A stretch of DNA of 36,671 bases, taken from positions 1-36,671 of the IMG/VR virus record IMGVR_UViG_3300025018_000309; one strand, written 5' to 3'. The stretch's first letter is position 1, and each line of letters opens with the position of its first letter. Both the position numbers and the translations under genes were made by a program. Of this stretch, positions 1 through 36,671 are shown in pieces. The notes beneath the pieces are model-generated. The model was given only the letters and a program-made list of their open reading frames with translations. It was not told where the DNA came from and searched no databases. The stretch comes from a virus. Lineage: Duplodnaviria > Caudoviricetes.

Positions 1-125
1 CCATGCTGACCATGCTGACCATGCTGACCATGCTGACCATGCTGACCATGCTGACCATGCTGACCATGCTGACCATGCTGACCATGCTGACCATGCTGAC
101 CATGCTGCTGATAGGTTGTCTTGAG
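1..125. repeat. Direct terminal repeat, left copy (most likely a circular-assembly overlap)
   Basis: 1-125 is identical to 36547-36671, and an ORF reads in frame across the join. Confidence 0.92.
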
Positions 126-441
126 TTATTTTCCCAGCGACAAAATCTCTCTTAGCTTGTATCGCATCTCGCGGACGCTTGTCATCTGGAAGCTCTGATT
201 CAAAATTAGCAAGACATTTTTCAGCCCAATCACACCCGATTAAATCAAGATCATTTTTCTGTTCTTGCGATAGTTCTGAATAGATATTACTGATCAGCCA
301 CCAGATATCATTCCAACCGTTTGACTCAAGTGCATCTGATAAAGTTACCGTCTTCTCGCTGTGCGCATTAACAAAAGTATCAAACCCTTCTTTGCAGGCA
401 TCTAGTGCCCTTAATTCTTCTTCGTTTATTGTTGTTTTCAT
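1..441 (-). CDS. Imm5-like / Ala-Trp repeat phage protein, 5' part (172 aa across the junction: 441 to 1, then 36546 to 36469)
   Basis: Not in the ORF track. SD GAGG, ATG at 441. Translates MKTTINEEELRALDACKEGFDTF...CDWAEKCLANFESELPDDKRPRDAIQAKRDFVAGKITQDNLSAAWSAWSA; the DxRPR motif followed by Ala/Trp repeats is typical of this family. Confidence 0.85.
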   Translation of the reverse strand, partial: MKTTINEEELRALDACKEGFDTFVNAHSEKTVTLSDALESNGWNDIWWLISNIYSELSQEQKNDLDLIGCDWAEKCLANFESELPDDKRPRDAIQAKRDFVAGKITQDNLSAAWSAWSAWSAWSAWSAWSAWSAWSAWSAWSAWSAW

Positions 442-476
442 ATTAAGTTCCTCAACAAGGTTTAGTTTAGGAGTTC

Positions 477-519
477 ATTCTATACCGGTTCATTAAGACC
501 TGTAAACACCTAATTACAA
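477..519 (-). promoter_or_regulatory. Sigma70-like promoter TTTACA-18-TAGAAT with overlapping TGTAA-N8-TTACA palindrome
   Basis: 19-mer TTGTAATTAGGTGTTTACA, also present at 26571-26589. Confidence 0.7.
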
Positions 520-520
520 A

Positions 521-2605
521 TTAATATTTCTTTCTTCGCTTAGTTCTCACAGCTTTGCCCTCTAAGTGCGCGATAATAGCCTGGGGTTGTGCTCTCACGA
601 TCCACTCCTCTACGTTCCTGACGGCGTAGTACCTTGCCTGAGTCCCGTCGGATAACCTAACCGGGCGCCCATCACACACTTGCCTGACACCTGCTCTGGA
701 TAGCTCGCGGCCAAGTCCGTTCGCTGTCGTCCCGGTCCTTCCTTCAGGGTCATAGTACATGAGTAGTTCCTTACTAGTAAACAGGTCCTTGGTAGCTTCA
801 ATCTCTCCTATTCTTAGGACTTGCTTGGGTGTTGCTATGAGTTGTCGTACCCATGATCCTAGATCAGATCTGCCAGTATTGATCATGCGCTCCTTCGCCG
901 CTGTTCTGTAAGCAGGTGCTGCTGGGTTGAAGCCACCGAGGTCCAAGTCCAGTAGGTATTGGAACACAGCAGACGAACCTCCTGAGTCCAACCAAAGCAT
1001 GTACTCGGCGTAGAATTCCTCATCCTTAGGGCTCACTAACACCTCGTGGATAAAGAATCGGCGGTCGTCGTCTTCTAAGAAAAACGAGTCTGGATGCTGA
1101 GACGTAAATAAATAGTTAATACAGTCTGGCACGACGTAGCTTGGTGTGTACTTCGCGTTGATCCGTAACTCTTTCTGGGTGATCATCTTTTTAAGGAAGT
1201 CAGCATCCTGCCTCTTATTACTACCCGTTACGTCATCCCCCATGACGAACTGCTTCGACTCTGCCCATTCATTAAAATTGTTGTGTAAGTCCATCTGGTT
1301 AATCTCAGTAAAGTTCTTACCGTAGATCTTGCCGAGCGTGTAGCCTATAAGAGACTTACCTGTACCGTGCTTGATGCCATGGATAACGGCAGAGCTGAAC
1401 ATCTTAACACCCGGATACTGGAGAGGGTACGCACACCAGCGGAGCAGCCACTCCTTCGCTTCAGGTTCTGCACCCGCAAATAGATGGTCGACAAGCTCTA
1501 TGAATAGGCTAACCTCTGCTTTCTTAGGCTTGCATCCCCAACCTGGCCAGATGTTAAACCCTTCGTCGATGAATTTCTCCTTCCCCGGCTCGTATGTCAG
1601 GCGAGGAGACTCTAACCTCAAAGGCCATTTCAACCAAGCACTCGCTGCTGACACCGTCTTGTAAGAGATGGTTCCATCGGGCTTAATCTGCCGTTCTTGG
1701 TAATTAGATGACGATTCTAAATGTTCTTTAAAGGCACCAGGGGAGACTTTGTTCTCCATGTCCCGCTGGTCAATAATAAGACCTGGCTTTCTTATATAGA
1801 CGTACTTCTCATTGAGCTGCCATAGTGGTGCCGATAACCCAAGAGGCTCTGCTGACGTTAATAACTCTCTGAACATAACATTCGCAGATGGCCCTGCATG
1901 TACAAGGAAGTCGTCTAAGCCTACTTTGTCTAAACCTGGTAGTTGAGGTAATGCTACTAAATAAACGAAACTACCGCGTCTTTGGAGCTCGGTGGCGAAC
2001 GTCTTTAATGCTGCGCACACCATAGGATTGCTGCGGTAGTCCGAATCAAAGCAGAGATAGACATTCCGCTTCCGCCACTCAATCGGCTCTAACGATGGAA
2101 GCCAGTCTAATCCGAGTCTGTTGCTCCGCCAATTGTACACACCGCCAAGCCCTAAGGTTGGGAAACCTTCTTTACAGGCCTTTGCTGCTTTGAGTTCACC
2201 CTCAGTTATAATCAAGGGATCGTTTGGATTCTTGCACAACTCTTCCCACCCGCCAAAGTTCTGAGGGTAATAGGCAACTGGTGCGGTGTTAGGTTCTTGA
2301 ACGTACCTGACTTGCTTCTTCGCGCTTATGGCATCGAAATCTGTTGGAGTTTCTAAATAGCGGAGCCGGTAGAACGGGGAAGATTCATGCCAGTCTAATA
2401 ATGGTTCCCCTAGATGGGAGATGTACTCTATCTTAAGAGAACAAAGCTGCTTGAATGAAGTATGCAACTTGGATGTTTGCTGGCTTGAAAGAGGACTGAT
2501 GTAAAGTTGCTTAGCGTCTTTCAATGTTAAGCCTGATGTTAAGAGTTTCTTTTCTGCGAGGCTTATCGCTTTCTGGTCTACGTTACGTCGAGTTTTACGT
2601 GCCAT
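521..2605 (-). CDS. Primase-helicase (N-terminal DUF3854/Toprim-like domain, C-terminal SF3-like P-loop helicase)
   Basis: LIITEGELKA, LGLGGVYNW, VYLCFDSD, KVGLDDF; Walker A GIKHGTGKS; Walker B VMGDD; DDDRRF. Confidence 0.88.
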   Translation of the reverse strand: MARKTRRNVDQKAISLAEKKLLTSGLTLKDAKQLYISPLSSQQTSKLHTSFKQLCSLKIEYISHLGEPLLDWHESSPFYRLRYLETPTDFDAISAKKQVRYVQEPNTAPVAYYPQNFGGWEELCKNPNDPLIITEGELKAAKACKEGFPTLGLGGVYNWRSNRLGLDWLPSLEPIEWRKRNVYLCFDSDYRSNPMVCAALKTFATELQRRGSFVYLVALPQLPGLDKVGLDDFLVHAGPSANVMFRELLTSAEPLGLSAPLWQLNEKYVYIRKPGLIIDQRDMENKVSPGAFKEHLESSSNYQERQIKPDGTISYKTVSAASAWLKWPLRLESPRLTYEPGKEKFIDEGFNIWPGWGCKPKKAEVSLFIELVDHLFAGAEPEAKEWLLRWCAYPLQYPGVKMFSSAVIHGIKHGTGKSLIGYTLGKIYGKNFTEINQMDLHNNFNEWAESKQFVMGDDVTGSNKRQDADFLKKMITQKELRINAKYTPSYVVPDCINYLFTSQHPDSFFLEDDDRRFFIHEVLVSPKDEEFYAEYMLWLDSGGSSAVFQYLLDLDLGGFNPAAPAYRTAAKERMINTGRSDLGSWVRQLIATPKQVLRIGEIEATKDLFTSKELLMYYDPEGRTGTTANGLGRELSRAGVRQVCDGRPVRLSDGTQARYYAVRNVEEWIVRAQPQAIIAHLEGKAVRTKRRKKY

Positions 2606-2685
2606 GACTACCTTCTTGTATTACTACCACCAATTAACCTCCGCCCTCAGCTGCCGGAGAACCTTCTTTTATACCTCAGCAATAA

Positions 2686-2790
2686 TAAAAGAAGCAGCTC
2701 GAAGCGCGCCAACTTGCTGAGGGATGGTGGCATGAGGACTGTATGGCAGGACACAGTTGGACATCATGACAGGCTTCGAGCTGCTACGGA
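2686..2790 (-). ncRNA. Putative structured leader / antisense small RNA upstream of the primase
   Basis: Perfect 13-bp inverted repeat 2693-2705/2773-2785, inner stem 2709-2714/2755-2760, followed by a U-rich tract on the - strand. Confidence 0.5.
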
Positions 2791-2849
2791 ATATAGTAGT
2801 TCAGAATGCGTAGCAAGTACATTTGGCCAGAAATGATGGGTAAAGTGAT

Positions 2850-3110
2850 TTAGAATCAAGCACTTAGGTGGTAAAACTACAGAATACTGCTCTGCTACAG
2901 ATTGCTACAGCTACACCAGTTTCTACTCTCCTTTCTCTCTCTACTCTCTACTACTACTACTTCTTCTTCTTCTTCTTCTAAAGAAGAAAGAGTAGTATAT
3001 GTAGTAGAGTATTTAAATTTCAATAATATCAATAGGTTACGCTCCAGAATCCGCTACAGATATGAATTCTTTCCCTGTAGCGGCTGTAGTTATGTGTATT
3101 TCGCGCATTT
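2850..3110. other. Putative replication origin / control region between the divergent arms
   Basis: Repeated CTACAG/CTGTAG motifs, (CTA)n(CTT)n tract with an inverted counterpart, two WATCAANNNNTTR IHF-consensus matches (2854-2866, 3027-3039), next to the primase gene. Confidence 0.5.
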
Positions 3111-3141
3111 ACGCAGCATCTGAGCATGTAGGACTAAGTTA

Positions 3142-3170
3142 TTTACATTCCTGGTTCTGCGCGCCATAAT
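3142..3170 (+). promoter_or_regulatory. Sigma70-like promoter for the packaging/structural arm
   Basis: TTTACA-17-CATAAT. Confidence 0.65.
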
Positions 3171-3200
3171 CTGGCAATACACACAAAATCGGTCCAATAT

Positions 3201-3623
3201 GTGGGAGAATTGTTACAGATGAGAGAAACTCGTGGCGGAGCTCGTCCAGGGTCAGGACCTAAACCGACAGGAACTGCCCGCATCACCAGCAAAGCAAGAG
3301 AAGCCGCGAGCCTTCAAGCCAAGAAGGACGGGCGGTTATTACCCCATGAGATTCTATTAAGAGCCGCGAATGGCGAAAGCTTTAAGCAAAAGAAATTGCA
3401 TATCATCTACTACGGACGAGGTCCTAACAAAGGTCAAGAGAAGTATCGTGAATGGGTTGAGGAAGATTACTGGCCCTCCGTCTCTGAACAGATAGACGCT
3501 GCGAAAGCCGCGGCTCCGTACTTCGCCCCTCGTCTTGCATCTCAGACTGTTAACACTGACGAGACAACTGCGGAGGCTTTAACAGAAGTCATGAAGCAAC
3601 TTGCGAGCAAACTACCAGGATGA
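3201..3623 (+). CDS. terS: Terminase small subunit (true start may be ATG 3219)
   Basis: RGGARPGSGPKP and AAKAAAPY motifs; ATGA overlap with terL. Confidence 0.75.
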   Translation: MGELLQMRETRGGARPGSGPKPTGTARITSKAREAASLQAKKDGRLLPHEILLRAANGESFKQKKLHIIYYGRGPNKGQEKYREWVEEDYWPSVSEQIDAAKAAAPYFAPRLASQTVNTDETTAEALTEVMKQLASKLPG

Positions 3624-4960
3624 ATACTGAAGGCTTATCACCAATTCAGCTTCGTTGTGCCCAACGCTGGTATGATCTTAAAGACCATCCAGAGCAGTTG
3701 CGCTTAATCAATAGTGATAAGAGGTTTAAAGTCATCCCAGCAGGTCGACGATCAGGCAAGACAGAAAGGTTCAAACGATTCATGGCTAAGACTATGATGG
3801 CGACACCTGGGGAACCATACTTCATAGCAGCACCAACGAGGAACCAAGTCAAGAAGATATATTGGGAAGACATGAAGCTCTTATGCTTTACTCCCATGTT
3901 GCCAAGAGACTGTGTTTCAGAGTCAGAACTAACAATCAGACTTCCCAACAGGTCATCAGTTACGTTAATCGGCCTTGACCAACCTCAACGAATTGAAGGT
4001 ACATTCTGGGCTGGAGGTGGCATAGATGAGATTGCGGATGTTAAGGAGAACGCGTGGGCGGAGAATATTTCGCCGTCGCTTGACACATTCAACCCGCTGA
4101 AGCCGAATTACCGCGCTTGGTGCTGGTTGCTCGGAGTACCTGACGGCTTAAACCATTACTACGAGATGGCTGAGTACGCTAAGAACAGCGGTGATCCTGA
4201 ATGGGACATATTCACTTGGCATTCAGCAGACATACTTCCACCCGACGTTATCGATGCTGCTAAGCGTCGTATGTCGACGAGGCAATATAAGCAAGAATAC
4301 GAAGCATCGTTTGAGACAGCATCGGGAAAGATCTACGAAGACTACAGCTCTGACAACCATGTGTTCACGCACATCGAGTCACATGAGCAACTATTGTGGA
4401 TGCACGACTTCAACTATACTCCCATGAGTTCAGCCGTTGGGGTTATACGTAACACAAAGGATCTTTACCTACTCGATGAAGTTGTTCTAGCCTCGGCTGT
4501 GGCGCGCCAATCAGCATTGGAGTTCTGTGAACGCTATAAGAACCACAAGAACCGTAAGATATTACTGTTTGGAGACCCGGCAGGTAAGGCAGGTGAGAAA
4601 CATGGTCACGCATCTGATTACACTGAGATAGAAAACGTGCTAAAATCTAACCAATGGGAAGTAATACGCCGTGTTAAGGCTGCAGCTCCTGCTATTCGCG
4701 ACAGGCAGAATGCTGTTCGCGCCAAGATCAAGAACGCCGCGGGGGAGGTAAGTCTATATGTTAACCCCAAGACAGCGCCGTACTGCCATAAAGGTTTGGC
4801 AACTGTACAAACTAAGAAGGGTAGTACGTTTCTTGAAGAGGACAGCGATTATCAGCACATCACGACCGCCATTGGATACTGCGTAGATCATATCTGGCCA
4901 GTGAGCTCTAAGAAAGACTTTGAACCGACTAAACCTATACCATCCGCTAATTATTATTAG
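3620..4960 (+). CDS. terL: Terminase large subunit
   Basis: Walker A AGRRSGKT, APTRNQ, Walker B GGIDE, QEYEASF, RNase H-like HDFN and GDPAG. Confidence 0.95.
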   Translation: MNTEGLSPIQLRCAQRWYDLKDHPEQLRLINSDKRFKVIPAGRRSGKTERFKRFMAKTMMATPGEPYFIAAPTRNQVKKIYWEDMKLLCFTPMLPRDCVSESELTIRLPNRSSVTLIGLDQPQRIEGTFWAGGGIDEIADVKENAWAENISPSLDTFNPLKPNYRAWCWLLGVPDGLNHYYEMAEYAKNSGDPEWDIFTWHSADILPPDVIDAAKRRMSTRQYKQEYEASFETASGKIYEDYSSDNHVFTHIESHEQLLWMHDFNYTPMSSAVGVIRNTKDLYLLDEVVLASAVARQSALEFCERYKNHKNRKILLFGDPAGKAGEKHGHASDYTEIENVLKSNQWEVIRRVKAAAPAIRDRQNAVRAKIKNAAGEVSLYVNPKTAPYCHKGLATVQTKKGSTFLEEDSDYQHITTAIGYCVDHIWPVSSKKDFEPTKPIPSANYY

Positions 4961-4971
4961 GTACCGAGATC

Positions 4972-7026
4972 ATGGCGCGTAAAACCAGAGACCAACGACT
5001 TCGCGACGTACATTACGCGGCGTTGACCGACTTCGATAGTATCCAGTCAGCTCTTCGCGATATACGCCTCGAATGCCTACAAGACCGACGGTTCTACTCC
5101 ATCTCCGGGGCCCAATGGGAAGGCAATCTTGGCGCTCAGTTCGAGAACAAACCTAAATTCGAAGTTAATAAAATCCACTTATCAGTTATTCGCATCATCA
5201 ACGAATACCGTAATAACCGCATCACCGTGGACTTCGTAAGCAAGGACGGCGTGGAAGATGATTCCCTTGCAGACACGTGCGACATGCTTTACCGCGCTGA
5301 TGAGGAAGATTCAGGTGCTGAAGAAGCTTACGACAACGCGTTTGAAGAAGCGGTTGCTGGTGGGTTCGGTGCTTGGAGACTACGTACTGAGTACGAGGAC
5401 GACGAAGACCCCGATGACGACCGGCAACGTATCTGTATCGAGCCTATCTTCGATGCCGACAGCTCTGTCTTCTTTGACCTTCAAGCGAAGCGCCAAGATA
5501 AGGCTGACGCAAAAAGATGCTTCGTTCTGACGAGTATGACACGAGACGCTTACGAAGAAGAATGGGGGGACGATCCTACTTCTTGGCCTAAGGAAGTTAA
5601 TCAATACGAGTTTGACTGGTTAACACCAGACGTTGTTTACGTCGCCGAGTACTACGAGATAGAAGAGACCCGCGAGACTATCCATGTATGGGAAACTCTC
5701 GACGGTGAAGAGAAACGGCTGACTGATGAAGAACTCGAGGAAGAATTGGAACGACTCGAAGCTACAGGTGCTCGTGAAGTACGCGTTAAGAAAGTTAAAA
5801 AGAAGCGTGTTCATAAGTACATCATGTCAGGCGGTAAAGTACTTGAGGATTGCGGCTACACCGCCGGGTCATGCATACCTATTGTACCGGTGTACGGCAA
5901 GCGATGGTTTGTTGATAACGTAGAACGCTGCATGGGGCACGTGCGCCTATCTAAAGATGCCCAACGCCTGAAGAACATGCAGCTTAGCAAGCTCGGTGAG
6001 ATCAGTGCCTTGTCGTCTGTCGAGAAACCTATCTTGACTCCTGAGCAGATTGCAGGTCACGCATTAATGTGGTCTGAAGATAACATCAAGAACTTCCCCT
6101 ACTTGTTAATCAATCCTATGACAGACTTAAACGGTAATGAGTTGCCAGCAGGACCTATAGCATACACCCGCGTTCCTAATATCCCACCTGCTATGGCCGC
6201 GCTGCTTCAAGTTACTGAAGATGACATGCAGGACCTCCTTGGTAACCAACAGTCTGGTGAAGAGATTCAAGGTAATATCTCAACTGAGACTATGAGCTTA
6301 GTCCAAAACAGACTGGATATGCAAACGTATATCTACATGTCTAATATGGCTAAAGCTATGCGACGTTGCGGCGAGATCTGGCTGAGTATGGCACGCGACG
6401 TTTTAGTTGAGGATGGTCGAACTCTGAAGGGTGTTGGATCTCAAGGTGAATTGGAACAGGTCAAACTATTTAAACCAGTTGTTGATAAACATGGTAATAT
6501 GCAATACGAGAACGATTTAACCAAAGCCAAATTTGATGTAGTTGTTGAGGTAGGTCCATCAAGCTCTACTAAACGGGCAGCAACGGTGAGAGCTCTAACC
6601 AACATGGCTCGCATTACGACTGACCCAGAGACTCTCCAAGTTCTCAGCTCTATGGCTATGATGAACATGGAAGGCGAGGGCATCGGTGAAGTCCGTAAGT
6701 ATTTCCGTAAGAAGTTGTTACGTATGGGGGTATTAGAACCTACCGACCAAGAAGCTCAGGAAATGGCGGAGGAGCAGCAGAATGCTAAACCATCCGCTCA
6801 GGATGAATACTTAAAGGCCGCGGCTGAGAAGGAGCTGGCCGAAGCATCTGAGAAGCAGGCGAGCACAATTTATAAGCAAGCTCAAGCAGATAAAGCCAGA
6901 GCAGACACTGCAGAAACGATCGTCGAGATCGGCAATATGAAACACGAGCGAGCTATGAAGACAATCGAAACTCTCGGCCCTCGTGTTGTGCCGCCAGACG
7001 TTACAGGCTCTGAAGTACAAGACTAG
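4972..7026 (+). CDS. Portal protein, P22 gp1-like
   Basis: 684 aa; position after terL; KPKFEVNKI and KDAQRLKN motifs; C-terminal coiled coil. Confidence 0.92.
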   Translation: MARKTRDQRLRDVHYAALTDFDSIQSALRDIRLECLQDRRFYSISGAQWEGNLGAQFENKPKFEVNKIHLSVIRIINEYRNNRITVDFVSKDGVEDDSLADTCDMLYRADEEDSGAEEAYDNAFEEAVAGGFGAWRLRTEYEDDEDPDDDRQRICIEPIFDADSSVFFDLQAKRQDKADAKRCFVLTSMTRDAYEEEWGDDPTSWPKEVNQYEFDWLTPDVVYVAEYYEIEETRETIHVWETLDGEEKRLTDEELEEELERLEATGAREVRVKKVKKKRVHKYIMSGGKVLEDCGYTAGSCIPIVPVYGKRWFVDNVERCMGHVRLSKDAQRLKNMQLSKLGEISALSSVEKPILTPEQIAGHALMWSEDNIKNFPYLLINPMTDLNGNELPAGPIAYTRVPNIPPAMAALLQVTEDDMQDLLGNQQSGEEIQGNISTETMSLVQNRLDMQTYIYMSNMAKAMRRCGEIWLSMARDVLVEDGRTLKGVGSQGELEQVKLFKPVVDKHGNMQYENDLTKAKFDVVVEVGPSSSTKRAATVRALTNMARITTDPETLQVLSSMAMMNMEGEGIGEVRKYFRKKLLRMGVLEPTDQEAQEMAEEQQNAKPSAQDEYLKAAAEKELAEASEKQASTIYKQAQADKARADTAETIVEIGNMKHERAMKTIETLGPRVVPPDVTGSEVQD

Positions 7027-7031
7027 AATTC

Positions 7032-7100
7032 GGCCGGTTGCTGAGCCCAAATCCAGCAATCAGTCAACAGCGGCGTCCGCCCAACCGCGTTCTTTGGGTG
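7032..7100 (+). promoter_or_regulatory. Structured RNA leader of the scaffold gene (hairpin plus possible H-type pseudoknot)
   Basis: GGTTGCTG/CAGCAATC stem; GCGG 7070-7073 with CCGC 7085-7088; CGCCCAA 7078-7084 with TTGGGTG 7094-7100. Confidence 0.4.
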
Positions 7101-7122
7101 AGTAAAGTTATAGGGGTTTATA

Positions 7123-8046
7123 ATGGGTAAGAAAGCAGATCAGGTATTAAACCAAGACGAAGTAGAATTTGATGAAGTCGAAGATGAAGTAGAGCTCGAC
7201 GACGTTGAAGTCGAAGATGAAGAGTCTGAAGCAGAAGACCACGAGGAAGACGAAGACGAAGAATCAGAGAGCGGTAAAAAGAAATCCTCTGAAGCTTCTG
7301 AAGATGGTGACGATGAAGTTATTATCACTATTGGCGATGAAACTCCAAAGGAAGATACACAAGTCCAAGCACCTGAGTGGGTACGTGAGTTGCGTAAGTC
7401 TCATCGCGAGTCTCAACGAGAAAATCGTGAACTGAAAGAACGGTTAAAGAAACTAGAAAGCCCTGAGCCCAAACCAGCGCAACTAGGACCTAAACCTAAG
7501 CTTGAAGACCTTGACTACGATACTGATAAGTTCGAACAGGAACTTACAGCTTGGTACGACCGGAAGAAGAAGGCAGACGAGAGCGCAAAAGCTGAGCAAG
7601 ATAAGCAGCGGGAAGCTGAACAAGCTTGGAATGAAAAGCTAAAAGCTTATAACGACTCAAGAGCAAACCTCAAAGTTAAAGACTTTGACGACGCTGAGTC
7701 GGTCATTCTAGAGATGTTCAACCAAACGCAGCAAGGCATCGTAGTGCAAGGTGCTGAAAATCCAGCAGTAGTTTTCTACGCCATTGGAAAAAATCCGGAC
7801 CGCGCTAAAGAACTTGCCTCTATTAAAGACCCCGTAAAATTTGCTTTTGCGGTAGCAAAGCTGGAGAAAGACTTGAAAGTTAAAAATCGTAAAGCACCAC
7901 CTCCACCTGAGAAGACGGTATCAGGTACCGCCCCTAAATCAGGTACGGTGGACTCAACCCTTGAACGGCTTAGAGTTGAAGCTGAACGTACTGGGAACTA
8001 TAGTAAAGTTCACAAGTACAAACAGCAGCTCAGGGCTAAAAAATAG
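7123..8046 (+). CDS. Scaffolding protein
   Basis: Very acidic N-terminus, coiled coil, basic C-terminal helix; lies between portal and coat. Confidence 0.85.
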   Translation: MGKKADQVLNQDEVEFDEVEDEVELDDVEVEDEESEAEDHEEDEDEESESGKKKSSEASEDGDDEVIITIGDETPKEDTQVQAPEWVRELRKSHRESQRENRELKERLKKLESPEPKPAQLGPKPKLEDLDYDTDKFEQELTAWYDRKKKADESAKAEQDKQREAEQAWNEKLKAYNDSRANLKVKDFDDAESVILEMFNQTQQGIVVQGAENPAVVFYAIGKNPDRAKELASIKDPVKFAFAVAKLEKDLKVKNRKAPPPPEKTVSGTAPKSGTVDSTLERLRVEAERTGNYSKVHKYKQQLRAKK

Positions 8047-8064
8047 ATCACAGGAATTATTATC

Positions 8065-9333
8065 ATGGCAAATGCATTTTCTAAAGAAGAACGCGTCGCG
8101 TTTGAAGACTTACTAGAAGGTTTCAACGATGCCTTAGTACTGTCAAAGAACGTGTCTCGTTACAACACTGACGGTACATCCATGGAGCGTGCAAATGATA
8201 CCATTTGGCGTCCTCAGCCTTACATTGCCCAGTCTTACGACGGCATGGATCAAACCTCTAACTTCGGTGATAACACCCAATTGTCAGTGCCCGCTACTCT
8301 TGGCTACAGCAAATCAGTACCTTGGATTCTTGATGCTAAAGAGTTGCGTGACGCTCTGCAAGAAGGACGCCTCGGTGATGCGGCGAAGCAGAAACTTGCT
8401 TCTGACATTAACGTTGCGATCACTAGTGTTGCATCACAGCAAGGTACGTTAGTCGTGCCGATCGCTACTGCAGCTACCGGCTTTGACGACATTGCGTTGT
8501 GTGAAGCAATTATGAACGAGCAAGGTGTACAACCATTTGACCGTTACGCTGCTGTAAGTACTCGTGACTACAACGGCATGGCTGGTGATTTAGCTGGCCG
8601 TAACACAGTTCAGGGTGTTGTCCAATCTGCTTATGAGCGCGCGTTCGTTGGCCGTATCGCGTCGTTTGATATGTTCAAGATGGACTACGCAAACCGATTG
8701 ACCGCAGCTTTGGGTGTCACTGTTACAGTGAACGGTGCTAACCAATACTACACTCCTGCAGCAACGAGCACGGCTGGTACAGGTGAGCGTTCAAACGTTG
8801 ACAACCGATACCAGAGCTTAACCATTGCAGTTACTTCTGGCACCGTCAAAGTTGGTGACGCCTTAACTATTGCTGGTGTTAATTCTGTGCACCATATCAC
8901 TAAGGAGGATACTGGCCAGCTGAAAACTTTCCGTATAACAGAAATCGTATCCGGTGCCGGTGGTTCTGGTGTTGTTAAGATCAGCCCCCCTATCATCTCT
9001 AACGGTGGTAGCACAGACGCGGAAGCTCAATATCAGAACGTTACGGCCACGCCAGCAAACGGAGCTGCTATCACGTTCTTGAATACGACTGCCGCATATG
9101 TCAACCCATTCTGGCAGAAGGACGCATTAGAGATACTACCGGGTCGCTACGCAGTACCAACTGACGCAGGTGCGGCTGTAATGCGCGCAACTACTGACCA
9201 GGGCATTGAACTGGTTATGCAGAAGCAGTATGACATTAATACGATGAAAACTAAGTACCGTCTTGATACCTTGTTCGGTGTTGTTAATAAACAACCTGAG
9301 ATGTCTGGTATCTTGCTGTTTGGTCAAGTCTAA
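8065..9333 (+). CDS. Major capsid protein, P22 coat-like
   Basis: MANAFSKEERVAFE start, RLDTLFGV end, 422 aa, synteny. Confidence 0.92.
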   Translation: MANAFSKEERVAFEDLLEGFNDALVLSKNVSRYNTDGTSMERANDTIWRPQPYIAQSYDGMDQTSNFGDNTQLSVPATLGYSKSVPWILDAKELRDALQEGRLGDAAKQKLASDINVAITSVASQQGTLVVPIATAATGFDDIALCEAIMNEQGVQPFDRYAAVSTRDYNGMAGDLAGRNTVQGVVQSAYERAFVGRIASFDMFKMDYANRLTAALGVTVTVNGANQYYTPAATSTAGTGERSNVDNRYQSLTIAVTSGTVKVGDALTIAGVNSVHHITKEDTGQLKTFRITEIVSGAGGSGVVKISPPIISNGGSTDAEAQYQNVTATPANGAAITFLNTTAAYVNPFWQKDALEILPGRYAVPTDAGAAVMRATTDQGIELVMQKQYDINTMKTKYRLDTLFGVVNKQPEMSGILLFGQV

Positions 9334-9342
9334 GTTAACGCT

Positions 9343-9378
9343 TATAACTAAGCAGCTTCGGTTGCTTAGTTATAGTTT
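9343..9378 (+). terminator. Stem-loop after the capsid gene (C-UUCG-G tetraloop)
   Basis: TATAACTAAGCAGC-TTCG-GTTGCTTAGTTATA, 14-bp stem, weak U tract. Confidence 0.7.
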
Positions 9379-9415
9379 ACCTATAGCTCAACCTATTGTA
9401 GATTGGAGGTGTCCC

Positions 9416-9511
9416 ATGCCAAAAGGCGGAAAATCATATCCCTTACCTCAGAATAAGGGCGGGAAATCTAAAGGCGGTAAAAAGCCTACGAAGAAAGGAT
9501 ATTCAAAATGA
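9416..9511 (+). CDS. Small Lys/Gly-rich basic peptide (31 aa)
   Basis: Strong SD GGAGG; MPKGGKSYPLPQNKGGKSKGGKKPTKKGYSK; ATGA overlap with the next gene. Confidence 0.65.
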   Translation: MPKGGKSYPLPQNKGGKSKGGKKPTKKGYSK

Positions 9512-9810
9512 AGCAAGCGACAATGGTGTATAGGCATCCAGGACCTCATAAGATACACGGCAACTTATTCGACTATAAAATTGTAGAGGGTGAGTTGCGA
9601 GAGGGCGAGGACGCAAGCGATCTGGACAAAGCTCTTGCTGATGGCTGGTATCTTACCACTCCTGAAGCACTAGAAAGCGTTCTAGATGATCCTGAAAACC
9701 CGACGCGCGAAGAACTCGAGGCTAAAGCAACTGAACTCGGTCTAAAGTTCACTTCCCGTACTTCAGATAAAAAGCTAGCTTCTGAAATCGAAGCCGCATT
9801 GGAGAGTTAG
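9508..9810 (+). CDS. Hypothetical head-module protein
   Basis: SD AAGGA; C-terminal TREELEAKATELGLKF helix-extension-helix-like motif. Confidence 0.7.
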   Translation: MKQATMVYRHPGPHKIHGNLFDYKIVEGELREGEDASDLDKALADGWYLTTPEALESVLDDPENPTREELEAKATELGLKFTSRTSDKKLASEIEAALES

Positions 9811-9812
9811 CC

Positions 9813-10295
9813 ATGAGTTGGACCAAACGTCAATTTGTCACACAGGCATTCGAAGAGATAGGGTACGCCTCATATTCCTATGACCTCGAACCGGAGCAAC
9901 TACAAGCTGGACTTCGGCGTTTGGATTCTATGATGGCAACTTGGAATGGTAGAGGTATAGCTCTAGGGTATCCTCTACCTTCGACCCCTGAAGATAGCAA
10001 TCTTGATACCGAGACAGAAGTACCGGATTTTGCTAACGAAGCTATCTATACTAACTTAGCGGTACGTATAGCTCCTATCATAGGTAAGATAGTTTCGATA
10101 GAGACTAAAGTTGCAGCTAAGATGTCGTACAATGAAGTGCTAAGAAGTACATCGGTTACGCACGAGATGAAGTTTCCCACATCCCTACCAGCAGGAGCAG
10201 GTAATAAGCCTTGGCGCAATGATAGCCCATTTATACAACCAGAGGACGATAGCATCGTTACTCCGCCTGACAACGAGGTCAATTTCAATGGCTAA
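9813..10295 (+). CDS. Head-tail adaptor, P22 gp4-like
   Basis: LRRLDSMMATW, LGYP, NLAVRIAP, LPAGAGNK motifs. Confidence 0.85.
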   Translation: MSWTKRQFVTQAFEEIGYASYSYDLEPEQLQAGLRRLDSMMATWNGRGIALGYPLPSTPEDSNLDTETEVPDFANEAIYTNLAVRIAPIIGKIVSIETKVAAKMSYNEVLRSTSVTHEMKFPTSLPAGAGNKPWRNDSPFIQPEDDSIVTPPDNEVNFNG

Positions 10296-10761
10296 GAATT
10301 TAACTAGAACCGACGCAGTTGCAAGCGGAGATTTGTTTGTCCTATTCAAAACATCTGCAGGGGACTACCGCGGTGCTCCAGCAGATGTTGTTCTAACGTA
10401 TTTGCAGGATAACCTAGTTTTCCCGTCTCCTGGGTTCACTGATTATGTTACTCAGTATGCTTCGCCGTCTGCAACTGGGTTCAGTGTCACTATAACTGAT
10501 GGCTCAGATAACGACGAGAATGTCCACCTGATATTGACGCCGACTGCTGGATACGCTGCAGGCACTATTGTACTACCAGCAGTTGCAAGTGTCGTTGACA
10601 AGCAAGAGGTTCTTATCAATTGTACGCAACAGGTAACGGCGCTGACTGTCGACGGTAACGGCGCAGTTGCTGTGACTGGAGCTCCAACATCATTGGGTGC
10701 CGATGACTTCTTCCGCCTGAAGTACGATGTCTTAACGTCAACTTGGTATCGAGTAGGTTAG
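10288..10761 (+). CDS. Virion structural protein (beta-rich)
   Basis: SD GAGG before ATG 10288; ends TWYRVG; sits between gp4- and gp10-like genes. Confidence 0.65.
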   Translation: MAKNLTRTDAVASGDLFVLFKTSAGDYRGAPADVVLTYLQDNLVFPSPGFTDYVTQYASPSATGFSVTITDGSDNDENVHLILTPTAGYAAGTIVLPAVASVVDKQEVLINCTQQVTALTVDGNGAVAVTGAPTSLGADDFFRLKYDVLTSTWYRVG

Positions 10762-10763
10762 TC

Positions 10764-12161
10764 ATGCAGATCCCTATCTTAAACGGTATCTACACTGATG
10801 AGAGTTCTGACTTCAGGACCTCTTATCCTAGGAACTTGATACCAGTCCCTAAACAGCAAGGCATCAGTAATGGCTACTTAAGGCCCGCCGATGGTATTAC
10901 TGACCTCGGTACTGGTGAAGGGCTAGACCGTGGTGGTATCAATTGGAATGGAGTTTGCTACAGAGCATCTGGGGGTCAACTCATACGAGTTAATAGCGAC
11001 GGAAGTATTGCCATAATCGGAGCCATTGCTGGTTCATCACAAGTGTCGTTCGACTACTCATTCGATTACCTCAGTATTGGGGCAGGAGGTAATCTGTACC
11101 TCTATAATGGCACAACTCTCCAACAGGTAACTGATGTTGATCTAGGTAACGTGATTGACCATATCTGGGTAGACGGGTACTTCATGACTACTGACGGCGA
11201 GTTTCTTATCGTTACGGAGCTTAATGACCCGTTTGCAGTAAGCCCTCTGAAGTACGGATCCTCTGAGGTAGATCCAGATCCTATTAAGGCTGTACTGAAG
11301 GTTCGTAGTGAGCCTTACGCCTTAAACCGGTACACTATTGAAGTCTTCGGCAATGTCGGAGGCTCTGGCTTCCCTTTCCAAAGAGTAGACGGAGCCCAGA
11401 TACAACGTGGTGTTGTTGGAACCCACGCATGCGCCAACTTTCTCGAGTCTATTGCCTTTGTCGGTGGCGGACGAAATGAGCCTATTGCTATATGGTTTGT
11501 TACGAATGGCGCTAGCACTAAGATCTCTACTAGAGAGATTGACCAGATTTTACAGTCTCATAGTGACGAAGTACTATCGGCAGTTATCGTAGAATCTCGC
11601 GTCGACAAAAGCCACCAATTTCTTTACGCACATTTACCAGACCAGACCCTAGTGTATGATGCTTCCGCGTCTCAACTACTCGGTGAATCTGTATGGTTTA
11701 CGTTGTCATCCGGGTTGGGCGTTCAGCAGTACCGAGCTAGAAATTTCGTCTGGTGCTATAGCAAGTGGGTTGTCGGCGATCCTCAAACAAGTAAGATCGG
11801 GGTTCTATCTAACGACGTAGCTACACACTGGGGTGAGATTACCGAATGGGAGTTCGGCACAATTATCATCTACGGTGAAGGCCGAGGCATGATCTTCCAC
11901 GAATTAGAACTAGTTTGTTTGAGCGGTAGAGTTGACCTGGGTAAGAATCCTACAATACTGACTCAGTACTCCTTAGACGGCGAGACCTGGAGCATGCAGA
12001 AGTACATCAGTGCAGGTAAGCAAGGCCAACGCAATAAGCGGTTAGTATGGCTTAACCAAGGCAGCATGCGCCATTGGAGGATTCAAAGATTCATCGGAAC
12101 TAGCGACTCAAGACTGTCTATCGCTAGATTAGAAGCCCGCATCGAACCATTGGCAGTATGA
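10764..12161 (+). CDS. Tail hub / packaged DNA stabilization protein, P22 gp10-like
   Basis: MQIPILNGIY, WVDGYF, SSEVDPDPI motifs; size and synteny. Confidence 0.85.
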   Translation: MQIPILNGIYTDESSDFRTSYPRNLIPVPKQQGISNGYLRPADGITDLGTGEGLDRGGINWNGVCYRASGGQLIRVNSDGSIAIIGAIAGSSQVSFDYSFDYLSIGAGGNLYLYNGTTLQQVTDVDLGNVIDHIWVDGYFMTTDGEFLIVTELNDPFAVSPLKYGSSEVDPDPIKAVLKVRSEPYALNRYTIEVFGNVGGSGFPFQRVDGAQIQRGVVGTHACANFLESIAFVGGGRNEPIAIWFVTNGASTKISTREIDQILQSHSDEVLSAVIVESRVDKSHQFLYAHLPDQTLVYDASASQLLGESVWFTLSSGLGVQQYRARNFVWCYSKWVVGDPQTSKIGVLSNDVATHWGEITEWEFGTIIIYGEGRGMIFHELELVCLSGRVDLGKNPTILTQYSLDGETWSMQKYISAGKQGQRNKRLVWLNQGSMRHWRIQRFIGTSDSRLSIARLEARIEPLAV

Positions 12162-12164
12162 CGT

Positions 12165-13379
12165 ATGACTACTAATGATCCAAGGCCATTAACCAGACGA
12201 GAGCTGTCAGAGTTTCTACCAAGCCAGAGAGCTGTCAGAGCTTTTGAGAAATTATTCGACCTGATACCTCCTGAGCTAAATAGTTTAGAGTCAGAAATTA
12301 TCGAGGTATTAATAAGCTCTGAGTCGACTGCTGCCAAGGTTAATTCTATTGAATTCATCTTAGACAGATTAAAGCACTTAACTGATCTTAATGCCTTAAA
12401 GCCAAGCGCGGCAGACAGAAATCTTGAGTTAGACACGGTACTCATGGGCTCTCATCCCCGGCGCGCCTCTGTTCCCAGGCTGATGAATTGGAATTATGAA
12501 GACGACACCCTTAATATACACCACACTGGCGGAGTTATCCAGCAAGTAGGAGAGGAGGTATATGCCAGAGCTACTAACAGTACAGGTGTTACTATCCCAA
12601 ACGGTTCTGTTGTCGGACTCTCAGGCGTTGGATTAGAGATAGAACTGTACATCGCAGATGGTAGCTCCCCTTCTATTTACATGATAGGCGTAGCTACGGA
12701 AGATATTCTTGACACTGGTAGAGGAAGGATGACGACGTACGGCAGAGTCAAGGGCATCGATACATCCTCGTTCTCAGTTGGTGATGTCCTGTACGCTAGC
12801 CCTACTACAGCAGGCTCATTAACGAATGTGAAGCCTTCTGCTCCAGACTTGTCGATCCCGTTAGCCGTTGTTGTGGTGTCAGACGCTACCGATGGCATTA
12901 TATTCGTGAAGCCTGTCATAGAACAGCAGATGTTCTACGGGTCGTTCTCGAGACTATCTGACTCTACGATCGCGGTCGCCAATACTGCGCAAACTATAGT
13001 TTTTGATACTTCAGACACAGCAAACGGAGTTTCGCTAGGCACGCCAGCGTCGAGAATCGTGATAAATAACTCTGGTTTGTATACAATCACGTCTCAGTAT
13101 CAGGTAACTTCTACAAGCACGAGTGTGAAAGAAGTCTGGTATTGGTTCCGAGTGAACGGTGTGGACGTGCCTAATTCTGCTATGCGTGATTCTGTACGTA
13201 GTGGATTAGTTACCATATTGCCAACCAGAAGTCTGACGCATTCCTTCAGCGCTGGAGACTACGTTGAACTTATGTGGGCATCAGACGATACCACGGTAAG
13301 ATTAGACTATCAAGCAGCTACAGCCTTTGCCCCTGCGTGCCCTGCGTGCACAGTGACGATTAACCAAACACAACATTAA
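12165..13379 (+). CDS. Tail needle/fibre-like protein with C-terminal beta-sandwich (C1q/BclA-like) domain
   Basis: Occupies the P22 gp26 position; N-terminal helix; C-terminal IVINNSGLYTI...AGDYVELMW. Confidence 0.6.
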   Translation: MTTNDPRPLTRRELSEFLPSQRAVRAFEKLFDLIPPELNSLESEIIEVLISSESTAAKVNSIEFILDRLKHLTDLNALKPSAADRNLELDTVLMGSHPRRASVPRLMNWNYEDDTLNIHHTGGVIQQVGEEVYARATNSTGVTIPNGSVVGLSGVGLEIELYIADGSSPSIYMIGVATEDILDTGRGRMTTYGRVKGIDTSSFSVGDVLYASPTTAGSLTNVKPSAPDLSIPLAVVVVSDATDGIIFVKPVIEQQMFYGSFSRLSDSTIAVANTAQTIVFDTSDTANGVSLGTPASRIVINNSGLYTITSQYQVTSTSTSVKEVWYWFRVNGVDVPNSAMRDSVRSGLVTILPTRSLTHSFSAGDYVELMWASDDTTVRLDYQAATAFAPACPACTVTINQTQH

Positions 13380-13387
13380 GGTGCCAC

Positions 13388-13723
13388 ATGACCGTAACAG
13401 TTCAAAACATCATACCAGCTCGGTTCATACCAGCATCACAAACTAACGAGTACACGTCATCTGATGTGAAGACCATCATAGATAAGTGCGTAGTAACTAA
13501 CATCAGTGCGTCAACCGCAACATTTAGTATTAACCTGGTCACGTCTGGGGACCCCGCTGGCGACTCCAATACCTTTGTTAAGACTAAATCCTTGGCTCCT
13601 GGTGAGACATACTCATGCCCAGAAGTGATCGGGCATGTTTTAGAATCAGGAGATTTTATCTCCATTGTAGCCTCAGCCATCAACAGTATAGTAATATCGG
13701 CGACGGGCCGTTTAATATCTTAG
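13388..13723 (+). CDS. Small virion protein, hypothetical
   Basis: SD AAGG; LAPGETYSCPEVIGHVLESGDFIS motif. Confidence 0.65.
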   Translation: MTVTVQNIIPARFIPASQTNEYTSSDVKTIIDKCVVTNISASTATFSINLVTSGDPAGDSNTFVKTKSLAPGETYSCPEVIGHVLESGDFISIVASAINSIVISATGRLIS

Positions 13724-13813
13724 AAAAATGTGTTATTTTAAGCTATAATTGCTCTATAAGCTGAGTATCCAAGACCCCCCAGCAGTCTAGTGAATCTTAC
13801 AAGAAGGTTTGGT

Positions 13814-14653
13814 ATGACTCAACTGCCATCTGAATTTACAGATACTTTAGAAGCCCACATGCTTCCGCTCCCACAGGCGGAATGCCCAGTCGTTCACCAT
13901 TTTGGCCCAGGAATTTACATACGCGAAGTTCACCTTCCAGCTGGAGTGTTGGCCTTAGGGCACAGTCAAAAGTACGAACACTTAAATATTATGCTCAAAG
14001 GATCTGTGGTGATGATCAAAGGTGGCAAAACTGAGGTCCTTTCAGCTCCTGCTATTTTTGTCGGTTCCCCTGGACGTAAATTTGGTTACGTCCTTGAAGA
14101 TACCGTGTGGCAGAATGTATACGCAACTACTGAAACCGACATCGACATCTTAGAGGCCACGTACCTCGATAAAAGCCAAGGCTTCCAAGACTATGAAGCA
14201 ACTAACTTAGTTCTGCTTGAATCTCAATCGCAAGTTGACCGCGAGGACTTCGCCCAGTTACTTTTAGACCTCGACTTGACAGACGACAACGTGAGAGCGC
14301 AGTCAGAAGAAACGTCTGACCGTATAGATCTGCCCTCAACATTATTCCCCAAAGTCTCGGTAAGATCGTCAACAATACAAGGCCGCGGGGTTTTTGCCAA
14401 CTATCCTATAGAAAAAGATGAGGTCATAGGTCCTGCACGCGTAAATGGATTGAGGACTATTCTAGGCTGCTATACAAACCATTCAAAAACACCTAACGCA
14501 AAATTCGTAGTAGACGATGGCAATATTTACTTATGCGCCGTAGATGATATCCCTGGATGCATAGCAGGATTACCTGGTACAGAAATTACCGTCGACTACA
14601 GACAGGCGTTGAAGATAAATAAAGAACTAGGGGAACTAAAATGTCAGGAATAG
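13814..14653 (+). CDS. Cupin-like domain plus SET-domain (lysine methyltransferase-like) fusion
   Basis: HHFGPGIYIRE...GH...HLNIMLKG; SET motifs STIQGRGVFA, YTNHSKTPNA, GTEITVDY. Confidence 0.8.
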   Translation: MTQLPSEFTDTLEAHMLPLPQAECPVVHHFGPGIYIREVHLPAGVLALGHSQKYEHLNIMLKGSVVMIKGGKTEVLSAPAIFVGSPGRKFGYVLEDTVWQNVYATTETDIDILEATYLDKSQGFQDYEATNLVLLESQSQVDREDFAQLLLDLDLTDDNVRAQSEETSDRIDLPSTLFPKVSVRSSTIQGRGVFANYPIEKDEVIGPARVNGLRTILGCYTNHSKTPNAKFVVDDGNIYLCAVDDIPGCIAGLPGTEITVDYRQALKINKELGELKCQE

Positions 14654-15261
14654 CAACGGCGGTTGTAGGCAGTGCGGTTGTAGGTGGTTATGTAGCGAGC
14701 CGGTCTGCCGGTAAAGCTGCAGATGCTCAAGTCCAGTCTAGTAGAGAGGGTATAGAGGAACAGAGGCGCCAATTCGATGCCATCCAAGAGTTACTACGCC
14801 CGTACGTAGAGTCTGGTGAAACTGCTTTGCAGGGTCAAGAAAACTTAATAGGCCTTGGTGGTCAAGAAGCTCAGCAGCAAGCAATATCTGGGTTGGAGCA
14901 ATCGCCTCAATTCCAAACGCTCATACAGCAGGGTGAAGAAGCTTTATTACAAAACGCTTCAGCAACAGGCGGAGTAAGAGGAGGTAATCTACAAGGAGCG
15001 TTGGCTCAATTCAGGCCTCAGATCCTCAGCCAGCTTATCGAGTCTCAATTCGGCAAATTAGGCCAACTGACACAAACCGGTCAAGCCTCCGCCGCAGGTG
15101 CTGCAGCTGCAGCTCAGAATACTGGTAACCAGATTACTGGACTACTTGGACAGCAAGGCCAAGCCAGAGCAGGGGAGCAGTTAGCTAGAGGTCAAGCAAT
15201 TAGCGGCGTCACCAACTCGATTGCAGATGTCGCAACACTTAAACTGTTAGGAGCATTCTAA
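14641..15261 (+). CDS. DNA ejection protein, P22 gp7-like
   Basis: Hydrophobic Gly/Ala N-terminus, Gln-rich, NASATGGVRGGN motif. Confidence 0.8.
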   Translation: MSGIATAVVGSAVVGGYVASRSAGKAADAQVQSSREGIEEQRRQFDAIQELLRPYVESGETALQGQENLIGLGGQEAQQQAISGLEQSPQFQTLIQQGEEALLQNASATGGVRGGNLQGALAQFRPQILSQLIESQFGKLGQLTQTGQASAAGAAAAAQNTGNQITGLLGQQGQARAGEQLARGQAISGVTNSIADVATLKLLGAF

Positions 15262-16529
15262 TGCCTCAACCATTTGACTACAGCTTGAATCTACCGGATC
15301 CCACTGAGAGGCTATTTGGAGCTGTTAAACTTACAAGCGGCCTAGACCAGATTAAGTCTCAACGGACTGACCGGGAATCACAACTGGCATCTCAGCAAAA
15401 GCTCCAGCAAGACTTGGCTCAATTAAGCGAGAACCCTAGTCCTGCAGCTCTCGCCCAGTTAATGACCCGGTATCCTCAAATGAGCGAGCAATTCAAACGT
15501 ACTTACGACGTTCTTGATTCAGAGCAGCAGAAAGCCAGGGTCAACCAAGCATCTCAGGTTTACGCAGCTCTTGAATCTGGACAACCAGATATTGCGCAGA
15601 ACATCTTAGAGGAGCAAGCTCTGGCATACCGCAACTCTGGTATGGATAAAGAAGCTAAGACCCTTGAAGATCTTTCCAAGATGGTTGAGTTAAGTCCAGA
15701 AACTGCTGCGACTTCTACAGGACTATTTTTAGCTTCCGCTATGGGCGCTGAAGATTTTACTGAGACGTTTACTAAGCTTCAGTCAGAAAGACGCCAAGCT
15801 GCATTAGCACCAGAAGAATTGACGGAAGCTCAGGCAAAAGCCAGGCAAGCTGCGGTAAAAGCTAACTTCGCTGAATCGAAAGAAGCGTTGGATCTTCAGA
15901 AGCAGGGCTGGGATATCTTTAAGATTCAGGAAGATGTCAAAATAGCTAAGGAGAACAGCCGTATTGCGGCTATCAAGGCTCAATTAGAGCGCGAAAAGAA
16001 CGAGCTCAAGAAGCAGGAACTCTCGCAGAAGCTTGAGGAAGCGGAGCGCAAGCGGGCAGAGGAACTACGTGGAAAAGTTGCCGATGTCAGGTCCGCGAGC
16101 TCTAATATCGACAACATGTTGAACACGGCGGACCGCATCATCAGCACTCCTGCTGGAGTTATAGATGACGCGACTGGCCCTATTGAGTCCAGGCTTCCTA
16201 CTATTGACCAGGACGTATCAGACTTCGAATCTCTCATAGAAAACTTAGACGCTCAGGCGTTCTTGTCTCAGATCCCGAACTTGAAAGGCCTTGGTGCATT
16301 ATCAGACGCTGAGGGTAAGAAGGTAACGGCCGCGCTGCAGAACTTCAACCTAAAACAAAGTCCTCAACAGCTTATATCGAACGTGAAAGAGGCCCAACGA
16401 CTGCTATTAAAAGCTCGGGAGAACATCTCGCGTCGCTACGGTGTCCCGCAGTCTATACCTGACACCCCAAACGTTGGTGCATCTCCTGACGACATTGAAG
16501 CGCTCCTATTAAAGTATGGCGGTGAGTAA
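15261..16529 (+). CDS. DNA ejection protein, P22 gp20-like position
   Basis: Helical coiled coil, KGLGALSDAEG motif, synteny. Confidence 0.72.
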   Translation: MPQPFDYSLNLPDPTERLFGAVKLTSGLDQIKSQRTDRESQLASQQKLQQDLAQLSENPSPAALAQLMTRYPQMSEQFKRTYDVLDSEQQKARVNQASQVYAALESGQPDIAQNILEEQALAYRNSGMDKEAKTLEDLSKMVELSPETAATSTGLFLASAMGAEDFTETFTKLQSERRQAALAPEELTEAQAKARQAAVKANFAESKEALDLQKQGWDIFKIQEDVKIAKENSRIAAIKAQLEREKNELKKQELSQKLEEAERKRAEELRGKVADVRSASSNIDNMLNTADRIISTPAGVIDDATGPIESRLPTIDQDVSDFESLIENLDAQAFLSQIPNLKGLGALSDAEGKKVTAALQNFNLKQSPQQLISNVKEAQRLLLKARENISRRYGVPQSIPDTPNVGASPDDIEALLLKYGGE

Positions 16530-18439
16530 TGGCTACTTTACAGCAACTCGAACGAGCTTTAGTTAACGCCGATAAAGCTGGTGATATGGAAGCCGCTAGA
16601 CGCTTGGCGAAAGTCGTTAATCAGGAGCGTGCGAGACGGCAGGAAAGCCCTGCTATCGATATTTTTGACGACGCTACAGGTGCCCAATCAGATGTTGCCG
16701 GCACTGTCGCCCCAGAATCTGAGCGCACGCTTGGTGAGCAAGCAGTAGGTGCTTTGGAAACTGGTGCTACCCTAGGCACCGGGTTGGTAAGCGGAACTGC
16801 TGGCATGATTGTCGGCACTGTTGAAGGTATTGTTAAGGAGATTATATCTGGAGAATTCGGTAGCTACGACGCGGCCAACAGAATCGAGCAGCTGGCAATG
16901 GAACGTGCCAATGCGTTAACCTACGCCCCTAGAACAGAAGCAGGTCAAGAATACGTTCAGGAGACTGGCGAAGCCCTTGCCCCTCTTGCCGCTATACCAC
17001 CTCTCGCTGAAGCCCAAGCAGTTGCAAGTATGGCATCACGTGTCCCAGCAAGAGCTATAGCGCAAGAGCGGGTAATCAAGCCAGTAAGTGACCAAGCTCG
17101 GAATCTTGCCCAAGAAATCTCAAAGCAAGTTACCGAACGCTTACCAGAAAGGTTTAAAACTCTTGGAACGGGCCAGTCAGCTGGAGCTGCTGCAGTAGAC
17201 CAAGGTGCTGTGCGACAAGGGCTAGCCAGTGAGCTGCCTGTTCCGATTAAATTAACGGAAGGGCAGAAGTCAAGGACATTCGAACAACAAAGATTTGAGC
17301 GCGAAACTGCTAAGCTTCCAGAACAAGGGCAGAAGTTAAGGGAGCGGTTTGCAGAACAGAATTTAAAATTGCAGCAGAATCTTGACGCGTTTATCGACAA
17401 GACAGGCGCGGAGTTGACAGATCTTAGAGGCGTAGGCGAAACCGTGGATAAGGCGTTACGCAGCCGAGCAGCACGTGATAAAACTAAGATTCGTACATTG
17501 TACAAAGAAGCTGAGAAAGCTGGGGAGATGGAAGCGCCAGTTACCCTAAATACTTTAGCTAAGCACTTAGAGGAATCTGGCCCTGAGGCTGAAGTTGCTA
17601 ATGTACTCAAAGCAGTTAAGGCAAAAGCTTTACAGCTGGGTGCTGTTGAAGAAGGACCCAATGGAGAAATGCTACCTAATCCTATCTCTCTTAAAGACGC
17701 TGAATTATTACGCCGGTCAATTAACAATGCGACTAATGCAGAGCCTACTAATATCCGGCAAGCATCTATAATGAAATCATTGATCGATGAAGAGACCACT
17801 GGAGCTGGAGGAGAGGCGTACCGAAAAGCTAGAGCTGCAAGAGCTAAGTATGCCCAGGATTATGAGAACGTGAGTTTAGTTAAGCAGATTCTTAATACTA
17901 AGCGCGGAACTGATGACAGAGCTATCGCCATGGAGGACGTATTACGAAAATCTATTCTCCAGCCGTCTACATCTCTAGATACTGTCCGCCAGCTTAGAAG
18001 ACTCTTGCAGACTGAAGGGGAGACCGGTAAGCAGGCTTGGAAGGAGTTACAAGGTGGCACGTTGCGCCATATACGAGACGAAGCTTTAAAGTCTGCTCAA
18101 ACTGACCAAGCTGGCAACCGTGTTGTCTCACCAGCACAGCTCGACAGAGTTATATCTCAGCTTGATAAGACTGGAAAGCTTAATTTTATATTTGGAAAGA
18201 AGGGCGCAGAGTCGTTAAGAACTATTAACGAAGTCGCTAAAGACATCATGACTTCCCCACCTGGCGCTGTTAATACCAGTAATACCGCAAGCGTCTTAGC
18301 TGGAATGGCTGATATCGCAATAAGCGGAACGGCAGGAGTCCCGGCTCCAGTATTGTCCACCATTAAAATATTCGTCGACTCAATCAAAGATCGTAAACTT
18401 AAAGTTAAAGTCAAAAAAGCCCTAGGCGAGGAAATCTAA
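16529..18439 (+). CDS. DNA ejection protein, P22 gp16-like position
   Basis: 636-aa Ala/Glu-rich helical protein; LTEGQ and VNTSNTA motifs; synteny. Confidence 0.72.
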   Translation: MATLQQLERALVNADKAGDMEAARRLAKVVNQERARRQESPAIDIFDDATGAQSDVAGTVAPESERTLGEQAVGALETGATLGTGLVSGTAGMIVGTVEGIVKEIISGEFGSYDAANRIEQLAMERANALTYAPRTEAGQEYVQETGEALAPLAAIPPLAEAQAVASMASRVPARAIAQERVIKPVSDQARNLAQEISKQVTERLPERFKTLGTGQSAGAAAVDQGAVRQGLASELPVPIKLTEGQKSRTFEQQRFERETAKLPEQGQKLRERFAEQNLKLQQNLDAFIDKTGAELTDLRGVGETVDKALRSRAARDKTKIRTLYKEAEKAGEMEAPVTLNTLAKHLEESGPEAEVANVLKAVKAKALQLGAVEEGPNGEMLPNPISLKDAELLRRSINNATNAEPTNIRQASIMKSLIDEETTGAGGEAYRKARAARAKYAQDYENVSLVKQILNTKRGTDDRAIAMEDVLRKSILQPSTSLDTVRQLRRLLQTEGETGKQAWKELQGGTLRHIRDEALKSAQTDQAGNRVVSPAQLDRVISQLDKTGKLNFIFGKKGAESLRTINEVAKDIMTSPPGAVNTSNTASVLAGMADIAISGTAGVPAPVLSTIKIFVDSIKDRKLKVKVKKALGEEI

Positions 18440-18440
18440 C

Positions 18441-20153
18441 ATGTCATCTAAAGTCGTTCCGTTCTTTCCGATCTTCCACGATATTGATGGTGATCCTCTA
18501 AGCGCTGGTAATATCTATATCGGCACCTCTGGTTTAAACCCAGAGACTAATCCTATATCAGTGTACTGGGACGCAGCTTTAACGACCCCAGCAGCTCAGC
18601 CAATACGAACTATTGGCGGTTATCCTAGCCGATCAGGAAGCCCAGCGGCGCTGTATGTTGGCGCAACCAGTTACTCAGTTACTGTCCGCAATAAGAACGG
18701 CTCTCTCATTACGACTACGTTGTCTGATTCCTCAACTGTTCGAGCTGATGAACTAGCCGCCACAGATAGCACGGTTAGTATTGCGGGGGTTGATGCGTCT
18801 GATGTGGCTACGGTCTCAAAGACCGTAGCGCACTACGGCGCTGATAGCACCGGCGTTACAGGTGCTAATTCTGCTTTTTCAGATGCGGATGCTGCTGGGT
18901 CTGTAATCGTTGGGAAAGGGCTTTATAAAATATCCGCTAATTTAACAATAACATCAGATATGTTTTTCTACCCAGGGTCAAAAATAACCGTAGATAGCGG
19001 AATCACTCTAACAATTAGCGGAGATATACATGCAGGACTATTACAGGAAATATTTACAGGTTCCGGGTCAGTTGTAATAACCAAGAAATTTTATAGTATT
19101 CATTGGTTTGACTCAGTCGCACAATCCATGCGGTCTTTACGAGCGTCTGACAATGTGCTTGTATGTAAAAATATGAGTTGGTCGGGCGCTGAGATTACAG
19201 TTAATGCTAACTTTTTTGGCCTGGGACGAGAGTATTTAGAAATAACAGGATCCCACACACTTACAGGGACTGGCGGCAATTCGACATTTAATAACATTCA
19301 CTTTAAAACTCCCACTGTCGGCACAACTTTAGTGACTGTTTCCGGCGTTGGTGGCATGAACTACAGAGACTGCCAGTTAAATCCGGGCGCGGGTAATTTA
19401 ATGTTTGATTGGGATAGGGATGGGACAACTCCGCAGATATGCGAACTAATGCAGACTAAATTCATTAGCGGCAAGCTGTGCAAAGCAGAAGATTCAGGAT
19501 CAGCAAATACGTACACGTTTCACGTTAAAGAAAGCTCGCTTTTTAGCTCTACCGAAGCAGATCTTTTAAATCCTGTTGGTGGTAATATTTTAGTTCTGGC
19601 TATTTATAATACCTTAGTGAATATTGGGCATGCACAGCTATCGCCAAACGATAAAATACAGCTTAAGCTTTTAGCTGGCTGCACAGTCGATGACAACACA
19701 ACAAGCATGGCATGGTTTGATAACAACAGTATTGGATTTGATGTGCTTGATATATCAGCAAATGCCACGCTGTCTTTTGATTCATCCCAAAGATACCTGG
19801 GGGTGGCTCCTTTTTATGCGGGAACCGGTGTAAATGCGGCAAATACTAACTGGAAAACAGTACCATCATCGAACCTGGAAACATTTAACCCGGATTTATT
19901 CGACGAGGTGTTTTATGAGGGCACAGCGACCGCGCTTACATTTGTTCAATCATGGGTGTTTTCGACCGGCTCTGGTAGATTTAAAGGCCAGAGATTTAAG
20001 TTGCACATTGTTGGTTCGATACCCACCAGTGGAAATAACGTAGTTGTTTTTGGTCGCACATTTAACCCGGCGTCAAACGACATGCAGGGTTTGCGTGTAG
20101 AGGGGGTTTTCGATGGCTCAAGCTGGGTTTGCTCTTATAGCGATTTAATATAA
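18441..20153 (+). CDS. Tailspike / receptor-binding protein
   Basis: P22-type head-binding N-terminus (DIDGDPLSAGNIYIG, NPISVYWD); YGADSTG start of a beta-helix-like region. Confidence 0.85.
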   Translation: MSSKVVPFFPIFHDIDGDPLSAGNIYIGTSGLNPETNPISVYWDAALTTPAAQPIRTIGGYPSRSGSPAALYVGATSYSVTVRNKNGSLITTTLSDSSTVRADELAATDSTVSIAGVDASDVATVSKTVAHYGADSTGVTGANSAFSDADAAGSVIVGKGLYKISANLTITSDMFFYPGSKITVDSGITLTISGDIHAGLLQEIFTGSGSVVITKKFYSIHWFDSVAQSMRSLRASDNVLVCKNMSWSGAEITVNANFFGLGREYLEITGSHTLTGTGGNSTFNNIHFKTPTVGTTLVTVSGVGGMNYRDCQLNPGAGNLMFDWDRDGTTPQICELMQTKFISGKLCKAEDSGSANTYTFHVKESSLFSSTEADLLNPVGGNILVLAIYNTLVNIGHAQLSPNDKIQLKLLAGCTVDDNTTSMAWFDNNSIGFDVLDISANATLSFDSSQRYLGVAPFYAGTGVNAANTNWKTVPSSNLETFNPDLFDEVFYEGTATALTFVQSWVFSTGSGRFKGQRFKLHIVGSIPTSGNNVVVFGRTFNPASNDMQGLRVEGVFDGSSWVCSYSDLI

Positions 20154-20201
20154 TGCACCTACAAAACTTCAAACAGTCCGAGTTCCGCGAGTGGTGGCCG
20201 A

Positions 20202-20588
20202 ATGAAACACGCTGAATTAATACGCTCCTACCTACCCGACCGAACAATAGGCATGCTTGGAAAGTGGCGAACGCTGGAAAGGCCGTGGCTTGATAATGAG
20301 CCAAACGAAAGCTGCATTCCAGAAGGCACTTATATGTGTTTTCGTGATCGCTCAGGACGCTTTCAATATTACCGCATTGAGAACGTGGCAGGCCGAACGC
20401 ACATTGAATTCCACGGCGGCATATTTCCGACGCATAGCGATGGGTGCGTATTAATTGGCATGGAGCATGACACAAGATACAATCTTATAAACCCGGAAGA
20501 TGCACTGGCGCAAATGCTAGATGAATTTGGAGATGACCCGTTTATTCTAACTGTGCGGCAGTTTAACCCGCATTTTGATAAGTGGTGA
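20202..20588 (+). CDS. DUF5675-family protein, putative endolysin
   Basis: TLERPWLDN, SCIPEGTY, GRTHIEFHGG, SDGCVLIG; first gene of the lysis region. Confidence 0.8.
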   Translation: MKHAELIRSYLPDRTIGMLGKWRTLERPWLDNEPNESCIPEGTYMCFRDRSGRFQYYRIENVAGRTHIEFHGGIFPTHSDGCVLIGMEHDTRYNLINPEDALAQMLDEFGDDPFILTVRQFNPHFDKW

Positions 20589-20591
20589 GCT

Positions 20592-20915
20592 ATGGATATT
20601 AGGAGTACCGATCCGTTGGATAATGCCGAAGAAATCATTAAGTTAAGAACCCGGTTTGAAATCCACTTAGATGAGTATAGGGCGCACGTGTTAGAAGAAG
20701 AGAGGCGTTATATGCAAGTTATGATGCAGCTTGAGGCAACATCAAATAACATAACTAATTTAACAAGAGCGTTAGAGCTCCAAGCTCACGCTACAGATGG
20801 ATTAGTTAAGGCATGGAACGCCATGTCATTTATACAAAAGTTTGCGCTATGGCTAACAGGGTTCTCCGGTGTGGGTTTTCTTATAGCATGGTATAACGAC
20901 CTTTTCCCAAAGTGA
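20592..20915 (+). CDS. Coiled-coil protein with C-terminal membrane anchor (lysis region)
   Basis: Heptad region followed by FALWLTGFSGVGFLIAW. Confidence 0.65.
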   Translation: MDIRSTDPLDNAEEIIKLRTRFEIHLDEYRAHVLEEERRYMQVMMQLEATSNNITNLTRALELQAHATDGLVKAWNAMSFIQKFALWLTGFSGVGFLIAWYNDLFPK

Positions 20916-20926
20916 GGTAGTAGAAG

Positions 20927-21106
20927 ATGAGCAATAAAACAACAGTTAAAGACATGGGTTTAGGCGGAGCTCTAGCGCTCATTATCCTATGGATCCTGGG
21001 GTTCTACCAACCTGAACTAGTATCGTCCTTGCCAATAGGAGGCGAAGCTGCTATCGCTTTAGTAATAGCCGCAATCTTCTCATACTTTAAAGAGAGCAAA
21101 CAATGA
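20927..21106 (+). CDS. Putative holin (59 aa, two TM helices)
   Basis: Not in the ORF track; SD GAGG; MSNKTTVKDMGLGGALALIILWILGFYQPELVSSLPIGGEAAIALVIAAIFSYFKESKQ. Confidence 0.65.
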   Translation: MSNKTTVKDMGLGGALALIILWILGFYQPELVSSLPIGGEAAIALVIAAIFSYFKESKQ

Positions 21107-21507
21107 AAATATTAGTTATAACGACCTTACTTATGGTAGGATCTCTGGCCTTTGCAGCAGATCTGAGTCCTCCAACTATAGCAGTAGAGCTTTCATGGGA
21201 ACCCGCGACCGAGCGGGAAGACGGGGCCGCGTTAACACCTGAGGAGGTTAAAGGGTACAAAATCAGGTACGGAACTGACGAGTCTCTGACGTCCAATACT
21301 CTAGATGTCGAAGGTCTTGGCACGACCATCACAGACCTTCCTAGTGGCGTATGGTATTTCGCTATCGCAACAACTGACTCAGACGGCTTCACAGGAGCTT
21401 TCTCAGAAATCATTTCTACTAAAGTCCCATCTTTGCCGACTCCTCCAAGTTGGTTTAAGGTAATCACAACAACGACCGTTCAAACAACAGTAGAGGTACA
21501 ACAATGA
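21103..21507 (+). CDS. Secreted fibronectin type III-like protein
   Basis: Signal peptide ending AFA; VELSWEP, GYKIRYG, TDLPSGVWYFAIAT. Confidence 0.75.
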   Translation: MKILVITTLLMVGSLAFAADLSPPTIAVELSWEPATEREDGAALTPEEVKGYKIRYGTDESLTSNTLDVEGLGTTITDLPSGVWYFAIATTDSDGFTGAFSEIISTKVPSLPTPPSWFKVITTTTVQTTVEVQQ

Positions 21508-21815
21508 TGAAAATACTGGTTCTAATCTTAGTCTTAGCACTATCTGGATGCAGTCTCTTTGAGGACAAGCTGAACAATGCCGTAGCGTTCACATCAGACC
21601 AAATTGTAACTTTGGCGCTTCAAGTAGAAAGAGCCCAAAGCTTAGGTAAAATCTCTGAGCCGCAAGGTGATAAGTATCTGACGTGGCTAATCTATGTGAA
21701 CGAATTGCTTCGCGGTTCGTCTGAAACGTTTAACGAGATAGAGATCTGCGACACGTCACAGACGAAGTTCCAATGTATCGATGCTGTTATGGCAACTATT
21801 GAGGAGGCGTTATAA
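21504..21815 (+). CDS. Lipoprotein
   Basis: Signal peptide with lipobox LSGC. Confidence 0.75.
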   Translation: MMKILVLILVLALSGCSLFEDKLNNAVAFTSDQIVTLALQVERAQSLGKISEPQGDKYLTWLIYVNELLRGSSETFNEIEICDTSQTKFQCIDAVMATIEEAL

Positions 21816-21994
21816 TGGACTTACAAACGGTAGTTTATCTGACTAGAGCCCTTGTTCAACTTGGCATCACTGCTGAGCAATACAAGGCCACAGTTAATAA
21901 TCCTGACATGACGGATACCGAGTTAGCTGAGCACCTTAAAGGTAATTCTGTCAAGATTACTGAATTACGTAATAAGACTCATAATCCTACATAG
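21815..21994 (+). CDS. Hypothetical protein (59 aa)
   Basis: SD GAGGAGG, TAATG coupling; MDLQTVVYLTRALVQLG... Confidence 0.6.
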   Translation: MDLQTVVYLTRALVQLGITAEQYKATVNNPDMTDTELAEHLKGNSVKITELRNKTHNPT

Positions 21995-22005
21995 GTAGAT
22001 CAATA

Positions 22006-22054
22006 AAGCAATACCTGGCGCTATACTACGTACATATAAACCCAGGTATTGCTT
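22006..22054. terminator. Inverted repeat where the two arms converge (probable terminator)
   Basis: AAGCAATACCTGG-N23-CCAGGTATTGCTT, perfect 13 bp. Confidence 0.55.
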
Positions 22055-22063
22055 AGAATCATC

Positions 22064-22558
22064 CTAGTCAAGCCCTACTTCAACCCACTTTCTTCCAGAT
22101 GATTCCCACAATTTCTGAGCATCCTTGTGTGGATACTTAGACTTGAACGCTATCACCTCACAACTAGTGTTAAGAAGCAGCTTCGTACAAGTAATACACG
22201 GGCTTACTGTCACGTAGGCAATATGTATCTGATATACATCCCTACACTGCAGCAACGCGTTCTGCTCTGCGTGTATCGCCTGACAAGCGTCTAAGTTAGT
22301 ACCACTAGGAGACGTAGCACCTTCACAAGAATTTGGGTAGACCGGCACGGCATACTCTCCTGTGCATCCGTGCTCAAAAGACTCCCCTGAAGGCTCATTG
22401 CAATGTGGTAGTCCTGCAGCTACGCCGTTATAACCAGTAGCGATTACATGGCCGCGGCGGTTCAGCATAACACACCCAACGCTTCGACGGCAGCAGGTGG
22501 ACCTTTTGGCTGTCAACTCTGCCATCTGCATAGCCCACTGGTGTCTACTGATTCTCAT
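22064..22558 (-). CDS. dCMP deaminase
   Basis: RSTC, VGC, ATGYNG, HAEQNA, SPCITC zinc-deaminase motifs; likely start ATG 22558. Confidence 0.92.
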   Translation of the reverse strand: MRISRHQWAMQMAELTAKRSTCCRRSVGCVMLNRRGHVIATGYNGVAAGLPHCNEPSGESFEHGCTGEYAVPVYPNSCEGATSPSGTNLDACQAIHAEQNALLQCRDVYQIHIAYVTVSPCITCTKLLLNTSCEVIAFKSKYPHKDAQKLWESSGRKWVEVGLD

Positions 22559-23354
22559 TAGCTTCTCCGACTCTGGTTTCCCACCAGCGTAACCACCAAT
22601 CACCAGGTCTTGAGTATCTGAGATCAGATAGCCTCTTCATAAGAGCAAAAGTGCTTCGGAACATCTTCTCCGGAGTTTTAGGTTGTAGACCAGGCAATGA
22701 GGATTCAAGACATGCGTTTGCGGCTTCAAAGTTTCTTGCGTATAGGTGAGACGAGGCAGCAGTTAGATACAAGTTACCAGGCTCAATAGAGACACCCTCA
22801 GCTGTCAACAAGCAACAAACTAAGTGACTGAGCATGCTGAAGTTGAAAACGTCGTAGGGAACCCCTAGCCATACATCAGAAGATCTCATGAAGACGTTAC
22901 AATTCAGTTTACCCTGTCTGATATTGAAGAACACCGCAATGGTACACGGCACGTCTTTAGTCTCAGGAGGGTTCTCTCGCCAGATCGTTAATCCGGCTTG
23001 TCGCGAATCCTGGTCCTGAACAAGTTTGTCTACCACGTACTGGAGCTGGCCGACAATCTTAGGGCCGTAGGCCCCAAAGAAAGTCTTACCATCATCACTG
23101 AACTGGGAAATATGCTTATTAAACGGCGCGATACCTTCAACCGAATCATCTCCGTTAAGAATCCAGTATGCTTCTGCCGTCATGAACGTATAGCTTAGTT
23201 TACGCTCACTCAAGTCTAGAACAGGGCGGCGCATATCGACTACCATTGTTCTCTGGAGTACCTCCTTCGTCTCTTGACCACGAGGAGATACTGTTGAGCC
23301 ATACGACATAATATCAGCCAAGCTGCTAATCCAAATAGAAGTGAAATTATCCAT
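22545..23354 (-). CDS. Thymidylate synthase homolog, predicted dCMP (hydroxy)methylase type
   Basis: SPRG, FSDDG...GAYG, DSRQA, catalytic DVPCT, MRSSDVWLGVPYD (Asp in place of the ThyA Asn), SSHLY. Confidence 0.85.
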   Translation of the reverse strand: MDNFTSIWISSLADIMSYGSTVSPRGQETKEVLQRTMVVDMRRPVLDLSERKLSYTFMTAEAYWILNGDDSVEGIAPFNKHISQFSDDGKTFFGAYGPKIVGQLQYVVDKLVQDQDSRQAGLTIWRENPPETKDVPCTIAVFFNIRQGKLNCNVFMRSSDVWLGVPYDVFNFSMLSHLVCCLLTAEGVSIEPGNLYLTAASSHLYARNFEAANACLESSLPGLQPKTPEKMFRSTFALMKRLSDLRYSRPGDWWLRWWETRVGEANENQ

Positions 23355-23724
23355 GACTTTTCTCCGTGGATGCAATATAGAACCCAGCATAGTTGATAAT
23401 ATCAAGGGCAGTGTCAGCCAGACCTTCGAAGTTGCTGTCTTTACCGTCCAGCTGCTTTTGGACAATAGAGTTGAACCGCTGCGCTTTAGTATGTAACATT
23501 TGCGCGTAGCTCACTGGACCAAACGGGAAATAGACAGAACGGTCTACTTTATGGGGGTTCTGATCTTTCCCGTGGTTGTAGTCTTGGCTCTTTCTGAGGC
23601 ACAGCAAAGCTGCAGAGGCCAGAGCACCAGGATGCCCACCACGCAGCTCTAGTTCTTGGAGCAATTCCTCAGTTGAAGCCTCTGCTATTGACTGGAAGAG
23701 CGAGCCCTGCTTTACTTTTCCCAT
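23347..23724 (-). CDS. Nucleotide-modification-associated helical protein (DUF1599/Nmad1-like)
   Basis: RKSQDY...TKAQRF...EGLADTALDIINYA. Confidence 0.7.
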   Translation of the reverse strand: MGKVKQGSLFQSIAEASTEELLQELELRGGHPGALASAALLCLRKSQDYNHGKDQNPHKVDRSVYFPFGPVSYAQMLHTKAQRFNSIVQKQLDGKDSNFEGLADTALDIINYAGFYIASTEKSHG

Positions 23725-24110
23725 GAGAGTATCTCCTTAAGCTTATCCTCAGGACCTGTCCAGCCAGCAGGCTTGACGACGTCTAGAGTAGTGCCGCGCT
23801 TCGACTGTCCTTCTGAAGTAGCACGCTCTTTCGCCATATTCGCGTCTTGCACAGCACCTTCGCCTACGGCCCATTGTTTAGGATTGATCCCCATGAACAA
23901 AGCAGTTCCATGGGCGACGTAGACAAGGTCGAGTAAAGCATCAAAAGCCTTGACTCTATCGCCGTCCTCTAAAGCTTCGTGAAGCTCGTCCAACTCCTCT
24001 TGCAGGAACCCAAGCCGGAAAGCCTGGGCATGACTATCACCTGTCAATTGATCTGTTTCCCCATCTGGCAGACCAAACTTCTTATGAAAATCCAGTACAT
24101 CTCCTATCAT
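23712..24110 (-). CDS. MazG-like all-alpha NTP pyrophosphohydrolase
   Basis: DFHKKFG, LQEELDEL, DALLDLVYVAHG, ANMAK, VVKPAGW. Confidence 0.88.
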   Translation of the reverse strand: MIGDVLDFHKKFGLPDGETDQLTGDSHAQAFRLGFLQEELDELHEALEDGDRVKAFDALLDLVYVAHGTALFMGINPKQWAVGEGAVQDANMAKERATSEGQSKRGTTLDVVKPAGWTGPEDKLKEILSWEK

Positions 24111-24916
24111 TTTACACCTCGTTTAGCGCGTCGTGACTGACGCTTGTTTTCAAGTGGCTTACGGCAGATCCAGAGATTATTGCGTGAATGATCTGGGTAC
24201 AGTGGCCCAAAAATATTACTGACGGCGTCATTGTCGAAATACTCACTGAGAGCTCGTCTCAACTGATCTACCTCCCCTTTACTAATACCGAGACCTGGGG
24301 TTACATGGTCTGCTTTACCTATATGCTTGATATCCATGAACGTGCCAAAGCGTCGCTCAACAGCGAACCCGGCGGCCTCAGTCTCATCTTGGAGCTCATC
24401 TACGTAGTACTCGTGGATATGGTTTGCCGCATGGCGCTTACCGTCGTAGACTGGCGTAGACATCAGCATTACGCCACCCGGCTTTAAACAAGCGAGCGAA
24501 GCTCTAAGAAGCTTCCGCCCTGCTTCAACTGGCATGTGCTCGATAACTTCAAAGTGCACTACTACGTCAAACAACCCGTGCTTGTCAACCAGTTCTTTAT
24601 GGCGAGTAGTAAAGTCGAACTCACCGTAAAAGTCAAGGCGCTGGCTCTTTGACTCTTTAAGCTTGTTAAGATCAACACCCACGTAGCGGTCAACATGCGC
24701 TGCAGCTCCGCCAGTCAGGATCTTGCTTAACGGCTTCTCTTCGCCGCACCCTACTTCTAAGACTGAGTCTTTAGGGGTTATGAAGCGACGAGCGAATGAC
24801 CAACGGAAGAAATGCGCAGAGTAATCTCTGTGCAAAGTCTTCCCATGGCCGTTAATTTTAAGTTGTGTAGTATCGAATTCATTACTACCTCGTTTAGACT
24901 TTCGTGTTATCGGCAT
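24107..24916 (-). CDS. Class I SAM-dependent methyltransferase (small-molecule type)
   Basis: VLEVGCGE, YVGVD, FDVVVHFEVIEHM, LKPGGVMLMSTP, HIHEY. Confidence 0.88.
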   Translation of the reverse strand: MPITRKSKRGSNEFDTTQLKINGHGKTLHRDYSAHFFRWSFARRFITPKDSVLEVGCGEEKPLSKILTGGAAAHVDRYVGVDLNKLKESKSQRLDFYGEFDFTTRHKELVDKHGLFDVVVHFEVIEHMPVEAGRKLLRASLACLKPGGVMLMSTPVYDGKRHAANHIHEYYVDELQDETEAAGFAVERRFGTFMDIKHIGKADHVTPGLGISKGEVDQLRRALSEYFDNDAVSNIFGPLYPDHSRNNLWICRKPLENKRQSRRAKRGVK

Positions 24917-24925
24917 AAGGTTCTC

Positions 24926-25555
24926 CTATCTAGCCTCTGGTGGGTTTTCGCCTTTCTTCTTAAGGTTGTTACGGTACCAGTTTACGTACCCGCGCTTTTT
25001 CTCGTCAAGCCCGAAAGCTTCTTTTACCTGCTCGAAGATCTCGTTGTCTGTAAGCTTGCCTGACATGATAAGATCTTGGAACATTTGGGATGCCGACTTA
25101 TACTCTGCCCCGTCTACAGGCGGAGCCGCAACCGGCTTCTTGGCCTTACGCCTAGATCTCACAACAGCCTTCTCAACTTCTTTAGCAACCTTTTTTGGCA
25201 GACTTATCAATCTACTTAGCATCTTTTCTTTGTCCTCATTAGTAATACTAACTATCCTTTCTAAATACATCACCACATCTTCAGAGGCACCAACAGCAGT
25301 TGCGTAGTTAACATATAGCTGGGCAACTTTATCGACTGGGAATCCACTAATTTCCGAGTACCGTTGGTAAAACGACTGCTCAAATGTTTCGCTTACTTGG
25401 AACCCATCTGCTATGTCCATGGATATAAATTTTACTATGCCGCCATCTAGTTTGTCAACCATCAGACAGATACGCCGCTGTGAATCCCAGAAAGCTTCTA
25501 CCTGTGGTCGGTTATTTCTTCTATGATCAAGCTTGTTTCTCATTTTCCTTCTCAT
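24926..25555 (-). CDS. Hypothetical protein with basic linker and C-terminal putative DNA-binding domain
   Basis: C-terminus resembles that of 26010-26507. Confidence 0.65.
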   Translation of the reverse strand: MRRKMRNKLDHRRNNRPQVEAFWDSQRRICLMVDKLDGGIVKFISMDIADGFQVSETFEQSFYQRYSEISGFPVDKVAQLYVNYATAVGASEDVVMYLERIVSITNEDKEKMLSRLISLPKKVAKEVEKAVVRSRRKAKKPVAAPPVDGAEYKSASQMFQDLIMSGKLTDNEIFEQVKEAFGLDEKKRGYVNWYRNNLKKKGENPPEAR

Positions 25556-25806
25556 TTCCCTTTCTCCTTGATTAATATTTCAGCATGCACGGATAGTTCC
25601 AGTAGTCCTTGTAGCCAGACTTTGGCCTCTTGGTAGTCGAAAGATCCGGTAGGGTCGAAGCGCATGGTAATTCTGCCATTGCGGTGCTCCTCAACTGAAG
25701 CTCGACGGCACCTGTCAATCATCAAGTCAAACCGCTTCAATGGCTTACGGCCGTCCATAACAGTGAGCTCTTTAATCTCAATAGTATCTTTATTACTCAC
25801 TGCCAT
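25552..25806 (-). CDS. Hypothetical protein (MAVSNKD...)
   Basis: SD AAGGGG before ATG 25806; ATGA overlap with the next gene. Confidence 0.6.
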   Translation of the reverse strand: MAVSNKDTIEIKELTVMDGRKPLKRFDLMIDRCRRASVEEHRNGRITMRFDPTGSFDYQEAKVWLQGLLELSVHAEILIKEKGK

Positions 25807-26008
25807 GGCATTCCCCTTTGTATGGAGGCCAGCCGGACCGCTCTTCAGGTGGCAAGTGTTTATCGCTATTCCAAAGTGCGACCATCTTACAATAGTGCTC
25901 TTCTTCAACGATCTCGTCCTTAAAGGCGAGGTCCCCTACAGCGGCGAATATGAGTAGTACGAATACTGCTGCGCAATACAATGCCTGTAATTTTGTTGAG
26001 TTATCCAT
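25793..26008 (-). CDS. Small membrane-anchored phage protein
   Basis: SD GAGGA; TM segment, then YCKMVALW...GWPPYKGEC. Confidence 0.65.
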   Translation of the reverse strand: MDNSTKLQALYCAAVFVLLIFAAVGDLAFKDEIVEEEHYCKMVALWNSDKHLPPEERSGWPPYKGECHGSE

Positions 26009-26009
26009 G

Positions 26010-26507
26010 CTAATCCTCAAATCTACGAACAATGTTATCCGCTGCAGTTTGCGGGTCAAAGGCTGGAGGGAGCTCACGCTTGCGACGCAGCTCGCACCGG
26101 TACCATGCAGGGTAGTGCTTCTTATCTTCGTTGAAACGTTCTTCGCCGTACTTCGCTTGAAGGGCTTTAAAGATCTCATCGTTAGTTGCCCCATCGAGGA
26201 TCATGTTTCTACAAAGATCGGAGATAGTAGGTTCTTTATCTGCCTTAACTGGCTTCTTCTTGGCGGCTTTCTTTGGCTTGGCCTTAACTTGTACCTGAAC
26301 AGACTTTTTAGCTCGGATCTCTTCCTGTATGCTGTCACACTTACGAACAGCCTTCGCCATAAGGTCCCAAGTTCTCTTCTGGCCTATAGGTTTTGTCGAG
26401 AATTTCTTTACTACCGGCTCTCCCAGGAATTCTGCATATTCATTATAGGCAGAGACTAACTGAGGCCCGGTAAGAGCCTCAAGTTCACTAGGCGTGAAAG
26501 TTTTCAT
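26010..26507 (-). CDS. Hypothetical basic protein, putative DNA-binding
   Basis: First gene after a promoter; KAKPKKAAKKKPVK linker; C-terminal helical WYR domain. Confidence 0.7.
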   Translation of the reverse strand: MKTFTPSELEALTGPQLVSAYNEYAEFLGEPVVKKFSTKPIGQKRTWDLMAKAVRKCDSIQEEIRAKKSVQVQVKAKPKKAAKKKPVKADKEPTISDLCRNMILDGATNDEIFKALQAKYGEERFNEDKKHYPAWYRCELRRKRELPPAFDPQTAADNIVRRFED

Positions 26508-26547
26508 ATTCGTAATTCCTCAGCAAGGTTTTGTTGATCTCAAGGCC

Positions 26548-26589
26548 ATTCTAATCTATCTCTACTGTGTTGTAAACACCTAATTACAA
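26548..26589 (-). promoter_or_regulatory. Promoter TTTACA-17-TAGAAT with TGTAA-N8-TTACA palindrome
   Basis: Same 19-mer as 501-519. Confidence 0.75.
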
Positions 26590-26590
26590 C

Positions 26591-28060
26591 TTACCTCATT
26601 TTCTTCAAGGCTGAGAATAGAGCGTTCTGGCCACGACGCTTCATCTTCAATGCCATTAAAATAACCTCGTCTATGGTACCTTCGGCAATGATATGGTGAA
26701 CAAAGACTCTCTTCGACTTATTACCTTGACGGCGTACTCTACGATTAAACTGGTCATAAAGCTCGAAGTCCCAAGTAAGTGAGTGCCACGCTATATGATG
26801 ACCGCATTCTTGTAGGTTCAGACCGTGCCCCATAGATTGAGGATGCCCGAATAGTATCGGTAACTCACCACGGTTCCACGCTTTCTCGAGTTCAGTAGCG
26901 CGGGCGGTTGATACCCCGCCACCGATATACGGGACATCTTTACCAAACCTCTTCTTGATTCTCTCAAGATCGTGTTGGAAGTCATAGGCTACGAGTAAGG
27001 GCGAACCTTGCAACTCCTCTACAAGTTCACTTAAAGCATCAAGCTTCGCTTCATGAAGGTCAACCCATTTACGCTTCCCAGTAGGAAGTTTTATAAGCGC
27101 CTCAACTTCCGCGTCTAAGTATATCCCACCATTCGCTACTTGGCGGCACTTCATGCTTGCAGCTCCTGCAGTCTTGGCAGTGATGAGACCTTCCTCAATC
27201 TTAGAAACAAGGTCATCTTCTACCTCGGTGTAAATCTTAGCCGCCTTGTCTGGTAATGTGACCTTAATATTGTTCTCAACAAGTTGAGGCATGTCAAGCA
27301 ATTCGTCTCCCATCCTCAGGACAAGAGGTCTAAGCCTCTCATAAATAGCCTCATCTGCCCCATCCTTAAGTGTCCAACTAAAACCGTCGTAACCTTGATC
27401 AAAATAGGTCATTCTGTACTGGGTGACGTACTGCCCGAGAGTTCGCCCTTGGTCTAAGATATAGCACTGCCCGAACAGATCCATGAGTCCATTTGATGCA
27501 GGAGAACCTGTCAATCCCCAACGTCTGGAGAACGTGTGTAGTATCAGCTTTATCGACTTAAACCTGTTGGTGTTCGTATGTTTAAACTTAGAAAGCTCAT
27601 CGATGACTAAAGTATCAAACCCTAGTGACTTCCATCTTCTCATGTCTACATTGACTCGAGTCTTCCCACTGGGAGTCTTAGACTTCTGAACTTGCAACAG
27701 CCAATCGATACCTTCAGGGTTGATGACATAGATGTCAGCTTCCTCGTCTAATAGCTCTTCTTTGCGTGGACCATGAAGAACAACAACCTTGAGTCTTTCA
27801 AAGTCCTGCCACTTCGTGATCTCTTTAGGCCATACAGAATGGCAGACTCTTAACGGTGCAACTAGCAGCACCTTGCTGAGGATCTTCTTCTCCTTAAGGA
27901 CCTTAATAGCAGCCAACGTAATAGATGTCTTACCGAGACCTGGATCTAAGAATAGCGCAGCGGCGGCGTGCTCTAGCAAGAATTTTACGGCTTTCTTTTG
28001 GTAGTCGTGGGGTTTCCACGGCGTTGATAACGGCTTCAAACGCGTCAATCGCATTCTCAT
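26591..28060 (-). CDS. SNF2-family (SF2) helicase
   Basis: HDYQ, DPGLGKT, VIDELS, LTGSP, GHGLNLQ, QFNRRVRRQG. Confidence 0.93.
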   Translation of the reverse strand: MRMRLTRLKPLSTPWKPHDYQKKAVKFLLEHAAAALFLDPGLGKTSITLAAIKVLKEKKILSKVLLVAPLRVCHSVWPKEITKWQDFERLKVVVLHGPRKEELLDEEADIYVINPEGIDWLLQVQKSKTPSGKTRVNVDMRRWKSLGFDTLVIDELSKFKHTNTNRFKSIKLILHTFSRRWGLTGSPASNGLMDLFGQCYILDQGRTLGQYVTQYRMTYFDQGYDGFSWTLKDGADEAIYERLRPLVLRMGDELLDMPQLVENNIKVTLPDKAAKIYTEVEDDLVSKIEEGLITAKTAGAASMKCRQVANGGIYLDAEVEALIKLPTGKRKWVDLHEAKLDALSELVEELQGSPLLVAYDFQHDLERIKKRFGKDVPYIGGGVSTARATELEKAWNRGELPILFGHPQSMGHGLNLQECGHHIAWHSLTWDFELYDQFNRRVRRQGNKSKRVFVHHIIAEGTIDEVILMALKMKRRGQNALFSALKKMR

Positions 28061-28319
28061 GAACTTCCACCTTGTATCCTAACCCACGAAGTTGCCCATG
28101 GGTCTGTATTTGCTTTACCCTGGGTTCTTCTCCAGGCCGTTTGAACTCAATAAGCAGAGGACACCCACCGGGGATCCAGAATATTCTATCTGGGTACCCA
28201 GTATCGCCTATTATCCTTAGTTTAGATCCTTCAATTCCTAAGTACTGCCAAACTAATCTACAAGCTTCCTGCTCTACCTCGCTTTCTACGGGGTTCGTTT
28301 GTTTTTTGACTACGGCCAT
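27930..28319 (-). CDS. VRR-NUC domain nuclease
   Basis: ESEVE, GYPDRI, IEFKRPG, Q...H..LRGLG; upstream of the SNF2 helicase. Confidence 0.88.
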   Translation of the reverse strand: MAVVKKQTNPVESEVEQEACRLVWQYLGIEGSKLRIIGDTGYPDRIFWIPGGCPLLIEFKRPGEEPRVKQIQTHGQLRGLGYKVEVHENAIDAFEAVINAVETPRLPKESRKILARARRRCAILRSRSR

Positions 28320-28848
28320 GGTGTTCTCTCAGTAGTTGAATCGCATGCTTGGCTTGCGTCTTTGCGTCGTCAAGCGCGTTGTGATAAGTACCTTCTCGCG
28401 TAAGCTTGATAGTCGGGTATAGGTTCTTAAGCGTACGGTAGCAGCGGTTGTTCCACGGGGTCCAAGGAGTGCTCTGATTAGCAGCCTCGTAGCACGACAC
28501 CAAGATGGCGTTATCAAAGTCAGCACCGTTGCCCCAGACTCTAACTTGCTTAAGGCCAGATACTGCAAGAAAGTCTGTCAGCTTCTGCATAGCCTCAGTG
28601 AGCGGGAATCCACCTTCTTCTGCGTGAAGCAGTACTTCCTTAGCCTCAACTGACTGCTTGTTCCACCAGTCTAGTGTGTCCTGAGTAGCGCGCAGTCCAG
28701 CTGCTAGGCATGAACCGGTATTCACTACACAGTAGAACTCGTCCCCTAGATCATCAGAGTCGTGGTCAAACATCACAGCCCCAATAGATAGTATTACGCA
28801 CCCGGCAGAAGTCCCGAGTGTTTCCAAATCAATCATAACGTTTTTCAT
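28258..28848 (-). CDS. DEDDh 3'-5' exonuclease (DUF5051-like)
   Basis: MIDLETLG, WGNGADFD, HNALDDA. Confidence 0.9.
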   Translation of the reverse strand: MKNVMIDLETLGTSAGCVILSIGAVMFDHDSDDLGDEFYCVVNTGSCLAAGLRATQDTLDWWNKQSVEAKEVLLHAEEGGFPLTEAMQKLTDFLAVSGLKQVRVWGNGADFDNAILVSCYEAANQSTPWTPWNNRCYRTLKNLYPTIKLTREGTYHNALDDAKTQAKHAIQLLREHHGRSQKTNEPRRKRGRAGSL

Positions 28849-28955
28849 AGCGGTTCCTCAAAATTAGTATGTTACCCCTCACGCATCCGGTCGAGCTCCG
28901 GGTTGCGCTCTAAGTCAGATCTTAAAATGCCTATTCCAGTTCCGTTTTTGTTCAT

Positions 28956-29320
28956 TCATTGCCTTCTTAATCTGTCTGTGAAGTTTAAGCCGACCGGGAC
29001 GCCGCCATAGCCCTGAACAATTTCAATATCATCGCTTTGACTGTTATCAACGAAAATCCTGTAGCAATCATCGCGGTTAGTTGAAAGATGGCTTACAACT
29101 AAAAATTTACCTTCTACTCTTTCAACAAACTTATACACGTAATGCTTTCTTCTTCTTCTTCTTCTTGCACCAATAAAATGAAACACTTTAAGGTATCGCC
29201 AGGGTAAATTGGAATTCCGTTTTTGTCATAAACAAACATGACAACACGCTCTTGACCGGGCTTGCTTTTATCGTGGCTCGGCTTATTACAGTGCGTGTTG
29301 CTATCTTTTAACCATGTCAT
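28956..29320 (-). pseudogene. Hypothetical phage gene split by a 1-nt frame break near 29188
   Basis: One frame gives YDKNGIPIYPGDTLK and the -1 frame continues VFHFIGARRRRRRKHYVYKFV; SD AAGGAG before ATG 29320. Confidence 0.6.
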
Positions 29321-29450
29321 ACTTATTCTCCTTCGTTCTCGCAAGCCACAAAATGCAGGGTTATGTGTCTAAAGCCGTCCTTTTACGATTAGTCGCAATA
29401 CGATTATCATTAGTAAGCAAGTCAGCATTGCATTAGTATCCATAACCACC

Positions 29451-30191
29451 TCAAAATTTACATTGACCACCGCCATTGACAGCGTTCGCTTTACGAAAGA
29501 AGCACCAGTTGCATAGATTATTAGGTCGTGGCGCAAAGGCCTTATCGTTCAACATAGGCTTCACTCTACCCTCCCAGCGCTCTTGGAGCTTGGGAATATC
29601 TGCTCGCGTGAACGTCAGAAACTCCTCATCTTTACTGTCTTCCTCTGGGTACGTAAAACCTTGGTCTAAGTACTCAAGGCAAGGTCTTACCACCTCAATA
29701 TGCTCGAACAGCAGCAGAGCCGCAAGAGCATAGAGTTCCAACTGTTCGATGTACTCATCGTTCTTCTCGGGGCGAAATTTACCGGTCTTCCAGTCGCGTA
29801 TGATGAGAGTGGTATCACCTTCGTGCTCCGCGCAGTCCAACTTAATGCGTACCCAACAGTTAGCCCAGTCATTCCACGTAGTCTCGTCCCAGTCTTTGGT
29901 GAACGCCCACGTATCTTCTACTACCATCCCGTTGATGGGAGACTGGTACCGCTTCTTAAGGCGTCGGAACAACTTTGAGAACTTCTTAAGCTCTTGGGGC
30001 ATCACTTTAATCTTGCCCTTGATAAAAGCTTCGGCATCATCATGGACCTTAGCGCCGCGCTGCATGGCTTCGTTACCTGGCTCCTTGATCTTATCGATGA
30101 ACTGGAACTTCGCCTTTAGAGGGCATTGTTTGTACGTTGAGTATCGACTAAACGACCACGCGGTAATTTGTTGTATCGGTATCTTGCTCAT
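29451..30191 (-). CDS. PD-(D/E)XK (Cas4/RecB-like) exonuclease
   Basis: WSFSR, CP, RGAKVH, KLD, DWKTGK, QLELYA, CNWC...C. Confidence 0.88.
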   Translation of the reverse strand: MSKIPIQQITAWSFSRYSTYKQCPLKAKFQFIDKIKEPGNEAMQRGAKVHDDAEAFIKGKIKVMPQELKKFSKLFRRLKKRYQSPINGMVVEDTWAFTKDWDETTWNDWANCWVRIKLDCAEHEGDTTLIIRDWKTGKFRPEKNDEYIEQLELYALAALLLFEHIEVVRPCLEYLDQGFTYPEEDSKDEEFLTFTRADIPKLQERWEGRVKPMLNDKAFAPRPNNLCNWCFFRKANAVNGGGQCKF

Positions 30192-30421
30192 TAGGTTTCC
30201 TCCGGGTTATCGAATACGTGCCACGCAGAATCTTTACGAAAGACGCGCGGATAGCATACAGTTATTAAGTTAAGCTTTTCAAGTCTATTGACTATAGCGT
30301 TCTCGGTGCGCCCAAACTCTTCTGCCAACTCCGTAAGATTTCGGCCCGCGTCAAATAGGCATACTAACTTTCTGAGGCCAGAATCAGACCAGGGCTTGTA
30401 AGCATTACGAGGTGCGTTCAC
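30191..30421 (-). CDS. Small HTH-like protein
   Basis: NAYKPWS...ELAEEFGRTENAIVNRLEKL. Confidence 0.65.
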   Translation of the reverse strand: MNAPRNAYKPWSDSGLRKLVCLFDAGRNLTELAEEFGRTENAIVNRLEKLNLITVCYPRVFRKDSAWHVFDNPEET

Positions 30422-32343
30422 ACTAACTCTCCTTTGACATCGTAGGGCTTTAGCTCACCCCAGTTGGTGGATGAAGTATCACCCTCGCTTAAAATTGGCA
30501 CGTCAAACTCAACAGACTCCATAGTCTCCCGCAAAACTTCCATAGCTTCTGCCACATCTTTCTTGGGCACAGATACTGTGATCTGGTCATGCACGTTTAC
30601 TAGTATTTTCCACTGAGGTTTCTTAGCCCCATGGAACCTGATGATGGCTTCCTTAGTGCAGTCCGCAGCAGATCCTTGAATCAGTACGTTCACAAGCTTA
30701 TAATCAAAGCTCCTTAACCTGCCTTGGACTATCTTAGGTTCTTCACAGTAATACTCGCGACCTCCCCATGTACGAATGGGTATCTTAGACGCAGCTCTTA
30801 CCTTCATGTCCTTGTACATCTCTTTAAGCCCTGGGTAGAGCAGTAGAATAGCCTTCTTTAACTCACTAGATTCAGCCACAGACATCTCATTACGCTCTGC
30901 TAACTTACCTACACCCATGCCATAGATCAGGCCTAGATTCGTGTTCTTAACTGGCTTACGGTCATAGAACTTGCCCATTTTCTCAAGCTCTGCTTTGGCG
31001 TAATCGTGGAAATCGATCCACTTGTTTTCTAAGTACTTCTCCATGAGAGAGCCACCATCGAAATGCGCTAAGATCCGAGGTTCTTGCTGACTGTAATCTC
31101 GGTCGATTAAGACTTCATCCTCAAACGGAGTGATATAGCTCCTCACCTTAGGCAGTGGCGGAAGATCTTTAAACGGTGATGGTGGCAAGAGCTTACGCTT
31201 CTTACGATCAGATTCGTCGTGCTTAAATATGGCCTTAAACTTGTTAGGTATATTTTGAAAGTTAGGCGTAGACGACAGTCTCCCAGTACGTGTCCCTGAG
31301 TTGTCTGCTCCTTTAGGGGCTCTGACCTGATTCCAGTTAGTAAAAATTAACCCGCCAGACATCTCAGCCGTTTTCAACCATGGGATCATGAACGTGTTCA
31401 AACAGGTATTAATCTGAGACCTGTACTTCAGGACTGACAGTAGTTGACTATCTGTAACAGCGACGAGCAAAGCTTCTTTACTAGTTTGGTGCTTGCCGGT
31501 AGGTGTCAATGGAGCTTTACTCTCATCAACCAGCCCAGCAGTTAACATAGCCTCAAACAGTTGCTGGCCAGAATTGAAGTTGATATTAGGATCACAACCA
31601 AGTCTAGTAATAAGCCACTCGTCCAGCTTGACTCTCCACCCGTCGTACATCTCAACGTCACTGCGAAGTCTATCTAGGTCAACTGGAAGTCCTTGCCTTT
31701 CCATCTCAAGGAGGATAGGCATCAGCCGTCTCTCACGATCGTAAGGCTCAAGCATGCCCCGCTCTAATGTTCTAGGATAAAGAAGATTGAACATGGCATC
31801 AGTTCTATCCACGTCACCGCAAGCGTACCTTCCTACCAGCTTCCCTGGTGCGTAGCATAGGTACCTACCAAAGTAATGTTCGCTGCTTTTAGACTTACTA
31901 ATCTTAACTTTGGGAATAGGCTGGTTAGTAAGCAAATAGTCGCATACTGCATCTTGCTCTTCTGGAGGCCAGTCTAACAGGCGCTCGGAAGCTTCTTTCA
32001 ATCCTAATTCTCGTTGGTGAGGATCTTCTAGGAACAGAAGAAGCATAGTGTCGTGTATAAGATCCCAAGAAGGAGGTTTAAGGCCAAACCAATGTTCTGC
32101 AACGTCAACGTCGAATTTCCCGTTCTGGAAAAGAACGCCGTCCTTGCACTCGTAAGCTCCTGCCACAGCTTTGACGGCATCGTCCCATGAGCAGTTGTTC
32201 TCTGTAGGATGACCAAACGCGTAGTATTTAGACTTACGCCCCGGCTTCTTGATGGCGACACCAACTGGTATAGGGGGATATTTAGGGCGCCCTTCTATTC
32301 CAAAGGTCTCAAAGTCGATGGTGATAGGCTTCGGGTGCTTCAT
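30418..32343 (-). CDS. polA: Family A DNA polymerase with 3'-5' exonuclease
   Basis: IDFET, NGKFD, YACGD, TRTGRLSSTPNFQN, motif A DYSQQEPR, motif B RKPVKNTNLGLIYG, IQGSAAD, motif C VHDQ. Confidence 0.95.
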   Translation of the reverse strand: MKHPKPITIDFETFGIEGRPKYPPIPVGVAIKKPGRKSKYYAFGHPTENNCSWDDAVKAVAGAYECKDGVLFQNGKFDVDVAEHWFGLKPPSWDLIHDTMLLLFLEDPHQRELGLKEASERLLDWPPEEQDAVCDYLLTNQPIPKVKISKSKSSEHYFGRYLCYAPGKLVGRYACGDVDRTDAMFNLLYPRTLERGMLEPYDRERRLMPILLEMERQGLPVDLDRLRSDVEMYDGWRVKLDEWLITRLGCDPNINFNSGQQLFEAMLTAGLVDESKAPLTPTGKHQTSKEALLVAVTDSQLLSVLKYRSQINTCLNTFMIPWLKTAEMSGGLIFTNWNQVRAPKGADNSGTRTGRLSSTPNFQNIPNKFKAIFKHDESDRKKRKLLPPSPFKDLPPLPKVRSYITPFEDEVLIDRDYSQQEPRILAHFDGGSLMEKYLENKWIDFHDYAKAELEKMGKFYDRKPVKNTNLGLIYGMGVGKLAERNEMSVAESSELKKAILLLYPGLKEMYKDMKVRAASKIPIRTWGGREYYCEEPKIVQGRLRSFDYKLVNVLIQGSAADCTKEAIIRFHGAKKPQWKILVNVHDQITVSVPKKDVAEAMEVLRETMESVEFDVPILSEGDTSSTNWGELKPYDVKGELV

Positions 32344-32546
32344 TACTCTGCTCCCAGTTCTTTGCGCTCGCGATCAGCTCTGACTTTATTCAAGCGGCTA
32401 TGAATGCGCTTTAAGAACTGCCTGCGCCTGCGTCCATCAAGCTCCTCATTTAATAGAGCCTTACAGTCTTTTTCGCAAGCACTTCTCAAAGCCTCGTTAA
32501 GATTTATCCAAGTTTTCAGGGCTGGGTTATCAACTTCTTTTTTCAT
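32343..32546 (-). CDS. Hypothetical basic protein
   Basis: TAATG coupling to the polymerase gene. Confidence 0.65.
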   Translation of the reverse strand: MKKEVDNPALKTWINLNEALRSACEKDCKALLNEELDGRRRRQFLKRIHSRLNKVRADRERKELGAE

Positions 32547-32586
32547 AGACTAACCCGGCAGCTTGCGCCACCAGGCCCTTATAAGA

Positions 32587-33414
32587 TTAGTATTTACGAC
32601 GAGACGCACCATGAGTACTTCGCGCAGTGGCTCTAGTAGACCCACGCACTTTCTTCTGAGCTGGTTCATCGTCGCTGTCTAACTGGTACGGGAAATCGAT
32701 TGTCGCCATAACTTCTTCACGACGCTCCATGATAGCAGACATTAGGTCATCACTGACCTTTTCAATAGGTTCGAATATTACCTTGAACTGAGTCTTAGCA
32801 TCCGGCACTACAGCTACACGCGTGATGATACCAAACGGAGGTCGTTTTAAAGCGCCTGCTACTTGCTTAACGTAGTTAGCATAGCCTTTGACCGACGTGA
32901 CTGGTAGCTTCATGAATCCGACTGTTGTTGAGGCGTAATGGTCCTCATCTTCAAAGACTTCAACCTCACCGGATCGGCTGATTTGACCAGCTGGGATCAT
33001 AGCCACTCGGCGCGTGTTACGACATGCTTTGCCTTTACCAGTATCCGCTGAACCCCACTCGTTATGCTCACAGTTCTTGCAACCGTCTAAAGACTGTGCT
33101 TGTCCCGCGTCCTTCACTATAATATGAGGAGCCAGTTCATCTTCTTCGCGTGCAAATGCAAAGCACGTAGGACCTTGAGGAGTATCAGGATCATACCGCC
33201 CTTCGTAAAAGACGTTCTCAAAGATAGTATCGAGGACGATAACTATCATTTCGTTGTTGGGCAATGGGGAATCCTGCCAAGATAGTTGACCACCACGTGT
33301 TGAGAAGAATTGACCTCCTCCAGTACTAGCTTCTAGTCCTGCTGCAATCTCGGCTTGCTTAGCCAGTTCCGCATCCCATGTTGCCACTTCAGTTGATTTA
33401 TTTCTTCGTGCCAT
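32587..33414 (-). CDS. Replication protein, putative ssDNA-binding
   Basis: YEGRYDPD, PTCFA, CKNC..NEWGS...GKGKAC, LPVTS; upstream of the polymerase; SD GGAG before ATG 33414. Confidence 0.6.
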   Translation of the reverse strand: MARRNKSTEVATWDAELAKQAEIAAGLEASTGGGQFFSTRGGQLSWQDSPLPNNEMIVIVLDTIFENVFYEGRYDPDTPQGPTCFAFAREEDELAPHIIVKDAGQAQSLDGCKNCEHNEWGSADTGKGKACRNTRRVAMIPAGQISRSGEVEVFEDEDHYASTTVGFMKLPVTSVKGYANYVKQVAGALKRPPFGIITRVAVVPDAKTQFKVIFEPIEKVSDDLMSAIMERREEVMATIDFPYQLDSDDEPAQKKVRGSTRATARSTHGASRRKY

Positions 33415-33484
33415 TTTCGTAATCTCCAAACTTAGTTACTAGTTACTTGTTGCTGACCCCAGCTTATCCTTGGTCGTAGTCTTC

Positions 33485-33883
33485 CTAAACCTTATTCATC
33501 GATATTGTTACAACGTTAAACTTCTCTACACCTGGAACATCCTTACCTTCTTCCCACAGCTCTCGGATTGCAGGACCTGATGGGCGAAGCTTGTACGCGA
33601 GGTCAAACCGCTTACTACGATTGAGAAACTTACGGAAAGCTTCCTCGTCCTTAACTTGTGGTTCCTCTCTTGTCACAACAGTCACGCGCGCAGTCTTACC
33701 CTGGACACCAGAGGCATTAGACTTAGGAAGGTTATCGATTATATGAGCCTTAAGAGCTTTCTCCTCTGCCTCAATCTCTGAAGCAACCTTCTGTGCTTCT
33801 AGCCTTTGTTGACGAAGCTCATAGAGCTTGTCGGCACACTTGCCCATAGTACGTGGGAATTTGAATTTCTTTGCAGTAGCCAT
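33485..33883 (-). CDS. Hypothetical coiled-coil protein (Gp157/Gam-like architecture)
   Basis: SD AGGAGG; coiled coil, then EEGKDVPGVE. Confidence 0.6.
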   Translation of the reverse strand: MATAKKFKFPRTMGKCADKLYELRQQRLEAQKVASEIEAEEKALKAHIIDNLPKSNASGVQGKTARVTVVTREEPQVKDEEAFRKFLNRSKRFDLAYKLRPSGPAIRELWEEGKDVPGVEKFNVVTISMNKV

Positions 33884-33913
33884 GAGGCCTCCTATTTGTA
33901 TTTCAGAAGTTAT

Positions 33914-33955
33914 ACTTTAATCTTTTACGCCTAGTTTGTAAACACCTACTTTCAA
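33914..33955 (-). promoter_or_regulatory. Promoter TTTACA-17-TAAAGT with degenerate palindrome TGAAA-N8-TTACA
   Basis: Shares TAGGTGTTTACA with the promoters at 501 and 26571. Confidence 0.65.
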
Positions 33956-34167
33956 TGCTTCGAAGATTCTGACGCTTGGATGAGCATAACAGCGTTGTCA
34001 ATAGCTGATCTAATGTCACGTGACGCAACACCTTGCTCTGCCTCCATACCAGCTTGACACATCCAGAATCTATGCCACTTGCCATCTTCAAAGATGTCAT
34101 GAGCGACTAAGCACAGCCCAAGTTCTCCAATGGCGTCTAATCTTTCTGCATCAGTGAAGTTGCTCAT
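33952..34167 (-). CDS. Hypothetical protein
   Basis: SD AGGAG; TDAERLD...RSAIDNA. Confidence 0.65.
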   Translation of the reverse strand: MSNFTDAERLDAIGELGLCLVAHDIFEDGKWHRFWMCQAGMEAEQGVASRDIRSAIDNAVMLIQASESSKH

Positions 34168-35033
34168 GTATCTCTCCTGTCTCTAAAGCCGAGGAACGAC
34201 GGGAACCTTGGTTTATCTTTCATCCCACTGGCTTGGTACCGATACTTGACTAATTGCCCAGGTAGTGTCTCACGAAGGCTCCATAATTTCTTACGTAGCC
34301 CCTCAGTAAATCCTGTGCCTATGGAGAATTCAACACCTGTTTTAGTATCAAAGACCTTAATTGACCCGAGCATCTCAGCTCCTTTCTTACCAGATCTCTT
34401 AGAGCTTCGTTCTGTATAACCAAGCGCGTTGATCTTAGCTTCGTTGGTGTTCCGCATAAGTTCAACGACTTCTAAGATCTTAGCTTCGCTATCCTCAAAC
34501 CGTTTAAGCTTCAGCAACCAGCCTTGGTTTAAAGTAGACCGCCCGTGCTTGTACATTCCATCTGGATCACGTATCATCAATCCTTCGTACCCATTCTCGA
34601 CAACAGTGTTCTCCATCGCTATAAGCTGATCGTAGTCGCGCACAGTCACATGGGGAACTGCATGCACATGATCAAGGGCCACTGCCCTGTTCTTAGACCT
34701 AGCTAACCGCCTTTTAAACGTAGTATCATGGGTGAAGTCATCGAACACGAAGAACGTGACCTCAGGCTTCCCGTCATGGCTCATAACTCCTGACTGAGAT
34801 ACCTGGAAAACTTTCTTATCGGTGACGTCACCGACAATAAGCTCTCCATCCAACCCGTTAAACTTCGCATGTCCGAACAACTCCTGCACGTGCTTATTGG
34901 GGATAGGTTCAAGCGATCTACTCAGAACGACAGAGTCTACCACCAAAGCTCTAACTCCATCTAGTTTAGGACTGCATAGGCACGGGTATCTAAGATCCTT
35001 ACCGTCAGTCTTCTCTGCTAACATTGGTCTCAT
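34164..35033 (-). CDS. ATP-dependent DNA ligase
   Basis: PMLA, SPKLDGVR, LDGEL, VFD, YEGLMIR, LKLKRF, GTGF, PRFP. Confidence 0.95.
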   Translation of the reverse strand: MRPMLAEKTDGKDLRYPCLCSPKLDGVRALVVDSVVLSRSLEPIPNKHVQELFGHAKFNGLDGELIVGDVTDKKVFQVSQSGVMSHDGKPEVTFFVFDDFTHDTTFKRRLARSKNRAVALDHVHAVPHVTVRDYDQLIAMENTVVENGYEGLMIRDPDGMYKHGRSTLNQGWLLKLKRFEDSEAKILEVVELMRNTNEAKINALGYTERSSKRSGKKGAEMLGSIKVFDTKTGVEFSIGTGFTEGLRKKLWSLRETLPGQLVKYRYQASGMKDKPRFPSFLGFRDRRDT

Positions 35034-35146
35034 TTCTTAACCTCGTCTATAATTCCAACCCAACCGCCATTACTTCGTCGTATTGCGTAGGCCTTAGGGT
35101 ACTTACTTCTGAGCTCTAAGTAGCTTGATGCGTAAACTTCTCTCAC
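35030..35146 (-). CDS. Small hypothetical protein (38 aa)
   Basis: GTGA and ATGA overlaps at both ends; MREVYASSYLELRSKYPKAYAIRRSNGGWVGIIDEVKK. Confidence 0.45.
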   Translation of the reverse strand: MREVYASSYLELRSKYPKAYAIRRSNGGWVGIIDEVKK

Positions 35147-35451
35147 GATGAAGGCCTCGCGTAGATCAAGCCTTTACCATGGCACTTAGTGCATCGAACC
35201 TTAACAGAATAGAAGCTCCAACCTTCTTTAAGATCTTTCTTACCAGACCCATTGCAGTCAAGGCACGGAACCGGGATTTTAGAGATCTCTAAAGCCTCCT
35301 TGTACGCTTTGCGGAACACGTCGAAGGCGATAGGATCTCCGCCCTTATCTGGATGGTGCGTACTAGCAAGCTCTCGCCATCTCGCAATAACTTGGTCAGA
35401 TGTCGACTCAGCAGGAAGGCTCAGGACTGTGAATGGGTTATTTTTCGCCAT
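35143..35451 (-). CDS. Minimal J-domain protein with CxxCxGxG zinc finger
   Basis: NPFTVL, HHPDKGGD, CLDCNGSG, CTKCHGKG. Confidence 0.85.
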   Translation of the reverse strand: MAKNNPFTVLSLPAESTSDQVIARWRELASTHHPDKGGDPIAFDVFRKAYKEALEISKIPVPCLDCNGSGKKDLKEGWSFYSVKVRCTKCHGKGLIYARPSS

Positions 35452-35479
35452 CCCGTAATTCCTTAGTTTTGGTGAGGGG

Positions 35480-35509
35480 AAAAAGAAAGGCCTCTATTAA
35501 GAAGCCTTT
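35480..35509 (-). terminator. Rho-independent terminator
   Basis: AAAGGCTTCT-TAAT-AGAGGCCTTT followed by a C/T tract on the - strand. Confidence 0.75.
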
Positions 35510-35527
35510 ACTTAGGTTGATGTATTC

Positions 35528-35968
35528 TTATTCTTCGTTCGCTTCGTCATCAAGAATAAGGAGTTTGATAATGTCTTCACGCGAGTAGCCTTTGGGGATA
35601 ACAAGCTCACGCTCTTTACATTCTTTCTTCAGATCCGCGACCTTATCATCAGCATATTCAGACGCCGCAACTTCTTCATCGTCAACTTCAGTGATGTCGT
35701 AACCTTCTGCTTCTTCAGACTCTGCAGGCTTTTCAGCTTCCTTCTTAGCTGGAGCTTTTTTCGCAGGTGCTTCCTTCTTAGCTGCCGGTTCTTTCTTAGC
35801 CGGAGCTTTTTTGGCTGGCTCTGCTTCTTCGGCTTCACCTGACTTAATTACTTCAAGCAAATCTTTATGACTTGTTGTAATGGCGGCGATGACACGCTTG
35901 CGCTCAGCAGTGATTGCCTTTTCCACTTCAGCTTCAATGACAGTTTGGATCTTTTCTAAATCTACCAT
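35528..35968 (-). CDS. Histone H1-like PAKK-repeat protein with C-terminal SAP/Rho-N-like motif
   Basis: PAKKAPAKKEPAAKKEAPAKKAPAKK; KVADLKKECKERELVIPKGYSREDIIKLL; own promoter and terminator. Confidence 0.75.
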   Translation of the reverse strand: MVDLEKIQTVIEAEVEKAITAERKRVIAAITTSHKDLLEVIKSGEAEEAEPAKKAPAKKEPAAKKEAPAKKAPAKKEAEKPAESEEAEGYDITEVDDEEVAASEYADDKVADLKKECKERELVIPKGYSREDIIKLLILDDEANEE

Positions 35969-36022
35969 GATTCTTTCCTCGTTAGTTAAGTGATGCCTCA
36001 GGTATTCCCTCAGCTGGTTAGT

Positions 36023-36064
36023 ACTTTAATATAGTTCAATCTACTTGTAAATTTGGTGTTACAA
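36023..36064 (-). promoter_or_regulatory. Promoter TTTACA-17-TAAAGT with TGTAA-N8-TTACA palindrome
   Basis: TTGTAACACCAAATTTACAA on the - strand. Confidence 0.7.
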
Positions 36065-36256
36065 TTACATAGCCTGTTGCTTCATCACCGCTGGAAGATC
36101 TAATTCCAAGACACCTAGAATGTCCACGTACCCAGAAATTAGAGTTAGGTTAAACTTCTCTACAGCCTCAACGACTGAATCCGCCACGATTGTCTCATGG
36201 ACAACTAAGGTGCCATCAATATACGTGATATCGTAAATGAAAGCACCCATGACCAC
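36065..36256 (-). CDS. Hypothetical protein
   Basis: ORF in operon orientation; weak SD. Confidence 0.45.
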   Translation of the reverse strand: MVMGAFIYDITYIDGTLVVHETIVADSVVEAVEKFNLTLISGYVDILGVLELDLPAVMKQQAM

Positions 36257-36472
36257 TACAACTTTAAACTTGGGTTATCAAGGACACCGAGGTTCTCGGC
36301 TTCGCGCATCCTCATATCGGTGTAGTCACTATCACTATCACTACTGAGATCACCTCCTTTAAGCTTAGCTCTCAACGCCTTTGGGTCAATAGCACTTTCG
36401 TCTTCATGGACTTTAGTGATTTTGCCACCGCGGGCTAAGAATTCTTCGACTGATTCTGGCTTAGTTTTTCAT
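36256..36472 (-). pseudogene. EFLARGGKITK-motif small phage protein whose upstream ATG is out of frame
   Basis: 70-codon open frame KTKPESVEEFLARGGKITKVHED...; the SD-preceded ATG at 36472 reads MKN*. Confidence 0.55.
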
Positions 36473-36671
36473 ATCGCTTGCTCCCAGCGTTTGAATAATT
36501 CTGACAGCTCATTGGTCATTTCTTTCATTGCTGACCATGCTGCTGACCATGCTGACCATGCTGACCATGCTGACCATGCTGACCATGCTGACCATGCTGA
36601 CCATGCTGACCATGCTGACCATGCTGACCATGCTGACCATGCTGACCATGCTGCTGATAGGTTGTCTTGAG
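36469..36671 (-). CDS. 3' part of the WSA-repeat protein (...WSAAWSAMKEMTNELSELFKRWEQAI*)
   Basis: In frame with the 441-1 part; TGA at 36469-36471; total 519 nt. Confidence 0.8.
   Translation of the reverse strand, partial: QDNLSAAWSAWSAWSAWSAWSAWSAWSAWSAWSAWSAWSAWSAAWSAMKEMTNELSELFKRWEQAI
36530..36649. repeat. 9-bp tandem repeat (GCTGACCAT)n: 12 contiguous units at 36542-36649 plus one at 36530-36538; encodes (WSA)n on the - strand
   Basis: Read directly from the sequence; the same array appears at 1-103. Confidence 0.97.
36547..36671. repeat. Direct terminal repeat, right copy
   Basis: Identical to 1-125. Confidence 0.92.

Follow-up and report, generated by a model that had tools for sequence, protein, structure and literature searches.

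A conserved RNA in the primase leader is a probable antisense repressor of early operons in phages without detected integrase or repressor genes

A predicted RNA of 93 nt, encoded 5' of the primase gene (positions 2693-2785, minus strand) in the window (the whole stretch of viral DNA that was analyzed, 36,671 nucleotides), probably acts as an antisense repressor of the C4/CI type. It would accumulate from the primase leader and turn off the primase together with other early operons; on comparative sequence evidence, we give this reading a probability of about 0.7. Because the exposed loop of the RNA is complementary to most early-transcript starts, an RNA repressor of the early program is likely. 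As judged from alignments, the RNA represents a family that is widespread before the primase in phages without detected integrase or repressor genes and is lacking from Rfam. The mechanism would be of a known kind, that of C4 and CI; what is new is the predicted multi-operon regulon in phages regarded as virulent. A preliminary description of this DNA had proposed an RNA-based switch that coordinates early genes and primase in a phage with no visible repressor, and the comparative evidence favors that proposal.

Structure and conservation of the primase-leader RNA

The window derives from a ~36.5-kb phage genome whose ends overlap. Its plus strand carries a podovirus-type virion module, and its minus strand carries genes for the primase-helicase (521-2605), ligase, PolA, a helicase, exonucleases, and nucleotide metabolism; the RNA element is encoded in the interval that separates the primase from the divergent packaging genes. 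Comparison of 50 ORFs with PHROGs and 24 with Pfam revealed no integrase and no CI-type repressor in the window, and a weak HTH match was obtained for one ORF of 76 aa. The features surrounding the RNA are as follows.

521-2605, minus strand: primase-helicase, 694 aa (DUF3854 plus DUF5906/VapE-like; PHROG 1156)
2600-2631, minus strand: primase ribosome-binding and start region (GGUGGUA 2625-2631, AUGGCA 2600-2605), partner of the second guide by duplex prediction
2644-2651, minus strand: own-leader site 2, GCUGAGGG, 39 nt 5' of the primase start (sequence; flank covariation)
2674-2682, minus strand: own-leader site 1, UUGCUGAGG, a hairpin loop directly 3' of the RNA (sequence; pairing conservation)
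2690-2785, minus strand: structured RNA with terminal stem P1, variable inner domain, seed hairpin, and 3-nt tail UCU, NCC in most relatives (fold, alignment, covariation)
2693-2705, minus strand: 3' arm of P1 (fold; covariation)
2709-2727, minus strand: seed hairpin CCAUC/GUUGG with the 9-nt loop CCUCAGCAA at 2714-2722 (covariation across relatives)
2738-2757, minus strand: inner hairpin, its loop region UGCCAU (2743-2748) being complementary to the primase start AUGGCA (fold and duplex prediction)
2773-2785, minus strand: 5' arm of P1 (fold; covariation)
2793-2821, minus strand: sigma-70-type promoter of RNA and primase, -35 TGTACT at 2816-2821, -10 TACTAT at 2793-2798 (sequence)
3142-3170, plus strand: divergent late promoter before the packaging genes, leader without a site (sequence, promoter scan)

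The preliminary description had placed here an element of ~95 nt closed by a perfect 13-bp stem and followed by a U tract. The stem (2773-2785 paired with 2693-2705) and the tract (U-rich, UCUUUUAUU) stood, whereas the length had to be corrected to 93 nt. The element starts with A, ends in the UCU tail, and folds with z = -4.27, compared to only -1.45 for a wider stretch of 161 nt; it scores 53.9 bits with our own covariance model, by construction. The seed hairpin is missing from the minimum-energy fold of the window element and was assigned by covariation, and the seed in the window is predicted to be mostly unpaired (0.48-0.97 per base). Transcription is predicted to start at or just before the stem. 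The window -35 is weak (TGTACT), most relatives having TTTACA or TTTACG at this position. A scan of the window called no canonical intrinsic terminator, and relatives have a short U tract; transcription may still end early in the U-rich tract. Identity as a tRNA or tmRNA was rejected, as ARAGORN found 0 genes in the window.

A low-complexity pyrimidine/purine inverted repeat (2930-3011, CT-rich and then AG-rich) separates the primase and packaging promoters; similar tracts are present at the same position in L001, L002, L003, PW916, AXL3, and L091, and such a tract may mark an origin of replication or a site for packaging. Gene 441 spans the assembly junction (1-441 and 36509-36671) and encodes ~170 aa comprising an Imm5-like domain and then SAW units encoded by 9-bp tandem repeats, the number of which is uncertain because the ends of the assembly overlap. 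Genes for a methyltransferase, a MazG-like protein, a hydrolase, thymidylate synthase, and dCMP deaminase lie at 22064-24916 in a layout common to AXL3; this cluster may serve modified pyrimidine synthesis.

The three nearest primase relatives (81, 80, and 64% identity) all possess the element, and in the 64% relative the stem sequence is unrelated while the seed and both downstream sites are the same. The element is also present in Pseudoxanthomonas phage PW916, Stenotrophomonas phage AXL3, and a Manatee Spring siphovirus. Among IMG/VR sequences, 87 loci matched a pattern of the seed plus two sites, and this primase lay downstream in 58 of them. In a set selected by primase, the seed core and a downstream site were found in 58/81 distinct upstream regions, a fraction that is biased because the query alignment was mostly built from pattern-selected primases; by eye, the RNA is also present in 8 of the other 23 regions, where the sites are inexact or missing or the seed differs from the standard one. 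A set of 149 oriented loci yielded 130 with seed and stem and 50 that were non-redundant below 80% identity. Anatomy was counted in 46 of these, leaving out four in which the script mis-called the stem.

A promoter of the form TTTAC[AG]-N17-TAnnnT has its -10 element 6-8 nt 5' of the stem in 32 of the 46 RNAs (no such pattern in 12, other spacings in 2). The first base of the RNA is a purine in 42 (G in 38), and the preceding base is a pyrimidine in 43. Bacterial transcription commonly starts at a purine that follows a pyrimidine, so these bases fit a primary transcription start. The 3' tail of the stem is NCC in 36/46 (ACC in 27, other NCC in 9) and is followed by a pyrimidine run. A stem with an NCC tail fits an RNase P substrate, and the promoter spacing suggests a primary 5' end.

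Covariation supports the conserved fold, a point on which the preliminary description had called for a check: the score was 0.618 compared to 0.221, a value reached by none of 500 shuffles and above that of every slid control. All 15 pairs, including 10/10 in P1, have changed on both sides (plain MAFFT alignment, 35/50 loci). The covarying terminal stem is 12-13 bp long across the family. For the seed hairpin, 169/200 cells were paired compared to 103 in permutations (maximum 123), and for the site 1 hairpin with its GCUGAG hexaloop the values were 137/170 and 81 (34 loci with two exact sites). A fixed-register hairpin for site 2 was weak (best of four registers 86/170, compared to 62 and a permutation maximum of 83). 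Nor was the seed buried, which would have counted against the proposal; it is predicted to be exposed, with a mean unpaired probability for the core of 0.72 compared to 0.37 for the whole RNA (n = 46), and 29/46 RNAs reach at least 0.7. The loop CCUCAGCAA is nearly invariant, and both own-leader sites are exact in 34/50 loci; L128, L163, and L165 have no exact own-leader site before the primase.

A leader uORF coupled to the primase was rejected (21/44 only, in mixed frames and with no shared overlap). L019, L072, L075, and L037 have an extra gene between the RNA leader and the primase. Two distant primase relatives (L177:6290-6430 and L313:9756-9930) have a promoter and a long closing stem with no recognizable seed; their leaders are possibly other RNA families at the same position. 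We found no description of this RNA in the literature searched, and its fold may be among the 8,495 unnamed IMG/VR candidates that the excerpted text of PMC10690425 gives without function. The excerpted AXL3 and PW916 papers (PMC7504290 and PMC9414467) leave the RNA unmentioned, and the words "promoter" and "repress" are absent from both texts.

Target sites at early promoters

Matches to the seed occur in the leaders of early genes, several of which share a promoter type.

450-506, minus strand: early promoter (477-506) and target CUUGUUGAGG (450-459, one G-U) over the SD of gene 441 (sequence)
26518-26576, minus strand: early promoter (26548-26576) and target CUUGCUGAGG (26518-26527, 10/10) over the SD of gene 26507 (sequence)
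33914-33942, minus strand: fourth early promoter, before gene 33883 and the DNA polymerase cluster, leader without a site here (promoter comparison)
36006-36051, minus strand: early promoter (36023-36051) and target GCUGAGGGA (36006-36014) near the transcript start, ~40 nt before gene 35968 (sequence)

These three distant matches and the two own-leader sites had been noted before, and all five sets of coordinates proved correct. So did the claim that each distant target follows a TTTACA promoter (501-506 for gene 441; 26571-26576 for gene 26507, which heads the nucleotide-metabolism cluster; 36046-36051 for gene 35968). No site follows the fourth TTTACA (33937-33942) here, but L001 and L003 do have one in the corresponding leader. 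The window contains 9 copies of CTTGCTGAGG with at most one mismatch, compared to 2.69 expected (0/100 shuffles reach 9), and 11 copies of GCTGAGG compared to 5.2 (1/100 shuffles). The excess over chance in the window alone is real but modest.

Comparison across loci was far more telling. In RNA-bearing loci, GCTGAGG lies at most 70 nt from 71/87 downstream (early) promoters, compared to 5/31 on the opposite strand and 1/5 upstream; the opposite-strand matches mostly look like inverted early islands, and packaging-gene promoters in these loci were without the site. In a second batch of 116 regions, which partly overlaps the first, sites were present at 75/101 promoters of phages with the standard seed and at 2/84 of those without, both exceptions being in phages with an RNA bearing the seed CCUCAGCC. 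The preliminary description had cautioned that GAGG is itself an SD sequence, which could explain the matches. We compared GAGG-type ribosome sites in 49 RNA-bearing and 54 RNA-lacking loci: GCT preceded GAGG at 39/51 promoter-proximal early genes in the former and at 0/15 in the latter (Fisher p = 6e-8), at 2/125 sites on the late strand, and at 27/188 (bearing) and 4/215 (lacking) other early genes. The 39/51, set against 0/15 and 2/125, therefore answers this caveat; the matches lie far above the SD background. In AXL3, five annotated early genes have the site 14-16 nt upstream of their starts. Target leaders typically have a single site each. Among the distant sites, 59/77 are at SD distance from a start codon and 18/77 are not, so ribosome occlusion cannot account for every site.

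When mapped on a tree of 109 primases, the RNA occurs in a single large clade only (15 changes, compared to at least 27 with shuffled labels). Nested members that lack the RNA (L130, L136, L257, L244/L262, L291, and L156) have 0 sites at 3-6 promoters each. By this phylogenetic comparison, the RNA and its target sites have been lost together several times.

Three further features of the leaders were observed. A second leader class (window 35985-36014; L001, L003, L094, L096, L100, L128, and L047) has the site ~7 nt after the -10 element, in a conserved small hairpin, GC-UGA-GGG...CCC-NAN-GC, that lies 30-40 nt before the SD. Many early leaders (for example, in L009, L018, L133, L154, and PW916) have a 5' hairpin, CACG[GA]UC...GA[CU]CG, before the target, possibly a stabilizing or presenting element. 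The motif TTGTAATTAGGTG precedes TTTACA at window positions 507-520, 26577-26590, 33943-33951, and 36052-36068, and also occurs in G038 and at PW916/AXL3-type promoters; it is a possible UP element or protein site.

Evidence for pairing and the proposed mechanism

Variation at the sites points to RNA pairing. The commonest near-miss sites are both of the G-U-compatible changes (GCTGGGG, 4; GTTGAGG, 3), which account for 7/15 observations among 21 possible changes; the window site at 450-459 is one of these two variants. Flanks of the distant targets covary with the RNA at +1 (47/77 compared to 35.4, p = 0.006) and +2 (36/77 compared to 21.3, p = 0.002), p-values that, like the other permutation statistics given here, are optimistic because the loci are related, and the site 2 flank does so as well (30/42 compared to 15.3). 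The covarying pairs join the bases just 3' of the site to those just 5' of the seed; no significant covariation was detected at -1 to -4 on the 5' side of the targets. The seed-target duplex itself is short, at 7-10 bp.

Seed and site have also changed together. In L155, the seed CCUCGGCAG is matched by own-leader sites CUGCCGA(G/C)G, and in L229, the loop CUAAGCGG is matched by the own-leader site CCGCUUAG. In G038, a complete genome with the L229 primase, the distant leaders have not, contrary to prediction, switched to the variant GCUUAG; of three early promoters, one keeps GCUGAGG and two have neither site. Because the G038 leaders are unswitched, compensation in the seed core is seen in cis only. 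L155 has no downstream promoter on its contig, and a search with its primase returned one distant relative only. A scan of 25/64 of the collection for the variant CCTCGGCA gave 120 loci, none with this primase. The G038 RNA (L451:9827-9975) is rearranged, with seed-like segments CCUCAGCC in the inner domain and CUAAGCGG in the usual loop; it retains a partly paired CCUCAGC copy in the inner domain, and together with its downstream leader it has a more stable alternative fold. With its two seeds, this RNA may divide control in cis from control in trans.

A further segment, variable in sequence and located 5' of the seed, covaries with the primase ribosome site and is predicted to pair with the region that extends from site 2 as far as the primase start. 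Cognate duplexes are predicted at -18.5 kcal/mol, compared to -13.4 for non-cognate pairs and -13.0 for an own-genome control (n = 44; 0/10,000 permutations). For 22 loci, the cognate is among the five best of 44; for the window, it is 9th of 44. At distant targets, this second guide was weak (-12.8 compared to -11.6) and was rejected there.

These observations suggest the following mechanism. The RNA would be the first product of the primase promoter, with its 5' end at the primary transcription start, and would be set free by 3' trimming or by early termination in the U-rich tract. Its loop would first kiss GCUGAGG, which the targets show single-stranded or in a hairpin loop. In most early leaders, pairing would then cover the SD and block ribosomes; in the primase leader, it would extend from site 2 to cover both the ribosome site and the start codon. 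As for site 1, it may sequester the seed within the precursor or provide the first docking point. Infection would begin without the RNA, leaving translation of the primase and other early operons unhindered. Since the repressed primase operon is itself the source of the RNA, early genes would be on first and off later, as the RNA accumulates, in a delayed negative-feedback timer like that of P4. Late transcripts without a site would escape, and a superinfecting relative with the same seed would also be silenced. A more ambitious version is that a single RNA with a 7-9-nt seed is the master repressor of the entire early regulon in a virulent-type podo-/siphovirus clade, is lost together with its sites, and can impose a hidden, non-integrated dormancy with immunity against seed-sharing phages; we hold this version tentatively, at somewhat less than even odds.

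Known antisense RNAs, alternative readings, and phage lifestyle

The parallel with C4 and CI drawn in the preliminary description stood for the predicted mode of action and fell for membership in the Rfam C4 family. The C4 covariance model (RF01695, clan CL00128) gave no match in the window, in 6 relatives, or in 5 short loci (E up to 10), of which four or five carry the RNA; positive controls scored 68.8 bits (P1) and 74.9 bits (P4). A search of 40 genomes with this model was also without a match, and its built-in controls gave none either. Our own covariance model failed to match C4 or CI, and the Rfam models c4-a1b1 and isrK had no match in the window or the 6 relatives. On these comparisons, the RNA is a predicted functional counterpart of C4/CI and not a C4-family member; distant common ancestry is possible.

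Antisense RNAs that control plasmid replication, such as IncI Inc RNA and R1 CopA, begin with loop-loop kissing that spreads and blocks translation of a replication protein. Each of those RNAs is transcribed from the strand opposite its single target and matches that target in full, whereas the RNA described here is a same-strand product whose short seed has many targets. P4 CI accumulates with a delay, which gives its control a timing function. Excerpts of the P4 literature (PMC4825925) describe CI, which scores as RF01695 and is associated with seqA and seqC, as excised from the leader of an operon that includes replication genes, as pairing with sites in its own transcript and silencing it, and as able to replace a protein repressor. 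In its origin, its pairing, and its role, CI resembles what is proposed for the present RNA. It differs in that no seqA/IsrK is present upstream here and no kil/icd-like leader ORF was found, P4 integrates, and no multi-operon regulon has been described for CI.

Similarly, C4 of P1/P7 (RF01695) is ~80-90 nt long with a long terminal stem, a G start, and an ACC end, and originates in the leader of its target operon, according to the excerpted text of PMC5320573. The P1 sequence follows the same plan: a stem, ACC, a hairpin target a2, and then b2 over the GAGG SD of icd. The C4 loop pairs over that SD (UUAGUGAGG for P1 b2, UUGCUGAGG here), and both RNAs have two separate pairing segments, here the seed loop and the second guide, in another order than a'/b' and weak at distant targets. 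In contrast, the C4 stem is 17 bp rather than 12-13 bp, and C4 has a1/b1 and a long 5' precursor, whereas here the promoter is directly upstream and there are no upstream targets. Both own-leader sites here match one seed, and a variable guide 5' of the seed hairpin covers the ribosome site. The C4 target is icd-ant; here the predicted targets are the primase and most early operons, with no icd/kil-type leader ORF conserved. Finally, unlike C4 phages, these phages have no detected integrase or C1-type repressor.

If the RNA is an antisense repressor, we somewhat favor a role in timing the lytic cycle over upkeep of a carrier state. In the latter reading, the same RNA and pairing would mainly serve a non-integrated (pseudolysogenic) carrier state and superinfection immunity; it differs in purpose only, and we allot it an appreciable minority share of the probability of the antisense mechanism. 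C4 and CI are immunity factors in the excerpted accounts (PMC5320573 and PMC4825925). Excerpts of the AXL3 report (PMC7504290) describe resistant isolates that were transiently PCR-positive, state that "pseudolysogeny may be possible," and give a latent period of ~2.5 h, and all 12 matches in a bacterial genome collection were on contigs of at most 59 kb, none in a long chromosome contig. The same excerpts call AXL3 virulent, with no stable lysogen obtained, which speaks against a carrier state, as do the clear plaques of both cultured carriers (PMC7504290 and PMC9414467) and the 5-min latent period of PW916, described as lytic in the excerpted PMC9414467. In 40 RNA-bearing genomes (37 IMG/VR records, of which 31 are at least 90% complete, plus 3 from GenBank), there was no ParA, another point against this purpose, and no integrase of the tyrosine type, the type covered; HTH_3, the repressor fold covered, gave no match over the cut-off and one below threshold. 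The near-invariant seed, moreover, provides no heteroimmunity, unlike in P1/P7.

The other readings change the mechanism. The GCUGAGG leaders within one genome are often alike, those of genes 441 and 26507 share flanks, and G038 compensates in cis and not in trans, as would be expected if the RNA were a cis-only primase-leader switch and the distant copies were a preferred SD variant or copied promoter-leader cassettes. The sites follow the RNA across the tree and disappear with it, however, some of them lie off the SD, RNA and site flanks covary, and L163 has 3/3 distant sites with no own-leader site; we judge the cis-only switch improbable. Slightly less probable still is activation, in which pairing would open leader hairpins or stabilize early transcripts in positive feedback. 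It could accommodate the sites off the SD, many of them near the transcript start in the conserved small hairpin, and the weakly supported hairpin at site 2, but most sites cover the SD, and the predicted duplex of the second guide includes the start codon and ribosome site of the primase. Least probable of all is that GCTGAGG/CCTCAGC, which we take to be the BbvCI recognition sequence, is a protein site in DNA or RNA (operator, nicking, or methylation), with the folded element a decoy or incidental. A near-invariant 7-mer repeated near promoters would suit such a site. Nevertheless, the 7-mer is oriented with transcription even on inverted early islands, and its reverse copy is located in an RNA loop supported by covariation. 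Variants of the G-U type occur most often, L155 and L229 have changed seed and site jointly, and no common repressor was found.

Antisense repression by the primase-leader RNA bears on the open question of how phages that have no repressor and do not integrate achieve early shut-off or carrier persistence. It offers a concrete candidate mechanism, with named sites, in AXL3 and PW916, both of which have been proposed for therapy as strictly lytic phages. Control by C4 or CI is confined to one operon; a regulon that is addressed by one seed and takes in the primase and most early promoters would extend this class. If it is true that the RNA blocks infection in trans, an RNA of ~90 nt would confer immunity to a broad clade of phages, and the label "virulent," where it was assigned from missing integrase and repressor genes, would need a second look.

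Follow-up and report, generated by a model that had tools for sequence, protein, structure and literature searches.

The five-gene cassette found in the analyzed phage genome (the window, i.e. the whole stretch of 36,671 nt) would replace cytosine with 5-hydroxymethylcytosine (5hmC) and cap this base to 5-methoxymethylcytosine by means of a SAM-dependent methyltransferase (MT), a scheme whose chances we regard as about even. Within it, the thymidylate synthase (TS) homolog is very probably a dCMP hydroxymethylase forming hm-dCMP, while the proposed action of the MT on the hydroxyl of 5hmC could go either way.

Genome context and proposed pathway

The phage genome was complete (36.7 kb, with a 125-nt terminal repeat and CheckV completeness of 100%) and carried a P22-like head module. 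In agreement with the earlier note, ORF coordinates and Pfam matches placed five overlapping ORFs on one strand (minus) within positions 22064-24916, in the order, MT first, of SAM methyltransferase, MazG-like enzyme, Nmad1, TS homolog and dCMP deaminase. Based on alignment and Shine-Dalgarno-like motifs, the start of the TS homolog was corrected to the ATG at 23354 (269 aa) and that of the deaminase to the ATG at 22558 (164 aa); after this correction successive genes overlapped by 4, 13, 8 and 14 nt, and the five are presumably translationally coupled. These genes and two others of relevance were:

24107..24916, minus strand: SAM methyltransferase (MT), class I, 269 aa, predicted 5hmC O-methyltransferase (Pfam Methyltransf_23, E 9e-15)
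23712..24110, minus strand: MazG-like/PRA-PH NTP pyrophosphohydrolase, 132 aa, predicted dCTPase (PF01503, E 2.7e-11; phrog_671)
23347..23724, minus strand: Nmad1/DUF1599-like all-helical protein, 125 aa (Pfam DUF1599, E 0.0023; PHROGs; gene slot)
22545..23354, minus strand: thymidylate synthase homolog, 269 aa, predicted dCMP hydroxymethylase (Thymidylat_synt, E 2e-24; active-site residues)
22064..22558, minus strand: zinc dCMP deaminase, 164 aa, HAE...PCxxC (PF00383 dCMP_cyt_deam_1, E 8e-19; motifs)
24926..25555, minus strand: conserved hypothetical protein, 209 aa, just upstream of the MT (phrog_17205)
30418..32343, minus strand: family A DNA polymerase, PolA (PF00476; syntenic in relatives)

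The 209-aa hypothetical gene had a paralog at 26010-26507 and was also found in relatives lacking the MT. A promoter/terminator scan gave counts no higher than those of shuffled sequence. The seven GTDB matches were 34-54 kb contigs within MAGs of unrelated taxa, probably phages binned into them, and therefore no host was assigned.

Gene content, residues, linkage and fusions were observed, and the reactions that follow were deduced from sequence. The MazG-like enzyme, a predicted dCTPase, would hydrolyze dCTP to dCMP, which the TS homolog would convert with CH2-THF into hm-dCMP, DHFR not being needed; the deaminase would turn part of the dCMP into dUMP, likely feeding host dTMP synthesis. Nmad1 (in relatives, a dNMP kinase in the same slot) would bring hm-dCMP to the triphosphate, and the phage PolA would incorporate the modified dCTP, so that 5hmC takes the place of cytosine in phage DNA. 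The MT, with SAM and a HEN1-type divalent-metal site, would then methylate the 5-CH2OH group to give 5-methoxymethylcytosine, a methyl cap that would do the job of glucose in T4 by blocking restriction enzymes and 5hmC-dependent nucleases.

This logic is that of T4 (gp56 dCTPase, gp42 dCMP hydroxymethylase, gp1 kinase, cd deaminase and alpha/beta-glucosyltransferases), with the same TS residues at positions 143, 146, 147, 169 and 177. Unlike T4, the cassette has a MazG-like enzyme for gp56, Nmad1 or (in relatives) a TMK-UDG fusion for gp1, PolA, a TS with only about 30% identity to gp42 and Gly for Ser94, and a SAM methyltransferase where T4 has glucosyltransferases. Thymidylate kinase, T4-type dNMP kinase, ThyX and an NMP-kinase P-loop were each searched for in the complete genome and none was found. 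Glycosyltransferase and DHFR were, as previously stated, absent among the ORFs scanned (sets of 30, 42 and 15 ORFs; Pfam and PHROGs). The likewise stated absence of a dNMP kinase held for this genome but not for most relatives, in which a kinase gene takes the position of Nmad1.

The initial description of the operon as undescribed was overstated, since the same gene block, in the same order, is already listed for Stenotrophomonas phage AXL3 (gp27-31) and Pseudoxanthomonas phage PW916 (ORF58-63), and the link of TS, deaminase, PRA-PH and PolA to modified cytosine has been published. Identity to the AXL3 and PW916 cassettes was 67.7% for the MT (AXL3 gp31) and 54-55% for the TS (AXL3 53.8%); both phages have a kinase-UDG fusion in place of Nmad1 and are siphoviruses, in contrast to the P22-like head module found here. 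The TS/deaminase/MazG core is also known from MetaGPA clusters, where the neighborhood of an Asp177 TS, dCMP deaminase, PRA-PH and PolA was tied by experiment to modified C (PMC8670742; bioRxiv 2024.12.05.627091). Those clusters include the 5mC pathway of Xp12/PaMx74, Xp12 sharing MazG-Nmad1 with this genome, and a carbamoyltransferase pathway; unlike these examples, the present cassette shows hydroxymethylase residues and neither DHFR nor carbamoyltransferase. The word methyltransferase is absent from the main text of PMC8670742 and appears in bioRxiv 2024.12.05.627091 solely in other contexts.

The TS homolog and its predicted product

The TS homolog carried D143/C146/T147/D169/D177 (E. coli ThyA numbering), and did not match the canonical ThyA residues Asn177, Leu143 and His147. 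It contained RSSDVWLGVPYD, whose last Asp aligned with an Asp of MilA, a CMP hydroxymethylase and its best PDB match, and with the Asn of canonical TS. Asp at ThyA position 177 shifts TS specificity to dCMP (PMC13326640), and both this alignment and the comparison of TS cores lent support to the cytosine modification and dCMP specificity put forward in the earlier note. The acidic residue (Asp/Glu) expected three positions ahead of the catalytic Cys (ThyA 143; D145 in T4) was present as Asp, in TKDVPCT; an Asp at this position is the hydroxymethylase signature, and D145N kills T4 dCH (PMC6400193). Of 95 unique TS cores, 93 had the combination D-C-T-D-D, T4 gp42 and phage G gp319 among them; only two controls departed from it, Xp12 (N-C-P-D-D, a methylase) and SP10 (D-C-N-D-N, a dUMP enzyme). 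For TS-first loci the search pattern itself partly selects D143, a bias from which MT-first loci are free. D169 was kept in all 95 cores, while 5-hydroxy-dCMP synthases of the RB69 gp48 type require D169N (PMC13326640). The position of Ser94, functionally important in T4 dCH (PMC6400193), was occupied by Gly (G-A-Y-G) and not Ser/Thr here, in AXL3 and in phage G, and by Ser in T4 and Muldoon. The Xp12 methylase, the one methylase compared, has N143/P147 and a DHFR in its cluster, as opposed to the acidic D143, the T147 and the lack of a DHFR match observed here.

Since the TS residues matched those of T4 dCMP hydroxymethylase and not those of the Xp12 methylase, 5hm-dCMP is the predicted product, and 5-methyl and 5-hydroxy products are disfavored. 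Among the substituents first proposed (methyl, hydroxymethyl or hydroxy) hydroxymethyl was thus retained; by the same D143 signature and the conserved D169, 5-methoxy-C became a disfavored O-methylated base and 5-methoxymethyl-C stayed as the live candidate.

Identity of the TS homolog was 38% to phage G gp319 and 33% over 122 aa to the Xp12 TS, and it scored below every NCBIfam cut-off. A single-sequence TS scan of viral_contigs gave no matches, while an alignment-based search succeeded. Reference enzymes fell on long branches in a quick TS tree, and for this reason the tree was not used to place the TS among T4, SP10 and Xp12.

The methyltransferase and its candidate target

The profile of the MT family gave UbiG and HEN1 O-methyltransferases as best matches. 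The HEN1 metal ligands (E132/E135/H136/H181 in human HEN1; PMC10781085) were present in the MT as E123, E126, H127 and H166. All 142 aligned MT domains kept these four residues, which suggests methylation of a hydroxyl. As in HEN1/HENMT1 2'-O-methyltransferases, a class I fold was accompanied by an E-x-x-E-H / S-T-P / H-x-x-E metal site, the alignment to HENMT1 continuing through the distal H-x-x-E. Unlike HEN1, the family fell below the cut-off for bacterial Hen1 (TIGR04074; no match for the MT of this phage, weak matches for 24 of 87 members, best E 8.5e-08), no Pnkp partner was seen and the context is one of DNA modification. The expected lack of DNA-MTase motifs was confirmed: the DPPY/NPPY/SPPY amino-MTase motif was absent, and the MT of this phage was not assignable by a PC or (D/N/S)PP(Y/F) motif or by a match to PF00145 or an N6/N4 MTase Pfam family, PF00145 occurring in relatives only as a separate domain fused to the MT. 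The top structural neighbor was CmoM/SmtA (Z 19.5, rmsd 5.1, 207 aligned, 16% identity). HEN1 reached Z 16.7, within the 16-18 range of numerous unrelated class I MTases, so the substrate cannot be read from the fold. The targets of CmoM and Trm9 are side chains at C5 of tRNA uridines, hence pyrimidine C5 substituents within a polynucleotide, and the group methylated is a carboxyl and not an alcohol.

The MT family was virus-restricted, with nearly all-viral Atlas clusters, and its linkage to the TS homolog, proposed beforehand, was supported, the unlinked MT that the note had named as a refutation not being what was observed: TS was present in 66 of 72 MT-first loci (the remaining six being truncated no more than 578 nt from the MT), in 13 of 15 loci of a more distant set and in 6 of 7 GTDB contigs. 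Among TS-first loci having at least 3.5 kb upstream, 55 of 68 contained the MT and 13 did not, so the MT is dispensable for the cassette; in three MT-less loci (L150, L152 and L162) a different set of three genes, one of them for a PLP-type enzyme, occupied its slot. Four cassette genes were compared across 56 loci, and conservation was highest in the MT (66%, against 59% for TS). Among 150 distant representatives, 25 had the MT joined to a C5-DNA-methyltransferase-like domain, and one each had it joined to PRA-PH and to dCMP deaminase. In P0158/P0185 the MT carries N-terminal domains that resembled glycosyltransferases on visual inspection but that received no name from Pfam, PHROGs or PDB. 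A C5-DNA-MTase-like fusion partner is not easily accounted for if all C5 positions already carry a substituent. In MetaGPA modified-C contigs, enrichment of Methyltransf_23, a broad Pfam family, was not significant (27 vs. 1436, corrected p 1).

According to the accessible part of the AXL3 paper, AXL3 DNA resists 35 of 37 restriction enzymes and is cut only at AT-only sites, and its authors left the modified base unidentified. The AXL3 genome has 13 KpnI sites and its DNA is KpnI-resistant; KpnI fully cuts 5mC DNA (Xp12) and 5hmU DNA (SP8), but not 5hmC DNA (T4gt). This restriction pattern is equally consistent with plain 5hmC. XbaI and XmnI both partly cut T4gt DNA and AXL3 resists XbaI and PdmI (an XmnI isoschizomer); taking this resistance as a sign of a base bulkier than 5hmC was rejected, because Xp12 5mC DNA resists both enzymes and AXL3 has one XbaI site.

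The best model for the modified base is 5-methoxymethylcytosine, with roughly equal weight for and against it, the MT probably acting on DNA rather than on the nucleotide. The HEN1 metal binds a vicinal diol, which 5hmC does not have, a point that counts against this model. A less probable but still appreciable reading is that the DNA contains plain 5hmC and the MT methylates another hydroxyl, on a nucleic-acid end (as HEN1), a sugar, a small molecule or a protein of the infected cell. The HEN1 site suits a terminal ribose diol (PMC10781085), the AXL3 data go no further than 5hmC, and both the MT-less cassettes and a distant locus (L171) with an MT and no TS within 8 kb fit this reading; set against it are the rarity of the MT without a dCMP-hydroxymethylase-type TS in the counts given above, its fusions to pathway enzymes, and the absence of a glycosyltransferase or Pnkp-like partner among the ORFs scanned in this genome. 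The same MT-TS linkage would equally serve a methylation of the modified C at another atom, e.g. N4, giving N4-methyl-5-hydroxymethyl-C, of the same mass as 5-methoxymethyl-C. N-methyltransferases do appear among the profile and fold matches, but the missing DPPY/NPPY/SPPY motif and invariant residues that form a metal-ligand set known for hydroxyl activation make this unlikely.

More improbable is a deaminase selective for hm-dCMP, with the MT acting on the uracil branch, so that some T would be replaced by 5-methoxymethyl-U and C by 5hmC. Deaminases adjoining dCMP-type TS genes, as is the case here, can prefer 5mC/5hmC, a trait (methylation-selective cytidine deaminase, mSCD) that is polyphyletic and without a sequence rule (bioRxiv 2024.12.05.627091), and AATT cutting is compatible with modified T because MluCI cuts 5hmU DNA; against this, the deaminase is distant from that of Xp12 (33% over 51 aa), AXL3 encodes ThyX, and the UDG-like domain of many relatives would more likely excise such bases. 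Slightly less probable still is an Xp12-like route in which the TS makes 5-methyl-dCMP, the deaminase turns some of it into dTMP and the MT is incidental: Nmad1 and MazG are common to Xp12 and PaMx74, both full 5mC phages, and 5 of 7 MetaGPA TS homologs assayed made 5mdCMP (bioRxiv 2024.12.05.627091), but the residues at 143 and 147, the DHFR of Xp12 and the full cutting of Xp12 DNA by KpnI all differ from what was found here or in AXL3. Ordinary thymidylate supply, as suggested by Pfam and NCBIfam labels and in the accessible parts of the AXL3 and PW916 papers, is very unlikely given D177, the additional ThyX of AXL3 and the resistance of its DNA to every tested enzyme with G/C in its site.

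Neither a role for this MT family nor methoxymethylcytosine in phage DNA was reported in the literature searched (subscription journals and bioRxiv supplements lay outside its coverage), and in the literature examined the hypermodified cytosines are 5hmC or 5hoC bearing sugars or a carbamoyl group. If 5-methoxymethylcytosine is indeed formed, the methyl ether would be a minimal cap costing only SAM, both the base and this class of DNA O-methyltransferase would add to those known, and the MT could serve methylome sequencing, as T4 beta-glucosyltransferase does, by labeling or protecting 5hmC. With AXL3 and PW916 in culture, the claim is testable now.

Nmad1 and the kinase slot

Nmad domains were reportedly defined by Iyer et al. 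in 2013. The match of the cassette protein to PF07659 lay below the Pfam cut-off (E 0.0023; 18.7 bits vs. 25), its Atlas cluster was 27% PF07659 (score 0.92), and it shared 47.7% identity with the C-terminal half of the MazG-Nmad1 fusion of Xp12. In most relatives the Nmad1 slot held a dNMP kinase that usually came with a UDG-like domain: of 95 loci, 27 had Nmad1 and 62 the kinase, with zero co-occurrence. This mutual exclusion suggests Nmad1 as a candidate substitute for the kinase, phage Muldoon being a counter-example. Fold searches gave no Foldseek match at E<=0.001 and a best VIA Z of 7.9 from helical hairpins, nothing above background, and no profile similarity to the cassette MazG gene was detected; a MazG-like fold is therefore neither supported nor ruled out.

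A broader claim is doubtful: that a widespread phage lineage makes the new base 5-methoxymethylcytosine through a HEN1-type metal-dependent DNA O-methyltransferase and that Nmad1/DUF1599, all-helical and without a P-loop, is a new type of enzyme replacing the dNMP kinase in converting modified dCMP to the triphosphate, Xp12 included. Through the Nmad1/kinase exchange, a domain of unknown function at base-modification loci gains a function that can be tested. The MazG-like gene was likewise replaced in some relatives, by a dUTPase_2-like gene.

Organization of the cassette and what is already published

The window is a complete phage genome (36,671 nt, 125-nt direct terminal repeat, CheckV 100%). 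Its head and portal module is P22-like, and it also encodes PolA, ligase, an SNF2-type helicase and primase; the DNA data sets in which it is best represented are aquifer and groundwater metagenomes. The five overlapping genes claimed by the earlier note are real; after correction of two starts (TS homolog at 23354, deaminase at 22558), they overlap by 4, 13, 8 and 14 nt and are transcribed in the order MT, MazG-like, Nmad1, TS homolog, dCMP deaminase.

22064..24916, minus strand: five-gene cassette
24107..24916, minus strand: SAM methyltransferase (MT), 269 aa
22545..23354, minus strand: thymidylate synthase (TS) homolog

That note had also recognised no glycosyltransferase, dNMP kinase or DHFR, in agreement with searches of the genome, which lacks thymidylate kinase, ThyX and a T4-type dNMP kinase, and with the scanned window ORFs, which include no glycosyltransferase or DHFR. 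Its term "undescribed", in turn, overstates the case, since a core of Asp177 TS, deaminase, PRA-PH and PolA has already been published and linked by experiment to modified cytosine (PMC8670742; bioRxiv 2024.12.05.627091). TS, PRA-PH and thymidylate kinase were significantly enriched in the MetaGPA table; Methyltransf_23 and DUF1599 were not. Literature searches returned no report of the MT family or of methoxymethylcytosine in phage DNA, and the available portion of bioRxiv 2023.12.21.572611 does not show O-methylation. The cassette is a real, conserved cytosine-replacement cassette, and the odds that it specifies a new DNA base are about even; this prediction is open to direct test, since a cultured phage, AXL3, carries the cassette.

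Other features were recorded outside the cassette. A pair of paralogous hypothetical genes (phrog_17205) is found upstream of it here and in almost every relative, and some C5-MTase-like proteins end in a related domain.

24926-25555 and 26010-26507: phrog_17205 pair
13790-14653: tail-fibre-like gene, weak C-terminal SET-domain match (PF00856, E 3.7e-06)
1-441, minus strand: ORF spanning the genome junction, with a long (SAW)n tripeptide repeat at its end

Predicted product of the TS homolog and restriction data

According to rules stated in three papers (PMC13326640, PMC6400193, PMC8670742), Asp at E. coli ThyA position 177 selects dCMP, Asp or Glu at 143 marks hydroxymethylases and Asn at 169 marks 5-hydroxy-dCMP synthases. 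The window protein carries D143, C146, T147, D169 and D177; from these rules and its residues at 143, 169 and 177, its product is very probably 5hm-dCMP. The dCMP-type TS homolog proposed earlier is supported by D177, and its best PDB match is the CMP hydroxymethylase MilA. All five residues recur in 93 of 95 unique TS cores (drawn from 156 TS-bearing loci), T4 gp42 and phage G gp319 among them, although the weight of D143 is limited by its being built into the TS-first search pattern, which does not apply to the MT-first set. The two deviating cores are controls, Xp12 (N143, P147) and SP10 (N147, N177). Counting against a hydroxymethylase, the T4 Ser94 position is Gly in the window protein, as in AXL3 and phage G.

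Of 37 enzymes tried on DNA of the cassette-bearing Stenotrophomonas phage AXL3, the only two that cut recognise sites made of A and T alone, and the cassette genes were read by the authors as thymidylate supply, the base not being identified in the available portion of that report (PMC7504290); those of Pseudoxanthomonas phage PW916 were likewise so taken (PMC9414467). KpnI is reported to cut Xp12 (5mC) and SP8 (5hmU) DNA fully, but not T4gt (5hmC) DNA (PMC7653180). We counted 13 KpnI sites in AXL3, whose DNA is published as KpnI-resistant (PMC7504290). Because KpnI cuts 5mC but not 5hmC DNA, these uncut sites argue against plain 5mC, in a comparison spanning laboratories and conditions; the resistance fits 5hmC or a derivative and is silent on an extra methyl.

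The cultured Pelagibacter phage HTVC200P (L004) has a 52%-identical hydroxymethylase-type TS and a kinase, with no MT nearby, and is a candidate plain-5hmC control; the TS of Pelagibacter phage HTVC119P is similar.

Linkage and putative activity of the methyltransferase

Linkage of the MT to the TS homolog in related phages, on which the first reading depended, was found in 66 of 72 IMG/VR loci retrieved with the MT, the remaining six stopping within 578 nt of it. From the TS side, the MT was present in 62 of the best 80 of 507 loci, and in 55 of the 68 of these having at least 3.5 kb upstream, counts inflated by a search alignment built mostly from MT-linked genes. A distant MT (P0127) retrieved 15 loci, 13 with TS; of the exceptions, L164 breaks off at the MT, and L171 encodes ThyX but lacks a TS within 8 kb. 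TS accompanied the MT in six of seven GTDB contigs. A search of 50,697 phage records matched the MT in only five, namely AXL3 (two records), PW916 and a pair of metagenomic genomes, all of them with the cassette. At L182:8112-8695, MT, MazG, kinase and deaminase are present and a shorter-than-usual gap holds no TS match; this TS may be broken or mis-assembled.

In three MT-less loci with an Asp177 TS cassette, the MT slot is filled by three other genes, for an SGNH-like protein, a 380-aa protein without a name and a PLP-type enzyme:

L150:3069-6120
L152:3739-6799
L162:2386-6668

This set presumably resembles thymidine-hypermodification genes, which suggests that the slot is a place for tailoring enzymes; these cassettes possibly represent another undescribed cytosine hypermodification. 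The slot is empty in the other MT-less loci (e.g. L141, L142, L151, L160).

The modelled MT structure (pLDDT 92) shows the Rossmann fold of class I enzymes, and nine of the ten Atlas clusters listed for the family are 95-100% viral. CmoM/SmtA led the fold searches (Z 19.5), but so many class I enzymes score 16-18, HEN1 (16.7) among them, that the fold leaves the substrate unnamed. More informative was the MT profile, whose best PDB matches were UbiG and HEN1 enzymes, both O-methyltransferases; among the five alignments listed, only those to HEN1 reached the distal His-x-x-Glu. In an alignment of 87 sequences, the columns without variation are E123, E126, H127, S153, P155, H166, E169 and G191, and E123, E126, H127 and H166 line up with the four residues that bind Mg2+ in HEN1 (PMC10781085). 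This ligand set occurs in 142 of 142 aligned MT domains (the window protein and 141 of 150 representatives, nine being dropped for domain length), yet family profile comparison places the MT outside the HEN1 family. The motif is, we assume, also found in some generic bacterial methyltransferases. Our reading is a putative metal-assisted hydroxyl methyltransferase, and the 5hmC hydroxyl is the sole new hydroxyl predicted from the cassette.

In 25 of 150 representatives the MT is fused, in either order, to a C5-DNA-methyltransferase-like domain whose PPC motif is intact, a fusion that favours action on DNA; fusions to PRA-PH (1/150) and to dCMP deaminase (1/150) favour nucleotides. Divergent genes of this C5 type, PPC likewise intact and three with inteins, lie in or are fused into cassettes whose TS is a predicted hm-dCMP maker:

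L075:5702-7711
L067:7855-8964
L069, L073, L118, L128, L139, L165, L173
P0127 and 24 other representatives

Such a domain is hard to explain in a genome where C5 is predicted to be occupied. Unnamed N-terminal regions are also joined to the MT in P0158 and P0185 (~370 aa, glycosyltransferase-like by eye, phrog_14998) and in P0126 (~340 aa).

Nmad1 and the kinase slot

Between MazG and TS lies either a ~300-aa dNMP kinase, usually with a fused UDG-like domain, or Nmad1: among 95 cores, 62 have the kinase, 27 Nmad1, none both and six neither. Over whole records, the kinase family was found in 0 of 26 Nmad1 genomes (positive controls 5/5; 13 of the 23 IMG/VR records at least 90% complete), and Nmad1 in 0 of 30 kinase genomes (controls 2/2). 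A quick TS tree has 14 changes of label (shuffled mean ~25), at least two of them forced by well-supported branches, and the label switches even between near-identical TS genes. Xp12, whose DNA is 100% 5mC (PMC7653180), carries MazG and Nmad1 as a fusion, and kinase-family, T4-type and P-loop searches found no kinase in it. From this mutual exclusion, label switching and kinase-less fusion, Nmad1 is a candidate for doing the kinase's job, a proposal we hold tentatively, at somewhat below even; against it, Nmad1 lacks both a P-loop and a fold match, and in Serratia phage Muldoon it adjoins a dCMP hydroxymethylase with a T4-type kinase also present. Nmad1 could instead replace the UDG-like domain, a host kinase phosphorylating, or, lying upstream of TS-family genes in Muldoon and Kolga, could be a TS accessory protein.

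L178:5755-6219: Nmad1 homolog directly upstream of a TS-family gene, Muldoon
L179:5980-6432: the same in Pelagibacter phage Kolga, these phages being unrelated
L011:8199-9110, and most kinase-type loci: dNMP kinase-UDG-like fusion (weak PF03167 matches)
L165:7281-7961: UDG-like domain alone

The putative role of the UDG-like domain may be removal of deaminated 5hmC.
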